Program-made: the position numbers and the translations under genes
IMG/VR virus record: IMGVR_UViG_3300027971_000046
Span: 1-64,000 of that record
Strand: one strand, 5' to 3'
Source of the DNA: a virus
DNA: 64,000 nt
The notes under the pieces: model-generated
The model's input: only the letters and a program-made list of their open reading frames with translations
Told to the model about the DNA's origin: nothing
The model's database searches: none
In this document: positions 1 to 64,000 of the stretch, piece by piece
Layout of the letters: every line of letters begins with the position of its first letter
How positions within the stretch are numbered: position 1 is the first letter of the stretch

Positions 1-1
1 C

Positions 2-106
2 TTTAATGGTCAAATTGGCGCGGTCAAAATATACAATCGTGTTTTGTCTACAAACGAAATAGAAACAAACTACCAACGCTCCAAGAAACGCTATGGTCAC
101 ACATAA
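2..106 (+). CDS. C-terminal end of LamG/ConA-like domain virion protein (partial)
   Basis: Frame 2 reads FNGQIGAVKIYNRVLSTNEIETNY...*, a typical LamG-like C-terminus. Confidence 0.65.
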   Translation, partial: FNGQIGAVKIYNRVLSTNEIETNYQRSKKRYGHT

Positions 107-347
107 CACTCCCATCTTCTACGCAGTGATTCCTTCCGCAACGGTGGACTCCGTGGACTATGGGCAGACTCTATGCACACGAGAAGGTGTTCGTTTTTCA
201 CTTGACGGCAGCAAGTGTATTGTAAAGTGGGTAGGAAACACTGTACCGTCTTCAATTTCTGCAATTGGTGAACACGAAGGACCGTATACCGCAAATGAAC
301 TATTAGCCATTGTTTCTGGTACGGATTGGGAGCCTCCCGAAGCGTAA
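93..347 (+). CDS. hypothetical phage protein
   Basis: 84-aa ORF overlapping the upstream stop and followed by a terminator hairpin. Confidence 0.6.
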   Translation: MVTHNTPIFYAVIPSATVDSVDYGQTLCTREGVRFSLDGSKCIVKWVGNTVPSSISAIGEHEGPYTANELLAIVSGTDWEPPEA

Positions 348-371
348 ACCAAATACTCAAGGCAATACTTT

Positions 372-393
372 AGAGGGGCGAAAGCCCCTCTTT
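372..393 (+). terminator. intrinsic terminator
   Basis: AGAGGGGC-GAAA-GCCCCTCT followed by TTT. Confidence 0.7.
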
Positions 394-442
394 GTGTTAT
401 GCTGCACTCTACATACTCTACCTAATAACCAAGGAGTTACAC

Positions 443-2362
443 ATGAAGCGACTGCCCACTCTCTACCAAGAGTTTATTCACTTGTCCCGTTACTCGCGCT
501 GGCTTGATTCTGAAATGCGGCGCGAGACTTGGGAGGAAACGGTTGACCGTTACTTCCGCTTTTTTGATGAGCATTTCACCGAGAAGGGCGTGAAGATAAA
601 TAAGGCAGTCCGCGAAGAACTCCGTGAAGCCGTCCTGAATCTTGAAGTCATGCCGTCCATGCGCTCACTAATGACCGCAGGGGAAGCACTCAAGCGGGAC
701 AACACAGCAGGCTACAACTGCTCCTATGTCGCGGTCAACAAGGTTCGCGCATTTGATGAGATCCTGTATGTTCTCATGTGCGGAACTGGTGTAGGCTTTA
801 GCGTGGAGAGGCAGTATGTTGAAAAACTTCCTACAATTGCTGAAGAGTTCACTAACAGCGATACGCTCATTGTGGTCAAGGACTCCAAGGAAGGTTGGGC
901 AAAAGCCTACCGAGAACTGGTATCCCTACTTATTGGAGGTCAAATCCCCCGATGGGATTTGTCTCACATTCGTCCTCTTGGTGCGCGCCTCAAGACTTTC
1001 GGTGGACGCGCAAGTGGACCGCAGCCACTGGAAGACCTGTTCCGATTTACCGTCAGTACTTTTAAGAAGAGTGCTGGTCGCAAACTCACCTCTATTGAAT
1101 GCCACGACATTATCTGTAAGATTGCAGAAATTGTCGTTGTCGGAGGAGTGCGTAGATCGGCTCTTATCTCGCTTTCCAATCTCACGGACGAGCGGATGCG
1201 TGATGCTAAGGTGGGGCAGTGGTGGGTGGAAAATCCACAACGCGCACTAGCCAACAACTCGGTTGCCTTCAAGGAGAAGCCCGAGATCGGCACATTCATG
1301 GAGGAGTGGGTGTCGCTGTACAAGTCCAAGAGCGGTGAGCGTGGACTGTTCAACCGCGAAGCGTGTCGGAAGACCGTGGAGAAACTGGGCGACCGCCGTG
1401 ACGCATCTTATGAGTTCGGCACAAACCCCTGCTCCGAGATCATTCTGCGCGACAAGGAGTTCTGCAATCTGAGCGAAGTCATTGTTCGCGCAGACGACAC
1501 TCCTGATACCCTGAAGCGCAAGGTGCGGCTTGCAGCCATTCTTGGCACTTGGCAGGCTTCTCTCACGAACTTCCCGTACCTCAGCAGTGAGTGGCGCAAG
1601 AACTGCGAAGAAGAGTGCTTGCTTGGTGTGTCGCTCACAGGCATCTTGGACAACCACTTCATGCGGACACAGGGCGACAACCTGAATGTGCTGCTTGAAC
1701 TGCTGAAGGCGGATGCCGTAGCCACCAATAAGGAGTGGGCAAAGCGGATCGGCATCAACCCTGCGGCTGCAATCACCTGTGTCAAGCCAAGCGGCACGGT
1801 GTCTCAGTTGACAGACGCTGCTTCAGGCATCCACGCCCGTCACAACGAGTACTACATCCGCACTGTTCGTGCAGACCGCAAAGACCCCATGTGTCAATTT
1901 ATGATTGACAAGGGATTCCCTGCGGAGCCGTGTGTCATGCGCCCCGACCACACAATGGTGTTCTCGTTCCCGCAGAAGGCTGTGGGATCGGTGACGCGCA
2001 ACGACATGACGGCTATTGAACACCTTGAACTGTGGCTCACCTATCAGCGGCACTGGTGCGAACACAAGCCGTCCATTACTGTTACCGTGAAGGAGCATGA
2101 GTGGATGGAAGTGGGTGCGTGGGTGTACGCGCACTTTGACGAGATCAGCGGCATTTCGTTCCTGCCCCATTCCGATCACACCTATCAGCAGGCTCCGTAT
2201 CAGGACTGCACAGCGGAGCAGTACGAGGCTGCTGCTGCGGCACTGCCCAAGAGCATTGAGTGGAGCGAACTCACCCAATACGAGAAGACCGACACCACGA
2301 AGGGCACACAGACCTTTGCGTGCAGCGGAGACAAGTGCGAAGTGGTTGACCTCACTACATAA
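443..2362 (+). CDS. nrdJ: adenosylcobalamin-dependent (class II) ribonucleotide reductase
   Basis: RRETWEETVDRY, YNCSY, VVVGGVRRSALISLS, GTNPCSEI, TCVKPSGT, C-terminal ACSGDKC; SD AAGGAG before ATG 443. Confidence 0.93.
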   Translation: MKRLPTLYQEFIHLSRYSRWLDSEMRRETWEETVDRYFRFFDEHFTEKGVKINKAVREELREAVLNLEVMPSMRSLMTAGEALKRDNTAGYNCSYVAVNKVRAFDEILYVLMCGTGVGFSVERQYVEKLPTIAEEFTNSDTLIVVKDSKEGWAKAYRELVSLLIGGQIPRWDLSHIRPLGARLKTFGGRASGPQPLEDLFRFTVSTFKKSAGRKLTSIECHDIICKIAEIVVVGGVRRSALISLSNLTDERMRDAKVGQWWVENPQRALANNSVAFKEKPEIGTFMEEWVSLYKSKSGERGLFNREACRKTVEKLGDRRDASYEFGTNPCSEIILRDKEFCNLSEVIVRADDTPDTLKRKVRLAAILGTWQASLTNFPYLSSEWRKNCEEECLLGVSLTGILDNHFMRTQGDNLNVLLELLKADAVATNKEWAKRIGINPAAAITCVKPSGTVSQLTDAASGIHARHNEYYIRTVRADRKDPMCQFMIDKGFPAEPCVMRPDHTMVFSFPQKAVGSVTRNDMTAIEHLELWLTYQRHWCEHKPSITVTVKEHEWMEVGAWVYAHFDEISGISFLPHSDHTYQQAPYQDCTAEQYEAAAAALPKSIEWSELTQYEKTDTTKGTQTFACSGDKCEVVDLTT

Positions 2363-2396
2363 AGCAACCCCACAGGAGATCGCATCTCCCGTCCGA

Positions 2397-2426
2397 CAGC
2401 CCCCGTAAATGGGGGCTGTTTCTTTT
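2397..2426 (+). terminator. intrinsic terminator
   Basis: CAGCCCCC-GTAAAT-GGGGGCTG followed by a T-rich tract. Confidence 0.7.
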
Positions 2427-2469
2427 AAATCTGGACATTTTTACTCTGCTGACTGCTCTAAATATTTGC

Positions 2470-3225
2470 ATGAAGAGACACGGTGTCTATTCTCTTCTGC
2501 TGGCTCTCGCACTCGTCTTGCTGCAAGCCTGTGCCGTAGATGTAGCCGCCAACGCGCCGAAGAGCGCGACCCCGCCGAAGAGCGGGGAGACTAACAGCGT
2601 AAACGCCGAGCCTCCGTTCATGCGGGGGTTCTCTCGTTTGGATGAATGCTCCGAACCACAGGTAGGCTCACTTGCGATTGAGGACGGCAGCACCTACGGC
2701 AGTGGGGTTCTCATTGATCCCACCCATGTGCTGACCGCAGGGCACTGCGCGGACGGGGTAATCCCGTACTGGTTTATTTCGGGGAACGAATTCTTTAAAG
2801 TTCACGGGGTGTCAATCCATCCGCATTATAAAATTGCGGGAGTGGTGTTTGCGGATCTTGCGGTGCTTACCCTTGAAACCCCGTGCCCTGCCACGCCGTC
2901 CACGCTGCTGTCCAGAGGCTACGGATTTGCCCGTGGTGACGAGTTTACCACTGTGGGCTACGGTGGGGGCATCAAGCGTAAAAGCAATCCTGGTGTGTTC
3001 TGGTACTACGGAACCACTGTAGAGGAGCCGTCCACCTTCAAGTTCCTGCCCCTAGAAGGCACTATTTGGTTTGGTGACTCAGGCGGGGCTGTGTACAACG
3101 ACAGCGGAGTTCTCGTTGGGATCATCTCCTCGCTTTCAATTACGAGGGGACATCTCTTTGAGAACTCCGCTGTCAGGTTGGACCTATTTTTAGATTGGAT
3201 ACAGGAGACAACCGAATGCAACTAA
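2470..3225 (+). CDS. trypsin-like (S1) serine protease, predicted lipoprotein
   Basis: Lipobox-like LLQAC; catalytic motifs LTAGHC, ADLAVL, GDSGG. Confidence 0.85.
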   Translation: MKRHGVYSLLLALALVLLQACAVDVAANAPKSATPPKSGETNSVNAEPPFMRGFSRLDECSEPQVGSLAIEDGSTYGSGVLIDPTHVLTAGHCADGVIPYWFISGNEFFKVHGVSIHPHYKIAGVVFADLAVLTLETPCPATPSTLLSRGYGFARGDEFTTVGYGGGIKRKSNPGVFWYYGTTVEEPSTFKFLPLEGTIWFGDSGGAVYNDSGVLVGIISSLSITRGHLFENSAVRLDLFLDWIQETTECN

Positions 3226-3263
3226 ACAAAACTCAACGAGTCTTGCTGTGTGCTTGCAGTTTT

Positions 3264-3464
3264 TTATTCGGTGTCCTGCTCGCCCGTTGGTGCGGGCTGT
3301 AACGCAGCGTCCAGTCGCTTCTGCAATTCAGCCTTTTCCTTCAGAGCAATCTGAAGTTTGGCTTCAAGCACGATTGTCTGCGTGGTAAGGTCATTCACCT
3401 TGTTCTGAAGAATAGGGATCAGAACTGTTTCATTGTAATTCTCCGTCTGCACATTTGGAATCAT
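3264..3464 (-). CDS. small coiled-coil hypothetical protein
   Basis: SD AAGGAGG upstream of MIPNVQ; heptad pattern. Confidence 0.6.
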   Translation of the reverse strand: MIPNVQTENYNETVLIPILQNKVNDLTTQTIVLEAKLQIALKEKAELQKRLDAALQPAPTGEQDTE

Positions 3465-3512
3465 AGTTGGATTCCTCCTTTCATACTGTATGTATGCCAC
3501 CTAAATACGGGT

Positions 3513-4091
3513 ATGGTGATAGCAGGTATTGATTATTCTCTGTGCGGTCCTGCCGTGTGCTTGTTCCGCACCAATGCAACAGGAAAATTCTCGTACAGTG
3601 GCTGCTCGTTTTATTTTCTCACCGACAACAAGCGGCAAAGCGAAGTGCGCTCCATGAATGTGTTTGGAGAGCGGTTGACTGATTGGAACTCTGATGAACA
3701 CCGCTACGAAACCATTGCTGATTGGGCAATAGACATTGTGATGGGCTGCTCCCATGTTGCACTAGAAGGCTATGCGTACTCGGCTAGCGGCAAGGTGTTT
3801 CAGATTGCGGAGAACACAGGCATTCTCAAGTACAAACTGTACGAGTTGAGCATTCCTGTCACCATTATTCCGCCCACCGAAGTCAAGAAGTTTGCTACAG
3901 GCAAGGGCAACGCAGACAAGAACGCCATGTACGCAGCGTGGTCACACGAAACAGGTGTGGACTTGAAGACTCTGCTCACGCCAAAGCGTGCAGATTCCGT
4001 GAGTCCCGTGAGTGACATCGTGGACTCGTACTATATCTGCAAGCGTATGTTTGAGTCTTTGCCTGAAGACTTGCGCTGCGATACCGATTAA
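3513..4091 (+). CDS. RuvC-like Holliday junction resolvase / RNase H-fold nuclease
   Basis: IAGIDYS, ALEGYAY, PTEVKKFATGKGNADK, DIVDS acidic motifs. Confidence 0.8.
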   Translation: MVIAGIDYSLCGPAVCLFRTNATGKFSYSGCSFYFLTDNKRQSEVRSMNVFGERLTDWNSDEHRYETIADWAIDIVMGCSHVALEGYAYSASGKVFQIAENTGILKYKLYELSIPVTIIPPTEVKKFATGKGNADKNAMYAAWSHETGVDLKTLLTPKRADSVSPVSDIVDSYYICKRMFESLPEDLRCDTD

Positions 4092-4390
4092 GGAACCGTG
4101 GTGGTGTCGTCCTGTGGAGCAGGCTGTGTGGGCTGCTCGGGTTCTGCCTTGTCGTCAAGACGCAGAGGCTTGTTCACGAATTCCTTCCAAGCCCACGCAA
4201 GAATCAGCAGCAGGATGGGCACATACCACAGTATCCATCCCCAATTGCTTGTGATCTTGTCGCCGTTCAGAATGTCGTGCTTGAGTTTCAGCATGACAGG
4301 GCTGTCCGATGTGGTGTCAGGAACGATAGCAGGCGCGGTGTTACACGCTGCAAGGCAGAGAAGAGACAAGATGTATGCTAGTTTACGCAT
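4088..4390 (-). CDS. lipoprotein with C-terminal transmembrane helix (spanin candidate)
   Basis: Lipobox LAAC plus hydrophobic WILWYVPILLLILAWAW; adjacent to a holin-like gene. Confidence 0.5.
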   Translation of the reverse strand: MRKLAYILSLLCLAACNTAPAIVPDTTSDSPVMLKLKHDILNGDKITSNWGWILWYVPILLLILAWAWKEFVNKPLRLDDKAEPEQPTQPAPQDDTTTVP

Positions 4391-4399
4391 GGCTTCTCC

Positions 4400-4837
4400 T
4401 TAAGACTTGTTGGAAGCAGCGGCTGAACCAAAGTAGAATCCTACGATGCTCACCAAGATTTGACGAGTTTCAGACGCAAACAGGAAGCCGTTGATCTCTA
4501 CGAAATACTTGCGGGTGGACTGCGGAATAAGTCCGAACAGCCCCTCGGGAGTGGTTGCGTCCACTTCCACGAATGTGGGTAGACCGAAGAACGGCAGGAT
4601 AAAGGGAGCCATCAGGGTGGCAAACAGCACAGCCAGCACGATGAGTTGCCGAATGCCTTTGCCCGTGTCAAGCGGAACTCGTACTGCGGCTTTGTCTTGG
4701 TTTTCTGTGGTCTGCTTGTTTGCCGCTATGAGGCGTTCAAAGATTTCCTTTTGATCCTGACTCTTCTGAGCCATGTATCGAAACAGGAATCCTGTAGCCG
4801 CGCCACCAACGAGCGAAATGAGTTCAGTGCTAATCAT
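4400..4837 (-). CDS. holin-like membrane protein
   Basis: N-terminal hydrophobic segment, two further TM segments, C-terminal GFYFGS typical of 3TM holin-like families. Confidence 0.5.
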   Translation of the reverse strand: MISTELISLVGGAATGFLFRYMAQKSQDQKEIFERLIAANKQTTENQDKAAVRVPLDTGKGIRQLIVLAVLFATLMAPFILPFFGLPTFVEVDATTPEGLFGLIPQSTRKYFVEINGFLFASETRQILVSIVGFYFGSAAASNKS

Positions 4838-4872
4838 GTGGTCACTTCCTTTCTTGAAGCCGCTATTACTAT

Positions 4873-5070
4873 TTAGGTCTGCGGGGGCTTACGGCGACCA
4901 ATATTTTGCTTCTTCTTTCGCTGTGCGGCTGTGGACACAGGCGGAAGATCAGGGGGAAGTCCTGCAATACTGCCACCGCCTGCGATATTCGTGGGTGGCG
5001 GGGACGACACTGCTGGCGGAATTTCTTCTGTCACAAACGAGGAAAACGGCTTTAGTTTACGGTTGCCCAT
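4873..5070 (-). CDS. small protein with capsid-targeting-like N-terminus
   Basis: KPFSSFVTEE followed by a PTNIAGGGSIAGL module. Confidence 0.55.
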   Translation of the reverse strand: MGNRKLKPFSSFVTEEIPPAVSSPPPTNIAGGGSIAGLPPDLPPVSTAAQRKKKQNIGRRKPPQT

Positions 5071-6616
5071 ATGTGGCTCCTCCGAACACCATGAAGTGTA
5101 TGCGCTCCGTGAATCCCAGTTGAAAAATTGAAGCCGACCTGTTCCATGAATTGTCTGTGGAGTTCTGCTTCAGTGAAACCGCTCGGAAGCCACCTGTGTC
5201 CTTTTTGCGTCTGTCCACCATGAGCATGGAATACTCTAGTAGAGCGGTGTAGTCGGTTGCCGTTGTTGCAGCCGCTGTAGGCTCGTACTCTCCGCAAAGA
5301 ATCACACAGTAGTTGCTGTTGGTCATGGTCTTCACGAATGAAATATCAAACTCGGAGTTGCTGCCTGCTGACACGCCCTTGACATTAAAGCCGTTCTCAA
5401 TGTACGCGCTCAACGGACTGCTGTAGCCCTTGTTCGGTGGAATCACAATGGTTCCGTATGCGGTGGCAGTGCGCTTGGACAGCAGATTGGTGAGTGCAGA
5501 TGTGTAGGTTGCACCCGTTACACCAAAGCCACTTGCGCCAGGCACAAGACTCTTGCGTGCGTCTTGGTTGCCCAAAACGGGAGCAGTACTTTCCGTTTTG
5601 ATGTACGGAGTAGCCACGGAGCCTTCTTCTAGTTGTGCGCCCCAAAGGTAGAAGACTTTGCTTTGTCCTTGATAGTTAAGCGCGCCAGTATCATCGGCTA
5701 TATTTACGAATATTCCAGTTTGGTTGTTGTTAATAGCAACAGTACCATTGAAATATCCACTCACCGTAATTCGGAACCATCCGCCACCAACATCAGTAAT
5801 AGACGATGACACTATAGTTGCGCCGTTGGTAACAGTACTCAATGTTTTGGTCTGCAAGTTAAAGGTTGCACCAAAATACACGGAACCAGCATCATAAACA
5901 ATAACTCGTCCACGATATCGTGTTCCCGCTTTAACATAAACACTACCAGTAAATGGTTTGTTTACTAGCGACACAGAATAGTTGCCAGTGTACTGCTGTG
6001 TGCCTTTTTGACTAGAACCATCCGCAGTTCCTTCATTCAATACAGATGCAGTGTTTCCATTGGGTGCTTTGGTTCCATCCGTAGCAAGCGTAGTAGTTGT
6101 ACTGTATCCACTCCATGCTGAATTGCTTAAGTCTTCACTCCACTTGAGTACATTCAGTACCGAAGGAGAACGCAGATCGGTATCTCGCGCAAGGGCAAAT
6201 GACGCAAAATTGATGTACAGATTTCCAGAAGGAAAATCCTGTTGAGTTGCGGTGTTTCCGCCAGCACCAACAGGTCCAGGAAATCCCCAAGTGGCAATCT
6301 GTACGCCTGCGGTTTTTCCCGCTGCGGTCGCACCACCCGCGCCTGCCATGTCTCGCATGGAACTCAACAAACAAGGCGCATTGAATGAACTCACTTCGGG
6401 AGTGTACACCGTGACATATCCACCGCCACCAAATCTTTGGGGATTGGAAAAGGTGATGCCGTGCAGCCCAGTCGAAAGGCGCAGCACGGAAGAAACACCT
6501 GATGAGTCCATTAATTGCGAGACAACCTGTGATGTCCCTGCCTGAATGTTTGCCCATGCATCACAAGTTGGAACAGGCGTGGTGTTTGATGTGAAGTTTG
6601 AAGCAGAACTTGCCAT
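5057..6616 (-). CDS. fibre/spike-like virion protein with inserted carbohydrate-binding-type domain
   Basis: NVLKWSEDLSNSAW...GWFRITV...WGAQLEEGSVATPYIKT module; Gly/Ser/Thr-rich; start taken at MASSAS. Confidence 0.65.
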   Translation of the reverse strand: MASSASNFTSNTTPVPTCDAWANIQAGTSQVVSQLMDSSGVSSVLRLSTGLHGITFSNPQRFGGGGYVTVYTPEVSSFNAPCLLSSMRDMAGAGGATAAGKTAGVQIATWGFPGPVGAGGNTATQQDFPSGNLYINFASFALARDTDLRSPSVLNVLKWSEDLSNSAWSGYSTTTTLATDGTKAPNGNTASVLNEGTADGSSQKGTQQYTGNYSVSLVNKPFTGSVYVKAGTRYRGRVIVYDAGSVYFGATFNLQTKTLSTVTNGATIVSSSITDVGGGWFRITVSGYFNGTVAINNNQTGIFVNIADDTGALNYQGQSKVFYLWGAQLEEGSVATPYIKTESTAPVLGNQDARKSLVPGASGFGVTGATYTSALTNLLSKRTATAYGTIVIPPNKGYSSPLSAYIENGFNVKGVSAGSNSEFDISFVKTMTNSNYCVILCGEYEPTAAATTATDYTALLEYSMLMVDRRKKDTGGFRAVSLKQNSTDNSWNRSASIFQLGFTERIHFMVFGGATYGQP

Positions 6617-7083
6617 TAGATTACCACCACTCCTAGACTTGATGCAGCATTGCTCCACAGCACAATGTTGTGAACCTGATTGCTTGTTCTGCCACTTCCG
6701 CTGAAAGGAGCGGTGGAAGCACTGTTACAAATGAATCCAACACGCACCCAAAATGAAGTAGTTGTTTTGGGGTACAGGGCAGAGTTCAGCACATGGGCAA
6801 ACTGTGGATACAGCGGACTGGTCCATCCGTATGCCTGCACCATTACTTTGTACTTGGTGTCGCGCATGGGAGTAATAAAGGAGAACTTCAATGCTCCTGC
6901 TCCACCATTTCCACCCATTCCTGTCTGTGTGGCGTAGTCTAGCCGCAGGTTGTACCCGTCTACGAAGTTCTTGGCATCAAAATCTGCTTGGGTGGTTGCG
7001 GTGATAATGTGATTGCCAGTAACGCACCACGCCTTCACGGTGTTGTTGTGTGCAAAGAATGGAAGTACAGGTGAGTTTGCCAT
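6616..7083 (-). CDS. small beta-rich virion/fibre-associated protein
   Basis: VKAWC...GYNL...FSFITPMRDTKYKV resembles the C-terminal domain of the adjacent fibre ORF. Confidence 0.55.
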   Translation of the reverse strand: MANSPVLPFFAHNNTVKAWCVTGNHIITATTQADFDAKNFVDGYNLRLDYATQTGMGGNGGAGALKFSFITPMRDTKYKVMVQAYGWTSPLYPQFAHVLNSALYPKTTTSFWVRVGFICNSASTAPFSGSGRTSNQVHNIVLWSNAASSLGVVVI

Positions 7084-7466
7084 TACAGTTGCCTTAGAAT
7101 CTGTGCCAATTTTCCGTCCATTGGGATGTCCGAGACTACGATGCCGTCAAACATCATCCCTTCCTCTATGTATTCCAAATACAGGAGGACGGTCTTGAGT
7201 GCGGGGTGGGTGTCCCGTTCCAATTTGTGAAACAACATACGCGCAGCAGGAGTACGCCCAAACACATTTCCAAGCACCACCAAGTGGTTCAGCAGCAGAA
7301 TGGTGCGGAGATTGCCGCTTCTCATGTACCGCTTCAGCAACCGCTTCACATACTTGATTTTTGAAATGTCTTCCAAGAATTCAGGCATACCCATGCAATC
7401 AGGATTGGTGTAGTTCCCCATCGCATACAGAGTGAAATTTTCCTTGGTCAAGATTTTGAAATCCAT
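7083..7466 (-). CDS. conserved T4-like phage hypothetical protein
   Basis: YAMGNYTNPDC...FLEDISKIKYVKRLL...LLNHLVVLGNVFG, a family recognised from T4-like cyanophages. Confidence 0.75.
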   Translation of the reverse strand: MDFKILTKENFTLYAMGNYTNPDCMGMPEFLEDISKIKYVKRLLKRYMRSGNLRTILLLNHLVVLGNVFGRTPAARMLFHKLERDTHPALKTVLLYLEYIEEGMMFDGIVVSDIPMDGKLAQILRQL

Positions 7467-7484
7467 GATAAAGAAGTGCTGAGA

Positions 7485-9185
7485 TTACCAGCGCATTCCG
7501 TGCTTGTTGAGCATATCTTTGATTGCCTTCTGCTTTCCAATCACATTGGCTGCGCCTGTGTGTGGTGAAGGCTTCTTGACGGGCTTCTTGGTTGCGGCTT
7601 CCTTGACGGTCTTCTTGATGCGCTTGGTTCCCTTGCCGCTCTGGTCGGCAATGTTGGAGCCAAGAGCAGGTTCCATCACGGGAAGACCCGTGGTGAACTC
7701 GGTGGTGACATCTTCCTTGACCGCCTTCTTCTTGTTGCGGAGCATGGTGAAGTCCTGTGCGTCAAGTCGCTTGTTCTTGTTGACATCAAGTCGCTTCTGA
7801 CCGCCGATGAGGGCTTCGTCAACGACTTGTTCCTTCACAACCTTGTGACCAGGAACAGTGATGCTGCCGTACTCGCCAACATCAACCACATAGCCACCGC
7901 CGTGCTGCTGTGCTTTTCCGCTTCCGCCGTTGTCGTGGCGAACAATCTTGCCCTTTACCATCTTGCCCTTGTGGGGAACCTTCACTCTGTCTCCCGCCTT
8001 GAGCATTTCTTCAATCTGCTCAACCTCTTCTCTCATGCCGTGTTCAGCCTTGCGCCACTTGTTCAGTTCACGCTTGTTTACCTGATACGGACTGCCTTCT
8101 TTGTCCGACTTGCGTCCGTACTTGTGTACAAGTTCAAGGTAGTTGATGCGCGAACCACGGGCGTATCCTCTGTCCCGTTCTTTGGCAGTCTTACCCTTGT
8201 TCAGAGCCTTTGAAGCCTTTTCCTTCTCACGATCAATTATAGCCTGACGAGCAGGAGTGAGTTCTTCATCAAGTTCGGCGGCTTCCTTCACGGGCTTGCG
8301 CTTGCCCTTCACGATCTTGCCGCCGCGACCGTACAGTTTTTCAGACTCGTATTCCTTGGTATCACGCGCAATCAGACGGCGCACAGCAGTATCGTGCTTG
8401 TCTTCCAGTTTGCGTCCACGCTCCGCAGCCTTGCCCGTCTTGTTCATCTTGGCTTCGTAGCCGCGTTGAGCCTTGACATCGTGCCGCTGAATCGCGTGTT
8501 CCATGTCTCGCTGACGAGCAGGAGTCTGTGCCATCTCGTCAATGCTGTCGCCGTCATGCTCCACGCCTTCTTCAGCCACAACAGGCTCGGTCTTGGGAGC
8601 CATTTTGGCGGTGACGCGATACAGCCCGTCTTCTGCCATTTCAATGGAAGCCAGCAGAGTGAACTCTTGCAGTCCTGCGGTGGGATTAGCCTTGCCGTTC
8701 ATCACGACATTGCCTGTGTTGCCGTCAATGCCGTCAACGCGACCGAACAGGGTCACGGTGAGAGTAACAGGACCAGTGCCACCATCCTGCCACAGATACG
8801 GTGTCCACGGGAAATCCAGCATGAGCAGATTCAGGCGCGTCTTGATGCGGATGAACGCTTCGTTGGGAGACTGAAAGGTGCTGCGGCTGATGGCATTCAA
8901 CATGGCGTTGATCTGTGCCATGCGCTCAGGACGAAAGTTGACGGGTCCGTCTTCGGTGTTGATGCCACGATTGGGATAGCCCGTGAGGGTTTCCTTGTAC
9001 TCGCTCTCACTCAGTGTGTTGCGGAAATCCTTGAAACGCTTGGTGTTCTCTTTCATGTGCTTTGCCTTTGAAATTTCAATAGCAGCAAGTTGTTTGGCTG
9101 CCTTCTCTTTTGATGGATGTGTGCCTAGAACTTTTGTTCCGCTCTTGTCTGTGACTACGAACTTGCTGCCGCTCTTCTTGATCAT
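7485..9185 (-). CDS. modular basic protein, putative internal head polyprotein
   Basis: Short modules separated by (V/I/L)xE motifs; KRFKDFRNTLSE. Confidence 0.65.
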   Translation of the reverse strand: MIKKSGSKFVVTDKSGTKVLGTHPSKEKAAKQLAAIEISKAKHMKENTKRFKDFRNTLSESEYKETLTGYPNRGINTEDGPVNFRPERMAQINAMLNAISRSTFQSPNEAFIRIKTRLNLLMLDFPWTPYLWQDGGTGPVTLTVTLFGRVDGIDGNTGNVVMNGKANPTAGLQEFTLLASIEMAEDGLYRVTAKMAPKTEPVVAEEGVEHDGDSIDEMAQTPARQRDMEHAIQRHDVKAQRGYEAKMNKTGKAAERGRKLEDKHDTAVRRLIARDTKEYESEKLYGRGGKIVKGKRKPVKEAAELDEELTPARQAIIDREKEKASKALNKGKTAKERDRGYARGSRINYLELVHKYGRKSDKEGSPYQVNKRELNKWRKAEHGMREEVEQIEEMLKAGDRVKVPHKGKMVKGKIVRHDNGGSGKAQQHGGGYVVDVGEYGSITVPGHKVVKEQVVDEALIGGQKRLDVNKNKRLDAQDFTMLRNKKKAVKEDVTTEFTTGLPVMEPALGSNIADQSGKGTKRIKKTVKEAATKKPVKKPSPHTGAANVIGKQKAIKDMLNKHGMRW

Positions 9186-9194
9186 GGATGGATC

Positions 9195-10391
9195 TCAATA
9201 ATCGTCTGCATTTATTGAATGTTTCGATCCTTGCGAATAGTAATCGTCTTTGCTTTTACGATTCGCGTCTTGCTTTTTCTTGTTTTCTGCGGAGCGGCGG
9301 GCTTCTTCTTCTCTCTTCTTTACCGAAGCAGCCGCAGCAGCAGCCGCACGGCGGGAGCGGCGGGCTTCGGAAGCAGCCGCAGCAGCAGCCGCAGCGATTC
9401 CTACTATGCCCTCATCTACTGTAACGGCTTTCTTGCTCTTGCCCTTCTTTGTGCTGAAGGTCTTTGCAGCAGGAATGTCTGTGGTCTTCATTGTCTCGCT
9501 TGCGGTTGTCATGTAATCACTGGACTCTTTCACAGGCTTCTTGGTCGGCTTTGGCTTTTCAAGTTCATCGCGCAACTTGCGAGCCTGCTCCCGTGCCTTC
9601 TTGTTTTCCTGTGGGCTTTTGCGATTCATGGTGGTCATGTATTCGTTGAGTTCGCGCTGAAGATCAAAGAATGTCTTGCCTTCACTCACGCTCTTCCAAC
9701 TACCGCCCTGCTCGTTGTACCACTTCACTGCCCAACCGTTGGCGTAAGCCGATGGGTACACATCAAACTTGGAGCGAGCCTTGGACTTGGCTTTCGCCCA
9801 CAGTCCAGGATTGGTTGGCGTGTTCTTTTCCATGAGTTCCTGTGCGGCTTCAAGCAAACCAAACTCGTCCATGCTTTCGGTGTTGGGAGTCTCAAACGAC
9901 TCTTCCACGCTCTGATTGCCCAGAGTCTTCTTGAAGGCATTGAACAGGGTGGGGGAACCAGTGATCTTCTTGACCATAGAGTCCATCATGTCAATCATCA
10001 GGTCACGGTACACCTTGGACGCGCTCATCTTGACGGCGGTTTCAGGCGACTGTAGAGCGCGGCGGGCAGACAGCACATCCTTCTTCTTGACCAATCCGCT
10101 GCGGAGCAGGGTCTTGGTGCGTTCGGTTTCCACGCCCTCGGTGGTCATGCTGGGTTCTTTGGACAGGCTGGCACGGAGGGCGGTGTACAGGTTGCGGTTG
10201 TTTAGTACACGATCCACCACATCAACCAGAATCTCCTGCATGAGCATACGATACGCAGGGTTCTTCATTGCCTTCTCGGGGTCTTGCAGCAGAGCGGCAG
10301 CGCGGCGCACATTGTTCTTGGAAACCAAGCCAAGGCGCAGCAGCGAATTGAGTTTCGATGAGATGGCACTCTCTTTTCCGATTCCGTCCAT
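9195..10391 (-). CDS. modular hypothetical protein, putative head protein
   Basis: Duplicated LLRxGLV helical module; KFDVYPSAYANGW module; poly-Ala duplication. Confidence 0.65.
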   Translation of the reverse strand: MDGIGKESAISSKLNSLLRLGLVSKNNVRRAAALLQDPEKAMKNPAYRMLMQEILVDVVDRVLNNRNLYTALRASLSKEPSMTTEGVETERTKTLLRSGLVKKKDVLSARRALQSPETAVKMSASKVYRDLMIDMMDSMVKKITGSPTLFNAFKKTLGNQSVEESFETPNTESMDEFGLLEAAQELMEKNTPTNPGLWAKAKSKARSKFDVYPSAYANGWAVKWYNEQGGSWKSVSEGKTFFDLQRELNEYMTTMNRKSPQENKKAREQARKLRDELEKPKPTKKPVKESSDYMTTASETMKTTDIPAAKTFSTKKGKSKKAVTVDEGIVGIAAAAAAAASEARRSRRAAAAAAASVKKREEEARRSAENKKKQDANRKSKDDYYSQGSKHSINADDY

Positions 10392-10410
10392 AGTGGGTTC
10401 TCCCTTTTCT

Positions 10411-11463
10411 TTATTTAGACGATTTAGAGTGGCTGGTCATGTGGGGAGAGTTACCTTTTCCACTCCGCTGAGTCTCGGGTTCGACCCGTCTTTTTTGAAT
10501 CACAGCCCGCTTGCGCTCTTTGGGGGTCATTTCACCCACCGTTTCAGGGGTTTTGCTGCTCACCTTGTTGACAGGGCGGCACTTGGGGTACTTGCCGCTA
10601 GAGGTGTCGTGGCGACCACACGGCGGATACTGCCCTGTCTTGGGGTCTTTCTTGCCGCCAATGTCTACCCACTTCTCTTTGAACCACCGCGCCAAGTCTT
10701 CGTCAATCTTGCACGGGGGAGTGGGGAATATTTTATTGTGCTTAGAGAAGCCGCCAGTTTGACCAGGCGTATCAGGTCTGCGCTTAGTCTTGTCGCTTTC
10801 CATGAGACGAACCGCAGCAGCGGAATAGATGCTGCCGTAGTCGATGCCTTCCTTGACACTGGTCTTCATGCCGTGCTGAATGTCTTGGAACAGTGCCTTC
10901 ACATCAGCAGCGTTTGCGCGGCGTGGCATTCCGCTCCTGAAAGTCTTGAAGTCGTTCTCCGCAGCGGCTGCGCGTAGTTTGGATGCGCTCATGCCTTGCA
11001 CACCTGTAGCACTCTCGTCCCGCTTGCCTGCAATCACAATATTCAGGCTCTTGAGTTTCAGGCGGTCTTTCCTGCGACTCGGCTCCATCAATTCCTTGAA
11101 GGCTTCGTATTTTTCTTGCCGATCTTCTCCACCAACAATATGCACATGGTCGTAGCCCTTTTCGGCAAGCCAGTACAACATATCAAACGGAGTCTTGATT
11201 TGGGGAATGTCCTTGAAGTTTGCGTCAGGAAAGAACCGCTTCAGGTACTTGAACTTCTGACGCGGCGAGAGTGGGTTCTTCTTGGGATCGTTTGTGCGAC
11301 TGCTGAACATCGCGTAGTCCGCACCCAAACTCTTTGCCGTACTAACTACCTTATCGACTAGCAGTTGGTGTCCTGAAGTTGGTGGCTGAAAGCGACCAAA
11401 GGCAACCACGATGGATTTGCCCTGGGTCTTGGGTTTCGAAATATCTCTAACCGTTTTTGCCAC
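10411..11463 (-). CDS. nucleotidyltransferase (cytidylyltransferase-like) with C-terminal phage module
   Basis: FGRFQPPTSGH (HxGH-like), KNPLS, GMSASKLR; C-terminal DLARWFKEKWVDI...YPKCRP. Confidence 0.85.
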   Translation of the reverse strand: MAKTVRDISKPKTQGKSIVVAFGRFQPPTSGHQLLVDKVVSTAKSLGADYAMFSSRTNDPKKNPLSPRQKFKYLKRFFPDANFKDIPQIKTPFDMLYWLAEKGYDHVHIVGGEDRQEKYEAFKELMEPSRRKDRLKLKSLNIVIAGKRDESATGVQGMSASKLRAAAAENDFKTFRSGMPRRANAADVKALFQDIQHGMKTSVKEGIDYGSIYSAAAVRLMESDKTKRRPDTPGQTGGFSKHNKIFPTPPCKIDEDLARWFKEKWVDIGGKKDPKTGQYPPCGRHDTSSGKYPKCRPVNKVSSKTPETVGEMTPKERKRAVIQKRRVEPETQRSGKGNSPHMTSHSKSSK

Positions 11464-11504
11464 TTAGATCACCTCCCGTATGCACTTCGGACACCAACTG
11501 CCAG

Positions 11505-12710
11505 TCAAGTTTTCTTCCAAGTTTTTTCAACAGTAAAGTTGCTGCGTGAGAAGTCCAATCGGTCTACTAGTTTCACTGCCTTGTTGCTCATGCGGTCGAT
11601 TGCCACGAAACCTTCGGGTGTCGTGACGCGATATCCCTTGCCGTCCTTGATGAAGGTCGAAACCTCACCCTCAAGGGATGCAAGTTTGTCGCGCACAACC
11701 AACTTCAACTGCGCGACAGAGTTATGTAGGGCGAACACCCGACCGATCTGATTACGGTTTTTCCGTATCCATTCCATCGTGGGTGTTGGCTTTGTGCTTG
11801 GTTTCTTCCTGACGAGTGCCGATTTTGATTGCAGGAATGCAATCAATTGATTCACATCAGCGTGTGAACTGGCAATCCCTTTAGATACAAGAGAGTTGAT
11901 GTATCCTTTGATAGCCTGTTTCACCCCATCGTTCTTTCCGATGGCGTTGAGTATTGCTTTCAGAGATTCGGCAGTGCGCGTGAGCGATTGGATTGAGGCT
12001 TCAATTGTTCTACGATCCGTTGGGCTGAACAGTGCCGAGCCAGAGGCAACACGAAGTGTGGCGTTGTCGAACCACACATCCTTGCTCTTCTTCAAGTACG
12101 AGATATCGGGGTTGAACCGCGCACTCATGTCCTGCATGGTGTTGCCTTCGTATGCAGTATGGAACACGATTCCCATCTTGGCTGCACTCATGCGCTTCGC
12201 CAAATCGCTGTTGGCACTCACTGCGTACCTGATGGTGTTTGCTTGGAAAGTGAGATAGGCTTTTCCGTCAATCTTTTCCCGTTGCAGAGTATCGTGCTTG
12301 AACAAGAAGTCTCCTTGCAGCACACCACGCACACCTAGTTTAGACAGGTGCTTCAGAGCGAGTTTCAGTTTTTCGTTTAGTCCACCCTCGGGGTGGTTTG
12401 CGTCTATGTCCGCATCAGTGAAGTTTAACTTGGGTGTCACATTGAACACGCTCTTCGTACCAACGAAGAACTTGCCAGTTGATGGATCTGTTCCGCAGAA
12501 TATTGCGGGTGCGCCGTCCCACTTCACGGTGACATCGTATGCGCTTGGTTCGTTTGCGCCCAAAGCGTCCATCAAACCAGTGATGGACTTCATGCTGCTG
12601 ACAAAGCCAGAGTATCCGCTGTTCAGCATCTCGTCTTCAAGATGCTCCAAGTGGACATTCTTTCCAGTCTTTTTTACAGCCTCAACCAGATGTTCCGTGA
12701 ATCGTATCAA
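11505..12710 (-). CDS. conserved T4-like phage protein (DUF6267-like)
   Basis: NVHLEHLED, TVKWDGAPAIFCG, LQGDFLF, PEGFVA, VKLVDRLDFS. Confidence 0.8.
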   Translation of the reverse strand: MIRFTEHLVEAVKKTGKNVHLEHLEDEMLNSGYSGFVSSMKSITGLMDALGANEPSAYDVTVKWDGAPAIFCGTDPSTGKFFVGTKSVFNVTPKLNFTDADIDANHPEGGLNEKLKLALKHLSKLGVRGVLQGDFLFKHDTLQREKIDGKAYLTFQANTIRYAVSANSDLAKRMSAAKMGIVFHTAYEGNTMQDMSARFNPDISYLKKSKDVWFDNATLRVASGSALFSPTDRRTIEASIQSLTRTAESLKAILNAIGKNDGVKQAIKGYINSLVSKGIASSHADVNQLIAFLQSKSALVRKKPSTKPTPTMEWIRKNRNQIGRVFALHNSVAQLKLVVRDKLASLEGEVSTFIKDGKGYRVTTPEGFVAIDRMSNKAVKLVDRLDFSRSNFTVEKTWKKT

Positions 12711-12731
12711 AGGCGTCCTCCGCTTCCGTAT

Positions 12732-13400
12732 TTAGGAAACGCGGACGGGCTGCTCGGCGCGATAAGTCTGTATTGCTTCCACCAAATCAGGAACATAGTC
12801 CATTGGATCAGCGGTGAATACCTGACAGCCTCCGTCTTCCACCCCAATCAGAATGGCAATATTTCGCAATTCCTGTCCAGTGCGATCCTGCCACATAAGG
12901 GAATACGCGGTAGCCTGCATGAAGTAATCCTGAATTGCGTCTTCCGACTTCGGGTAATTGGATGACTTGAAGTCAATAACGGACGGAACGCCGTCAAACT
13001 CCCCGATGCAGTCGGTGCGCCCTGCCAAGCCCACACGCTTCGACCAGAGCGGTACTTCAATGGCGAATATCTTGCCGATACGGTCAATGTCTTCCCGCAT
13101 GGCGACAAACAGATCCGCCTCACTCGTCCCTGCTGCTTCAGCGAGCGTAGTTGGCGTAAGATCGTTGCGGAGATAGGTTTCAATGATCGAATGTAGTTTG
13201 GTTCCACGGGAAAGTACTCGCTTGGATTCTTCGGGATTGTCGCGCCGCCACTTGGCAAAGAACGCACGCTTTTTCCATCCCGTCACGGTGGTGACAGACG
13301 GAAAAATACCGTCAGGAGTGCTGTATCTCCTGCCTCCGTTGCTTTCTACGCTTTCAATATTTTCTTCAAGCGTCACTAGTTCATGCTGAAAGGTCTTCAT
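12732..13400 (-). CDS. PD-(D/E)XK exonuclease
   Basis: PSVTTV, RGTKLHSIIE, AGRTDCI, VIDFKSS, YFMQATAY. Confidence 0.88.
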   Translation of the reverse strand: MKTFQHELVTLEENIESVESNGGRRYSTPDGIFPSVTTVTGWKKRAFFAKWRRDNPEESKRVLSRGTKLHSIIETYLRNDLTPTTLAEAAGTSEADLFVAMREDIDRIGKIFAIEVPLWSKRVGLAGRTDCIGEFDGVPSVIDFKSSNYPKSEDAIQDYFMQATAYSLMWQDRTGQELRNIAILIGVEDGGCQVFTADPMDYVPDLVEAIQTYRAEQPVRVS

Positions 13401-13402
13401 GT

Positions 13403-13582
13403 TTAATCGTCTGGTGTCTCGTCCACTACTTCCGCGCCTTCGGGAAGTCCGTTGGGCTGCTGCGTTTCCTTGGGTGGAACCGCAGACTGATTGCGGTTCT
13501 GCCACTGATTTGCAGCCTTCCATTCAGGATTGTTCTTTTGATTCTGCTGAACCCAAGCCAAGTACTGTCTCATGTTGCTCAT
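13403..13582 (-). CDS. small hypothetical protein (not in ORF track)
   Basis: 59 aa MSNMRQYLAW...; SD AGGAG and CTACATA late-promoter-like box upstream. Confidence 0.55.
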   Translation of the reverse strand: MSNMRQYLAWVQQNQKNNPEWKAANQWQNRNQSAVPPKETQQPNGLPEGAEVVDETPDD

Positions 13583-13614
13583 GGTGTTCTCCTAGTAGTA
13601 TGTAGGGGCGTTTC

Positions 13615-14469
13615 TCAATCTGAAGAATTGCGTTCCAATATTTCGGCGTATTCAGAAATGAATTCCGTACACGCTCCCGTATATTCCGATGCGGCAGAAG
13701 AAAATTGGGTGAATATCTGCTGTGTGAACGGGTGTGCGCTTCCAAGACGAACCACTGCGGGCAACAAGATTGCCGTGGTGGCTTCCTGAATATACGAGTA
13801 CTTGGTGTCGAAGCCGTGTTCACACGATTGGCGCAGGGCAAGTACTTGCAATGCTTCGCGGAAGGGCTGTTGCTGTCGCTCGGTGAGAGATTGCAAGCAT
13901 TCCGTAGCAGAGCGTATGAGTGCTTCCACACACGCAGCGGATGTACTCTTGATGCTGTAGTCACACTCTTCCTTGATGGTCAAGAACTCAAAGGGCGTGG
14001 TCTTTTTGCGAAGATCGTTCATTACTGCGCGGTATTCGTAGAACTCCATCTCTTCCCCGATCACCTTTACGATATCGGTGTTGTGCATGGCATACGACAG
14101 ACTGCAAATGCGATTAAACATTTCGCGGGACGAGAACGCCTCTGCGTACACAGACTGATGAGCATTGCTCCAACACTTGAACAGCGAATGCACCTTGGGC
14201 TTGTAGCGTGTCTCGGTGTGCTTGGCAGTCACACACAGTACCGTAGGAGCGAATCGCTCTGTAAGGCTGTCCACCACCGCGTTTACGAGTGCAGGATCAG
14301 ATGCGTCAGATGCCTTGCACCACAGCGAAAGCGTGGACTGCGGGTTGGAATACAGATATGAAATCGAAGCAAGTCCTTGAGCGGACTTCACTGTAACCGA
14401 TCCACCACCATCGGTTTGCTCATGTTGAATCATGTTGTTATCTTTTCTTGCTACGCGGACGCAATCCAA
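13615..14469 (-). CDS. hypothetical protein
   Basis: Long ORF in the minus-strand operon; start uncertain. Confidence 0.6.
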   Translation of the reverse strand: MDCVRVARKDNNMIQHEQTDGGGSVTVKSAQGLASISYLYSNPQSTLSLWCKASDASDPALVNAVVDSLTERFAPTVLCVTAKHTETRYKPKVHSLFKCWSNAHQSVYAEAFSSREMFNRICSLSYAMHNTDIVKVIGEEMEFYEYRAVMNDLRKKTTPFEFLTIKEECDYSIKSTSAACVEALIRSATECLQSLTERQQQPFREALQVLALRQSCEHGFDTKYSYIQEATTAILLPAVVRLGSAHPFTQQIFTQFSSAASEYTGACTEFISEYAEILERNSSD

Positions 14470-14980
14470 ATGTCAAACGCTTACGCATTGAAAGTTTACG
14501 CTTTCGCTTGGCTTGTGATCTCTTGCCACGAGCCTTTCGTGCTGCTCGTTTTGCAGTGAGTTTCATTTTACGCAATTGACTCGTAGCCCGCTTCACACAG
14601 GTACGCGGTCCTCTTTTCTTGAAGCCAGGAGCGCACTTGAAGATGATGCGCTTGCGTCCCTTGCGAACCACGATCTTGCGCTTGGCAGCGGCTTCGTTTA
14701 GTTCTTCGCCTTGAATGTCAACCGATTCTTCAATCTCTTCTGCGTCATCGTCTTCAATGCTGATCTCGGCTTCTTCCACCGCGTCAAGAATGTAGATGAC
14801 ACCATCTTTTTCTTCCCACTCCACCTCGTTCTCGTCAAGGTAGTCTACCACATCTTCATAGGAAAGCGAGGGCATATCCAAAACAATCTTCTCTTCCGTG
14901 AGTTCAGCGTCAAACTCCTCAAAGACAATTCTTTGAAGTGAGCAGAATGCGTGGTCGCGTAGTTCTTTGAATGGCTTCAT
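14438..14980 (-). CDS. acidic-N/basic-C protein, putative prohead core-like protein
   Basis: MKPFKELR start, acidic middle, LNEA site, K/R-rich tail with CAPGFK. Confidence 0.6.
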   Translation of the reverse strand: MKPFKELRDHAFCSLQRIVFEEFDAELTEEKIVLDMPSLSYEDVVDYLDENEVEWEEKDGVIYILDAVEEAEISIEDDDAEEIEESVDIQGEELNEAAAKRKIVVRKGRKRIIFKCAPGFKKRGPRTCVKRATSQLRKMKLTAKRAARKARGKRSQAKRKRKLSMRKRLTFGLRPRSKKR

Positions 14981-15882
14981 GTTTGGAATCCTGGTTTCTC
15001 GGCTCGCTTCTCGCCTGCTTCTCTTCCCTTACCACGGAAATACACGCGAGGCTTTATGTCTTCTTTGCTTGGAACGCGCTTCAGGCTCTTGCCATCCTCA
15101 AATATTATGTCTACCCCGTCATTCACGCGGTCATACACGGGAGTTCCACCATCCAATCCAAACTTGATGAAATTCAACTCTCCGTTTTCTATTGCAAGCC
15201 AGAACAAGTCATTCATCTGATTTCCAAAAGGATTGCCTTTGTCTTTGGTGATGTCTTCAAAAATGGTTTCACACATAACCTTTTTCGTGAACTTCTTATC
15301 TGGTACATCACGCACGGACTTGGACTGCAAGAACTCCATTGCAATCTGAGAACCTTCATTCGTGCTGTTTTCAGAAATGATACGCACGAACTGATATGCA
15401 GTCTTCAAGTTCTGTGGAATCTCTGCTCCCTCCAGCAATTTCAATATGTCGCCAGGCTTTACCGTGTTGGACTTTCCTGTTTTTGCTTTTGCAGACAGTT
15501 TTTTCCACGACTTTCCACGATTGAAAGACATCATGTAGTCATACATTCCCTGATTCTGTGCAGCAGGATATTTAATCAGTACATCATCGGGTCGTCCATC
15601 AAACAACTTGAACTTGACAACACCAAGAGGACCAAGAGTTTCACCGAAATCAGTCAGAATCTTTCTCTTGTGCGATTGCACCGAAGGCTTTTTCAAATGC
15701 TTCTTGAGGTTGTCATCGGTGACTCCTTCTCCTTTGAGATAAGAAACCACCATGTCAAGATAGACACCGAGATCCTTTGGCAATTTGCTGATTCCCGCAT
15801 CAAGAAGTTTCTGATACTCCTTGAATGTCAGGGCATCGCCTGCCATTTTGAATGTGCGTGGATCTAGTTTTGCTTCAGCCAC
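14977..15882 (-). CDS. hypothetical protein, possible PD-(D/E)XK-like nuclease
   Basis: DFGE...YPAAQN..MYDY...KLSAK pattern; AT-richer than its neighbours. Confidence 0.45.
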   Translation of the reverse strand: MAEAKLDPRTFKMAGDALTFKEYQKLLDAGISKLPKDLGVYLDMVVSYLKGEGVTDDNLKKHLKKPSVQSHKRKILTDFGETLGPLGVVKFKLFDGRPDDVLIKYPAAQNQGMYDYMMSFNRGKSWKKLSAKAKTGKSNTVKPGDILKLLEGAEIPQNLKTAYQFVRIISENSTNEGSQIAMEFLQSKSVRDVPDKKFTKKVMCETIFEDITKDKGNPFGNQMNDLFWLAIENGELNFIKFGLDGGTPVYDRVNDGVDIIFEDGKSLKRVPSKEDIKPRVYFRGKGREAGEKRAEKPGFQT

Positions 15883-15890
15883 GATTCACC

Positions 15891-17984
15891 TCACTTTTTT
15901 GCTTGGGAATCCGTCTTCTTGTTCATAGTTTCGCGTTGCTTTATATCAACCTTCATCAGATCCCAATCAGATAGTTTTCTCTTCTGTGGCATCTTGGATT
16001 GGGTTTCGGTAATGCAGATCATACCAACATCGGTGAAGTCAGCAGACTCCCAAATCAAATCCGCTCCGCGATCAAGCAGCATACGGTGGCTCTTCTTGCC
16101 GATCACTTGCAGCCCTGTGCCTGCAACGCGCAACTCTACTTCGTTGGTTCCCACCATGTACACCACATTGCCCATGTAGCGAACCTTCTTTACCTTCACG
16201 GATGTTTCTTTGCCGTTCTTGGAGCCGTAGATTTCAAAAGTGGTGCCTTCAGGCTTCTTGTTCATGGTGGCGAGTAGATCCTGGGCGGTCTTCTCGTTCT
16301 TCTGAACTTCGTTACTAGCACGGGCATCGCGGTTTACCTGCTGTGCAAGCGATGCAACAGGATTGCCCTTCTTGTCAACTTTGCGGTCGTTGTTGCCGCG
16401 CTGAAGCACCGCACCGTATCCGAATGTGTCAGGCTCGTCACTGGCAATTCGGGGCTTCTTGAACTTGGCTTTGGCGGCTTCGTTCAGCGACTCAACAAGA
16501 TTCTGTATACGCTTTGTGCCGAATTTGCTCATGGTCCATTCCTTCTGTGTTTTGGCTTCAGGCTTCTTCTCGGGAACAGTTTGTCCCTTGTTGCTTTGGC
16601 TTAGTAGTCCGCTGTCCTTCTGAAACTTGTTGGAGAACGCAATGATTTCATCAATAGGAACAGGCTTGCCGTTCTTGCTGATGGTGCGTGTTCGCATTGT
16701 GGCGTTTGCGCCCGAGCCATTAGCAATGTCCACGGCGCACTGCGCTGCCCAACGGTGGTGACCGTCAACCACATATCCATCACTCACATAGATGGGATCA
16801 AGCAGACGCTTGGCTGCTTTTCCGTAGGTGTCGGGATCGGCTTGTGCTGCAAGCAGTGAACCGTACATTGCCACTACCTTGCTGCCTTGAAGTTGTCCCT
16901 GAATAGGCTTCAGAGATGTGACATCCACATCTTTTTCCTCAATGGTGTATCCTGCACCTTCAAGAGCCGCACGATACTCTTTCTCCAAGTTGATTTCTGC
17001 CTTCAGGTCTTCGGGAGTAACCTGATCGGGAGAAGTGTATCCCTTGCCTGCCATCAGTGCCTTGAACGCGGTGCTGTCCTTGCGTTCAGGGTTTACGAAA
17101 GACGAGAACTGCGGCATCTGAATGCGTTCAATGCCCTTGCTGACCTTCTCACCTGTTTCGGGATCAAAGCAGAATCCCAACTGCGCGAATGTCTTGGAAC
17201 ACAACTCAAACTCGTATCCCACTTCTCCACGCATAGCCGATAGCGCAGCGTGGTTCATCTCGTCAACGAAACGCCGCTCTTCTTCAGGTCGCCCAAACAC
17301 AGACTCCTTGGTGTTTTGCGGACCAGTGAACTGCCTGTTCTTGATGGCTCCTGCAACCACATTGGCTTTGCGGATGTCCTTCTTGGCTTTTGCGTCAGCA
17401 GTGGCTTTTTCGTCAGGCTTGACTTCCGCATCGTATTCGGTTGCAGGATTCTCTTTTCCTACTTCCGCGTGTTGGACTTCAGGCTGCGCTGCTGGTTCTT
17501 TTTTTGCACCCGCTTCGCCACCTTGCGGTTGTGCTTGACGCTGCGTATTACTGGTTGTCGCTTGCGCTTGGGGAGTTCCTGCTCCTCCTGCTGCGGGTCG
17601 GGCTGTTGGCTGTGCTGTTGGCTGTGCTGCATTCGGTTTAGGTTCTGCCTTTCCACCCTGTGGGGCTGCTGTGGGCTTCTTCTCGTATCCGTCCGCGTCC
17701 AATTCAACCTTGCGCGAGGTGTCGCCTGGATTGTCCACTCGTCCCGCAGGACCAGCCTTGCCAGCAAGCCACGCCTTCGCGTTGTCTTCGGAATCAAAGT
17801 ATTCAGTCTGTCCGTCCTTGTTCTTTGCACCCCAATTGCCACTGGCAGTCTGCCACGGCTCGCCCACCTTGTGCGCCGTCTTGGCAGCAGGCTTCTTGTC
17901 TGCGGGCTTTACAGGCACAGCAGCGGCTTGCACTTCAAAGATTGCGGAACGAAGGCTCTTGTAAGGTTCAATGTCCATGTTCAT
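15891..17984 (-). CDS. large modular protein with ParB/Srx-like domain
   Basis: SLKPIQ...PIYVSDGYVVDGHHRWAA; RIQMPQF; low-complexity linker. Confidence 0.7.
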   Translation of the reverse strand: MNMDIEPYKSLRSAIFEVQAAAVPVKPADKKPAAKTAHKVGEPWQTASGNWGAKNKDGQTEYFDSEDNAKAWLAGKAGPAGRVDNPGDTSRKVELDADGYEKKPTAAPQGGKAEPKPNAAQPTAQPTARPAAGGAGTPQAQATTSNTQRQAQPQGGEAGAKKEPAAQPEVQHAEVGKENPATEYDAEVKPDEKATADAKAKKDIRKANVVAGAIKNRQFTGPQNTKESVFGRPEEERRFVDEMNHAALSAMRGEVGYEFELCSKTFAQLGFCFDPETGEKVSKGIERIQMPQFSSFVNPERKDSTAFKALMAGKGYTSPDQVTPEDLKAEINLEKEYRAALEGAGYTIEEKDVDVTSLKPIQGQLQGSKVVAMYGSLLAAQADPDTYGKAAKRLLDPIYVSDGYVVDGHHRWAAQCAVDIANGSGANATMRTRTISKNGKPVPIDEIIAFSNKFQKDSGLLSQSNKGQTVPEKKPEAKTQKEWTMSKFGTKRIQNLVESLNEAAKAKFKKPRIASDEPDTFGYGAVLQRGNNDRKVDKKGNPVASLAQQVNRDARASNEVQKNEKTAQDLLATMNKKPEGTTFEIYGSKNGKETSVKVKKVRYMGNVVYMVGTNEVELRVAGTGLQVIGKKSHRMLLDRGADLIWESADFTDVGMICITETQSKMPQKRKLSDWDLMKVDIKQRETMNKKTDSQAKK

Positions 17985-18463
17985 ACTCCGTAACTGCGCG
18001 TGATGGCGGTGATCTTGTCAATCTGTGCAGCAATCTTTTCTGCACGACCTTCCCACTTGATGTACGGCTTTTCGGGATTCTTCATAAGATTAGTTAGGAG
18101 AGGCAGAATCATCCGCTCAAGCGTCTGCAATTTTTCCTTGCACTCGTCCCGTGTGGCGTTAGCCCGTTCTTCCACCTCGTTCAGCACACTAGACAGGCTT
18201 TCGCCTTGCGACTGCACCGCTGCATTCAGTTCGTGCAGTTCCATGTTCAGTACACGATCAATCTTTTCTTCCACTCGTGTCATCTGTGTGAGGGACACAG
18301 GCTTCAGTGCAGCAACAGCATTTTTTAGTTCAGTGATCTGTGCTGCAATGGCTGCAACTGCATCAGGTGAAACAGACGGAAGGGGAGGAGTTGGTGGTGT
18401 CACCACCAGACCCAACTCCTCCCCTGTTACCGCCGTGAAGCCAAAATCAAACTCTTCAGCCAT
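17981..18463 (-). CDS. conserved coiled-coil phage protein
   Basis: FDFGFTAV N-terminus and ILPLLTNLMKNPEKPYIKW C-terminus. Confidence 0.7.
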   Translation of the reverse strand: MAEEFDFGFTAVTGEELGLVVTPPTPPLPSVSPDAVAAIAAQITELKNAVAALKPVSLTQMTRVEEKIDRVLNMELHELNAAVQSQGESLSSVLNEVEERANATRDECKEKLQTLERMILPLLTNLMKNPEKPYIKWEGRAEKIAAQIDKITAITRSYGV

Positions 18464-18469
18464 TGTGGA

Positions 18470-19198
18470 TTACGAAACTACCCAAGTTCCGCTCCCGCCC
18501 GATGGGGTGTTGAAGTAAACCGATGCGGTGAATCCGCCGTTGACGACTCCTCTGCCTTGGAAGTTCTCAAATGTGCTTCCTACAACACCTGATGTTCCAC
18601 GGGTAACACCAACAGCATCAAGGTTGAACGCTGCACCTGTAGCGTAAGTGGTGGCAATGGTTGACCACACGCCGATGTGAGCGGTTTCGCCTGCTGCGGC
18701 AGAAGTGAATCCGCGAACAATATACACGGTTCCATCACCGAACGACAACTGATCGTAGGTGGAAACAGCAACAGGACCACGAGCCACGAAAGTTGTTCCT
18801 GCTCCGCTGGTTGCTCCCGCTGCAAGTGTAGCACCTGTGGCTAGCCGCCGTGCATATCCTGCACCGCTGTTCACAAACTTTTTGATGAAGATGCCCACGG
18901 TCTGTCCTTCGATTGCTCCAAGACTGAAGCCGCTTGCCATTGTCTCACCGCGAGGGTTCTGCAATGCAGCCTCAGTTCCTGAAGCCAAAGACGAGGTAAT
19001 ACTGCCGAATGGGGGGAATCCTGTACCCGTGGTGAGTCCAGTGATGCCGAAGCCAAGTCGCTTGGCATACCGTTCGATTAGAAGTGCGCCAGTGCGTCCT
19101 GCCGCGCCTGCGGTACCGTGTGCGCTGAACAAGTGGGCAAGTTGGTTGCCGAGTTTGTTAGCCTTTCCGAGTTCTACTGATCCTGCTGTGAATGCCAT
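18470..19198 (-). CDS. Gly/Thr/Ala-rich putative virion protein
   Basis: Composition; SD AAGGAG; CTAAATA box upstream. Confidence 0.6.
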   Translation of the reverse strand: MAFTAGSVELGKANKLGNQLAHLFSAHGTAGAAGRTGALLIERYAKRLGFGITGLTTGTGFPPFGSITSSLASGTEAALQNPRGETMASGFSLGAIEGQTVGIFIKKFVNSGAGYARRLATGATLAAGATSGAGTTFVARGPVAVSTYDQLSFGDGTVYIVRGFTSAAAGETAHIGVWSTIATTYATGAAFNLDAVGVTRGTSGVVGSTFENFQGRGVVNGGFTASVYFNTPSGGSGTWVVS

Positions 19199-19286
19199 AA
19201 GAGTTCTCCTTTTGAGCGATTTTGGCTGTCGGTATTATTTAGTATCCGCAGCGAGTAGCCACGGGTACACTTCAATATTCAAAAAA

Positions 19287-20099
19287 TCACCGCCACTTGT
19301 TGTTGTCTTTGGAACGATTGGTGTGGCGAGACACGAGCCGTATGTTCTTTTTCCCGTTGTTCAGCGCGTTTCCGTCCTTGTGGTCAATCTCGCGTCCATC
19401 GGTGCTTTTTCCTTCGCGTCCCATTTTGCGAAGAATACGCTTGCGCGAAGTTTTCTTCTTCATGGCTTTACGCTGCTTGGGCGTGGGGTTGTCGCCGCCG
19501 TACATCTTGGCGTATTCAGCCTTGTAGTCACGGGCTTCGGGAACCATGCCGCGCAGCGGATTGAGCGGATCTTTCCACTTCATACCCTTGGGTGGATGGG
19601 CAGACGCTTCCACTTTGCTCCACGGTAGCACAGCCAGTTTAGCCGTGGTCACCGTGCGCTTGTTCTGAAGCGGTCCTTGACCGCTCACCATGCGATCTGT
19701 AATCTCATAACCGTACTGCTTGCCAAACCGCCGCATCATGGCACTGTAAACGGCATCGCGCTTGCCTTCGGATGTCTTGGACACCATGTCAAACTGTTTG
19801 GGCAATTCCTCAAATGTTTCGGTATGCCACTTCAAGAACATCTTTACGGCTTCAATCACCGTTGCCAGTATGCGGTACGGCTTGCCTGCGTGGGTGAGTT
19901 CATGTGAGCCGTCAAGCGTGAAGTTGATTTCCCACCCGTTGTTGATCTTTGTAATATCAATGTTCAGGTACTGACCGTTTTCGGTCTGTGCTTGATAGGT
20001 GACTTCAATGGTTGTCATGCCGTGACCGATCCGCTTCATTTCACGCACAGGAAGCGGACGATCAAACAGTTCAGTGAGATAGGAGCGAAATGTGTTCAC
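19287..20099 (-). CDS. putative internal head protein with C-terminal HNH-like module
   Basis: MNTFRSYLTE; C-terminal EIDHKDGNALNN...RLVSRHTNRS. Confidence 0.7.
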   Translation of the reverse strand: MNTFRSYLTELFDRPLPVREMKRIGHGMTTIEVTYQAQTENGQYLNIDITKINNGWEINFTLDGSHELTHAGKPYRILATVIEAVKMFLKWHTETFEELPKQFDMVSKTSEGKRDAVYSAMMRRFGKQYGYEITDRMVSGQGPLQNKRTVTTAKLAVLPWSKVEASAHPPKGMKWKDPLNPLRGMVPEARDYKAEYAKMYGGDNPTPKQRKAMKKKTSRKRILRKMGREGKSTDGREIDHKDGNALNNGKKNIRLVSRHTNRSKDNNKWR

Positions 20100-20842
20100 G
20101 CTTTACCTCCCTGATACAACTCACCAAACTTGTGCTGTTTGTCCAACCAAACAATGGTGGGTGCTGCCATGCCCCCACGCGCAATGTCCAACTCATGCAC
20201 CGTGCCGCCCACTGCGGCGGCTGCTTTACGCGCAAGTGCTTTGTAGATGCGACCACGCGCAGGATTGGCACTGGTCTTGGTTCCAATGATGATTCCGCGA
20301 ACGGGATGGTTGTTCTTGACGAATTCACGCGAAGCGTCCACCACCGCGCCAAGCACAGAAGCAGCACCGCCTGTACTCAACCAATTCAGGTCTTCATCTG
20401 TGCCGCCGCTATCAAATTTCCAATAGAACTTGCTGATGTCCTTGGGTTTTGAGCCAACTGGGTACGGACGGGGCGGCATACGCTCAAGCGATGTTGCGTG
20501 GCGAGAAAACGACAACTCGTAGATGCCGTCAGGCTCCAAGCCGTAGAACAGCAAAAATTCAGGGTATTCGTTTCGGATCTGCACAAGTGGAGTAAACTCC
20601 ACCGAGTACACATACACTCTTGCTTTTTTTGTGTAGAACTTGTGCAGGCTGTCAAAGTGATTCTCTGGCGTGACTTCCAATTCCTTTTCCACCCACTGCG
20701 TGAGTTTGCTTCCACGATCAGGAACAGGTATCAAGCGACCGTCTTTTTCCTGCACATGAAAAATGAATTGATTGTAGCCCATGCGTTGCAGGGAAAACTT
20801 TGTGTCAAACAGTTCGGTGAGATATGAGCGGAAGTCTATCAT
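20096..20842 (-). CDS. putative internal head protein, paralog of the adjacent ORF
   Basis: MIDFRSYLTELFD shared with 19287-20099, plus a similar core domain. Confidence 0.7.
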   Translation of the reverse strand: MIDFRSYLTELFDTKFSLQRMGYNQFIFHVQEKDGRLIPVPDRGSKLTQWVEKELEVTPENHFDSLHKFYTKKARVYVYSVEFTPLVQIRNEYPEFLLFYGLEPDGIYELSFSRHATSLERMPPRPYPVGSKPKDISKFYWKFDSGGTDEDLNWLSTGGAASVLGAVVDASREFVKNNHPVRGIIIGTKTSANPARGRIYKALARKAAAAVGGTVHELDIARGGMAAPTIVWLDKQHKFGELYQGGKA

Positions 20843-21849
20843 ACGGCTTTACGCTTCACCTTTCCGTGCAGTTGACGGGAGAAAATTTCGGAGCGGTAGT
20901 CCACAGCCTTGTCGGAGTATGTGGTGTAGCCGCCCTTTACCCACGAATCAGCGTAGGTCATCTGATTTCCGCCTGTCATCTGCGACAACTTCAAATTCGT
21001 GACTTCAACGGTGTCACCCAAACGAATGGGCGGCAACCCTTCCTTGCGATCCGCTGTGCCAATGTAGCCCATGAGCATCCAGCCTTCATCGGTCTGAATG
21101 CGAACACGCCATCGCCACACGCTCATCTTGGCATCATACGCTTTCTGACCAGGAGTATCCACATACGGACTCTTCCCATCTCGTTCTCCAATGCGGAAGC
21201 GCGTGTTCCTGTACTTCTTGGTCTTTACGGGAATATCAAACACAGGATGCAACTGCACAATCTTGCCGCTGATGTTGAACGGCTTACGAAAGTACTCGGG
21301 TTTGGGCTGCGGTGTGTCGCCTTGTTCCACGCCTTCTTTCACGGTTTTCTTCTGACCAATCCCGTACTTCTTCAAAATTGCATCTCGCTTGGCTTGCAGT
21401 TCTCGCTGCCGTGGTGAAGCGGGCATGGTTTTCAGGATTTTAATTGTCAGGCGATTTGCTTCTTTGCGGTCTTCAGGCGACATCACAGCCCACGGATCTT
21501 TGAAATCCTTGAAGTCATGTGAGGTTTCATTTTTGACCCACTGCATTACCATAGCCTTGGCTTTCGCTAGTGTATCCACGACCTCATCAGGCTGTCCACC
21601 TTCACGCACTCTGCGAATGAGATTTGCTTCGGGACCACCATCCTCTTCATACGATGCACCACTGCCATCGTATATGCAGTATAACTTCTTGCCTATCGGG
21701 GCATACCCGCGATACTCGTTGCATTTGGAAATCATGTACTTGCCGTGGCTTGTGATCCATGTGTTTGGACGCTTGCCTTTCACGATGGTAACCGCAGCAG
21801 CCTCTGTGATTTCTACGCGCTCCTGCATGAAATGCGAAAACCCTTTCAT
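20839..21849 (-). CDS. putative internal head protein (modular)
   Basis: MKGFSHFMQE..EITEA; internal TVKEG. Confidence 0.65.
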   Translation of the reverse strand: MKGFSHFMQERVEITEAAAVTIVKGKRPNTWITSHGKYMISKCNEYRGYAPIGKKLYCIYDGSGASYEEDGGPEANLIRRVREGGQPDEVVDTLAKAKAMVMQWVKNETSHDFKDFKDPWAVMSPEDRKEANRLTIKILKTMPASPRQRELQAKRDAILKKYGIGQKKTVKEGVEQGDTPQPKPEYFRKPFNISGKIVQLHPVFDIPVKTKKYRNTRFRIGERDGKSPYVDTPGQKAYDAKMSVWRWRVRIQTDEGWMLMGYIGTADRKEGLPPIRLGDTVEVTNLKLSQMTGGNQMTYADSWVKGGYTTYSDKAVDYRSEIFSRQLHGKVKRKAV

Positions 21850-22415
21850 ATCGCGCCCTCCACATCCATGTCAACCACTGTGTAGCCAGGGAACATACGC
21901 GCCAGATTGTTTGCCACGCGATTCTTGCCGCGTTGAAGCGCACGATCACGCAGCAGATTTTGTCCTGTTGCCGCAGAGATAAGCGAAACGGTCTTGCGGA
22001 AACGGTCAACGCGACCCTGATAGTCAGGCATACCGCTTCCGTTGGTTGATCGTTCAACCGCACTACGATATTCAGGAATATCGTGGTGTATCACATCAGC
22101 GGTTTGGTGTGGCGGAATTTCCCACACTATGATCTTGCCGCCGTCCCACCACCACAACAGCGGCAAGTACTGGCGCAGAGTCTTGACATCATTGGTTGGC
22201 GGCAGTCCCCACTTCTCAAGCCAACGAGCGTTGGGATTGTCGTGACCTGTTGAATCGTAAGCCGCATAGGTCTTGCCGTCATAGGTGGTTTCAGCACGCA
22301 AACGCTGAAGCGTCTTTGCAGCGGTTTTCTTGTAGCCGCGTGGCTTCCGTGCGCCCTTTACGGCTTTGGTCTTGGAGATCACGGCTTCGCGTAGATGTTG
22401 AGTAAAAGACTTCAT
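21846..22415 (-). CDS. putative internal head protein
   Basis: MKSFTQHLREA. Confidence 0.65.
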   Translation of the reverse strand: MKSFTQHLREAVISKTKAVKGARKPRGYKKTAAKTLQRLRAETTYDGKTYAAYDSTGHDNPNARWLEKWGLPPTNDVKTLRQYLPLLWWWDGGKIIVWEIPPHQTADVIHHDIPEYRSAVERSTNGSGMPDYQGRVDRFRKTVSLISAATGQNLLRDRALQRGKNRVANNLARMFPGYTVVDMDVEGAI

Positions 22416-22924
22416 GCGATTTTCCTTGCGCGTTTTACTATTTCAGAGTGATCGAATGCAAGTTGAGGCATTTTGTTCACGGGAAACCACTCTGCTGCGC
22501 TTGCATCATCTGCACCGCGAACCCGTGGATTGAAGCCCTTCGGAAGCGTAACGGTGAACGCATGGGAGCGCGACCACGATTCTGCACTGTCGCGTGGATC
22601 GCGTCCACCACCCTCGAAAACTCCGATATGCTTTATCATTCGCTGCTGTGCAGGGGTGAGTCGCAGTCCTGTTTCTTCTTCCAATTCACGAACCGCTGCT
22701 TGCAGAGGCGATTCCGCCCCACCCTTCCACTCTTCTCCGCGCTGTGCCGTGGTGTTGATGAAGCCACCAGGGATTGCCCACTTGCCGCCTTCCACGCTGC
22801 CAGTCTTGCGCTTGATGAGCAGCAGTTCTTTTCCGTTCGCGCCTTCACGAAACACCACAAGATCCACCGTGGGATTTGCACCACGAAAAAAGTATTCTGT
22901 GATGTGGACGCGAAACGACTTCAC
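22412..22924 (-). CDS. NUDIX hydrolase (ADP-ribose pyrophosphatase-like)
   Basis: WAIPGGF...ESPLQAAVRELEEETGL, RDPR, GADDA, LAFDH; likely GTG start giving MKSFRVHITE. Confidence 0.88.
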   Translation of the reverse strand: MKSFRVHITEYFFRGANPTVDLVVFREGANGKELLLIKRKTGSVEGGKWAIPGGFINTTAQRGEEWKGGAESPLQAAVRELEEETGLRLTPAQQRMIKHIGVFEGGGRDPRDSAESWSRSHAFTVTLPKGFNPRVRGADDASAAEWFPVNKMPQLAFDHSEIVKRARKIA

Positions 22925-23646
22925 GATGCGGTTCTCCACTCGTTTGGATTGTACCGCTTGAAATCCGATAGTCCGCGATTCAGTCCAACGCGCTCCACCA
23001 CGACTGTGTTGAAGTTGCCACCGCTCTCGCTGATCTCGCGCAGTGCTGCACGAATGGAGTCGCCGTTGATGCCTTCCAGTGACGGTGAATTTCGTGCGCT
23101 TCCCGAGTACACCTTCAGCCAGCCCTTCATGTACGCAAGCCGCTGCACTTCATACGCCAGATCAATGTCTGTCTTCAGAATGCTGTCGCGCACACTTTCG
23201 GCTGTGTGTGCCTGTGGAGTGCCTTCGCTGTCGTACCAATTCATGTGGCGCGACACCAAATGCTCTGCTTCCTTCAGCAGTCCCCCATTCAGTTCTGCGG
23301 TGGAGATGCCGAATGCCCGTGGAGTCTTTACAATCTGCGTGACATGGAAGCCACTGGTGAACAGGAACCACTGCTTGGTGGGATGCCACCAGCCTGGCTT
23401 CATGTTGTAGCCGCCACCGCTCCACGGAAACGGCTGACGCGCCGACTGTGTGCGGTGCTGTGCTTGCGACTTTGCAAGAGCCTTTGCGGCTACCCGTGCC
23501 ATGACTCCACCGTAAAGCCGTGCTTGCCGCCGCTCGTATGCAATATCTGCACGACTACGCGCTCCACTGGTAGCGGGTGGCGTGTACGCATTGGGGTTGT
23601 CCTCAATGGCGAGGCGTTCGGTAATGTACTGGCGGAATGTCTTCAT
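22921..23646 (-). CDS. putative internal head protein
   Basis: MKTFRQYITE directly after a CTAAATA box. Confidence 0.7.
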   Translation of the reverse strand: MKTFRQYITERLAIEDNPNAYTPPATSGARSRADIAYERRQARLYGGVMARVAAKALAKSQAQHRTQSARQPFPWSGGGYNMKPGWWHPTKQWFLFTSGFHVTQIVKTPRAFGISTAELNGGLLKEAEHLVSRHMNWYDSEGTPQAHTAESVRDSILKTDIDLAYEVQRLAYMKGWLKVYSGSARNSPSLEGINGDSIRAALREISESGGNFNTVVVERVGLNRGLSDFKRYNPNEWRTAS

Positions 23647-23665
23647 ACGGATATTTAGACCCAAA

Positions 23666-23688
23666 GAAAAACCCCCTTGCGGGGGTTG
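23666..23688 (-). terminator. intrinsic terminator
   Basis: AACCCCC-GCAA-GGGGGTT followed by T tract on the minus strand. Confidence 0.65.
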
Positions 23689-23712
23689 ATCGTTTGCCAA
23701 GGTGGACTGCAT

Positions 23713-24258
23713 TTATTTACTCTTCAGCACTGCGCCTATCGTCTTGTGGAGCCGCTTGTGGGCTGCTTCACCCGCCGCGCCCCCCACCATGCGCGATTCG
23801 TCCAGGTCACCGTGGAAGGTGTCCCAGTTGTCGATCACGATCTGTGCAGACGAGCCGCCCAGTACCATGCTGGGAACGCCGTTGCGCTTCAGGATTGCCC
23901 CTACCTTCGCACGGAGTGTGCCCCCACGGATGGAGGAGTCGCCCATCACGGGACGCAGTGCGCCGACCGCCTTCGGGGGAAGCCCTTCCATGAAATCGTG
24001 CAGTGCGGCTTTCACCCCGCCTTCGTGGAGTACGCTTTCGGTCTTCAGGGGTTCGCTCACGCGGGGAGTGGTGGGGTTCGCCTTTGTGGGCACAGGCTTC
24101 TTGCCCAATTTGTCCCCGTACTTGTCGTACCGTGTGCCAGCCTTGCTTGGCGGAATGGGAGCAGGAGTCTTTTCCGTTGTGATTTCAGCAATTACCGCTG
24201 CCAGATCGCTGCGGTTTTCGGGGGTACGGAACGGGAATGGGTCAAGAAATGGTTTCAT
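23713..24258 (-). CDS. hypothetical protein
   Basis: SD GAGGAG before MKPFLDP; LHEG and LDES motifs. Confidence 0.6.
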   Translation of the reverse strand: MKPFLDPFPFRTPENRSDLAAVIAEITTEKTPAPIPPSKAGTRYDKYGDKLGKKPVPTKANPTTPRVSEPLKTESVLHEGGVKAALHDFMEGLPPKAVGALRPVMGDSSIRGGTLRAKVGAILKRNGVPSMVLGGSSAQIVIDNWDTFHGDLDESRMVGGAAGEAAHKRLHKTIGAVLKSK

Positions 24259-24488
24259 TGTGGCTTCTCCTCTTGTGAAATTATGTAGGCTTCCACAGGG
24301 TCTTCTGCCTGTGACCACTGCCACAGTCTGTTGAACAATTCTCGCCGTTTCTCACAGCCATCACACTCCCGAATGCCTAGAGCGTGTGTCAGAGCGTGTA
24401 CAGCGTCACCTAGACCGCGAACCGCGTTCTGGGCGTCTGGCAGGGGTTTCGTCCCATTATTTGAAATTTCACCCCCACTTTCACCCAC
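24255..24488 (-). CDS. small Cys-containing phage protein
   Basis: GLGDAV...GIRECDGCEKRRELFN motif. Confidence 0.55.
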   Translation of the reverse strand: MGESGGEISNNGTKPLPDAQNAVRGLGDAVHALTHALGIRECDGCEKRRELFNRLWQWSQAEDPVEAYIISQEEKPQ

Positions 24489-24542
24489 CTTCTCCCACCC
24501 TTCGGAAACGGTGTAGAAATAGGGGAGCGTGTGTGGTGGCGT

Positions 24543-24827
24543 TCATTGGGGTCCGTACTTCCTACCACGCAGCGATGCAGCGCGATCCAGATTTTCACGG
24601 TAACGCTTGGGTAGACCCGCCCCCATTTTCCGCGTTAATTCTTTGAATTGCGAGCCTGGTCCTGCCGTAGCGTCTGCTCCCATCACAGGAACGCTGATGC
24701 CGCGCTGCACACCACGCTTCTTGCAAGCGGGACACGGCTGCTTGCACGGCAGGTCGCGGTCGTCTATTTTATGAATGGTTTCGAAAGCGTGGGCGCACTT
24801 CGCGCAAGAGTACTCATAGGTGGGCAT
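24543..24827 (-). CDS. FmdB-family zinc-ribbon protein
   Basis: MPTYEYSCAKC...CPAC. Confidence 0.85.
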   Translation of the reverse strand: MPTYEYSCAKCAHAFETIHKIDDRDLPCKQPCPACKKRGVQRGISVPVMGADATAGPGSQFKELTRKMGAGLPKRYRENLDRAASLRGRKYGPQ

Positions 24828-24863
24828 AGTGTAGTCTCCTCTACACTATGTATGGCTACGGGA

Positions 24864-25283
24864 TCAGCACCCCCGTGCGAGTTTCCTCATGTACTTGCGG
24901 TGTTCCCGCATCAGTACACGGCGTGGAATAGGCAATTTAAATTGCTTGCACAGTTCTAGAGCCTCGCGCTCGGTCTGTCGCTCTAGTGTCAGGTAGTCCT
25001 GTTCCCACCAAATAGGGTCGTCCCGCATCCACTGCTGAAAGTGGGCGTACTCATGGGCTAGGGTGTACAGCCAGTCGGAAGCCTTGCGACCGCCCACGGC
25101 TACACGCAGTTGACCGCTCTGCCCCTTGCGATGCCACGGCTCAATGAAATACCCTTGGCAGCGTTCACCGCCGCCGTTGACTTCGTAGCCACTAGACAGG
25201 GTAAAGCGCACATTGCACTTTTTGCACTGTGAGCGAACGGTCTTGAGAAAGTGTTGAACTCGGGGATTGGTCATGTAAGCCAT
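24864..25283 (-). CDS. HExxH metallopeptidase-like protein
   Basis: TLAHEYAHFQQW...LERQTE. Confidence 0.7.
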   Translation of the reverse strand: MAYMTNPRVQHFLKTVRSQCKKCNVRFTLSSGYEVNGGGERCQGYFIEPWHRKGQSGQLRVAVGGRKASDWLYTLAHEYAHFQQWMRDDPIWWEQDYLTLERQTEREALELCKQFKLPIPRRVLMREHRKYMRKLARGC

Positions 25284-25583
25284 TGGGAATCCTCCTGTTA
25301 TGCCTACTGTATGTTGCTATTCTACCGCACCCAAAATTTCAAGAATAGGGGTGGATCAATACTTGAATGCGAAACAATATTTGAAAGGTATGGGTTTCGA
25401 GATCGAGAGTGTCGAGCGGGGTTCTTGAGGCATTGCGGGAATGGGTGAAGTGTGTCGCGGCTCGTGCGCTCGTGCAGGCGCGTGCGGGCAGCCGCCCCCC
25501 GTACAGGTTATCGGACTCGCTGTCCCCGTAAGTCCTGTATTCCCAAGGGTTTACGCAATCTATATTTGAATCCCCTGTTTCGC

Positions 25584-25612
25584 TTGCAAATATGCCCATT
25601 TTCCAGTACAAT
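25584..25612 (+). promoter_or_regulatory. sigma70-type early promoter, leaderless
   Basis: TTGCAA-17-TACAAT, ATG 6 nt downstream, no SD. Confidence 0.7.
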
Positions 25613-25618
25613 TTGGGT

Positions 25619-28000
25619 ATGTCTACGCCTCTCGTTTCCACCGTCCCGACCGCACCCACCACCGCCAAGTCCATGCTGGCGCGTCTGCTGGCTACCGAAA
25701 ACATTTCGGTGCAGCATGAGAACATTCCCACGGCATTTTTTGATCTGAAGGCGCGTAGCCTCCACCTGCCCATGTGGTCGGGTGTGAGCATGAACCTGTA
25801 CGATATGCTTGTGGGTCACGAAGTGGCTCACGCCCTGTTCACGCCGCAGGACGGTTGGCGCGATGCCATCGACTCCGTGAGCGCGGCTACGGGTTGCAAC
25901 AAGACCCTTGCCAAGTCGTACCTGAACATCGTGGAAGATGCGCGTATTGAGCGCATGATCAAGGCGAAGTTTCCTGGTCTCCGCGCTGACTTCATCAAGG
26001 GCTACGCCACGCTGAACGAGCGCAAGTTCTTTGGCGATCTTTCGAATATTGGCGAGATGTGCTTTGCTGACCGCATGAACCTGCACTACAAGTGCGGCGT
26101 TCACATTGGCACGGCGATCCGCTTCAGCGCGGAAGAGCAGGTGTTCGTTAGCCGCGTGGACGCTGCCAAGACTTGGGCGGATGTGGTGAGCATTGCCGAA
26201 GACATTATCCGTTGGGAGCAGTCGCAGCAGCAGGAGCAGGGCAACCAGCCCCAGCCGCAGGACGGCACTGACAGCGAGGGCGAGGGCGAGGCGCTGCCGT
26301 CCGACAATGACGGCGAGAACGGTGACGCGCAGGACAGCAGCGCGGACGGCATGGACATTGACGGCGAGGAGTCGCAGGAGCAGAACGGTTCTGGCAAGTC
26401 TACTTCGGACACCACCGAAGGCAAGGAGCAGAAGCAGCAGGACGGCAAGGCTTCGAACAACGGCGGCAATGACAGCGCACAGAGCGGCAGCGACAACGCT
26501 GTTGCTGACGGCAAGCCTGAAATGGGCGAAGACGCTGGCGATGACGCTCCCATGCCCACCACGAACAATGCGCTTGAGGAATCGCTCAAGACGCTGAACG
26601 CTGATGAGGGCGACTCGCCCAACCGCGTGATTCGTCTGCCCATGCCGTCCACTGATGCCAAGGAAATCGTGATTGATTTCACCCGCATCATGGCTGACCT
26701 GAAGGCTACGGGTTTCTCGCAGTACATGAACGGCAAGTTCAACATCGCGGACTACACCTCCGCTACCGCTACGATGGCGACCGCGTTCAACCGCAAGAAG
26801 GCGGCTGATGTGTTCCGCCGCTCCACCGTGGCAAAGACGGGTGCATTGGATACGCTCCGCATGAACCAGTACAAGTGGACGGACGACATCTTCCGCCGCA
26901 CCACCCGCGTGGCTGAAGGCAAGAACCACGGCATCGTGATTCTGCTTGACTGGTCGGGTTCAATGAGCGGCATCATGCAGTCCACCATTGGTCAGTTGCT
27001 TATTCTCACGGACTTCTGCCGCAAGGTGGGCGTTCCGTTCGAAGTGTACGCTTTCACGAACACGCCGTACATCAAGGCGGAAAAGGTTCCGCACTACGGC
27101 ACTCCCGAGTACGACCAGTATTGGAAGAACGAACACGCGAAGCAGGACGCTCGTACCGATGCGCTTTCGTTTGCCGCGATGAATCTGCTGAACTTCCTGT
27201 CCTCGCGCATGAAGGCTAACGAGTACGAGGCTATGAAGTCGGCTATGTGGAATTGGTCGCGCATGAGCGGCTACGATCTCCGCTTCGCCATGAACAGCAC
27301 CCCCACCCATGCGGCTCTGCTGTACGCATCGGAGATCGTTGGCAACTTCATCAAGCGCAACGGCATTCAGATTGCCCACACGGTGGTGCTGACTGACGGC
27401 GAACCCACGGACGACATTGATTTCTCGTTCAACCGTTGGGCGCGTTCGCAGGGCAAGGAAGCCTACGGTTCGGATTGGCGTGACTCGTACCGCAGCGCGG
27501 TGGTGATGAATGACCCCGTGACTGGCGCGTCTTACGATGTGCAGCGTGTGCATGGCAAGACGGGCAAGTACTACACCTACGGCAATGTGGTGTTCACTGG
27601 CGAAGGACGCAACCACACCACGCAGGTCGCGCTCGACATTCTGCGCCGCCGCACTGGCTCCAAGATCCATTGGATCGGTCTGACCGAGCGTAGCCGTGCC
27701 ATCCAAGCGGAGAACTACGGCATGACTGCCGCCAAGGGCAGCAATTGGAAGCGTGACGGTTTCATCCGTGGCGCGGTTGCGGGTTGGGATTCGGCGGTGA
27801 TTGTGAACGCCGAGCGTTTCCTCCGCAACACGGACGGCAGCGTGTCGGCAACCGCGCAGAAGTTCCTGACTGCTGCGGAGTCCAAGATGGACAACGCTGC
27901 CACGAAGTCCACGCTTGCCAATGCGTTCATGGAAACGCAGATCGCGCAGGGTTCGCTCCGCACGGTCGCGTCCATCATCGGAGACTACCTCGCGGTCTAA
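25619..28000 (+). CDS. VWA-domain protein with N-terminal HExxH peptidase-like domain (CobT-like partner of MoxR ATPase)
   Basis: GHEVAHALFT, NIVEDARIE, acidic linker, MIDAS DWSGSM, VLTDGE. Confidence 0.88.
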   Translation: MSTPLVSTVPTAPTTAKSMLARLLATENISVQHENIPTAFFDLKARSLHLPMWSGVSMNLYDMLVGHEVAHALFTPQDGWRDAIDSVSAATGCNKTLAKSYLNIVEDARIERMIKAKFPGLRADFIKGYATLNERKFFGDLSNIGEMCFADRMNLHYKCGVHIGTAIRFSAEEQVFVSRVDAAKTWADVVSIAEDIIRWEQSQQQEQGNQPQPQDGTDSEGEGEALPSDNDGENGDAQDSSADGMDIDGEESQEQNGSGKSTSDTTEGKEQKQQDGKASNNGGNDSAQSGSDNAVADGKPEMGEDAGDDAPMPTTNNALEESLKTLNADEGDSPNRVIRLPMPSTDAKEIVIDFTRIMADLKATGFSQYMNGKFNIADYTSATATMATAFNRKKAADVFRRSTVAKTGALDTLRMNQYKWTDDIFRRTTRVAEGKNHGIVILLDWSGSMSGIMQSTIGQLLILTDFCRKVGVPFEVYAFTNTPYIKAEKVPHYGTPEYDQYWKNEHAKQDARTDALSFAAMNLLNFLSSRMKANEYEAMKSAMWNWSRMSGYDLRFAMNSTPTHAALLYASEIVGNFIKRNGIQIAHTVVLTDGEPTDDIDFSFNRWARSQGKEAYGSDWRDSYRSAVVMNDPVTGASYDVQRVHGKTGKYYTYGNVVFTGEGRNHTTQVALDILRRRTGSKIHWIGLTERSRAIQAENYGMTAAKGSNWKRDGFIRGAVAGWDSAVIVNAERFLRNTDGSVSATAQKFLTAAESKMDNAATKSTLANAFMETQIAQGSLRTVASIIGDYLAV

Positions 28001-28086
28001 AAACCGCAGTTTTTCACTAATAGCGTAAAGTCCTTTACTACAAGGGGTTACAGCAGATATTATCGGACGCGCTGTCCCCGCAAGCC

Positions 28087-28115
28087 TTGAAATACAGGCA
28101 GAAATGCAGTAGAAT
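28087..28115 (+). promoter_or_regulatory. sigma70-type early promoter, leaderless
   Basis: TTGAAA-17-TAGAAT, ATG 7 nt downstream. Confidence 0.7.
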
Positions 28116-28122
28116 AAACCAC

Positions 28123-29469
28123 ATGAAGACCGCTTCTTTCAACATGACCTCTTCCCAGTTCGCCTTTATCGCTGCTGTTCGTCCGCACCTCGCGGCGTTC
28201 GGCATCACTGCCAAGACTTCCTGCAATGGGCAGTCGGTGCAGTTCTCGCCCCTGTTCCGCGCCGCGCACAAGGCGGGCTACGCTGCTGTTCCCGCGTGGT
28301 GCATGGACAAGACCCGCAAGTGTGGGCGTGGCGTGTACGCGCTGCCTGAACTCTTCGCGGACGATGCCGCGTTCACGATCACCGAAGTGAAGCGTGGTCG
28401 CCCTGCGGGTGCAAAGACCGCGAAGCCCGTGAAGAGCGCGAAGCCGAAGACTGTCGCGGCTGTGGAGCCGAAGACTGTCGCGGCTCCTGCCGCGCAGGTC
28501 GAAGAGTGCAGCGCGGTTGCGCTCACTGCGGGTACGGACACCGTGAGCCTTGCGCGTCAGGTCACGCAGGGCGAGGCGGACTCGTTCATTCCGTCCACCG
28601 ACTCCAACTATGTGGCATGGGGTTACCACAGCGAAATCAAGGACATCGTGAAGAAGGGCATTTTCGCGCCCGTGTTCATCACGGGTCTGAGCGGCAACGG
28701 TAAGACCACGATGGTGGAGCAGGTGTGCGCCTCGCTGAAGCGCGAGTGCATCCGCGTGAACTTCACCGCGCAGACGGACGAAGACGAACTCATCGGTGGC
28801 TTCCGCCTCATCAACGGCGAAACCAAGTTCGTGCCTGGTCCCGTGCTTGTGGCGATGGAGCGCGGCGCGATCCTGCTGCTTGACGAGATCGACCTTGGTG
28901 GTCACCTCATCATGTGCTTGCAGTCCGTGCTTGAGGGCAAGGGCAAGTACATCCCGAAGATCGGCAAGTATGTGCGTCCTGCCAAGGGCTTCAATGTGTT
29001 CGCTACCGCGAACACGAAGGGCAAGGGCGACAACGAAGGTCGCTTTGTCGGCACGAACATGATGAACGAGGCGTTCCTTGAGCGTTTCGACTTCACCTAC
29101 GAGCAGGACTACGCTTCCAACGCGGTGGAGAAGAAGATTCTCGCCAAGTACGCGGAGTCGCTTGGTGTGGACGAAGACGCTTTCATCGACAACCTTGTGT
29201 CGTGGGCTGACATCATCCGCAAGTCGTTCAAGCAGCAGGTGGTGAGCGAGATCATCACCACTCGCCGTCTGCTCCACATCATCAAGGCGTTCTCCATCTT
29301 TGGCGACAAGATGAAGAGCATTGAGCGGTGCGTGGCGCGTTTCGATGAGGACACGAAGGAGTCGTTCCTCCAGTTCTACACGAAGGTGGACGCGGACGCG
29401 CAGCCCAAGCCGCAGGTGCAGGACGCGCCCACGGCGAAGTCCAATGACCCCAACGCTTGCCCGTTCTAA
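28123..29469 (+). CDS. MoxR/CobS-like AAA+ ATPase
   Basis: Walker A GLSGNGKT, Walker B LLLDEID, ATANTKGKG, NEAFLERF. Confidence 0.92.
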   Translation: MKTASFNMTSSQFAFIAAVRPHLAAFGITAKTSCNGQSVQFSPLFRAAHKAGYAAVPAWCMDKTRKCGRGVYALPELFADDAAFTITEVKRGRPAGAKTAKPVKSAKPKTVAAVEPKTVAAPAAQVEECSAVALTAGTDTVSLARQVTQGEADSFIPSTDSNYVAWGYHSEIKDIVKKGIFAPVFITGLSGNGKTTMVEQVCASLKRECIRVNFTAQTDEDELIGGFRLINGETKFVPGPVLVAMERGAILLLDEIDLGGHLIMCLQSVLEGKGKYIPKIGKYVRPAKGFNVFATANTKGKGDNEGRFVGTNMMNEAFLERFDFTYEQDYASNAVEKKILAKYAESLGVDEDAFIDNLVSWADIIRKSFKQQVVSEIITTRRLLHIIKAFSIFGDKMKSIERCVARFDEDTKESFLQFYTKVDADAQPKPQVQDAPTAKSNDPNACPF

Positions 29470-29483
29470 TAGGAGGCGCACAC

Positions 29484-29804
29484 ATGGACGACACCTTCAA
29501 GGGCAGCATCGTGATACGGCACACGCCTAGCGGCAAAGTAGTGCCAGACCACAATCAGATCAAGATTGTGTTTCCCAATCGGTACACGGTCAGCATCGTG
29601 TACGGCGCATCGGTGTACTCCACGAACCGCAGCGGTTCGCGGTTCGATCAAAAAATTCTTTCAGACGATTACGCTACGAGCGTAGAGATCGCCATCCTGA
29701 ACCCCGAAGGGCTGTTCGTGCCCTTCAAGGACGGCGAAGACATCAAGGGATTCGTCCCGCTCACTGAACTGTTCGGCATTCTCAACTGGGTTTCTACCCG
29801 CTAA
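29484..29804 (+). CDS. hypothetical phage protein
   Basis: SD AGGAGG; FPNRYTVSIV...SVEIAIL. Confidence 0.65.
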   Translation: MDDTFKGSIVIRHTPSGKVVPDHNQIKIVFPNRYTVSIVYGASVYSTNRSGSRFDQKILSDDYATSVEIAILNPEGLFVPFKDGEDIKGFVPLTELFGILNWVSTR

Positions 29805-29813
29805 CACAAGGAA

Positions 29814-30200
29814 ATGACTTCAATGACTACCAACAACAACACGCTTCCCCTTCTCGCCTCTTACACCCCTGGTCAGATTGAATTCATCAAGTTTCTTCAG
29901 ACGAATCGCGGCGCGCTGACGGTGTACGACACCTGCACCGTGAGCCGCAAGGACTTGGTGACCCTGCTGTCCAAGAGCGTGTATGTGGCTGTGCCCGCGT
30001 GGATCGCCGCTGCGAAGGCTCGTCGTGCGGGTCGCGGCAACTACTACATTCCTGAACTCCACGCAGAGATCGCCGCTCTCACTGTGAACACCAACAACCG
30101 CGGTCGCAAGGCAGGATCGCGCAACAAGAAGGGCGTGGTCGCCCCGCCCACCCCGCCGCAGACTCCCGCGCAGCCCCAGTTTGCCGCCACCACCGCCTAA
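29814..30200 (+). CDS. putative DNA-binding protein homologous to the ATPase N-terminal domain
   Basis: VPAW...GRGxYxxPEL...RGRxAG shared with 28123-29469. Confidence 0.65.
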   Translation: MTSMTTNNNTLPLLASYTPGQIEFIKFLQTNRGALTVYDTCTVSRKDLVTLLSKSVYVAVPAWIAAAKARRAGRGNYYIPELHAEIAALTVNTNNRGRKAGSRNKKGVVAPPTPPQTPAQPQFAATTA

Positions 30201-30220
30201 TTTCTCAAAGGAACCACACA

Positions 30221-30451
30221 ATGGCACTCGGAACCATCACCATCAAGATTCTCCGCGCTCGGGTTGCGTGTCTCATGTCGGAAAACGCCGCTCTGCACCG
30301 CGAAAACAAGCGTCTCCGCGCTGCGTGTGAAGTGTTTGACTACAAGCCAGCCGCCGAAATCCCCGTGACCGACCCCACTGAACGGGACTACGGGCTTGGT
30401 GGAGACGAATGGATTGATTCGCGCAGCGGTCGGGACACCTGGCACTCGTAA
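30221..30451 (+). CDS. hypothetical protein
   Basis: SD AAGGA; short coiled coil. Confidence 0.55.
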   Translation: MALGTITIKILRARVACLMSENAALHRENKRLRAACEVFDYKPAAEIPVTDPTERDYGLGGDEWIDSRSGRDTWHS

Positions 30452-30457
30452 AAATCA

Positions 30458-30531
30458 GTCCCTGTAACTCAGCAGGATAGAGTAGCCGCCTTCTAAGTGG
30501 CAAGTCAGTGGTTCGAATCCACTCAGGGACG
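30458..30531 (+). tRNA. tRNA-Arg(UCU)
   Basis: Cloverleaf GTCCCTG/CAGGGAC, anticodon loop CTTCTAA, GTTCGAATC. Confidence 0.92.
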
Positions 30532-30545
30532 CTAGAAACACGAAA

Positions 30546-30755
30546 ATGAACGCAAATTACGCAACAATTCGCAACGGAGTAGTGCTGCTGTGGCGCAGTG
30601 GGTGGAATTCACCCCTCTGCACGGTGTGTCGGGACGCGCAAAACGCTCAAGTCTACGGCAATGAACTCGTAGTAGCGTTCCGAAACGGCTCCACCACGGT
30701 TTTTCGCATTACTCCGAACGGTTCCAACGCATTTCCTGTCCGCACTACTCGCTAA
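30546..30755 (+). CDS. hypothetical protein
   Basis: 69-aa ORF after the tRNA. Confidence 0.5.
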   Translation: MNANYATIRNGVVLLWRSGWNSPLCTVCRDAQNAQVYGNELVVAFRNGSTTVFRITPNGSNAFPVRTTR

Positions 30756-30768
30756 AAGAGAAAAAATC

Positions 30769-30933
30769 ATGCCCCGACTCGCCGTGCTTGAATGTGACCT
30801 CCGTGACGACACCATTAATTGGGCGGAATTCGATAATTCCATCCGCTCGGACGCTGATCCGCGTGAAATCCGCCGCCCCACTGACGAAGACGAGTGGGAA
30901 GACGAGGATGACAGCGACAACGACCGCCGCTAA
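30769..30933 (+). CDS. small acidic hypothetical protein
   Basis: MPRLAVLECD...EDEWEDEDDSDNDRR*. Confidence 0.5.
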   Translation: MPRLAVLECDLRDDTINWAEFDNSIRSDADPREIRRPTDEDEWEDEDDSDNDRR

Positions 30934-30946
30934 TCACTAAACTCTT

Positions 30947-31019
30947 GGCACTGTAGCCCAATGGCAGAGGCATTCGACTCAAAATCGAACTAGTGTGGGT
31001 TCGACTCCCACCAGTGCTA
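30947..31019 (+). tRNA. tRNA-Leu(CAA), short variable loop
   Basis: GGCACTG/CAGTGCT, TTCGA-CTCAAAA-TCGAA, GTTCGACTC. Confidence 0.88.
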
Positions 31020-31029
31020 CTAAAAAACT

Positions 31030-31350
31030 ATGAAAACTCACGAATTCCGCAACACCGTAGCCAAGCACCGCTGCCACCGCTTTGTCACCCTCATGCAGCC
31101 GTACAGCCAGGGACGCACCACTGTGACCTTCCACTACGATCCCGATGGCGCGTTTGCATTCGTGTGGCTCACTGCCACTAGCGCGGACGGCAAGCCCGTG
31201 TATGTGTCTGATGGGCACTACGCGCTAGAGAGCGACTGGCATATCTCCCTGTTCACTGAGAACGCACGGCGCGTGTGGGGTGATCTGCGCTCAGAGGGAT
31301 GGGTAGAGATTGCACAGGGCAGCATTGGTGCGCCTGTGAGTACTAAATAA
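31030..31350 (+). CDS. hypothetical protein
   Basis: 106-aa ORF; ARRVWGDL..GW ending shared with other small early ORFs. Confidence 0.6.
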   Translation: MKTHEFRNTVAKHRCHRFVTLMQPYSQGRTTVTFHYDPDGAFAFVWLTATSADGKPVYVSDGHYALESDWHISLFTENARRVWGDLRSEGWVEIAQGSIGAPVSTK

Positions 31351-31390
31351 ATCGTAGCCGTGTGGGATTCGTCCCGTGCATCGCTACAAC

Positions 31391-31427
31391 GCCCCTGTCC
31401 GCCTACGCACGGACAGGGGCTTTTTTT
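31391..31427 (+). terminator. intrinsic terminator
   Basis: GCCCCTGTCCG-loop-CGGACAGGGGC followed by a T run. Confidence 0.8.
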
Positions 31428-31538
31428 ATTTCTACACCGCGTACTCCCCCGCACAACGCAGTCGGACAACAGTGCCAGGCGAAACCGTGGGGGGTTTAGT
31501 GGGCGCGTTAGCACCTCAACCCAAAATCCTCAAATCGC

Positions 31539-31827
31539 ATTTCAAAAAATCACGGTGGGACTCCACCCTACCATACTTTTCAAATATTCACCGTGGGGTT
31601 TCCACCCCACCCAAGTTTTCAAATATTGGGTTCCCATACGCCCCTCCCACACTTTTCAAATATTGGAGCCTCCCCTTGGAGCCTCCCCGTGCCGCCTTCC
31701 CGCCCACGCGCCCCTGTGCCGCCTGTAGCCCCGTGCAGCCCCGTACAGCCTCCCCACGCCACACCGAAACGCTTACAGCCACACCGAAACCCTTACCACA
31801 CGCCCCCCATATCCCGAAACGCTTACG
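31539..31827. repeat. non-coding region with phased direct repeats
   Basis: TTTTCAAATATT at 31577, 31616, 31653 (variant at 31539); CCGAAACSCTTAC three times. Confidence 0.75.
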
Positions 31828-31893
31828 GATTGAAATATGGAAGAATGGGCACACGGGTCTTGACCTCTCCACCCCATACCGTATACTTGGGGT

Positions 31894-32028
31894 ATGAAAG
31901 AGCAATTCCTGTTTAGTTGGGTTTTACCTGCCACCGCAGCAATCACCGCGCTGCTCCTGTTTGTGCTGCTGCTGAGTGTGGTGTGGGACTACATGAGCGC
32001 AGAAGGAGGAAGCCGCCGTGAACGCTGA
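31894..32028 (+). CDS. small membrane protein, leaderless
   Basis: TTGACC-16-TATACT-6 nt-ATG; single hydrophobic helix. Confidence 0.55.
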   Translation: MKEQFLFSWVLPATAAITALLLFVLLLSVVWDYMSAEGGSRRER

Positions 32029-32419
32029 TCCCTCTCAACAGGTGCAGTCCTATGCGTTTCGTTCCCGCTACGGTGTGCTGCGGTCGCTGTCCCCGTGTGG
32101 ATGGGGTGATGACGGCTACCGCCACTACATTGTGGACGGTGTGTCTGCGTATGTGCGCGGCGGCGAGGGCATGATTGATTTTGAGGGCGGACCGTTTGTC
32201 CACACAGGTGAATTTATTAATCCCGAATCTCCTCAACCCGTGTACTTGGTGGAGTGCTTGGGCGCGTTCCCGTGCATTGGCGCGGATGAAATCATTGTGG
32301 GCGTGGAGTGGGTGGACGGCGAGAGCGCGGCGCGGCTTCGCCGCGCCTCCCTATATTCCAAGGCGGACGGACACTACTACGCACACATTTGGACGCGGCG
32401 CGTATCTGACAACTCGTAA
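32018..32419 (+). CDS. hypothetical protein
   Basis: SD GGAGG; IDFEGGPF motif. Confidence 0.6.
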   Translation: MNADPSQQVQSYAFRSRYGVLRSLSPCGWGDDGYRHYIVDGVSAYVRGGEGMIDFEGGPFVHTGEFINPESPQPVYLVECLGAFPCIGADEIIVGVEWVDGESAARLRRASLYSKADGHYYAHIWTRRVSDNS

Positions 32420-32476
32420 CACTTTTTAGGTGATGGCTGCGGTGTTTGCCCGTTCTCGCAACCGAAAGGCTTAAAT

Positions 32477-32797
32477 ATGGACTCACAACACACTTGGGAT
32501 TTTCGCGTACTGCAACACGACGGATTTTACGCTGTTCACGAAGTGTACTACACAGACGGCGTGGCAACCACCTGCTCGCTTGACCCCATTCAGATTATGG
32601 GTGATGACTTGAGCGATCTGCGGGGCGAACTCAACCTCATGGCAGAAGCGTTCAGCAAGCCTGTTCTGGCGTACAGTGATTTTGTAAACACCACAATTGG
32701 AGACTCACATGAAGAAGTCACGGAAATCACCGAAGAAGACCGCGCCGAAGGCAACGCCAACAATGCCGCGTTCCGCGCCCACCCAAACGGCGGCTGA
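32477..32797 (+). CDS. hypothetical phage protein
   Basis: WDFRV...YAVHEVYY...AFSKPVL small phage family. Confidence 0.6.
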   Translation: MDSQHTWDFRVLQHDGFYAVHEVYYTDGVATTCSLDPIQIMGDDLSDLRGELNLMAEAFSKPVLAYSDFVNTTIGDSHEEVTEITEEDRAEGNANNAAFRAHPNGG

Positions 32798-33023
32798 ACT
32801 GGCGGCTGAAAACGCCGCGCTCCGCGCACAACTACAGGAACAGGAAGAAGTAGCGTTCTACTGTTGGGCGCGACTGGTGGACTATGACGGGTACTACAAT
32901 CCGCAGACCCGCAAGGGGGATGTGGAAGGGCTTGCACGAATCATTGATGATGTGCTTGAAACCCTCAAGACAGGAAAGACTCCCATGCAGCGACTGGAGG
33001 AATCCGATGAGCCAATCCTTTGA
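32709..33023 (+). CDS. hypothetical protein
   Basis: SD GGAG; overlaps the upstream ORF. Confidence 0.5.
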   Translation: MKKSRKSPKKTAPKATPTMPRSAPTQTAAELAAENAALRAQLQEQEEVAFYCWARLVDYDGYYNPQTRKGDVEGLARIIDDVLETLKTGKTPMQRLEESDEPIL

Positions 33024-33249
33024 CAGCCTGGTGCGCGAGATTGCCGCGCTGCGAACACAGTGCGAAGAGTTTCGTGTTCGCAACGAAATGCTACAGTACC
33101 ACTTGGATCGTGAACGCCGCGCAGTGCGGGAACTAGAGCGCGAACTTCAGGAGTACTACGGAGTACGGGGTGTTCGCACTCCTGATTTTTCACTCCCTGA
33201 ATACGATCCCCCCGCGCCGCTTGGGTGGGGCAAGGACAAGGACGAATGA
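33007..33249 (+). CDS. coiled-coil hypothetical protein
   Basis: SD GGAGG before MSQSFD. Confidence 0.5.
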   Translation: MSQSFDSLVREIAALRTQCEEFRVRNEMLQYHLDRERRAVRELERELQEYYGVRGVRTPDFSLPEYDPPAPLGWGKDKDE

Positions 33250-33647
33250 ACGCACCACCACAGGCACAATACGCCATCCACCGCATCACGGACGCGAACA
33301 GCAACGAGTGGAGTTTCCTTGTGTACTCCGCAGCGTGTCCTGATGTGCTTGTGGAGGCACGACCACAACGCCCCACCAATACAGGCTTTCCGTTTATGTG
33401 GGTGCATCAGATGGTTTTCAGCAACGCACTGCTGAGACAGTTGCCATCGGGCGCGAGATACGCAGAGTACGAACGCGCCACGCTGTTCAAGAACAAATAC
33501 CCTGAAGTCATTGCATTCAGCCGTGATGACGCGGTAACCGACACCATGACGGTGGGCATTCGTATTACATTCAACCGCGACAACACCGTGCGGTTAGCCA
33601 AGAGCGATGCGCGGCTGCTGTGGGAGCGTCTGTCCGCTGCGCGATAA
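33246..33647 (+). CDS. hypothetical protein
   Basis: ATGA coupling to the upstream gene. Confidence 0.55.
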   Translation: MNAPPQAQYAIHRITDANSNEWSFLVYSAACPDVLVEARPQRPTNTGFPFMWVHQMVFSNALLRQLPSGARYAEYERATLFKNKYPEVIAFSRDDAVTDTMTVGIRITFNRDNTVRLAKSDARLLWERLSAAR

Positions 33648-33656
33648 ATACGGGCG

Positions 33657-34418
33657 ATGCACTACCGCGCTGTTTTCATTTCCGATATGCACCTTGCTTC
33701 CAAAAAAGCAAAAGCCAAACCACTGAATGATTTTTTAAAGCACAACACATTTGAAACCATTTATTTGGTGGGCGATGTGATTGACATTTGGCGATTCAAG
33801 CAAGCGTTTGCCATGTCGGCGGAAAAACAAAACGAGCATCTAGAGGTGGTGGAGCGGCTACTGAAACACGCCCGTAAGGGAACGGCAGTGCATTATATTT
33901 GGGGCAACCACGATGAGTTCATGGCAAAGTTCCGTGGACACCAAATATTCGGATCGGTGTCGCTGCACGAACGCATGGATCACACCACCGCGAACGGCAC
34001 ACGATTTCTTGTGCTGCACGGACACCAGTTTGATCTGCTCACCAAGTATCCCGTTTCAGGCTTTATCTACAAAGCAGGAGACTGGGCATACGAGGTGCTG
34101 CTTAATATTAATGAAGCGTTTAATTGGTGCAGACGCGCAATTGGTATGCGCTACTGGAGCGTGTCCAAGTACATCAAGGTGAAAGTAAAGCGGGCTACTC
34201 AATTCATTGAAAGTTTTGAGTCCGTGGTGTGCCGCTATGCCAAGGAGCGCGGATACAGTGGTGTGATCTGCGGACACCTGCACGATCCCAAAATCAAAAG
34301 CGTGGACGGAATCGTGTACGCCAACTGTGGGTGCTGGACTGAAAAAGACAACTGCACCTTTCTGTACGAAGACGAGAACGGCTGTTTGAAAGTAGGCTCG
34401 TATGCGAGAACTCATTGA
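33657..34418 (+). CDS. calcineurin-like metallophosphoesterase, UDP-2,3-diacylglucosamine diphosphatase (LpxH-like) family
   Basis: ISDMHL, LVGDVIDIW, WGNHD, LHGHQFD, CGHLH, YANCGCW. Confidence 0.85.
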   Translation: MHYRAVFISDMHLASKKAKAKPLNDFLKHNTFETIYLVGDVIDIWRFKQAFAMSAEKQNEHLEVVERLLKHARKGTAVHYIWGNHDEFMAKFRGHQIFGSVSLHERMDHTTANGTRFLVLHGHQFDLLTKYPVSGFIYKAGDWAYEVLLNINEAFNWCRRAIGMRYWSVSKYIKVKVKRATQFIESFESVVCRYAKERGYSGVICGHLHDPKIKSVDGIVYANCGCWTEKDNCTFLYEDENGCLKVGSYARTH

Positions 34419-34572
34419 CAATGCACGGGATACGGTGATCCTGTGCGTGTGTATTGCAATCATCACACCCATCATGCTGTTTGGCACGGTGGAAGGCATG
34501 ATACGGCGGTGGTTCACCAAAGAGTCCAGAACAGGCTGTTGAGATTAATAAATAGTGCATGGAGGATTGCTC

Positions 34573-35091
34573 ATGCGCTTTAGATCAAATCAGTATCGTC
34601 ATATCACCGAAGCCACCAGTAGTGGAGTGGAGGGCGACTACGAGGGCGAGATGTCCCGTAGCGAACTCAAGTCCACCATTGCCAACTGCAAAGAACTGCT
34701 TGACATGATTGGCGAGGACGACGAGATTGAAGCGTGGGTGCAGTCCAAGATCACCAAGGCAGCAGACTACATTTCAAGCGTTCGCAACTACATGGTGGGC
34801 GACACCGTGAACGAAGCCGTGGGTGCATGGCAGCGCAAGGAAGGCAAGAACCCCGAGGGCGGATTGAACAAGAAGGGCGTGGCTTCGTACCGCCGCGAGA
34901 ATCCAGGCTCCAAACTGCAAACAGCAGTCACTACGAAGCCATCCAAACTGAAGCCAGGCTCCAAGAGCGCAAATCGCCGCAAGTCGTTCTGCTCACGCAT
35001 GAAGGGCATGAAGGCTAAACTCACCTCCGCAGAGACTGCGCGTGACCCTGATTCGCGCATCAACAAATCTTTGCGAAAATGGAACTGCTAG
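34573..35091 (+). CDS. two-module putative head protein
   Basis: HITEA; EAWVQSKITKAADY module; VNEA then AWQRKEGKNPEGGLN...RRKSFCSRM module. Confidence 0.7.
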   Translation: MRFRSNQYRHITEATSSGVEGDYEGEMSRSELKSTIANCKELLDMIGEDDEIEAWVQSKITKAADYISSVRNYMVGDTVNEAVGAWQRKEGKNPEGGLNKKGVASYRRENPGSKLQTAVTTKPSKLKPGSKSANRRKSFCSRMKGMKAKLTSAETARDPDSRINKSLRKWNC

Positions 35092-35114
35092 TAAGTTCCC
35101 GCGTACTAAATACT

Positions 35115-35230
35115 TGTGTCATCGGGCGGTGGTCGTAGGACAGTGCGAACTGGATTACGCTACTCATGCGTTGCGGGAACTTCGCTACCTGTTGACCGTC
35201 AGAGAGGGGAGCCGCAAGGCTCCCCTTTCG
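35115..35230 (+). ncRNA. candidate structured small RNA ending in a terminator
   Basis: CTAAATA box, long imperfect hairpin, GGGGAGCC-GCAA-GGCTCCCC terminator, no convincing ORF. Confidence 0.4.
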
Positions 35231-35349
35231 CTTTTAAATATACCCGTGAAGAATTCAAACTGAATACTTCATACCGCTCACCCAATTTGTGAGAGACTAG
35301 ATATAGCACCCCCTCAATTCCGAGGGGATTTTTGAAAAGGAGAGTCTTA

Positions 35350-36093
35350 ATGAAGACACTACTCACATCTCTGGCAGCCGCATCGGTTGCCGCCTCTGCT
35401 GCTGCTCAAGACGCAAAGCCTGTTGCTCCTGCGTCTGCGCCACTCTTCAGTGATATCACCCTCACAGAAAATGTTGGCGTGTACGACAAGAAGGGTGACA
35501 CCAGCACTGTTGCTGCTCTGAACACCCTGCTTGGTGTAAAGGCTATTGGACTTGACTGGCACTTGCTTGCGCCCGTCTATGTGTCTGATGCCAGTGGTTA
35601 CGGCAGCATTGAACTCGGCACTTCGTGGGATGCACTCAAGGACGCGGCGTTCCTTGGCAGCAAGACCACGGTGAGTGTTGAGGGTGGTCTGTGGATGCCT
35701 ACTGGCTCTGCAAACTACGAGAACACGGAACTTGCTCCCCACATTGGCGCGGCTGCACTGATGAACTGGGGCGAGTGGTCTTTCAATCAGACCTTTGACT
35801 GGCGTTTCGTGACGGGTTCCATGTACGACCCGCTGCTTGACCGCTTCTCCACCGATCTTGCCACGGCTGTTTCTAGCCTGGACTACAAGTGGAGCGATAC
35901 CGTGAAGTTTGGTGTTGATTTCGGTCAGTACTATTTTGTTGACGGCGGCGGCACGGTTCTTGTTACTCCCAATGTGGAGTGGACCCCCGCGCAGTCCGTG
36001 GTTGTGTCTGGCGGCGTGGGCGTTCCTGTTTGGCAGGATCTCGCTGTTGAGAACAACCTTGTTGTGAATGCTGGCGTTTCGTTCAAGTTCTAA
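35350..36093 (+). CDS. outer-membrane beta-barrel protein
   Basis: Signal peptide (ASAAA-QD), amphipathic strands, LWMPTG, C-terminal VNAGVSFKF. Confidence 0.75.
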   Translation: MKTLLTSLAAASVAASAAAQDAKPVAPASAPLFSDITLTENVGVYDKKGDTSTVAALNTLLGVKAIGLDWHLLAPVYVSDASGYGSIELGTSWDALKDAAFLGSKTTVSVEGGLWMPTGSANYENTELAPHIGAAALMNWGEWSFNQTFDWRFVTGSMYDPLLDRFSTDLATAVSSLDYKWSDTVKFGVDFGQYYFVDGGGTVLVTPNVEWTPAQSVVVSGGVGVPVWQDLAVENNLVVNAGVSFKF

Positions 36094-36113
36094 TTATAAA
36101 AGGAGATACTACT

Positions 36114-36281
36114 ATGGCTACTACCACTAATACCGTCAAGTCCTGCCCCGTCACTGGTTCTTTCTCGTGGAAGAACCCCCTTCATCTGGTTGCATTCTTT
36201 GCAGTGCTTCCGTTTGCCATCAAGGGCGCAGTGTTCCTCTACCATGCTGTAGAGAACGCAGTCGGCACACTCGTTAAGTAA
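36114..36281 (+). CDS. small membrane protein
   Basis: SD AAGGAG; 55 aa with one hydrophobic helix; followed by a terminator at about 36308-36331. Confidence 0.6.
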   Translation: MATTTNTVKSCPVTGSFSWKNPLHLVAFFAVLPFAIKGAVFLYHAVENAVGTLVK

Positions 36282-36391
36282 TTCTCTTAACGACTTAATT
36301 TCTGAAGAAGAGGGCGAAAGCCCTCTTTTTCATTTGCACTAAAATATTCGTGGGGCTTGCATCCGTGATGGGATGCTGTATACTTTGGGAT

Positions 36392-36904
36392 ATGAACGAA
36401 ACACACAAGCCATCCATTCTTGCATCACAGCACTACTTGTATGAAGTTTCAGGGCAAGCAGTGGTGGGTTACTTTCCGTGGCGTGAATCCGTGATCGTGG
36501 TGGAGTTTGATGCGTCCCGTGGTGCGTCCCGTGGTGAGTGCGTTGATCCTGATTACATCCGACACAACAGCAGTGTGCGATTGAAGTCGGTGGAAGAAGC
36601 ACGGCGTGATTGGATTTGGCGTGAGCGCAACACCGACGATACACATTCGCTACAGTGGTGCCGTGTGCTTGCGATTCCAAATTTCTCCGAAATTGAAGGG
36701 CATCTGAGGATTGTGTGCATTGGACTCGCCATTGGGTTCCGCGACCAAGAGGAAGCGCGTATTGGTCGCCAACAGCAGTCGGCAACCAACACAGAAACCT
36801 TTACCACTGTATTGGACAGAATCATCAAGCAGATGAAGGTGGAAGACAAAACTTCCCCTGTCATCGCAGAATACCCCAACTACAACTACGCAATGGAGGC
36901 TTGA
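36392..36904 (+). CDS. hypothetical protein, leaderless
   Basis: TTGCAT-16-TATACT-7 nt-ATG. Confidence 0.6.
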   Translation: MNETHKPSILASQHYLYEVSGQAVVGYFPWRESVIVVEFDASRGASRGECVDPDYIRHNSSVRLKSVEEARRDWIWRERNTDDTHSLQWCRVLAIPNFSEIEGHLRIVCIGLAIGFRDQEEARIGRQQQSATNTETFTTVLDRIIKQMKVEDKTSPVIAEYPNYNYAMEA

Positions 36905-36906
36905 AC

Positions 36907-37341
36907 ATGGACGCAACAGAACAGTACGAAAAGTGGAAGGCACAGTTTCCTCTGTGCTTTGAGCGCACGGGTTCGTGCATGGATTTTGGACTACAGTGTG
37001 GCAGCGGATGGTTCCCGCTGCTTGAGCGACTGCTCGCAAAGATTGAAGCCCACCTTGCGGAAAAGTACGCCGCAGGATTTCACGATCCCGAATACGGATT
37101 TCGCATTGACCAAATCAAGGAAAAGTTTGGAACGCTGCGGTTCTATGTGGGTGGCGGGGACGACACAATCTTTAGGTGGATCGTGGACGCTGAACGCGAA
37201 AGCGCACAGACCTGCGAAATGAGCGGCGCGCCAGGCACCCTGCACTGCAAGCGCGGTGGGTTCTGGCTGCGAACGCTGTCCCCCGAAAAGGCTGCGGAGT
37301 ACGACTACGAGCCGTACAAGGATGACGAATCATTCATTTGA
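36907..37341 (+). CDS. conserved phage protein
   Basis: CGSGWFPLL...QIKEKFGTLRFY...TCEMSG. Confidence 0.7.
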   Translation: MDATEQYEKWKAQFPLCFERTGSCMDFGLQCGSGWFPLLERLLAKIEAHLAEKYAAGFHDPEYGFRIDQIKEKFGTLRFYVGGGDDTIFRWIVDAERESAQTCEMSGAPGTLHCKRGGFWLRTLSPEKAAEYDYEPYKDDESFI

Positions 37342-37350
37342 GGAAACCCC

Positions 37351-37932
37351 ATGACCTTGCCGTATGAAGAAGTCAACAGCCTGAAAGCCGTTCGCAAGTT
37401 TCTGTACGATCTGCTTGACCCGTCCAAGACTCCGCGTGTGCCAAAGGCAATCCGCCTACGCGCACACCGCCTATCCAAGCACTACCCGATGGACCACAGC
37501 ATTACGGAGCGGTATCCTGATGTTGCGGAAGTGTCAGACACCCGTTTGCGGGACGCAATGAATCGCGTTACGGCTCAATACGAAAACACATTTAAAAGAC
37601 TCGCACAATCAGAACAGGAAGACGCAATGACTGAAGACAATACCACGACCACCACTCGCAAGAACTATCTCGCAGAAATCACCGAACAATATCTCAAGAA
37701 CGGTGAAACCATTACCGTTACCTTCACCAAGAAGGACGGCACGGAGCGCGTCATGCTCTGCACTCGCAACATGGCAGCGATCCCCGAGGACAAGCACCCG
37801 AAGGGCGATGGCAAGACGAAGGCGGCGCACCTGATTGTAGCCTTTGATTTGGAAAAGGGTGAGTGGCGATCATTCGGTGAAGAGTCCGTGCTGTCTGTGC
37901 AGCGCGGTTCCATGCTCCACGAATCGGTCTAA
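37351..37932 (+). CDS. two-domain protein: small helical N-domain plus SH3/WYL-like beta-barrel
   Basis: TPRVPKAIR..HYP N-domain; VTFTKKDGTERVMLCT...FDLEKGEWRSF C-domain. Confidence 0.65.
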   Translation: MTLPYEEVNSLKAVRKFLYDLLDPSKTPRVPKAIRLRAHRLSKHYPMDHSITERYPDVAEVSDTRLRDAMNRVTAQYENTFKRLAQSEQEDAMTEDNTTTTTRKNYLAEITEQYLKNGETITVTFTKKDGTERVMLCTRNMAAIPEDKHPKGDGKTKAAHLIVAFDLEKGEWRSFGEESVLSVQRGSMLHESV

Positions 37933-38057
37933 AATATTGCAGATTTCGTACCCCGCGCAGAACCCCTGTTTTTACAGGGGTTTCTGTGTATAAGTTATCG
38001 GACTTTGTAAATCAGCCTCTTGACGGAAACCCCTGTTTTCCAGTACAATGGTGGTCT

Positions 38058-38840
38058 ATGGCAACCGCCTCAACTATCGCACCCACGCGCCGTTCCGCCC
38101 GTTCGCCCATGCAGTACAAGCCCTACACGCTCAACCCGTCCGCAGTTCCCTACGGTCTGTGGATTGACATTCCGTTCCGCAAGCGCGGCAGCACGGCTAT
38201 CCGCTCCGAAGCGAAGGGTCGCGGTGCGCGTTTCTGCCCCGCCGCCAAGGGCACGATCAAGTGGTGGATGCCCAACAACCGCCTGACTGCGGACACCGTG
38301 AATTGGCTCAATCAGTACGAAATGATTCGCGGTGAGCGCAAGGCTCCCGTGTTCAACCCCAACGCCATGACGGTCGCGGACATCAACCTCGCGTACCCGT
38401 TCCGCGTGTACCTTGCCGTGCCGTTCGCAGACAAGGACTTTGCGAAGAACGCGGGTGCGCTGTGGAGCAGCGAGGACAAGCGGTGGTACTACAATGCCAC
38501 CAACCTCACGCAGCACCGCTTTGACGAAATGCTGAAGAAGCAGTGGGTGTTCTCGTTCCACGGTGTGCTGAAGAGCGACCCCACGCACACCGCTGTGGGT
38601 GTGTACTTCTTCAAGGAAGACTTTGGTGGAGGAGTTGCGGTGCAGAGTGTTGCCGCGCCGTTCGTGCCGCAAGTGTGGACTTTCGTGAAGAACGGATTGA
38701 TGATCACGATGAACACGATGGCAGACGGTCGCATCGCTCTTGAATCCGAGGATCAGTCCTATGTGGACGGTACTTATACGAAGGACGAAGCGCGTATCAC
38801 TTGGAACGCGCTCCTCTCTGACGGTTGGGTGCTTGCCTAA
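38058..38840 (+). CDS. DUF5710-like repeat protein, leaderless
   Basis: VPFADKDFAKNAGALW..KRWY plus an upstream degenerate copy; TTGACG-18-TACAAT promoter. Confidence 0.65.
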   Translation: MATASTIAPTRRSARSPMQYKPYTLNPSAVPYGLWIDIPFRKRGSTAIRSEAKGRGARFCPAAKGTIKWWMPNNRLTADTVNWLNQYEMIRGERKAPVFNPNAMTVADINLAYPFRVYLAVPFADKDFAKNAGALWSSEDKRWYYNATNLTQHRFDEMLKKQWVFSFHGVLKSDPTHTAVGVYFFKEDFGGGVAVQSVAAPFVPQVWTFVKNGLMITMNTMADGRIALESEDQSYVDGTYTKDEARITWNALLSDGWVLA

Positions 38841-38847
38841 AAGGAGA

Positions 38848-39120
38848 ATGACACAAATGTGCAATTACGAACACTGTGACAGTTGCGGTTGCCGCGTCCA
38901 CGCCAAGGCGCGGATGGTGGTGGAGTCCCTGCCGTGTGATGTGGCTTCCGCCAATGTGGGCGAGAGCGCGACCCTGTGCCGCCGTTGCTACGGCATCGTG
39001 TCGGGCAAGGACGCGCCTGTGCCTGATGACAACGCGAACCCGTGCCGCTGCTGCGGCGAAATCGTTTACGACACCGACTACGACACCTGTGACACCTGTG
39101 AGGAGACTGACAATGGCTAA
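38848..39120 (+). CDS. Cys-rich zinc-finger-like protein
   Basis: Four CxxC pairs; SD AAGGAG. Confidence 0.6.
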   Translation: MTQMCNYEHCDSCGCRVHAKARMVVESLPCDVASANVGESATLCRRCYGIVSGKDAPVPDDNANPCRCCGEIVYDTDYDTCDTCEETDNG

Positions 39121-39364
39121 CACCAAGACCAAGAAGAAGATTCGTAAGCCCGCAATTTTCCGCACCCGCAACATATACGCTGAAGCCTTTGTTGAGATCA
39201 GCGGTCGGCGTACCGTTCGCTTCTACGACAGAGGCAGCGTAGGGATGTGGTCGGATGTGGGAGTCACCGTCCCGAGCATTGCGGAATTCACCAAGTTCAC
39301 CGAGTGGATGAAGAAGGCACGGGCATGGACGCGACAGAGGAACTTCAAGGAGGAAACCAAGTGA
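39113..39364 (+). CDS. hypothetical protein, first unit of the cassette array
   Basis: Ends NFKEETK* in a junction repeat. Confidence 0.6.
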   Translation: MANTKTKKKIRKPAIFRTRNIYAEAFVEISGRRTVRFYDRGSVGMWSDVGVTVPSIAEFTKFTEWMKKARAWTRQRNFKEETK

Positions 39365-39567
39365 GCGACGAAGAGCGCGAGTACCTGAACGAAACGATCA
39401 GGAACCTCAACAATCAACTCGTTGATGCGTTGCGTGAGCGTGACGAGGCGAGGCGGATGTGCTGTGAGCGAGCCGCTATGGATGAGAGCGGATATGTGAA
39501 GCATGGAACCATGCTCCACTTCGCAGAGTCTCGCGGCTGGGACTGCTACAAGGAGGACTGCAAGTGA
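39361..39567 (+). CDS. ERDEARR...GWDC family small protein
   Basis: GTG start within the junction; paralog of 40445-40651. Confidence 0.7.
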   Translation: MSDEEREYLNETIRNLNNQLVDALRERDEARRMCCERAAMDESGYVKHGTMLHFAESRGWDCYKEDCK

Positions 39568-39782
39568 GCGAATACAAATGGGAAAAACTCAAAGGCAAGC
39601 GGCTACTGCTGACTGACAGGATCACGCGAATCCAACGCAGCGAATGGACTCTGCTTGAAATCTCCCCAAACGGCAAGGTGGGGAAGTTCCGCAACGAACT
39701 TGCCGACACCTGTTTTTGGACTGACCTTGATGATCTTGTTGTGGTGGATGTGCTTCCACCTAACAAGGAGGACGGCAAGTGA
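39564..39782 (+). CDS. hypothetical cassette protein
   Basis: Starts and ends in junction repeats. Confidence 0.65.
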   Translation: MSEYKWEKLKGKRLLLTDRITRIQRSEWTLLEISPNGKVGKFRNELADTCFWTDLDDLVVVDVLPPNKEDGK

Positions 39783-40009
39783 ACGAACACGATGCCATCG
39801 CAAGGATCAAGAGGCTGTCTCACAACATTAACTGTGCCGATGAGATCTGGAACTGTGCCGATGAGATCGCAGAAGTGATTGAGCGGCTAATCAATGAGCG
39901 TGATGAGGCGAGGCGGATGTATTGCGGGCGGGCATCCCGCGATGTGCCGCTTGATGCGTTTGATATTGCGAAGAACCACGGTTGGGATTGCTTCAAGGAG
40001 AACACATGA
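39779..40009 (+). CDS. ERDEARR...GWDC family small protein
   Basis: Same motifs; internal NCADEI duplication. Confidence 0.7.
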   Translation: MNEHDAIARIKRLSHNINCADEIWNCADEIAEVIERLINERDEARRMYCGRASRDVPLDAFDIAKNHGWDCFKENT

Positions 40010-40164
40010 AGATTAGAGCAGGAAAGTTCGTACACGATGCGCTCCGCGAGGGGCAACGCTTGCGCCCGAAGACATGGGGCAAGAAGGATCGCTGTCCCCG
40101 CAAAGCACGGCGTGATGCCAAGCGCGAGGTGCGCGGCTGGGACTGTTTCAAAGATAATGCTTGA
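40006..40164 (+). CDS. small basic cassette protein
   Basis: ATGA coupling; ends GWDCFKDNA*. Confidence 0.55.
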   Translation: MKIRAGKFVHDALREGQRLRPKTWGKKDRCPRKARRDAKREVRGWDCFKDNA

Positions 40165-40189
40165 CAACACCAATAGACTGTACTATACT
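40161..40189 (+). promoter_or_regulatory. near-consensus sigma70 promoter (copy 1)
   Basis: TTGACA-17-TATACT. Confidence 0.85.
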
Positions 40190-40208
40190 AACAACAAGGA
40201 GATTGACA

Positions 40209-40448
40209 ATGACTAAGACTAAGACCGCAACCAAGACCAAGAATAGGACTAATCACATGAAGACCGCAACCAAGACCAAGACCAAGAAGAACCTCGTCAG
40301 CCTCCACGACCGCATGGATAAGATTCAAGAAATGATTGAGTTTTTGTCCAACGACATCATGGACGGTACGATCACCAACAACGAGATCACCGACAAGTTG
40401 GACGAGATTGTTACCAAGATTGAGAACTTCAAGGAGGACGGCAAGTGA
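40209..40448 (+). CDS. hypothetical cassette protein
   Basis: SD AAGGAG; KT repeats; ends NFKEDGK*. Confidence 0.6.
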   Translation: MTKTKTATKTKNRTNHMKTATKTKTKKNLVSLHDRMDKIQEMIEFLSNDIMDGTITNNEITDKLDEIVTKIENFKEDGK

Positions 40449-40651
40449 ACGAAGAAGAGCGCGAGTACCTGAATGAAATGATCCGAAGTCTCAACAATCA
40501 ACTCGTTGATGCGTTGCGTGAGCGTGACGAGGCGAGGCGGGAAGCGGCAACATTTTACGCACGTCAGTTCTATAAGGATGACGCTGTTGATCGAATGTCT
40601 CGCATTTATGCGGAAGAGTGTGGTTGGGACTGTTTCAAAGATAACGCTTGA
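40445..40651 (+). CDS. ERDEARR...GWDC family small protein
   Basis: N-terminal half nearly identical to 39361-39567. Confidence 0.7.
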   Translation: MNEEEREYLNEMIRSLNNQLVDALRERDEARREAATFYARQFYKDDAVDRMSRIYAEECGWDCFKDNA

Positions 40652-40676
40652 CAACACCAATAGACTGTGCTATACT
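40648..40676 (+). promoter_or_regulatory. near-consensus sigma70 promoter (copy 2)
   Basis: TTGACA-17-TATACT, near-identical to copy 1. Confidence 0.85.
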
Positions 40677-40700
40677 ATACCAACAACAAGGAGAATAACA

Positions 40701-41054
40701 ATGACTAATCACAACAAGATCGCAGCAGATGAGTTTTGCAACAAGACGCACACTTCACCGATTGAGGCTTATGTCGCCAATCGAATCTATGAGTTGGAGA
40801 CGCAGGTGAATCGGCTGAAGCAGGAGCGGGATGAAGCCTGTGCAGCCATTGAGAAGCCTGCACAGAAGGCAAGCAAGTTCCGCAACCTGACTCAACAGGT
40901 CAACGATGTGCTTGACCTTACCCGTGGCTATGACCCCAACTCTCTTGTGGGACGGATGGCTGCTCTTTTGGAGCAGACCACATTCTACAAGGATCTCTAC
41001 TACAACACCCTGACTCCCGCACAGCGTGAGAACCCCGTGCCTCCAAAGGAGTAA
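40701..41054 (+). CDS. coiled-coil cassette protein
   Basis: SD AAGGAG; KQERDEA motif. Confidence 0.6.
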   Translation: MTNHNKIAADEFCNKTHTSPIEAYVANRIYELETQVNRLKQERDEACAAIEKPAQKASKFRNLTQQVNDVLDLTRGYDPNSLVGRMAALLEQTTFYKDLYYNTLTPAQRENPVPPKE

Positions 41055-41057
41055 AAT

Positions 41058-41711
41058 ATGAAAACTTTGATCGCAACTTTTGCTATTACCACTTCCGCAT
41101 CCGCTGGCATTGTCACCTTCGACAATATCAATCCTCCTGCACCCACCGATCAGACAAGCAATCCTGGCGTTCAATTGACCATGGATGTGGATGGATTTGC
41201 CTTCACTAGCACGAACACCTATTATGGTGACCGCCTATGGTACTACTACACTTTTTGCCCTGCCGTTTGGAGCAGCGGAACTGCTCTTCCCATCGGCATT
41301 CGTGGAACCACAGCAGTCTTTAGCGGGTACTACCAAAACGCTGCTCCAACCTACAATGTCAGTCGAAGCGATGGAAGTTTGTGGGCATTCAACAAGGCAT
41401 ACTTTACCGCTCTTTGGAGTACAGGGGCGATTCATCTTGTTGGTTTGCGTGGTGGAGTTGAGGTTTTCAACTTCACTCAATCCATCAGTAATACGCAGCA
41501 GACGATGGTTAGTTTGTCATCCTACCCAGGTCCAATCAACTGGATTGACACTTTGAAGATCACAAATGAATCAAATGATCTGTATGGTCGTAGGAACTTC
41601 ATCATGGACGATATGTTCTACACCCTTCCTGCTCCAGGTGCATTGGCTCTCATGGGGTGTGGTTTGTTTGGCATTCGCAATCGTCGTCGCTACGAGGAGG
41701 ACGGCAAGTGA
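41058..41711 (+). CDS. secreted protein with PEP-CTERM-like sorting signal
   Basis: Signal peptide (SASA-GIVTFD), FIMDD, LPAPGALALMGCGLFGIRNRRR. Confidence 0.8.
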   Translation: MKTLIATFAITTSASAGIVTFDNINPPAPTDQTSNPGVQLTMDVDGFAFTSTNTYYGDRLWYYYTFCPAVWSSGTALPIGIRGTTAVFSGYYQNAAPTYNVSRSDGSLWAFNKAYFTALWSTGAIHLVGLRGGVEVFNFTQSISNTQQTMVSLSSYPGPINWIDTLKITNESNDLYGRRNFIMDDMFYTLPAPGALALMGCGLFGIRNRRRYEEDGK

Positions 41712-41742
41712 GCGACAGCACAGACCGTCCACGAAAACAAGA

Positions 41743-41772
41743 AGCCGCTCCTCACGGGGCGGCTTTCTTTTT
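41743..41772. terminator. terminator, copy 1 of a 24-bp direct repeat
   Basis: AGCCGCTC-CTCACG-GGGCGGCT followed by a T tract. Confidence 0.75.
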
Positions 41773-41795
41773 GGCTTTAGAACAAGTTGGTCGGT

Positions 41796-42380
41796 TCACT
41801 TCTTTTTTCCCATCACTACCAATCTGATGTTTTCACCAAACTTGTCATTGTATACGATTGAATCGTGCTTGTCTGGATTGTATTTGTCTATAGTCGCAAT
41901 TTTGTTCTTTCTTTGTGATGTATCAACTGCGGATACCTGTCTCATCTTTGCCAATGTTGCCCACAATGAACGGGAACCTGCCGATTGGGTGGGTCCACTT
42001 ATGACACCACCAAACCTGTCTGCAATCATTCCATAGACCTTTGCAGCCAATCCACTCACCTTTGCGTTTCCGCCACGATGGGACGGATGAATGTTTGGTG
42101 TGTCCACAGCAACAATACTTCTTCCATTTCGCCTACCACCGTCAACCAATGGAAATACCCCAATCTGTTTCCCCTCATGGTGTACGGTTACTGTGTCGGC
42201 TCCCATATCGTCTTGAATATGATGAACTTCATATGGACCGATATTTCCCAAATGTGCTATATGCTTGGTGTTCGGATCTGCATTCGGTTTTGTTGAATGC
42301 ACATATCTGCGAGAAGCCGCCCACGGGCGTTCTACTGGCATCTCCGACAAATATTCAACGAACTGCGAGAAGGACTTCAT
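41796..42380 (-). CDS. GNAT-like putative internal head protein
   Basis: MKSFSQFVEYLSE; IHPSHRG..GLAAKVY...SGPTQSAGSRSLW. Confidence 0.6.
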   Translation of the reverse strand: MKSFSQFVEYLSEMPVERPWAASRRYVHSTKPNADPNTKHIAHLGNIGPYEVHHIQDDMGADTVTVHHEGKQIGVFPLVDGGRRNGRSIVAVDTPNIHPSHRGGNAKVSGLAAKVYGMIADRFGGVISGPTQSAGSRSLWATLAKMRQVSAVDTSQRKNKIATIDKYNPDKHDSIVYNDKFGENIRLVVMGKKK

Positions 42381-42438
42381 AGATTGCACCTATTCATTTT
42401 ATGTATACCGATTTTTACTTTCCATTCTTCGTAACCAC

Positions 42439-42466
42439 AGCCGCTCCTCACGGGGCGGCTTTTTTC
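42439..42466. terminator. terminator, copy 2 of a 24-bp direct repeat
   Basis: Identical AGCCGCTCCTCACGGGGCGGCTTT. Confidence 0.75.
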
Positions 42467-42489
42467 ATAGATACTTTCGGAGGTTCGTC

Positions 42490-42810
42490 ATGCTTGACAG
42501 TGAAAAAATCCTCGGCATTGACTTGGTTCGCATTGACGGCGAACACGGCATCTACGGAATATACGAATCCGTGAACGGCGGGGAAGAGTGGCGCAAACTT
42601 GCAGAGTCTAAAAAGATTTACGAACTGCTACAGTTTGCAAAAACCAAGTTTTCAGACGCAACACCAATGGTGTTGCCACAGCAGATTCAAAATATTTTGA
42701 CTTATGAAATCATGGAAGAGGCGGCAGATATGAAGCGGAAGGCAGCAGAAGAAAAAGCAAACCGAAATTGGTTTACGCGACTTCTACATTTCTTTAAACG
42801 CAGGAGATAG
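42490..42810 (+). CDS. hypothetical protein
   Basis: SD GGAGG. Confidence 0.6.
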   Translation: MLDSEKILGIDLVRIDGEHGIYGIYESVNGGEEWRKLAESKKIYELLQFAKTKFSDATPMVLPQQIQNILTYEIMEEAADMKRKAAEEKANRNWFTRLLHFFKRRR

Positions 42811-42812
42811 CC

Positions 42813-42986
42813 ATGAAGAAAACCGAGAAGGAACTCAACGAGGATTTGCTCAACGCAGCAGCACTAGCAGTCCACTCGTATGAGGAATACCTTCTTGATG
42901 TGGTGGGGTGGCGCGAATTGGCTCAAGTCATGGACGGGCTACGCAAGAGCATAACAGCCGTAGACAAACACAAACTATCCAAATAG
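42813..42986 (+). CDS. small hypothetical protein
   Basis: SD AGGAG; MKKTEKELNE... Confidence 0.55.
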   Translation: MKKTEKELNEDLLNAAALAVHSYEEYLLDVVGWRELAQVMDGLRKSITAVDKHKLSK

Positions 42987-43182
42987 TGTTTCGGAGTGAA
43001 GTATAGACTTTTATATTGGGTCTAATTTTCCACTCGTATAAGTATCTGTGTCCAGTGTGAAGGGATAAACTCTTTAGAGTAACACCAGAGTACCATTGAG
43101 TACCAGAGGGACACCCCAAATCAAATATGAGAATAGTGGTAGTGGGGGTTGCATCTCAACGCCCACACGCTACAATAGGTGC

Positions 43183-43287
43183 ATGACGAACGACAAGCCA
43201 AGCAATCTGTGGACGGTTGCACTGCTCATCGTGGCAGGGTTCTGCCTGTACCGCATCGTGTTCCGCCCCAAGGGGAGCAAGTGGTAA
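43183..43287 (+). CDS. small membrane peptide, leaderless
   Basis: TTGCAT-16-TACAAT-6 nt-ATG. Confidence 0.5.
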   Translation: MTNDKPSNLWTVALLIVAGFCLYRIVFRPKGSKW

Positions 43288-43547
43288 TGTTCCGCCTCCA
43301 TATCGACATCCCAATGGGCACAGACGAAGCCACCGCCGCTGCTGTGGCGCAGACTGTGCTGTCTGCTCTACAAACTCCCGAACTACTGTCTGCGCTCCGC
43401 ACACACGGCATCCCGTCTGTAAACTACCGATTAGGACACGACACAGACCGTCAGCGAAGCAATTATTTCGTGAAGACTCCAAGTGGTCATGTGACCAATC
43501 AAAAGTCTCGCATCACTCTTTCCACCGAGGAAACCCATGAAGACTGA
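43287..43547 (+). CDS. hypothetical protein
   Basis: TAATG coupling; NYRLGHDTDRQRSNY. Confidence 0.55.
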   Translation: MFRLHIDIPMGTDEATAAAVAQTVLSALQTPELLSALRTHGIPSVNYRLGHDTDRQRSNYFVKTPSGHVTNQKSRITLSTEETHED

Positions 43548-43740
43548 AACCAAGAAGCCTGTGAAGAAGACGGCAAAGAAGACTGCCACGCCTGTGAAGT
43601 TCAAGACGAAGCCCGTGATCATCAAGCCGTATACCGCAGAGCAGATTGAAACGGTTTTCCTTGCCGTGCTGCTTGGCGCGGTGAGCATTGCAGCCGTGCT
43701 GCTCACGCTCACGCTGTTCATCTCTGTTCTCAAGAACTAA
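43537..43740 (+). CDS. small membrane protein with basic N-terminus
   Basis: KKPVKK region plus C-terminal TM helix. Confidence 0.55.
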   Translation: MKTETKKPVKKTAKKTATPVKFKTKPVIIKPYTAEQIETVFLAVLLGAVSIAAVLLTLTLFISVLKN

Positions 43741-43746
43741 ACCACT

Positions 43747-43817
43747 GGGCGGTGGGCGGACGGCTTCGCAGACCTGCTTATACCAGGTTCATTCAGGATC
43801 GACACCTGAACCGCCTA
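43747..43817 (+). tRNA. atypical tRNA-Ile(UAU)-like gene
   Basis: GGGCGGT/ACCGCCT acceptor, ACCTG-CTTATAC-CAGGT, TCAGG-ATCGACA-CCTGA. Confidence 0.65.
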
Positions 43818-43832
43818 TTTACGAAAACTACC

Positions 43833-44132
43833 ATGCACTACAACAACACCAATCCCGACAGTGAATTCAACGGCAGCAACCCCACGCAAAACGATCAGAT
43901 GGCTTTCATTGATTACGAAGGCGATGGGTTGTGGATGTTTGGCATTGCCACTCCCAATTATCAAATTCAGGATTTCGCTGTTTCAGAAATCATTGATCGT
44001 GACTCCGACCTAAATAAGTTGGTGAAGAGAGCAGTACTGGATTGGGGTGTTGACCCGCATGAACTGTGGGTTTCCCCATGTGGGCGTGAGATTGCGCTGC
44101 TTGCTCTCAACGGCAAGAAGATTGGAGAGTAA
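43833..44132 (+). CDS. hypothetical protein
   Basis: ORF following the tRNA-like gene. Confidence 0.55.
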   Translation: MHYNNTNPDSEFNGSNPTQNDQMAFIDYEGDGLWMFGIATPNYQIQDFAVSEIIDRDSDLNKLVKRAVLDWGVDPHELWVSPCGREIALLALNGKKIGE

Positions 44133-44135
44133 ACC

Positions 44136-44348
44136 ATGAGTACACCCAAGAAGACCACAAGCATTACCCTTGACATGAACATCGGGGACGCTGCGTTCCT
44201 GAAGATTGCCAAGGCGGCTCATGCGAACAACCGCACCTTTAACGATCAGATTAATCGCATCGTGCAGGACGCGGTGGCGAATCTTGATCGTCCTGCGGTC
44301 GCTGTCCCCGCACAACCGTTTGGTTTCTCTGCCAAGCCCCAAGTGTAA
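44136..44348 (+). CDS. small ribbon-helix-helix/Arc-like protein
   Basis: ITLDM..AAFLKIAKAAHANNRTFNDQINRIV. Confidence 0.55.
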   Translation: MSTPKKTTSITLDMNIGDAAFLKIAKAAHANNRTFNDQINRIVQDAVANLDRPAVAVPAQPFGFSAKPQV

Positions 44349-44396
44349 ACGGAGAGCGGCAGTGCCACACGACTTGGGCTGTACAGGAGGTGTGCG

Positions 44397-44633
44397 ATGC
44401 GTGAACGAGACACTAGAGAACTTGAAGCCCTTCGGGACTTGGCGAAAGCCTTTGATAGCCTATGCGGAGACTTGCCGCGACTTGAGAAATACAGACGAGA
44501 TCAACGGGGTCGTATTGGATACACCCCTCACACCCTCGCTCTATTTCGAACCGCGTGGCGATGCTTGAGTGAGTGGAAGCGAGACTTTAAACGGGACACT
44601 AGTGGTTCCGACACAGAGGAGAGTACACCATGA
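44397..44633 (+). CDS. hypothetical protein
   Basis: SD AGGAGG. Confidence 0.5.
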   Translation: MRERDTRELEALRDLAKAFDSLCGDLPRLEKYRRDQRGRIGYTPHTLALFRTAWRCLSEWKRDFKRDTSGSDTEESTP

Positions 44634-44646
44634 AAGGAGCAATGCA

Positions 44647-44844
44647 ATGGGTGGTAAACACGCTGCGGGCAAAGGCGACCGCTATCGTCCAGTGGATCAA
44701 GCGGCTTGGGATCGGAATTGGGAAGCAGTCTTCGGAGACAAAACACGCCGATCTCCCGCCATGCGGAGTAGCCGCAAAGGGAAAACTACAGGGAAAAGAA
44801 ATTCACCGAAAGATTCTGCTGCGCGTGATGCGCGACCTGAGTGA
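44647..44844 (+). CDS. small conserved phage protein
   Basis: GKGDRYRPVD...NWEAVFG. Confidence 0.55.
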   Translation: MGGKHAAGKGDRYRPVDQAAWDRNWEAVFGDKTRRSPAMRSSRKGKTTGKRNSPKDSAARDARPE

Positions 44845-45067
44845 GCAGTACTACGGTTGTGGATGGATCGTGGGACTGGAACACTACCTGTGGACGCTTG
44901 CACTGCGTCAGGACACCGAAGAAGGACAGATTCTGCTGTACTGCGCGGAAATGAGCGGCGGGTGGTGGATGTGGGACGACAAGCAGGAAGCAGCGGTGTT
45001 TGTGCCTCTTCCAATTTGGCGTTCCGCGTACAACGAAAACGAGATGGCGGAATCAGTCAGTCCATAA
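44828..45067 (+). CDS. hypothetical protein
   Basis: MRDLSEQYYGCGWIVGLEHYLW...GGWWMW. Confidence 0.55.
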   Translation: MRDLSEQYYGCGWIVGLEHYLWTLALRQDTEEGQILLYCAEMSGGWWMWDDKQEAAVFVPLPIWRSAYNENEMAESVSP

Positions 45068-45071
45068 ATAC

Positions 45072-45385
45072 CTACGGCATTGTTGATCGTGGACGAAAAC
45101 GCATACAGCACGGGGGTTCAACTCCCCCCGACTCCATTACTCAGATGCGCGAACGCGGAGTGACTGCATCACCCGCCTCTTCCCGCAGTCAAGCCCTCCG
45201 TTTGCAGCGGGGGCAAAACATAAGGGGTCGATTCGGAATCGACTGGTGCGGAGTACTGAAGCAGGAGATGTCCGAGGCGTGTATCAGATCCTCGTTAAAA
45301 AAACTGGTGCAACAATAATTGCTAACCAATTAGCAATGGCGGCTTGAAGCCGTGGGGACTAGCCCTCCCGCATCTGAACGGGCTG
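45072..45385 (+). ncRNA. ssrA: circularly permuted (two-piece) tmRNA
   Basis: Acceptor piece ending GGGGG-TTCAACT-CCCCC-CGACTCCA (45136) precedes GGGGTCGATTCGGAATCGAC (45224); G3:U70; tag ORF ANQLAMAA* at 45321-45347. Confidence 0.88.
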
Positions 45386-45411
45386 AAAAAGGAGCCGCAA
45401 GGCTCCTTTTT
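45386..45411 (+). terminator. intrinsic terminator
   Basis: AAAAAGGAGCC-GCAA-GGCTCCTTTTT. Confidence 0.8.
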
Positions 45412-45442
45412 CCATTTATACATACTAGACGGAGGAAATGGC

Positions 45443-45691
45443 ATGACTTATCTTTTCAACGAAGCAATACAGTTTGGTGGCACAGGTGGACAGTTTGGCG
45501 GAAAGAACAAAGGCGTTCTGCTCACCAATCTCATCGGTAGCGGAAATACTGTAGACATTTACACCTACAAGGCTAACGGCACAACACTTGCAAATCGCGT
45601 GTCGTTGCTGGGCAACGAGTCCAAGATTTTTCAAATTCGTGCTTGGGGTATTTCTTGTGGTGCTGGTATCACAGGCGCACTCCTGTCGTAA
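45443..45691 (+). CDS. small putative virion protein
   Basis: SD GGAGG; TACATA-type late box upstream. Confidence 0.55.
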   Translation: MTYLFNEAIQFGGTGGQFGGKNKGVLLTNLIGSGNTVDIYTYKANGTTLANRVSLLGNESKIFQIRAWGISCGAGITGALLS

Positions 45692-45753
45692 TTAAATAAT
45701 TGGGAATTGCTTCCTCCTCTTGACACGCCCGCCGCACACGCTATACTGTGTGC

Positions 45754-45954
45754 ATGGCAAAGCGAATCCTAGACCCCATAGACATTGAAGCCGAGCGGCA
45801 GGGCGCAGCAGTAGCCCGAGGACGGCAGCAGCAGTGCAAGCCGTTCGGTTTCAACAAGCGTACCCACAAGGAGCGCAAGGCGCGGCTAGACGGCGAGTTC
45901 CGTCAGCAGTGCCGTGTAGTGAAGAACAGCCTTTTTATTGTGGAGGCACAGTAA
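45754..45954 (+). CDS. hypothetical protein, leaderless
   Basis: TTGACA-16-TATACT-6 nt-ATG. Confidence 0.6.
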   Translation: MAKRILDPIDIEAERQGAAVARGRQQQCKPFGFNKRTHKERKARLDGEFRQQCRVVKNSLFIVEAQ

Positions 45955-46169
45955 TGCCCCGCATCTGCGACAACTGCAACACAGTGATTCCTCCTGCGCG
46001 TCTTGAGGCTCTGCCCCACACCACCACTTGCGTGGCGTGTTCGCGTGTCACCACATTCGTTGGGTTCATGGACTGGTCGCACAAGACCGCCCCTGAACTG
46101 GTCATGGTTGACAGTGCTGATTCAGAGAACCTGCGCCGCGCACGGCGCATTAGTGAACGATCACGATAA
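45954..46169 (+). CDS. TraR/DksA-type C4 zinc-finger protein
   Basis: CDNCNTVIPPARLEALPHTTTCVAC. Confidence 0.8.
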   Translation: MPRICDNCNTVIPPARLEALPHTTTCVACSRVTTFVGFMDWSHKTAPELVMVDSADSENLRRARRISERSR

Positions 46170-46241
46170 GCGGGTTTCGTATAGTGGCTATTACGCAGGT
46201 TTTCCAAACCTGACAGGAGAGTTCAATTCTCTCAATCCGCA
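46170..46241 (+). tRNA. tRNA-Gly(UCC)
   Basis: GCGGGTT/AATCCGC, CAGGT-TTTCCAA-ACCTG, GTTCAATTC. Confidence 0.85.
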
Positions 46242-46256
46242 TTAGGAGAAACACAC

Positions 46257-46496
46257 ATGAGCAAGCGAGAACTAAAGACCGACATGGATTTCTTCATCAC
46301 TATCAATCCACACTATCCTGACGAACCTGCCCTGCACATCAAGGGTGTGGACACGGCGGAACAGGTGGATACATACAGTATTGACGAGGTGGAAGACCTG
46401 ATTGACCGCCTCCATCTAGTGCTTGGTGAAATGGTTCACAAGCAGCAGATCATGGAGTTGTCCAAGACTCCCACTCTGTGGGACGGCATTGATTGA
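46257..46496 (+). CDS. hypothetical protein
   Basis: SD AGGAG. Confidence 0.6.
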   Translation: MSKRELKTDMDFFITINPHYPDEPALHIKGVDTAEQVDTYSIDEVEDLIDRLHLVLGEMVHKQQIMELSKTPTLWDGID

Positions 46497-46502
46497 CACA
46501 TC

Positions 46503-46575
46503 GCCTTGGTAACTCAGTTGGTAGAGTAAGAGACTTTTAATCTCTAAGTCGCGGGTTCGACCCCCGCCCAAGGCA
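46503..46575 (+). tRNA. tRNA-Lys(UUU)
   Basis: GCCTTGG/CCAAGGC, AGAGA-CTTTTAA-TCTCT, GTTCGACCC. Confidence 0.92.
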
Positions 46576-46594
46576 CGATACAAAGGAAACACAA

Positions 46595-47089
46595 ATGGCA
46601 AAGAAGAAGAACACAAAGAAGCCTGTCAGCAAACGCACAACTCGCGCCACTCTTGACGAACGCAACGAGCGTCTTGGCAAGACCGATGCGCCCAAGCCTC
46701 GCAAGCCCCGCACACAGAAGCCCAAGGTTGTCGTGACCACCGAACCCGCTATCAACACTGTTTGGCGCGAAGGAACCGCCGAAGAGTTCCTTGGCGAAAC
46801 GCAGACAGTTACCCCTCCTGCGGAAGAGGTTCGCCCGTACACGCATTCGTATATTTTCTCACCCCCCGTGGAATATACTAAAGTCAACAAGAATTTTATT
46901 GATTCCGCTTGGGAATGGATTAATTTCAAGTTGGATGATGCCAAGGTGTATTGGAAGAAGCACGACCCAATTACAGTGATTACGGATTTTTCATTTTCAC
47001 ATCCTATATTTTTTGCAATTGTGTTCAGTACCGCTGTACTGATCGTGGTGTTGGCATTCGGTATCGCCGCTCGTATTTTTGGATGGTGA
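46595..47089 (+). CDS. membrane protein with basic N-terminus
   Basis: K/R-rich N-terminus, C-terminal TM helix. Confidence 0.6.
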   Translation: MAKKKNTKKPVSKRTTRATLDERNERLGKTDAPKPRKPRTQKPKVVVTTEPAINTVWREGTAEEFLGETQTVTPPAEEVRPYTHSYIFSPPVEYTKVNKNFIDSAWEWINFKLDDAKVYWKKHDPITVITDFSFSHPIFFAIVFSTAVLIVVLAFGIAARIFGW

Positions 47090-47230
47090 TCCAAAACAAA
47101 TAATAGAAAACCGCTCGTAGGGGTTGACATACCCCACAGACCTGTTACAATCTACTCATCGAAACGCCGAAGGATGTTGGGCTGACATCCGAAGCGTAAA
47201 CTTCTGAAGCCCACTATTGGAGATATCGTA

Positions 47231-47506
47231 ATGGCTACTACCAAGATTTCGAACCGTCGTCGCGTCCTTAACTTCCTCGCATCGGGCAAGACCCTCACCT
47301 CCGCTCAGGCTGCAAGCAAGTTCGGTGTGAAGAACTTCCGCGCCATGATCAGCGACATTCGTTCGCAGGTTGAGGCGTTCGGCAACTGGGAAGTGACGCA
47401 GACCGTTCGCAACGGCGAGACTGTCTACGGCATGGAAGATACCCACGATGGTGATCGTGTGTACGGCTTCAAGCAGGACGGTTCGCGCTACATGATCAAC
47501 GCCTAA
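47231..47506 (+). CDS. winged helix-turn-helix protein
   Basis: VLNFLASGKTLTSAQAASKFGVKNFRAMISDIR; own promoter at 47124-47151. Confidence 0.75.
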   Translation: MATTKISNRRRVLNFLASGKTLTSAQAASKFGVKNFRAMISDIRSQVEAFGNWEVTQTVRNGETVYGMEDTHDGDRVYGFKQDGSRYMINA

Positions 47507-47598
47507 TTCGTTGATCTACTGACTGCCCTTGGGGTGGCTGCGACCGATTGGCGTAGTCACCCCTTTGGGTTTCTACACTCCATCAAAAAGGAAACAGC

Positions 47599-48000
47599 AT
47601 GATTCATTTTGGAAACAACAAGTCTTCGATTTTCGTTACTTACGCTGCTCTGTGTGTGGTTGGTTTTGCGGGTGTCACGCTTCTGTCCTTCACGGGCAAG
47701 AGCAATGACCTTGCGGCAGTGGTTGCGTTCTTTGCTTTCTACGGCTTCTTCTGCACTACTTCTGTGTTCTATGTGCTTGGTAAGCAGAAGGCGTGGATGG
47801 AAGCAATCAACACTAGTGTGGATCGTTCGCATGACAGACTGAACGAGTGCATGAACGATGTGTATCGTCAGATGTCAGAAGAGTCTCGCGCTCTGAACGA
47901 TACGATGCACAGCACCACGGACGACCTGTGGCGCGAGGTTGGTCGCATTGGCGACAAGGTTGAAGACTGCTGCGAGAGCAGCAAGTACTGCAAGAAGTAA
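47599..48000 (+). CDS. two-TM membrane protein with coiled-coil tail
   Basis: Hydropathy pattern. Confidence 0.6.
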   Translation: MIHFGNNKSSIFVTYAALCVVGFAGVTLLSFTGKSNDLAAVVAFFAFYGFFCTTSVFYVLGKQKAWMEAINTSVDRSHDRLNECMNDVYRQMSEESRALNDTMHSTTDDLWREVGRIGDKVEDCCESSKYCKK

Positions 48001-48050
48001 ATACACTCTAGCAATTGGTGGGTGAAACATCCCCCCAATTGTTTTTCACT

Positions 48051-48491
48051 ATGAACGCAAAGCGAATTCAAAGACTCCTTGGGATCGCGTATCCCCTGTG
48101 CTTGGACAATCCCCGTCCCAAGAAGCACATTTCAATTATTCTCCGCAAGGGGTCGGTTGAAGCCATTGGGTCTAATGTAATGAAGACCCATCCAATGGCA
48201 GTGCAGCACGGCTACCTGTTCGGGGAAATGCACTCTGAATTGGATGCATTTTTGAAAGTCAATACTGCTGCCAAGCGCGGTCTAGTCCTGTTTAATGTGC
48301 GGTTCAACCGCTTTGGGCAGATGCGTATGGCGCGTCCGTGTGTGCGCTGTATGCCGTGGTGCGTGGGCTGTTTTGACGAGATTTGGTACACCACGGACGC
48401 AGGGGTAATGCTGCACGGTGAGGGGTTGACTCCTATAAATATAGGGATACCCAAGGAGAAACTGCATGAAAAAGTTCACCCAATATCTTGA
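48051..48491 (+). CDS. cytidine/dCMP deaminase-superfamily protein
   Basis: KTHP...MHSELDA...MARPCVRC. Confidence 0.75.
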   Translation: MNAKRIQRLLGIAYPLCLDNPRPKKHISIILRKGSVEAIGSNVMKTHPMAVQHGYLFGEMHSELDAFLKVNTAAKRGLVLFNVRFNRFGQMRMARPCVRCMPWCVGCFDEIWYTTDAGVMLHGEGLTPINIGIPKEKLHEKVHPIS

Positions 48492-49317
48492 TTCGGCTGC
48501 ACTAAACGAAGCACTGTCCCGTAAGGACACGGACGAGGTTCCACTCGTTGAGTCCAAACTGTCTCGTGTATTTCAGTACATTGAAGACGACAAGCGCGAC
48601 TTTGGAATTATGAGTGCATTCCGTGGAGCCAACTCCGACAAGGAGAACAAGGCAAAGCACGAAGAACTCAAGCAGATGGTGCGTGGCATGGGCTACGGCT
48701 TCATTGAACTGCGTGGTGGTTACAAGGGCGATGAAGGCTTCAATGAAGAATTGAGTCTGCTTATTCCGAACATCACCAAGAAGGAAATTGTTGCGCTTGG
48801 TCGCAAGTTTGCACAGCACTCCGTGATGTACAAGAATGACGAGGACTTTTACTATATCGGCACAAACGAAGAAGCAGGTGTAGGCAAGGTTCTTATGAAG
48901 TTCAAGAAGGGCGAAGGACAGCACAATCTGGAACTCGCCAAGCACAAGGTTGTGGATTTCTTCTCGCAACTTCGCAAGGGCGCACACAACGACAAGAAGT
49001 TCGTGTTTAATGCCAAGGATGAGACTCCTGCCCAAACCGCTCAAGCAGCACAGACAGACAAGGCTGCTGCTGCGCGTCACCGTCCAGGTGATGTGTGGAA
49101 GACCTCTAGCGGCTTGTGGGGCGGCATGGACGCATCAGGCAACTACGAGTACTTTGACGACAAGGAAAGCGCACAGAAGTACGCCAAGAAGCACCGCGCA
49201 GGATACAAGATCCAAGAGCGCGAGGAGTGGGGATTCAACAAGGCTGCATATCTTCGTCGTGGCGAACAACCCAAGTGGATCACGATTTATGAAGATTCTA
49301 CCGAGGAAAATGCCTAA
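48466..49317 (+). CDS. putative internal head protein (DUF3293-like core plus shared module)
   Basis: MKKFTQYL..LNEA; GIMSAFRG...GYGF...EELSLLI...LGRKFAQHSV; TATAAATA upstream. Confidence 0.65.
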   Translation: MKKFTQYLDSAALNEALSRKDTDEVPLVESKLSRVFQYIEDDKRDFGIMSAFRGANSDKENKAKHEELKQMVRGMGYGFIELRGGYKGDEGFNEELSLLIPNITKKEIVALGRKFAQHSVMYKNDEDFYYIGTNEEAGVGKVLMKFKKGEGQHNLELAKHKVVDFFSQLRKGAHNDKKFVFNAKDETPAQTAQAAQTDKAAAARHRPGDVWKTSSGLWGGMDASGNYEYFDDKESAQKYAKKHRAGYKIQEREEWGFNKAAYLRRGEQPKWITIYEDSTEENA

Positions 49318-49519
49318 ATAAGTTTGGAGGGCAAATGCCTAAAAACACAAATTCCAAGCAAGCATTGAAGAATTCATTGCTGCGGAGTGCAATTGATAAA
49401 TTGCGCCGTGAGGCTGTTGGACGGATAAAAGCAAACAGCAAATCAAATAAACGATCATCGTGATCGTGTATTGACACCGCCTGTGGTTTTGCTACAATAG
49501 TAACTGAAAGGAGTTCATA

Positions 49520-49966
49520 ATGAACTTTAAGACACTGGTTTCTTCGCTCGTGGTTTCTCTCTCGCTCACTGCTGCTGCCTCGGCGCAGTGGTCTAACAGT
49601 GGTACTGGCATCAACATCGGCGTTGGTGGTTCCTACGGAAAGTACAAGGTTAACGAGACTGGTCCGAACGGACGGACCTACAGCCGCACAGTCACGAACA
49701 ACGATCTGCGTTGGGGTGTTGGTGTGGGTAGTTACTCCAACACCAACAACGGCTACTACGGTGGCGGCTACGGTGGTGGATACGGTTACGGTGGCGGCTG
49801 CTATGGTGGTGCGGTCTACGCTCCTACTGTCATGCCGTACTACGGTGGTTGCGTGACTCCTGTGGTGGTTCCGTACTCGCCCTTCACGGGCTGCTACGGC
49901 AATCCGTACTACGCTCCGCAGGTGATCGCTCCTGCCGCATACTGCCCGCAGTTCATTGTTCGCTAA
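49520..49966 (+). CDS. secreted Gly/Tyr/Pro-rich protein
   Basis: Signal peptide AASA-QW; YGGG repeats; TTGACA...TACAAT promoter upstream. Confidence 0.7.
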   Translation: MNFKTLVSSLVVSLSLTAAASAQWSNSGTGINIGVGGSYGKYKVNETGPNGRTYSRTVTNNDLRWGVGVGSYSNTNNGYYGGGYGGGYGYGGGCYGGAVYAPTVMPYYGGCVTPVVVPYSPFTGCYGNPYYAPQVIAPAAYCPQFIVR

Positions 49967-50009
49967 AGGTTAACAGAATGGTTAATTAAACTCGTTTATA
50001 TTGTTAATT

Positions 50010-50198
50010 GCCTATCCCTTCCTGCACCGATGATCACGGTCGGCTGATCTCCATCAAACGCAGGATAAAGACTTTGTTTCGTCAAAGGAACGCAAGAGAA
50101 GATCGGGCTTCTTGCAACGGTGGCTTCAGAGTACCGTGGCACAACGCACTCATCTGAAAATGGTTTGGCGGCTCCATTCAAAAGCCGCCGCTTTTTTT
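50010..50198 (+). ncRNA. candidate structured RNA upstream of tRNA-Glu
   Basis: Series of hairpins, possible pseudoknot, terminator-like end. Confidence 0.35.
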
Positions 50199-50271
50199 GG
50201 TCCTGTCGTCTAGTTGGCTAGGATACCGCCCTTTCACGGCGAGAACACGGGTTCAAATCCCGTCAGGATCA
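50199..50271 (+). tRNA. tRNA-Glu(UUC)
   Basis: GGTCCTG/CAGGATC, CGCC-CTTTCAC-GGCG, GTTCAAATC. Confidence 0.9.
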
Positions 50272-50314
50272 CTGTTAAAAACCTGTTCAAGCACAGCACA
50301 AATGAACATAGGGT

Positions 50315-50512
50315 ATGGAAACACTAGCAATACTTCTCTACGGGATCGGGGCTGTAGCCGCCTTTACAGCGGCTGCGCTAAAAATTCACGCACACGGATA
50401 CGCCGCAGGGTATGAAGACGGCAAGAAGTACGGTTTCGCTGATGGGCTGAATCGGGCAAAGGTAACGATGACCAAGGGACAGCCACAAAAGCGGGAGACT
50501 GTGGGAGCCTAA
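50315..50512 (+). CDS. small membrane protein
   Basis: N-terminal TM helix plus GYxxG repeats. Confidence 0.55.
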   Translation: METLAILLYGIGAVAAFTAAALKIHAHGYAAGYEDGKKYGFADGLNRAKVTMTKGQPQKRETVGA

Positions 50513-50531
50513 ATACGAATTGGAGGCTTCT

Positions 50532-50906
50532 ATGATTATTCCAAAACTGCTTGGTCTGCAAAATCAAATTCGCGTACTGCACTGGCAAACCGAGTCGTAT
50601 GCCGAACACAAGGCTCTAGGAAAGGCTTACGAGTCCCTTGACGGACTTGTGGACTCGTTCGTGGAGACTTACTTTGGCGCACACGGACGGCACAGCGCGG
50701 TTCCTGGTGAGGGCACTACCCGCGCACCCATTGAGGTTGTGGACTACGGTGATGCCAAGCCCCTTCCCGTGATTGAAGACGGTATCGTGTTCCTCAAGTC
50801 AGAGGTTCCTGATTATGTGGACGAGACGGATACGGATCTGCTCAACATCCGCGATGAGATGCTTGCGGTACTGAACCACACCAAGTATCTACTCACGCTA
50901 AAGTAA
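50532..50906 (+). CDS. ferritin/Dps-like four-helix protein (DUF5856-like)
   Basis: LHWQTESYAEHKALG..Y...DSFVE...DLLNIRDEM...YLLTL. Confidence 0.8.
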   Translation: MIIPKLLGLQNQIRVLHWQTESYAEHKALGKAYESLDGLVDSFVETYFGAHGRHSAVPGEGTTRAPIEVVDYGDAKPLPVIEDGIVFLKSEVPDYVDETDTDLLNIRDEMLAVLNHTKYLLTLK

Positions 50907-52313
50907 TCACACCAACAGCAAATCAGCAGTCAGGTTCGGTCTGTTCATCACCGTATACAGGTTGGTGTTCAGACCGATTCTGTTTTCCGATATTGCTGTC
51001 TCATTCAGGTACACACGAACGCGGCTCTGCTTCAGGGTTTCATCGGAAGTAAATTTCACAGTGAATGAGTGTGCGTTTGATGCGGCAGTTCCTGCGCGGT
51101 AATTCACCAACAGGGTTTCGTCCGCCACTAGGGCTGCAACCGCTGCCTTTGTCTGCGTGTCAGGCGATGTGATTTCCAGAATATTGGTTCCCGTGGGAAT
51201 AGTTGAAGTGCCGCTGAACTCTGCGGTAGTGTAGTACTCCGTGATTGCGCCAAGCGAAATGCCTGTGACCACAAGGGGTGATCCTGTGTCGCTGCTTACA
51301 CGATCCACTAGTGTGCAGGTCACGCTGCCAAGCACCACGCCTTGTTCGGTGTCAGGCGAGAAGAAAGTGAATGTAGTGCCTGTGTTTGTGGCAGCACCAA
51401 ATGAATTCCACTGCTGTACTGCGGTGGGGCTTTCGTCTGCAAGCGATACGGTGGTGTTGGAGCCAATGGTAACGAGTACGCGAATGCCTTCAGTGTTCAC
51501 GGAATTGGTGTCACCGCCTGCAAGGAACTTGCAGTTCTGTAGACTGCCGCCGCCGATGGGTGTGTTCTCGCTTTCCCATGAATAAAATTGCGTGACACTG
51601 GAGGAGTTTTCTTCCCCTTGAATCATTACAGCCAGCCGAGTGCTGCCGCGAGCGTCCCAAATATTCAAGAACGGAGTCAGGTCAAACGAAACCGTTGAGC
51701 CGTTCCATGCACCCTTGGGCATTATTTCAGATGCCGCAGGTTCGGTGTCGCCGCCTTGAACCGTCCACCCCGTGGCAGCGGCTTCGGATGGCTTGTACCA
51801 CGACACCGAGTAGTCCACGGCTGTGTCTAGGGGCAGCAGCACGGCTTTCAGCAGCCCACCAGTGGCTCCAGACGAGCGCGTCATGCTCAGCGTGGCATTT
51901 GCTACGGTGTATGCACTGCCTGCGGTGTAGCCTTCAAGGGTATCTACCGCTGCCGCAAAATATTGGCGTGGATTCAACAGGATGACTGTTCTGAATTTCT
52001 CAAGAGCAGTGCCGCCTACTTTCAGATAGTTGCGGGCGCGATACAGCAGGTTGCCGCTGTCCCCACCTGTGTAGTACGGAACCTCTACGGCGGCTTCGTC
52101 TCCCACCGCTGCGGTTGCTTCTCCAATATCACTCAACTGAATAAACTTGGATGATACTCTTTCAAAAACAGGAACCGTGGTTACTGCGCTTTTGTTTGTG
52201 ATATAGGTGTCGCTGTTTCCGTCTGCGCCGTATACCGTAGCCTTCACGGTTGGTGTTATATCGTGAACCAGCCGCGAATGGTAGTAGTTGTTGCGATAAC
52301 TGGAATGCAGCAT
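50907..52313 (-). CDS. putative virion structural protein
   Basis: Thr/Ser/Gly-rich beta composition; downstream of a similar gene. Confidence 0.6.
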   Translation of the reverse strand: MLHSSYRNNYYHSRLVHDITPTVKATVYGADGNSDTYITNKSAVTTVPVFERVSSKFIQLSDIGEATAAVGDEAAVEVPYYTGGDSGNLLYRARNYLKVGGTALEKFRTVILLNPRQYFAAAVDTLEGYTAGSAYTVANATLSMTRSSGATGGLLKAVLLPLDTAVDYSVSWYKPSEAAATGWTVQGGDTEPAASEIMPKGAWNGSTVSFDLTPFLNIWDARGSTRLAVMIQGEENSSSVTQFYSWESENTPIGGGSLQNCKFLAGGDTNSVNTEGIRVLVTIGSNTTVSLADESPTAVQQWNSFGAATNTGTTFTFFSPDTEQGVVLGSVTCTLVDRVSSDTGSPLVVTGISLGAITEYYTTAEFSGTSTIPTGTNILEITSPDTQTKAAVAALVADETLLVNYRAGTAASNAHSFTVKFTSDETLKQSRVRVYLNETAISENRIGLNTNLYTVMNRPNLTADLLLV

Positions 52314-52323
52314 GATGTCCCTA

Positions 52324-54036
52324 TCAGGAAGCGTAGAACGAGAAGGTGATTCCTGTGCCTGTGTTGTGCGGAGCAAATCCTGCCGAGTAAGGCGGGTAGA
52401 ACACCTTGATCTTGTCGATGTTGTCCACTTCAAGGAACAGTTCGTCGCCGTGATACATTGTGAAAGATGCAGTTCCTGCGGTTGATCCATAATTTCCTGC
52501 ATCATCTTCAGAAATCACGCACATGAGTTCGTTCTGCGATGCGTTTGTGCCTGTGGCAATACGCGATACCTTGATGCGAACACCTGTGGCGCAAGTGTAT
52601 CCTGCCGCAGAGTTGTACTCTGTGAGATTCTTTGGAGAATAGCCTACTGTATTCGTGCGTGCGATGAACGAAGGCTGTGTTGCATAGGAGTCAATAGCAA
52701 CGCTGATGGAGCCGCTAGACACCGTATTAGCAAGAGTCTGTAGTTGTGTGTTTACAGCATTCTTGATTAGCGAGTAGATGGAAAGCGAATCGGTGAAGTC
52801 AAATGCGCCCACGCTTACAGTCGGATCGTACAGAGCCTTCTTCGTGGCAATCAAGAAGTCGGTGTTTGTTTTGACCTGACCAATGGTGGCATTCATCGTG
52901 GATGTTGGAGTATCAAGTTTTGCCAATTCAATTGGCATGAATCCACCTGAATAGCCCTTGACAATCACAGGTCCGTTGGCTGTGTCTCCTGCAACCCAAA
53001 GTCCTTGTATTGCACTAGTTGTTCCTGTGACTGGAATTGGTGCATAGGATGGAGCAGTAATACCAATTTGTGCGCTGAATGTGGCGTAAGCATTGAAAGA
53101 GAACCCCGAGTTGACGAGGTATACATTTACTGCCGAGCCGCACCATCCTGCGCCTGTTGTGCCACCCACTTGCGTGAGTGTGCCAGCGGGTCCAACGGCG
53201 GTATTTTGATAAACAGGAATCGTAGCCTTGGACTTATTGTCTGTTGCGCCCTGACCCACAATCGTAACCGTGTCAATAGTGTAGTCAAGGTTACGAATAT
53301 CAAGATCCGCAGCAGACACCGTGATGCCCGCTGAAGTCTTGATGTTTACATTCAGTGCATTGGATTCCGCGTAGATGGCAGCAACACCTGTTCCCGTGAA
53401 TCCGAATAGTCCTGTGGACACGGTGGAAGCAGTTCCGCCGCCGTAAACGGTGATGTTGTCTGTGGCTGCGGTGATGCCGCGAATGCTGAAGTTCGAAGCC
53501 TGCACATACACAGCCGTTGCGCCAGTGACTCCGAATATGCCTAGATTGGAGAAAGACGAAACCGTTACAGGCAGTGCGGCACTAACAGTGATCCCGATGG
53601 GGTATCCGCTGGCAATTCCTTGAATACCCACATAGTCTATTCCAGTGGTACTGCCGAGAGTGTCTCCACCGTACAGGTTTCGAATGCTGAAACTGCTACC
53701 CGCAACATTCAGAGTTCCAACCGTAATACCTACGGCGACTCCTCCTGATACACCCACAACAGTGAGAGATGTTCCTGTAATTCCTACAATAGTTGTGGCT
53801 AGGCTGTAGTAGCCTGATGGAGCAAGATATTCGTACTTGGTCCACGAGCCGCACAGACCCACTGGCAGGGGCGCAGAGGCATTTACATATGTTACTGTGT
53901 CGTTTGCACCATACGCGATCTTGACAATCTGATGATGTGCAGTTTCTCCTGCACCTACAGGCTTGACATAATCGCTGGCTATGGTATAAGTAGTACCACT
54001 GGTAACTATCGTGTAGTTGTCGCTGGTCGCTGCCAT
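52324..54036 (-). CDS. putative virion structural/fibre protein
   Basis: AHHQIVKIAYG..V....PLPV motif; Gly/Thr-rich repeats. Confidence 0.65.
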   Translation of the reverse strand: MAATSDNYTIVTSGTTYTIASDYVKPVGAGETAHHQIVKIAYGANDTVTYVNASAPLPVGLCGSWTKYEYLAPSGYYSLATTIVGITGTSLTVVGVSGGVAVGITVGTLNVAGSSFSIRNLYGGDTLGSTTGIDYVGIQGIASGYPIGITVSAALPVTVSSFSNLGIFGVTGATAVYVQASNFSIRGITAATDNITVYGGGTASTVSTGLFGFTGTGVAAIYAESNALNVNIKTSAGITVSAADLDIRNLDYTIDTVTIVGQGATDNKSKATIPVYQNTAVGPAGTLTQVGGTTGAGWCGSAVNVYLVNSGFSFNAYATFSAQIGITAPSYAPIPVTGTTSAIQGLWVAGDTANGPVIVKGYSGGFMPIELAKLDTPTSTMNATIGQVKTNTDFLIATKKALYDPTVSVGAFDFTDSLSIYSLIKNAVNTQLQTLANTVSSGSISVAIDSYATQPSFIARTNTVGYSPKNLTEYNSAAGYTCATGVRIKVSRIATGTNASQNELMCVISEDDAGNYGSTAGTASFTMYHGDELFLEVDNIDKIKVFYPPYSAGFAPHNTGTGITFSFYAS

Positions 54037-54123
54037 TTGCTTCTCCGCTTTTGCAGTGTCGTGGGCAAGTCAAGGACTAAATAAGAGTACCCTTCTATGT
54101 ATATTTCCGAAAGTAAACCTGTC

Positions 54124-54339
54124 ATGGACATCAACAACATCCGTTTCCCCCGTGAAGTAGAAAATCATGTAAAGGTATACGAGGTTTCGTATATTGACGC
54201 AGTGCTTGCTGTGTGCGAACAGTTTGGAATAGAGCCGCAAGTCGCCGCCAAGTTCTTGAGTAAGCCGATTATTGAAAAAATCAAGGCTGAAGGACAAGAA
54301 CTGAATCTGCTTCCGAAAAAGTCAAAACTACCTGTTTGA
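54124..54339 (+). CDS. gp33: late-transcription coactivator (T4 gp33-like)
   Basis: SYIDAV..CE...IEP..AKFLSKPIIEKIKAEG..LNLL; adjacent to gp32. Confidence 0.85.
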   Translation: MDINNIRFPREVENHVKVYEVSYIDAVLAVCEQFGIEPQVAAKFLSKPIIEKIKAEGQELNLLPKKSKLPV

Positions 54340-54443
54340 CCTTGACACACTGCTATTGTGTGGTACTATCCATACATAGTTGTGGCTGATTTCTACATCA
54401 CACACATTAACACACACAGTACAAATAGTACAAGGAGACACGC

Positions 54444-55382
54444 ATGGGATTCAAAGACCTAAAGTCCGCTTCCAAGAACGCATATCAGACTCTTTCGTCC
54501 GAAATGGACAAGATGGCAAAGAAGTCTGAGTCCTACAAGGACGACCGTATGTGGAGAGCGGAAACCGACAAGACTGGCAACGGCTACGCCGAGATTCGCT
54601 TTCTACCCGCACCCGATGGCGAGGATCTGCCGTGGGCGCGTGTTTGGAACCACGGCTTCCGTGGTCCAGGTGGTTGGTACATTGAAAACTCCCTCACGAC
54701 CATTGGTCTGAAGGATCCAGTGTCTGAAATGAACTCGCAGTTGTGGGCTAGCGGATCGGATGACGACAAGAAGATTGCGCGTGATCGCAAGCGCAAGTTG
54801 TCGTATATCAGCAACATTCTTGTTGTGAGCGACCCCAAGAATCCGCAGAACGAGGGCAAGGTGTTCCTGTTCCGCTACGGCAAGAAGATTTTTGAGAAGA
54901 TTCAGGAAGCCATGAATCCGCAGTTCCAAGACGAGAAGCCCATGAATCCGTTTGACTTTTGGAACGGTGCAAACTTCAAGTTGAAGATTCGTCAGGTTGA
55001 GGGCTACACCAACTACGACAAGAGCGAGTTTGCTGCTCCGTCAGCCCTGCTTGGTGGCGATGACGCTGCGCTTGAGAAGTTGTGGAAGACGGAGTTCTCC
55101 CTGAAGGAGTTCACTGATCCCAAGTCCTTCAAGTCGTATGATGAACTCAAGGCTCGTCTGGAGCAGGTGCTTGGCGGTAACATCCGCGCCACCTCTTCAG
55201 AGTCGGGTTTCAAGGGTGGTGCAGAGAAGGCTGCGTTTGATGATGAGGATACGGTTCCCGCTGTGAAGAAGCCTGCGCCGCAGGCGGCTCCAAAGAAGAG
55301 TGTGAAGGAGAGCGTCAGCACGGATGATGACGACACGGAGGATGCACTCTCTTACTTTGAGAAGTTGGCAAGCGAAGACTAA
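54444..55382 (+). CDS. gp32: single-stranded DNA-binding protein (T4 gp32-like)
   Basis: DKTGNGYAEIRFLP, WYIENSLTT, RKRKLSYISNI, NPFDFW.GANFKLK, acidic tail. Confidence 0.95.
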   Translation: MGFKDLKSASKNAYQTLSSEMDKMAKKSESYKDDRMWRAETDKTGNGYAEIRFLPAPDGEDLPWARVWNHGFRGPGGWYIENSLTTIGLKDPVSEMNSQLWASGSDDDKKIARDRKRKLSYISNILVVSDPKNPQNEGKVFLFRYGKKIFEKIQEAMNPQFQDEKPMNPFDFWNGANFKLKIRQVEGYTNYDKSEFAAPSALLGGDDAALEKLWKTEFSLKEFTDPKSFKSYDELKARLEQVLGGNIRATSSESGFKGGAEKAAFDDEDTVPAVKKPAPQAAPKKSVKESVSTDDDDTEDALSYFEKLASED

Positions 55383-55406
55383 ATAGCAGTGACTTTCGGT
55401 TTCGCA

Positions 55407-55440
55407 GCAAGGGGCGCACTTCGGTGCGCCCCTTTGTTTT
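55407..55440. terminator. bidirectional terminator
   Basis: AAGGGGCGCAC-TTCG-GTGCGCCCCTTT between convergent genes. Confidence 0.8.
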
Positions 55441-58330
55441 ATGGAACCATAGAGAATGCTTGCATCTGCTTCTGCGTGGGTTCGTTGTTCCGAATCCGCA
55501 GATCATCATTGAAGTTGTTGTTTGTGGTGCTGATCTTGGTCTGAATGTTTGCGTTATTGTTGGTGTTTCCGCCAGCAGGAGTCGCTGCCGCACTACGAGC
55601 ATCACTCAATGCGTTTTGCTCTGCGGAGTACTGACTCATCATCTTGCCCATTGTGGTGTTGGCTGTAGCAGGGGCAACAATCTTTCCTTGCACATCATTA
55701 CCAGCAGCGGAGGATTTGCCTGCAAGATTCTGTTCCATTTCCTGCTTTTTTTCCCAAGACAATCCGCGTACTTGCTGTCGCCTGATGGTTCTCTCTGTGG
55801 CACTGCCACCTGCCTGTATCCAATTTGCTATATTTGGAGTCTCGGGTGGAACCATCGTGCCATCTTCCATAGGATGCCAGCCAGCATCTTTGAATGGAGA
55901 CATTCCAGCCATAGCGGTCTTTTCGGCGGGATTTTTAGCCGCTCCTACATCATCAGCATAAGGATCAGCAACTTTTCCTCCTGCTGCTATGGATGCATCT
56001 ACCTCAGAATTAAATTTATTCACTCTATCATTTTCAAGGCTCTCTTCTTCTCTATCCCTTCTTCTGCGTGGCATACTAGCAACCATGTTCGCTCTTGACT
56101 TAATTTCGTCGGCGTTCTTCCCCTGCTTTGCCCAATCTTTTAGATTGGGGTAACTATCCCAAAAATAAGTGTTATCAAATACCGATAGATCATCAACGCC
56201 TTCTCCTGTGCTTGATTCATCACCGTCTACTGAAATCAGTGAACCAACACCAGGAATTGCAGCCACCATGTCATAGAACTTGGTGGGACCAATCTGTTCC
56301 GCAAGCAGTTCCGCAATTTTTCCTCCCACCCATGCTCCACCAATAGTACCAATTAGTGTTCCGAGTCCAGGAATTGGAATGAGTGTTCCTAGTGCGCCTC
56401 CTGCAACAGAACCAAGTGCTTCTCCGACTGTTTTAACAATCGTTTTGCCGATTTGTTCTTTCTTCTCTTCTTTAGACAATTCGGTATTGTTCTTGATGGA
56501 TGCAATGTCTATTGCTCCCATGATTCCCGTGATAATTGCTCCAAGACCAGGAATCTTCGCAATCCCCTTTATGATCTTTCCTGCGCCCTTGGCAATTGGA
56601 CCTTGCAGCAATTTTGTTGGATTGAGTTTACCAAGCAGATTTCCTGCTCTACCCAACATATTGCTAAACCATCCTCCTGCTCCTCCTGCTGCTGCTCCGC
56701 TTTCGGATACTCCCTTGATGGCATTCTTGCCAGCATCCCAAACGCTCTTACCAGCACCCATCACTGCTTGTCCTGCTCTGCTTTGCGTTATTCCCTTGAT
56801 GGCATTCTTGCCAGCATTTGAAATGCTTCTACCAGCACTCATCACTGCTTGTCCTGCTTTGCTATTCCTTATTGCCTTGATGGCATTCTTACCTACAATC
56901 CGTGCGCGTCTGCCAGTATCCACCACGGTTTTTCCAAAACCCTTTTTGGATATTTGCTTCGCGGTATTCCTGCCGAAATCCGTGACGCTTTTGCCAGCAG
57001 TTCTCACGGATTCTGTGGCTCTTCTGAATGGAGAAGACACAGCCTTATAGACTGATGTGTTCTGTAGTTTTGTGAGTCCTCGTGTTCCAAGTCTCCTCGT
57101 AGCACCGATACCACCGCTAGTCACAAATGAACCGATACCCGCAATGTTTCCTATGGTTGATAGAATGCCGCCTCCACCGCCACCGCCCGCTGTCCCCGCG
57201 ATGCCTCCCTTTCCACCCAATGCACTCAATACGGAAGCAGCAGAACCATTTCCTCCACCCATAGCGGAACCAGCCGCGCCCTCAAGTTCAGACTCACGAG
57301 CAGCAAGTTCATTTACATCAGCCTGCTTGATAAGCAGTTTTCGTATTTCACGAACTTCTTTATACATTCCATCAAGTGTAGCCAGTACACGGGTTCCTCC
57401 CTTTCCTTGCTCATTGATGCCCAAACCAGGAATATCAGATGCGCGAGTTCCGCCCATCTGTTCGGGACTGCCTGTTCGTGTGTTTCGCGGTTCTCTTGAG
57501 TCTGTACCACTTATGTCTAGTTCAGATCCTCTATTTTCGCCACGCGAGATTTTCGCTCGTAGACGACCAGCATAGTCATCAATCTTTTCTTTTGTTTCGC
57601 GTTTTTCTTTCAGGAATTGACTAATAAGACCGCCGACCACTGGTATTTTTGCAGCGAGCCGTTCAGGCAGAGTCTTTTTGAAGTTCTTTGCCCTATCTTT
57701 GATAAACTCTGAAAAGGATGTTCTCTTTTTCAGTTGTTCTTCGACAGGCTTGATGATTGCATCTAGTTCATTAGCAATACTAGACTGTTCACCTTTTGTT
57801 TTTGCCGCGATTCCTCTTATGAACTTTAGTTGGGCATAGATTTTCTGTGCGTCATCTACGGAAGCACTGAGTGATTCTTCCGAAAGCAAAACGGCTTCTC
57901 TCATCAACTGATACGCAGCCGCTCCCGCTGGATCTTCTCGGTTAAACTTTTCGCGGTTCTCAACAATGAATGCTTCCACTTTGGATCGAACACCCTCTTT
58001 TTGAGATGTTCCAACCACATAATCTTCAAGGGCAGTGGGTTCTGATCCCGTTTCTTTTTGTTGCATACCCAATGCGGTTAGGAGATCAATGTTTTCTCCC
58101 GCTTCCGCATTAGGCGCACCAGCCCCTGCACTTGGTGTTGGTGGGGCGGCTGATTCTGGCGCAGCGGGTGATGCACTTTGTGTTGGTGGGGCGGCTGATT
58201 CTGACGCAGCGGGTGATGCAGTCCTGAATTCTGGCTTTAGCCCACCAAATTGACCACCTGGTCCTCGCTCTTGGCGTTGGGACTTCATTCGTCTGTATTG
58301 TTTGTCGCTGACCTTTTTCTTCCTTGCCAT
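55439..58330 (-). CDS. tape-measure-like / baseplate hub protein (gp29-like position)
   Basis: 963 aa, helical Gly/Ala-rich, IPGLG/IPVVG motifs, 27-aa repeats; downstream of chaperone-like genes. Confidence 0.7.
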   Translation of the reverse strand: MARKKKVSDKQYRRMKSQRQERGPGGQFGGLKPEFRTASPAASESAAPPTQSASPAAPESAAPPTPSAGAGAPNAEAGENIDLLTALGMQQKETGSEPTALEDYVVGTSQKEGVRSKVEAFIVENREKFNREDPAGAAAYQLMREAVLLSEESLSASVDDAQKIYAQLKFIRGIAAKTKGEQSSIANELDAIIKPVEEQLKKRTSFSEFIKDRAKNFKKTLPERLAAKIPVVGGLISQFLKEKRETKEKIDDYAGRLRAKISRGENRGSELDISGTDSREPRNTRTGSPEQMGGTRASDIPGLGINEQGKGGTRVLATLDGMYKEVREIRKLLIKQADVNELAARESELEGAAGSAMGGGNGSAASVLSALGGKGGIAGTAGGGGGGGILSTIGNIAGIGSFVTSGGIGATRRLGTRGLTKLQNTSVYKAVSSPFRRATESVRTAGKSVTDFGRNTAKQISKKGFGKTVVDTGRRARIVGKNAIKAIRNSKAGQAVMSAGRSISNAGKNAIKGITQSRAGQAVMGAGKSVWDAGKNAIKGVSESGAAAGGAGGWFSNMLGRAGNLLGKLNPTKLLQGPIAKGAGKIIKGIAKIPGLGAIITGIMGAIDIASIKNNTELSKEEKKEQIGKTIVKTVGEALGSVAGGALGTLIPIPGLGTLIGTIGGAWVGGKIAELLAEQIGPTKFYDMVAAIPGVGSLISVDGDESSTGEGVDDLSVFDNTYFWDSYPNLKDWAKQGKNADEIKSRANMVASMPRRRRDREEESLENDRVNKFNSEVDASIAAGGKVADPYADDVGAAKNPAEKTAMAGMSPFKDAGWHPMEDGTMVPPETPNIANWIQAGGSATERTIRRQQVRGLSWEKKQEMEQNLAGKSSAAGNDVQGKIVAPATANTTMGKMMSQYSAEQNALSDARSAAATPAGGNTNNNANIQTKISTTNNNFNDDLRIRNNEPTQKQMQAFSMVP

Positions 58331-58359
58331 GATGCTACCTCGGTGTCATGGTAAAGGGG

Positions 58360-58548
58360 TCACAGGGGTTTTCTGTTGCCTGCTTTTTCCTTCTCTTGTT
58401 TAAGATGAGAAATAAGCATTTGTATGTATACCTCTCGTTCCCAAGGTAGCATTGCCTCTAATTCGGCAAGGGAATACCCGTGGTGCTGCATGAGGTTGAA
58501 GTTCATTTGGTAATACGCCCCCAAGTCGTTATGACAGAGGGCTACTGA
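58360..58548 (-). CDS. gp51-like small ORF, likely the -1 frameshift extension of the upstream gene
   Basis: YYQMNFNLMQHHGYSLAELEAMLPWEREVYI; open from the slippery site. Confidence 0.75.
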   Translation of the reverse strand, partial: SVALCHNDLGAYYQMNFNLMQHHGYSLAELEAMLPWEREVYIQMLISHLKQEKEKAGNRKPL

Positions 58549-59267
58549 AAAAAATCAGATACGCTATTCATTTCTACGGTTACTATTTGTTTGCAATTGG
58601 GGCAGTTGTACTTCATCAGATACTTTAGTTCGGGAACGCTCTGTATGAACTCCAACATTTTAGCAAACTGATCTGGCAGCATATTGTCCACAAAATCGGA
58701 TAGAGTCTGCGGGTTGATGTCCTGTACTTGGTACACCTGTTCGTTTAGAATAACCGATTCAATGCACCGCTTGGCTAGTTCAAATGCAATTTCCACTTCA
58801 GTTTTGTCGTAGTCAAAGTCGTGGATGGACGGATACCGCATGATCACGGTGAGTTCGTCTGTCATCTTTATGTTGCTGTCGATCACGGGTTTGTCGGTGG
58901 TCTTGATTGTGATCTCGTCCAGTTTTATTTTGACGCTTGTTTCTTTGCCGCAGTTGGTGCAGACCACCTGTGGCTTGACTTCTTCGCCCACCGACTTGGA
59001 GCGAATCTGCAAGAAAGCGTACTCTGCGTCCGCAGCACACAGTTTGCGGGTGTCTATGCTGCTGTTCGTGCAGGCGAGAATCACATTCCGCATGGCATCG
59101 TTGATCTGATTGATGTTTTTTGACTGCATTGCCATCAGTAGGATTTTTTCTTCCTTGACGACAAATGGTCTGAATTTTGCCAGTATGCCTGATACGGGCA
59201 GAGTCATGCTGTATTGTGGTAACGCTGCGTTTGTCAGATTCAGTTGATTCATGGCGATCCTTTTCAA
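58542..59267 (-). CDS. gp26: baseplate hub assembly protein (gp26-like)
   Basis: FRPFVVKEEKILL, FLQIRSKSVGE, CTNC, MRYP, CPNC...SDFF. Confidence 0.85.
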   Translation of the reverse strand: MKRIAMNQLNLTNAALPQYSMTLPVSGILAKFRPFVVKEEKILLMAMQSKNINQINDAMRNVILACTNSSIDTRKLCAADAEYAFLQIRSKSVGEEVKPQVVCTNCGKETSVKIKLDEITIKTTDKPVIDSNIKMTDELTVIMRYPSIHDFDYDKTEVEIAFELAKRCIESVILNEQVYQVQDINPQTLSDFVDNMLPDQFAKMLEFIQSVPELKYLMKYNCPNCKQIVTVEMNSVSDFFQ

Positions 59268-59284
59268 TATAGGGTGTAATCTAT

Positions 59285-60025
59285 TTATCTAGGCAGTGGT
59301 AGGTTGTTTTTCAGTGCATTTGCAAGATCGGGAGCATATAGTCCGTTTACGGTTCCGTCAGATGATACATTGTAAAATTGACCGTTTCGTGCGTATGTGT
59401 TTCGGGTCAACGCTCTCTCTGGAGAGAGGGCGGGTGCTTGCAGCAATTGAGGAACAGTTTGGTTTACCTGTGGTACTGGCGGTAGCCGCACAGGCAGGTA
59501 TTTTCTGAATGCTATGGTGACATCTTGTCGCATGAACTCGTTGTCTTTGTCGTATCCGATTTGGATGTCACCCATAGCCTTGGGATATGCTTCTTCCACT
59601 GCAATCTGATATGTTATCTGACTAGCCCTGTTTAGTATGTTGATCGTCAGTGGAGCAGTGTACTGATCATAGTAGTTGAACTTGTAGTCGTTCGGACTGC
59701 ATACTCCGTTCATCCACTGCTCAAAGAACTCACGCTCCTGTAGGCTCTCGGATAGAATCACCGACATCGTGAGTTCTCCGCTGTATATTGGCTCATATGG
59801 CATATTCCTAGCAGGACCGTAGAACCTATACGGCACGGTGGAGAAGGATCGTCCAGGAATGGATATGGAATCACAGCGCACAGCAATTTGTCGTGCGGCA
59901 TCCGAATTCAGTGTTCTGAAGATATTGGGATAATTGATCAGCACTTCGTAGCGATTGGTGTACGCAAGACCGCTAGAGAATATGCTGCTGAACATCTCGG
60001 TTATGCTTGATGGAATCTGCGACAT
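59285..60025 (-). CDS. tail tube-like baseplate-tube initiator (gp54-like)
   Basis: GLAYTNRYEV, CDSISIPG, REFFEQW, EAYPK. Confidence 0.75.
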   Translation of the reverse strand: MSQIPSSITEMFSSIFSSGLAYTNRYEVLINYPNIFRTLNSDAARQIAVRCDSISIPGRSFSTVPYRFYGPARNMPYEPIYSGELTMSVILSESLQEREFFEQWMNGVCSPNDYKFNYYDQYTAPLTINILNRASQITYQIAVEEAYPKAMGDIQIGYDKDNEFMRQDVTIAFRKYLPVRLPPVPQVNQTVPQLLQAPALSPERALTRNTYARNGQFYNVSSDGTVNGLYAPDLANALKNNLPLPR

Positions 60026-60618
60026 TATGTTCCCCTGCGGATTACTGCGTTTCTGCTGTCTCTGTATACGGTTACTGGTCTTGCGCCAACGAATTTCTGC
60101 GTGTTTCCATTAATCATGTCTTCCCATAAGTGAAACGGAACAATCACTGGTCTTTTTTTCATCCCTTTCCATAGATATTTTCGATAGCATGGTCTGTAGT
60201 ATTTGAATATTTTTCTAGCATCTAGCCGATCATAGTCAATTTTCAGCCGCGTCTTCCACTCCTCGTTTGCTTTGATTGTGGGTAGTCCGCGCATGATCGT
60301 ATCAAACAGAGCATTTCTGTATTGTGGACTCAAGAAGTGCAGGTTTATACCTTCGAACCCGCCCTTATAGACATCAGTTATCATTACAAGAGGATACGAA
60401 TCATAATATGTATCCTTTGCAATAAAAGATTCGCTGATTGGTTTGTACTTGAAGAACACCAATAAGCCTGGCATTAGGCGGTTCGGTATCAGCAACTGAT
60501 CCTGTTTGCTCAACATTTTCAAGAACTGCACATATGTCTGGTCTGTTCCACCCAATGCGATGGTGGTTTCCTCTAGCAATTCTTCTAGTTCGATCTTGTG
60601 TTTGTCGTTGTCGTTCAT
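60025..60618 (-). CDS. gp2: DNA end protector protein (gp2-like)
   Basis: FFKYKP...YYDSYPLV...GFEGINLHFL...PCYRKYL. Confidence 0.8.
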   Translation of the reverse strand: MNDNDKHKIELEELLEETTIALGGTDQTYVQFLKMLSKQDQLLIPNRLMPGLLVFFKYKPISESFIAKDTYYDSYPLVMITDVYKGGFEGINLHFLSPQYRNALFDTIMRGLPTIKANEEWKTRLKIDYDRLDARKIFKYYRPCYRKYLWKGMKKRPVIVPFHLWEDMINGNTQKFVGARPVTVYRDSRNAVIRRGT

Positions 60619-61055
60619 GGCTTTTTGTTGAACAGATCGTCTTCGGTCAATATTTTGAATTCCCATCCCTTGGCATCAGACACCCGCTTGGCGGCTTCCC
60701 ACTTGGCTTTGTTGGTTACCCATGTCTTGACTTCGGTGATGTACCCACGAGTGATCCTGCTCTTCTTCTGCGGCTCTTGGCACTGCTTTTTGGGTTTGAT
60801 CTCTACAAGCCAAGTCTTGATGCCCTCTGGTGTGCGTACCTCAACCAAGAAGTCCACAAAGTAGCGGTGGGGCTTGTGGTCGATGGGACTCATGTACGGA
60901 ATCACCACTTCTTCGGATGCCCAACGCAGAACATTCGCGCTGCTGTCGCAGTACTTCATAAACTTGCGTTCCCACATACTTCGGTAGGTGATCTTGGTGG
61001 GATCGCCTATGTATTTGGTGGGGTTCTGTGGTTGAAAAATGCCTTTGTATGCCAT
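60615..61055 (-). CDS. gp4: head completion nuclease (gp4-like)
   Basis: MAYKG.F.PQNP.KY.GDP..I.YRS.WE, WASEE, HRYFVDF, VEIKP, N.AKW. Confidence 0.9.
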   Translation of the reverse strand: MAYKGIFQPQNPTKYIGDPTKITYRSMWERKFMKYCDSSANVLRWASEEVVIPYMSPIDHKPHRYFVDFLVEVRTPEGIKTWLVEIKPKKQCQEPQKKSRITRGYITEVKTWVTNKAKWEAAKRVSDAKGWEFKILTEDDLFNKKP

Positions 61056-61069
61056 ACATAAATATGTAG
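61056..61069. promoter_or_regulatory. overlapping divergent late-promoter-like boxes
   Basis: ATAAATA on + and CTACATA on - between divergent gp4 and gp48. Confidence 0.5.
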
Positions 61070-61096
61070 CCAATCCCCCAAAGGAATCCTCCACAT

Positions 61097-62611
61097 ATGT
61101 TAGTACCAGACAAATATGCCCGAAGTCCCGAGGTTGCGCCACAAACAAGCAACGGAAAGCCGTTTGTTGCCAGCAATCGCACAGGACGAATTTCTAGCGA
61201 ACAATTCGCGGAGCAGATTCAGGATCAGATTTCTAGAAATCTTGAGGGCTTCACCCCACTCAAGCGTGGCTCTCGCTCACGCCCATCTCTATTGAAATAT
61301 CCTATTGAAATTGGTTCGGGACAGGTTCCTCATGTCATGCAGTTCAAGGTGTTCTGGCGGTGGGAACAAAAGGACATGAAAGAAACCTTGAACAACGCCA
61401 AGGTGGAGAATGAAAAGAAGATTGGTGATTTGCAGACTCTTCACAGTCTGATTGAGAATGGTGATCTCACAGAAGAAAATCTGATGCGAAGCCCGCTTTC
61501 AGATCAGGGTATTGCTGCACTAAACGAGATCGTGTACAGCAACAAGACTCTGAAGGTGGTTGATCCTAGCATGAACGATAGTCTGGCACAGATGCTGGAC
61601 AACAATCCACAGCGCGCCAAGCAGATTCTTGAACAAACCATTTCGTCGTATCAGACTCGTCTATCAGATATCAATTCTGAAATATCAAACGGCACGGGCA
61701 AGGTTGGATTGGATGAACAGGAAAAACTGCAAGTACAGGGAAGATTCGGTGAGCAGATAGCAGATTCTAGTGCTGGTAGTGCTGCTGTGAGTGTTGGTTC
61801 TGTGGGTGCTGTTATTGGTGGTATTGCTGGATTTTTTCTTGGTGGACCTCCTGGCTTAGTAGTTGGAGCATTGGCGGGTGGTGGTGGCGGCGCACTCGCA
61901 GGGGTTGCGGCACAACAGGGGGCAAAGGCTTTTCAGAATCAAGCAGTGTACGATCAGATGGTGTCCATCTATCTGCCGTTCTGCACAAAAATCAATAACG
62001 AAGACACCTTTCAATATGAAGAGTCCAGTATGAGTGTTGCTGGTGGTATTGGTGATTTTATGAGTAATGGTATGATTTCATCCACCGAGCAGGCTGCACA
62101 GGCAGGACTCAACAAAGGTTCGGAGATGGTTGGTACTGGACAAGCGGGTGCGGCTCTTCAAGGACGAATAATCAATCCGCGCCTTGAAAAAATGTTCAAG
62201 CAAAAGGATTTTAGAAACTTCAATTTCAGTTGGGAGTTCTATCCAAAGACCAAAACGGAAGTGGAATACATTCGAGATATTATTGAAACATTCCGCTATC
62301 ATGCTCACCCTAGTCGTGAGAATGAACCTGGCTCAGACGATCCATCCAAGGTTCAGATCATGCTTCGCGTTCCTGGTGAATTTGAAATTCGCTTTCTGTC
62401 CAGCAATCCCGATCCCAACCAAGCAGGTTTCGTTGAGAACGAGTACCTGCCACAGATTGGTCGCTGTTCTCTCACCTCTATTTCTGTGGATTACACACCA
62501 AACTCCATCTACAGTTCGTTTCAAGACAATTCTCCAACGGCAATTACTTTCTCGCTTCAGTTCACTGAAATGGGACTGCTGACCCGTGAAGCAATAGATA
62601 AGGGCTACTGA
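61097..62611 (+). CDS. gp48: baseplate tail-tube cap (gp48-like)
   Basis: LKYP, SIYLP, INPRLEKMF...FRNFNFSWEFYPK, LTSISVDYTP, LQFTE. Confidence 0.85.
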   Translation: MLVPDKYARSPEVAPQTSNGKPFVASNRTGRISSEQFAEQIQDQISRNLEGFTPLKRGSRSRPSLLKYPIEIGSGQVPHVMQFKVFWRWEQKDMKETLNNAKVENEKKIGDLQTLHSLIENGDLTEENLMRSPLSDQGIAALNEIVYSNKTLKVVDPSMNDSLAQMLDNNPQRAKQILEQTISSYQTRLSDINSEISNGTGKVGLDEQEKLQVQGRFGEQIADSSAGSAAVSVGSVGAVIGGIAGFFLGGPPGLVVGALAGGGGGALAGVAAQQGAKAFQNQAVYDQMVSIYLPFCTKINNEDTFQYEESSMSVAGGIGDFMSNGMISSTEQAAQAGLNKGSEMVGTGQAGAALQGRIINPRLEKMFKQKDFRNFNFSWEFYPKTKTEVEYIRDIIETFRYHAHPSRENEPGSDDPSKVQIMLRVPGEFEIRFLSSNPDPNQAGFVENEYLPQIGRCSLTSISVDYTPNSIYSSFQDNSPTAITFSLQFTEMGLLTREAIDKGY

Positions 62612-63516
62612 TGTACTTTTCTAAATTCCCACTACTACAGTATCCTGTCAAGGACGGAACCGCCTTCCGTTATGTGTATGTGCGAAATCTGCTGCGGCGG
62701 GTTGCGTTGAGCGAAGACTTGAAGAGCGGGGAGTCTGCGTTTTTGGAGTACAACATCAAGGACGGAGAACGCCCCGAACACATCGCAGAGCGCGTATACG
62801 GAGATCCTGCGTACCACTGGTTGATTCTACTAACAAACGACATTATTGATCCGTATCACGGGTGGTACAAATCGGGCTTGGCACTAGAAGACTACATTCA
62901 AAAGAAATACGGTGGCTACACTGTCTACATCAGCACCACATCCGATTCTTTCTTTTACAACTCCGCAGTTGGCAGTGGCTCTACTTTTTCACAGGGCGGA
63001 AAGTCGGTGGCAATTGTGGACTATTCGCCTGAACTCTGCAAACTCACTGTGCTTGGAAAGGATATTGCTGAAGGAGCCGCAACGATTGGAGTCTCTGGTG
63101 GAACTAGTTACTCTGTTTATGTCCACCGTGTAGACCCGTCTTTTACTGCCGTGCATCACTTTCAGATTCCTTATTCAAGTGGGCTATGCGGAGCCTCCAC
63201 CGAGTTCACTGTTGACCCATTGAGTCAGCAAACAGACAGTTACTCTGTGGTGGGTGGTGTGGTTGGTCATACAAAAAATGAGTATCCCGCAATAATCACC
63301 GATGGTAAACAATATGCAGGATCGGGAACTGTAGACTTATGGGAAACTTATATTGGTCGTTACATGGGAATTTCTGGCGCACAGTTAAACACCTATGCGG
63401 TATCTAATTACACCTACGAGTTCACGGAAAATGATGCAAAGCGAACCATCAAGGTTCTGCATCCGCGTTTCAAGAAGACTGCCCTGAACGAACTTGAATC
63501 TCTGCTGAGGGTCTAA
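62611..63516 (+). CDS. gp53: baseplate wedge protein (gp53-like)
   Basis: MYFSKFP, Y.IKDGERPEHIA..YGD...HWLILLTN.I.DPY, END.KR.IK. Confidence 0.88.
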   Translation: MYFSKFPLLQYPVKDGTAFRYVYVRNLLRRVALSEDLKSGESAFLEYNIKDGERPEHIAERVYGDPAYHWLILLTNDIIDPYHGWYKSGLALEDYIQKKYGGYTVYISTTSDSFFYNSAVGSGSTFSQGGKSVAIVDYSPELCKLTVLGKDIAEGAATIGVSGGTSYSVYVHRVDPSFTAVHHFQIPYSSGLCGASTEFTVDPLSQQTDSYSVVGGVVGHTKNEYPAIITDGKQYAGSGTVDLWETYIGRYMGISGAQLNTYAVSNYTYEFTENDAKRTIKVLHPRFKKTALNELESLLRV

Positions 63517-64000
63517 TGATGGCAGACGAATCAGGATACGGAAACAACAACATGAAGGCGGGAGACTACAAACTAGAAAAGTTTGTTCTCCATTCAATGG
63601 TCAATGGAAGCAGTGTTGATCTCTCTAATCTGTATCGCTACATTGAAATTTATGAAGACCTGTTCTCTCCGTACATCACGGCTAAACTGCATATCGAAGA
63701 CGCTTTCAACTTTCCCGAGCGGTTTCCCATCAGTGGACAGGAAAAGATTGAACTCACCTTCAAGTCAGACATCAATGCACTAAAGCCCGTAGAGTTGGTG
63801 TTTCGTGTCTACAAGTTGGACACCCATGAGATTTCAGACACAGGAAAAACACAGCAGTATGTGCTGCATCTGATGAGTGAGGGCGGATATTTTAACTTCT
63901 CTGAAGTGTGTGGATATTCCGTTCGTGGTACTGTATCTAAAATGGTAGAGACTATATTTGCAAAACACTTTCCTCAATCGGTATGGAAAGACAAATTGGA
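63516..64000 (+). CDS. baseplate hub-like tail protein (partial, runs off the window)
   Basis: IEIYEDLFSPYITAKL.I.D...FPISGQEKIEL; follows gp53. Confidence 0.7.
   Translation, partial: MMADESGYGNNNMKAGDYKLEKFVLHSMVNGSSVDLSNLYRYIEIYEDLFSPYITAKLHIEDAFNFPERFPISGQEKIELTFKSDINALKPVELVFRVYKLDTHEISDTGKTQQYVLHLMSEGGYFNFSEVCGYSVRGTVSKMVETIFAKHFPQSVWKDKL

Follow-up and report, generated by a model that had tools for sequence, protein, structure and literature searches.

A short putative coupling junction recurs at shuffled gene boundaries in small-gene arrays of uncultured freshwater phages

The mosaicism of phage genomes has been debated between homologous exchange at short linkers and random illegitimate joints followed by selection. 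In lambdoid phages, short boundary or 'linker' sequences have reportedly been proposed for modular exchange, as in the modular theory of Susskind and Botstein and in comparisons of HK620 and HK97. Integron arrays depend on IntI, attI and attC, the last being an imperfect inverted repeat that folds in single-stranded form, and their promoterless cassettes are read from one common promoter. Two phage systems lie closer to the locus presented here. The first is that of the promoter-early stem-loops of T4-type phages, hereafter abbreviated as PeSLs (Arbiol et al. 2010, PMC2839356; Comeau et al. 2014, PMC4122927); PeSLs mediate gene shuffling (PMC2839356), and PeSL mini-circles have been shown. The second is that of the start-associated sequences or SAS of Cluster K mycobacteriophages (Pope et al. 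2011, PMC3203893).

The stretch of DNA that we analyzed, hereafter called the window, comprises 64,000 nucleotides of the viral record IMGVR_UViG_3300027971_000046, which is 73,079 b long (73 kb) and 33% complete. Its Pfam matches (gp32, T4_baseplate, gp53 and tail-cap) mark it as a fragment of a T4-like myovirus, a freshwater phage. The array of small genes considered here sits among accessory genes and ORFans, as seen from the neighbouring genes, that is in an ORFan-adjoining hyperplastic region of a T4-type phage, the location in which PeSLs are found. None of ten array genes reaches a curated family cut-off in Pfam, PHROG or NCBIfam. The loci compared were 220, which together with a 20-kb piece of the window make 221 sequence sets. 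All the DNA analyzed derives from short-read metagenome assembly, in which the long-range order of cassettes could be chimeric even if each single junction adjacency must have assembler k-mer backing.

The element AGGAGGACGGCAAGTGA is present in five copies within 39.3-41.7 kb of the window, against 0.16 expected by chance, and five matches were reached in 0 of 100 shuffles, which bears out the repeated junction array described in the initial annotation. All copies lie on the + strand and thus are direct repeats in one orientation: J1 (39348..39364, with the sequence AGGAGGAAACCAAGTGA and three mismatches), J2 (39551..39567, one mismatch) and the exact copies J3 (39766..39782), J4 (40432..40448) and J5 (41695..41711). 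At the first four, the upstream gene ends with K-E-x-x-K-TGA and the GTG of the next gene (at 39361, 39564, 39779 and 40445) overlaps this stop by 4 nt, with AAGGAGG lying 7 nt ahead of each overlapping GTG. An overlap of stop and start, preceded at functional spacing by an SD that lies within the upstream ORF, is the arrangement of a coupled gene pair, and we infer that the junction truly couples translation. The claim that every junction supplies a stop, an SD and an overlapping GTG stands for these four copies, but fails at 41695, since all that comes after the 'dangling' J5 is a frame of 39 codons extending into a terminator; a different gene start follows J5 in run X2. The variant junction previously noticed near 39995 is also visible, as the degenerate AAGGAGAACACATGA with an ATG/TGA overlap (39995..40009, +; read from the sequence), and canonical junction letters replace it in one run X2 contig having a loose end at 40000.

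All genes of the array are on the + strand. Upstream of it lies g1 (38857..39120; ORF plus SD), a Cys-rich 87-aa ORFan without match in Pfam, PHROG or NCBIfam, which is 95% identical in amino acids to a gene of contig L061, the CobT and CobS of which are only 48% and 70% identical. There follow g2 (39113..39364), a Lys/Thr-rich 83-aa ORFan ending with KEETK-stop in J1, and A1 (39361..39567), composed of an N-module, ERDEARR, a variable middle, GWDCY and KEDCK-stop. The 72-aa cassette g4 (39564..39782) lies between J2 and J3 and precedes A2 (39779..40009), which has an internal 21-nt tandem duplication and ends with GWDCFKENT-stop. Next are g6 (40006..40164), a 52-aa ORF sharing only the GWDCFKDNA end, g7 (40209..40448), a Lys/Thr-rich 79-aa ORFan ending with KEDGK-stop, A3 (40445..40651), the 117-aa cassette g9 (40701..41054) and g10 (41058..41711), a 217-aa protein with signal-like N-terminus and PEP-CTERM-like tail, then EEDGK-stop, for which the NCBIfam PEP-CTERM matches are weak and below cut-off. 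An intrinsic terminator closes the array (41741..41766, +), its 27-nt core being repeated at 42439-42465.

The array genes had been described as having unrelated bodies, but A1, A2 and A3 are paralogues of one family, hereafter family A. A3 has 282 relatives, and a Pfam domain is found in none of the 120 listed. The A3 protein is predicted to form a helical hairpin (pLDDT 94.4), and family A as a whole is a large, multi-copy family of such predicted hairpins. In a sample of 187 genes of the family, 106 N-modules and 84 middle modules form 158 combinations, with 30 of the 33 multi-member middle clusters having more than one N partner; by these counts, ERDEARR is a point at which N-terminal and middle modules are in turn reassorted.

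Two other repeats of the initial annotation are confirmed in numbers far above chance, namely the GWDC module GGYTGGGAYTGYTWCAA (39535..39551 and 39980..39996, +, as well as 40135 and 40622; 0.01 expected) and the ERDEARR module GAGCGTGAYGAGGCGAGGCGG (39436..39456, an intragenic swap point, 39896..39916 and 40520..40540, +; 0.00 expected). The view that the modules are kept as DNA holds for the junction and ERDEARR, the synonymous sites of which are unsaturated, but not for GWDC, which is mainly a protein motif. In ERDEARR, AGG is used at 74% against 10% in the background and GCG at 86% against 33%, and judging from this codon choice the module is conserved as DNA; GWDC codons vary approximately as the background, a pattern suggesting conservation mainly at the protein level. 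A second type of repeated junction, of about 90 nt, contains a ...GWDCFKDNA stop, TTGACA-N17-TATACT, an SD and ATG. Its copies lie at 40126..40216 (+; promoter 40161-40189, 11/12 match) and 40613..40708 (+; GWDC 40622-40638, promoter 40648-40676), so placing two sigma-70-like sites inside the array (40161 and 40648, each 11/12, by consensus scan only). The same kind of scan found no sigma-70-like promoter at the five coupling junctions, and no terminator-like site was found at any junction or promoter module. The array genes are probably expressed early.

An exact 17-mer scan of IMG/VR finds the junction in at least 119 stretches, and the 17-mer occurs in at least three unrelated phage backbones. 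Among the matches listed, 96 of 150 exact instances (the three of the window included) follow a W-[DNE]-C-[FYW] end, as would be expected if the junction were simply the conserved 3' end of a family (GWDCFKEDGK-stop) undergoing ordinary evolution and generic mosaicism, with illegitimate joints filtered by selection. The large size and multi-copy nature of family A, together with the near-background variation of GWDC codons, point in the same direction. However, the remaining 54 listed instances lie on non-family tails, for example PPNKEDGK and MRGEYEEDGK, loose clustering distributes the upstream ends in 25 clusters (one with 97 ends), and the codon choice of ERDEARR is far from background. 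While the 17-mer sample was chosen by exact sequence, a sample seeded with RGWDCF is blind to what follows this motif; its 110 ends include 18 with the exact 17-mer, 10 with one mismatch and 11 with two. Only 39 of 110 unselected family-A ends thus lie within two mismatches, indicating that the linker is common, not universal. Moreover, the variants in this sample are mostly nonsynonymous (KENGK, KEADK, KEDNK and KEGGK) and the third position of the junction Gly codon is conserved more (0.88) than the first two (0.69 and 0.66), which together argue against a protein tail under selection. Such variation points to a junction that is conserved at the nucleotide level, with synonymous sites unsaturated.

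Conservation is not limited to the SD but includes the CAA that precedes the start (0.88-0.93), regardless of codon position, and the kept CAA and spacer could instead mean a translational or binding function. The junction might then be chiefly a SAS-like regulatory start element that sets the expression of these genes, its SD-spacer-CAAGTGA being read on mRNA or DNA by a host or phage factor or by the ribosome, with shuffling as an incidental effect. In keeping with this possibility, junction copies are confined to one strand in each record, the element is attached to many gene families, as SAS are (PMC3203893), and non-canonical variants retain AAGGAG, a short spacer and the ATGA or GTGA overlap. 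Yet the copies are few and clustered (4, 5, 1, 0 and 3 in the five records examined), compared with 11-19 dispersed SAS per genome, other junctions nearby in these arrays have different spacers, and no shared regulator was identified across the junction-bearing backbones. Since regulation alone also does not predict the recombinant excess found at the junction (see below), we regard a purely regulatory role as unlikely.

The junction joins flanks in a combinatorial manner. In the exact-17-mer sample, among the matches listed, 177 non-identical junctions connect 86 upstream with 93 downstream nucleotide clusters in 156 combinations; more than one downstream partner is found for 30 of 35 multi-member upstream clusters, and the reverse for 28 of 32. 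In 219 pairs whose flanks agree downstream of the junction but differ upstream of it, similarity is lost 0-2 nt ahead of the 17-mer (145 pairs), 13-30 nt ahead of it (66 pairs) and never more than 30 nt away, a limit that also applies to the downstream side (238 pairs). The joints share 17-45 nt, whereas illegitimate joints would share no sequence. Some exchanges look recent, by the identity of at least 97% over 120 nt on one side that is seen in 48 pairs having different flank clusters on the other, where identity is 21-38% in 25 of these pairs. Within the same loci, same-upstream pairs differ downstream in 110 of 119 cases at junctions (92%) versus 163 of 381 at other tight boundaries (43%), and same-downstream pairs differ upstream in 84 of 93 (90%) versus 75 of 293 (26%), swapping being 2-5x commoner at junctions. 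Recombinant joints are frequent at the other tight boundaries too (26-43%), so that some of the shuffling is attributable to the region as such, in agreement with generic mosaicism; the excess at junctions speaks against family evolution as the whole explanation, which we consider improbable.

Comparison of individual loci gives the same picture. L016 and L068 have collinear flanks of 85-92% nucleotide identity and a replaced array between them, whereas L115 and L207 show altered cassette order with HSP ends at junctions. Patchwork structure is also evident in the window itself, where the best contigs differ for each inter-module segment (in A1, between 39344-39456 and 39436-39569) and HSP ends concentrate at modules: BLAST HSP starts pile up at J1, the 39890 bin at the second ERDEARR copy contains 14 HSP starts, and the 39990 bin at the second GWDC copy contains 17 HSP ends. 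The nucleotide identity of g4 to L025, L014, L207, L195, L039 and L058 (91-94%) is confined to 39529-39790, and g4 is followed by five different genes, depending on the contig; the identity of g9 to L207, L115 and L017 (97.6%, 96.5% and 94.0%) is confined to 40679-41055; g10 is absent from one metagenome contig (joint 41055>41714). In four freshwater metagenomes, contigs break off, skip sequence or diverge exactly at junction, ERDEARR or GWDC modules, and metagenome contigs show alternative downstream sequence from J2, at 39567. Insertions, deletions and replacements between relatives end at the repeats, as is the case for PeSLs. Cassette content and order therefore vary among relatives with breakpoints at the three repeats, and neither the fixed order nor the protein-only conservation with saturated synonymous sites that the initial annotation had named as its refutation is seen.

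That annotation had also proposed an integron-like mechanism with no recombinase in the window. The latter observation extends to the whole 73,079-b record (33% complete), in which a search for the tyrosine recombinase PF00589 gave 0 matches while all control genomes matched; the former is not borne out, as neither an integrase in this record nor attC-like hairpins at the junctions were found. Indeed, 80-nt single-stranded DNA folds of the five junctions gave no consistent attC-like structure (z +1.22, +0.65, -2.40, +1.30 and -2.27), and in the two that do fold, pairing involves the unique flanks rather than the repeat. A true site-specific cassette system, its recombinase or homing-type nuclease being encoded outside the window, would suit the incomplete record (33%), the sharply localised breakpoints, the one orientation of the direct repeats and the dangling junction with no gene behind it at 41695. 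It would also suit the joints that go back (41704>39358 and 41712>40450), which would fit circles or tandem copies; these joints come, however, from metagenome contigs of mixed populations and can equally be explained by other genomes with a g10-like gene before a family-A gene. Besides the PF00589 result and the inconsistent folding, the two internal promoter-like sites of the consensus scan would be contrary to such a system, and breakpoints also occur inside genes, at ERDEARR and GWDC, which fits homology and not one recognition site. The commonest named families of array-strand genes are, moreover, general replication and recombination genes, namely Sipho_Gp157, RusA, ERF, pol A, primase-helicase and 5'-3' exonuclease (clusters being named by the Pfam match of the longest member of each family), and integrase is absent from the ten frequent families tested in the 220 loci and the window piece. 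Altogether, site-specific recombination appears very unlikely.

In related contigs the arrays adjoin ERF, exonuclease and RusA genes, the ERF-bearing contigs being L093, L072 and L025; under loose clustering, an ERF family is present in 15 and RusA families in 26+16 of the 221 sequence sets. Neither UvsX nor ERF or another recombinase is shown in the record of the window (33% complete), in which gp32 alone was found; gp32 is borne by this record and by G004, and gp32 and ERF are both absent from a complete 125-kb record that has terminal repeats.

We favour the interpretation, to which we assign a probability of roughly 0.6, that the junction is a translational-coupling linker doubling as a short-homology crossover site. 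The array is built of two parts, the modular family of predicted helical hairpins and unrelated ORFans, with genes joined by a portable linker (AAGGAGG, 7-nt spacer and GTG overlapping the upstream TGA) that also provides the last codons, E-D-G-K, of any upstream gene. Because the same 17-45 nt recur at many boundaries in several co-occurring phage types, they would offer crossover homology to the general recombination machinery, which may be of the UvsX/gp32 type in T4-likes and consist of ERF, exonuclease and RusA in mid-size phages. A recombinant at the linker would keep both frames plus a working start and hence be viable, and viable recombinants would spread the linker together with the cassettes; ERDEARR and, more weakly, GWDC would likewise swap protein halves inside family-A genes. 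What is seen agrees with general recombination at short homologies within a hyperplastic region, a process of the known PeSL kind and not site-specific, and the joints are probably made by homologous recombination rather than by a dedicated enzyme. The length of 17 nt speaks against a homology-based origin, being little for homologous recombination to proceed efficiently, and longer homology exists only where GWDC or a shared N-module adjoins the junction. Relaxed recombination has been shown experimentally for Rad52-like recombinases, including Erf, in the part of the work of De Paepe et al. considered here (PMC3945230), and is consistent with homologous exchange at short gene-border homologies. 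The same part reports no exchanges between virulent and temperate coliphages (PMC3945230); hence, either cross-backbone sharing is unusual here or the backbones are closer in lifestyle than they look.

A bolder possibility, doubtful as a whole, is that the junction, ERDEARR and GWDC together form a community-wide exchange standard of phages, an integron analogue that is recombinase-free or served by an unknown enzyme. Cassettes would then leave a phage as circles or via template switching and enter whichever junction is offered by an unrelated phage in the same infected cell, be it T4-like, ERF-type or of the 125-kb type, where they would at once be in frame and under translational coupling. 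Family A might be a combinatorial library of two-module effectors, diversified by this exchange machinery as phage and host compete in an arms race.

Returning to the coupling linker, one such sequence of 17-45 nt is found at more than 100 boundaries between genes, in uncultured freshwater phages of several kinds. A single linker with combinatorial partners, recent-looking exchanges and a measurable excess of swapping renders the linker model of mosaicism directly testable in one system. New genes could arrive translatable because the linker is also a coupling signal, and the same logic inside genes may recombine protein halves. In freshwater viromes, the motif provides a handle for hyperplastic accessory regions and for a large, unknown family of proteins; such arrays are difficult for short-read assemblers.

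By analogy, the locus is best read as a coding-embedded counterpart of T4 PeSLs and mycobacteriophage SAS, not as an integron. It resembles integrons in having small tandem cassettes of one orientation, a repeated element at each boundary, and content and order that differ between relatives, but differs from them because no IntI is found in the 33%-complete record and no attC-like folded site at the junctions, promoter-like sites lie inside the array by consensus scan, the boundary element is coding and translational, and the nearby recombination genes of relatives are general ones. With lambdoid linkers it shares the principle of short gene-border homologies that let unrelated modules exchange homologously; here, however, one defined sequence recurs more than 100 times across uncultured phages, forms part of both adjoining reading frames and belongs to an array devoted to small genes. 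Like SAS (PMC3203893), the junction is an asymmetric conserved AGGAG sequence a few nt before starts, always oriented alike and associated with non-structural genes from various families, with the upstream stop sometimes inside the repeat and conservation exceeding what rRNA pairing explains. Its sequence nevertheless differs from the SAS consensus GGGATAGGAGCCC, its starts are mostly GTG (53/58) whereas SAS starts are ATG in 80/93, its 0-5 copies per record (five in the window) are clustered whereas 11-19 SAS extend over the non-structural half, and SAS are not reported as recombination breakpoints in the passages considered. The likeness to PeSLs includes short conserved regulatory repeats in ORFan-adjoining hyperplastic regions of T4-likes, with upstream stop, SD and downstream start all within the repeat; both elements are crossover points, so that inserted genes bring expression signals along, and the promoter-type junctions of the window resemble the promoter half of a PeSL. 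The main junction differs in lacking promoter and stem-loop, a promoter being present only in the two promoter-type junctions, and measures 17-45 nt compared with about 100 bp for PeSLs. Unlike PeSLs, it is itself coding and contributes the last residues of the upstream protein, would act at the level of translation by stop/start overlap, is common to non-T4 backbones, and has intragenic counterparts that shuffle protein halves.

The reading frames between 38857 and 41711 comprise ten tightly packed genes on the + strand, among which three repeats recur at the places reported in the initial annotation and in numbers far above chance. The 17-mer AGGAGGACGGCAAGTGA, hereafter called the junction, has five matches in the 64-kb window against 0.16 expected when up to three mismatches are allowed, all of them on the + strand and between 39348 and 41711 (starting at 39348, 39551, 39766, 40432 and 41695); the GWDC motif has four matches against 0.01 expected and the ERDEARR 21-mer three against 0.00 expected in the same window. 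At 39361, 39564, 39779 and 40445, a GTG start on the + strand overlaps the upstream TGA by 4 nt, with AAGGAGG lying 7 nt 5' of this GTG and the upstream protein ending in K-E-x-x-K. Behind the last junction, at 41695 (+), there is only a frame of 39 codons running into a terminator. The gene-cassette array originally proposed is thus confirmed in its repeats, but its gene bodies are not all unrelated as had been stated: the genes at 39361-39567, 39779-40009 and 40445-40651, hereafter family A (A1, A2 and A3), are paralogues that align as a single family and include a 117-nt repeat of 91% identity. Within A2, an exact 18-nt repeat occurs in tandem with 21-nt spacing (39830-39847 and 39851-39868), giving NCADEIW-NCADEI.

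A second type of junction, about 90 nt long and present in two copies (40126-40216 and 40613-40708), consists of GWDCFKDNA and its stop, a putative promoter (TTGACA-N17-TATACT, matching 11 of 12 consensus positions; at 40161 and 40648), an SD and an ATG. The 18-mer of this promoter has six exact matches, including those in the loci L220, L222 and L223 from IMG/VR; these three have no promoter-like surroundings and appear fortuitous. Adjoining the array, a minus-strand ORFan of 197 amino acids (41796-42389) is placed between two direct copies of a 27-nt terminator hairpin (41743-41769 and 42439-42465, 96% identical). It resembles a moron inserted at a terminator repeat and would be a second kind of repeat-bounded cassette.

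The window covers the opening 64 kb of an IMG/VR virus record of 73,079 b that is judged 33% complete. Its gene content is that of a T4-like myovirus, with gp32, a T4 baseplate protein, gp53, a tail-cap protein, CobT-like and CobS-like proteins, tail proteins, six tRNAs and a permuted tmRNA. The neighbours of the array are accessory genes (a metallophosphoesterase, DUF6321, WYL_2, DUF5710 and a SAM-lyase-like protein). The accessory half of the genome that holds the array also contains genes of auxiliary or anti-restriction type at 25592-29469 and 48466-49317, namely the CobT-like and CobS-like pair (CobT is 29% identical to a cyanomyovirus 'peptidase') and the SAM-lyase-family protein. The phage-borne, two-piece tmRNA is located at 45076-45347 on the + strand (Rfam RF04321, 63.4 bits versus a gathering score of 47), the corresponding ARAGORN call being 45046-45438 with tag peptide ANQLAMAA. 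Permuted tmRNAs are found in α-proteobacteria, some β-proteobacteria and some cyanobacteria, so this RNA may be a hint at the host.

Searches of Pfam, PHROGs and NCBIfam gave no match at curated cut-offs for any of the ten array genes; the only matches were to PHROGs without assigned function, all weak, and, below threshold, to a PEP-CTERM tail. With 38800-41800 as query, blastn found no match among 50,697 phage records of GenBank. The PEP-CTERM-like C-terminal anchor (...LPAPGALALMGCGLFGIRNRRRY; NCBIfam E 0.001-0.009) belongs to the last gene (g10, 41058-41711, +), which also has a hydrophobic N-terminus; it lies directly 5' of the junction tail EEDGK, and distant homologues of g10 with 29-36% identity are present in L175, L058 and L039. 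Lys/Thr-rich N-termini such as MANTKTKKK..., MTKTKTATKTK... and MPNTKKKTKTT... are encoded by several cassettes (39113-39364, 40209-40448 and, in L221, from about 300), which may form a second small family of these arrays; a related group, MSKKKPKTKITK...EEDGK, is common 3' of junctions. The junction GTG also starts larger genes (in L067, L112 and L092), one large product being by eye a putative thymidylate synthase ThyX (MSKVTLIDKMGNDD...) and another a putative metallophosphoesterase (MSRVLIIGDTHFP...).

The 68-residue protein of family A has 282 relatives at E<=0.001, and no Pfam domain was found in the 120 listed. Their alignment follows a common plan of N-module, ERDEARR, variable middle, A-x3-GWDCF and tail, in which identical middles are joined to different N-modules and tails. 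The 187 family-A genes in our loci display 106 N-module types and 84 middle types in 158 combinations, more than one N partner being found for 30 of the 33 multi-member middle types. AlphaFold2 predicts a helical hairpin for the protein (helices 3-42 and 45-58, pLDDT 94.4); a Foldseek search of the model against the PDB gave nothing at E<=0.001, and a protein atlas search gave unnamed clusters only. A literature search, supplements aside, retrieved no description of this junction or of family A.

Beyond the window, the exact 17-mer is present in at least 119 stretches of IMG/VR, a sample selected for the exact sequence; all the DNA compared comes from short-read metagenome assemblies. By our own count among the matches listed, 96 of the 150 exact junctions (the three of the window included) are preceded by a W-[DNE]-C-[FYW] end and 54 by other tails (for example PPNKEDGK, MRGEYEEDGK, DDFQDEEDGK and PRRPKKEDGK), and the genes 3' of the junctions are very diverse. 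When a 30-mer combining GWDC and the junction was scanned against one genome each of 185,579 prokaryote species, the single match was in a 1.4-kb MAG contig, and the scan provided no prophage or host clue; the junction is therefore a feature of phages and not of hosts.

We then analyzed how sequences are combined across the junction using clusters of its flanks, since the simple gene caller misses some short genes such as A1 (a loose single-linkage clustering of proteins lumped all family-A genes and was replaced by these nucleotide clusters). The set comprised 177 junctions with at most two mismatches from 138 loci, with 150-nt flanks and duplicates removed, clustered at >=80% nucleotide identity over >=90 nt. 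It contains 86 upstream and 93 downstream types in 156 combinations. Of the 35 upstream types with several members, 30 are joined to two or more downstream types, and of the 32 such downstream types, 28 are joined to two or more upstream types. In the 219 pairs with the same downstream and different upstream flanks, similarity, which by construction is limited to about 90 nt, stops 0-2 nt short of the 17-mer in 145 and 13-30 nt short of it, i.e. through GWDC, in 66; it extends beyond 30 nt in none of them and in none of the 238 pairs in the other direction. On one side, 48 pairs share at least 97% identity over 120 nt, and their opposite flanks belong to different clusters, with 21-38% identity in the 25 pairs listed.

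The possibility that junctions are just ordinary family tails within generic mosaicism should be weighed here, in view of the frequent W-[DNE]-C-[FYW] ends. At junction boundaries, the downstream gene differs in 110 of 119 same-upstream pairs (92%) and the reverse holds in 84 of 93 (90%); the corresponding values for non-junction tight boundaries of the same loci are 163/381 (43%) and 75/293 (26%), or 145/337 (43%) and 37/229 (16%) once family A is also left out, a control that relies on the simple gene caller and junction-fetched loci and is thus indicative, not exact. We consider this explanation improbable. A related question is whether the repeats are conserved as protein rather than as DNA, which appears to be mainly so for GWDC, the codons of which are near background after allowing for seed bias, but not for ERDEARR (AGG 74% versus 10% in the background, GCG 86% versus 33%, CGC 81% versus 35%) or the junction. 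Among 110 distinct ends seeded with RGWDCF codons, hence not selected on the sequence 3' of the motif, the exact 17-mer is found in 18, a copy with one mismatch in 10 and a copy with two in 11; in most others AAGGAG is retained together with a short spacer and an overlap of the form ATGA or GTGA, and near variants are mostly nonsynonymous (KENGK, KEADK, KEDNK, KEGGK, KEDSK). In 58 junctions with up to four mismatches from seed-independent loci, conservation is lowest (0.60-0.79) at codon positions two and three of Asp and one and two of Gly, with the Gly third position and following AA at 0.88-0.93 and AGGAGG at 0.88-0.95. Because of this pattern, which is not that of a selected peptide, the sequences point to nucleotide-level constraint on the junction or to identity by descent.

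Individual loci agree with the flank clusters. In L016 and L068 (records of 122 and 125 kb), the flanks are collinear with 85-92% nucleotide identity and enclose an array that has been replaced, and L115 and L207 have the same cassettes in different order, with BLAST segments ending at junction positions. The array of the window is a patchwork, its segments (39344-39456, 39436-39569, 39531-39786, 39896-39999, 40427-40543 and 40679-41055) each having different best-matching contigs at 87-98% identity, and BLAST segments start and end preferentially at junction, ERDEARR and GWDC. Cassette content and order thus vary with breakpoints at the repeats, as the initial annotation had anticipated. Contigs of four freshwater metagenomes (runs X2-X5), compared with 38800-42500 at 90% likeness and representing mixed populations, break, skip or continue otherwise at the junction, ERDEARR, GWDC and the promoter module. 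They include different gene starts after 39567 and 41713, replacement of g10 by 38 nt (joint 41055>41714), chimeric joints from ERDEARR to GWDC (39456>40127 and 39459>40625) and joints going back from the junction at 41695 to sequence after those at 39348 or 40432. Such contigs show co-existing arrangements, not circles or events in single genomes. The RNA runs contained only 5-8% of the sequence words. Since k-mer-based contigs of these metagenomes are broken up at the repeated modules, the long-range structure of such arrays in short-read assemblies may be incomplete or chimeric.

At least three backbones carry the junction. One is that of T4-likes with gp32, represented by the window and by a record of 177 kb that is 98% complete; another is a complete record of 125 kb that has terminal repeats and lacks both gp32 and ERF; and the third is a set of mid-size contigs in which the array adjoins genes for an ERF annealing protein and a PD-(D/E)XK exonuclease. 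Cassette g4 shows 93% nucleotide identity between the T4-like window and ERF-bearing L025. After loose clustering of array-strand genes from 220 loci and a 20-kb piece of the window (221 sets), Pfam naming of the longest member of ten recurring clusters recognized Sipho_Gp157 (31 sets), RusA (26 and 16), ERF (15), DNA polymerase A (13), T7-type primase-helicase (13) and 5'-3' exonuclease (11), with no integrase among the ten; a 19-set cluster resembles by eye C5 methylase, and Pfam named one such gene in L014. A dedicated site-specific system, to which a recombinase encoded outside the window would have belonged, is very unlikely: the 73,079-b record, 33% complete, has no tyrosine recombinase, and the five window junctions fold into no consistent single-strand structure. 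Junction copies per record are few and clustered, five records having 4, 5, 1, 0 and 3.

Our preferred reading, to which we assign a probability of roughly 60%, is that the junction, within a hyperplastic region, serves both as a portable translational-coupling linker and as a crossover point of short homology; recombination there would yield products that stay in frame and translatable. We infer junction recombination, translational coupling and early expression. This reading is compatible with the relaxed recombination by Rad52-like proteins such as Erf (PMC3945230). It also follows the same logic as the PeSLs of T4-type phages, promoter-plus-stem-loop repeats of about 100 bp (52 in phi1 and 51 in RB49) for which mini-circles were shown by experiment (PMC2839356 and PMC4122927). 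Nearest in anatomy are the SAS of Cluster K mycobacteriophages (PMC3203893), and a regulatory site of this kind is an alternative that we regard as unlikely. In contrast to both PeSL and SAS, the junction is embedded in coding sequence, spans the stop/start overlap, is common to several backbones and has intragenic counterparts.
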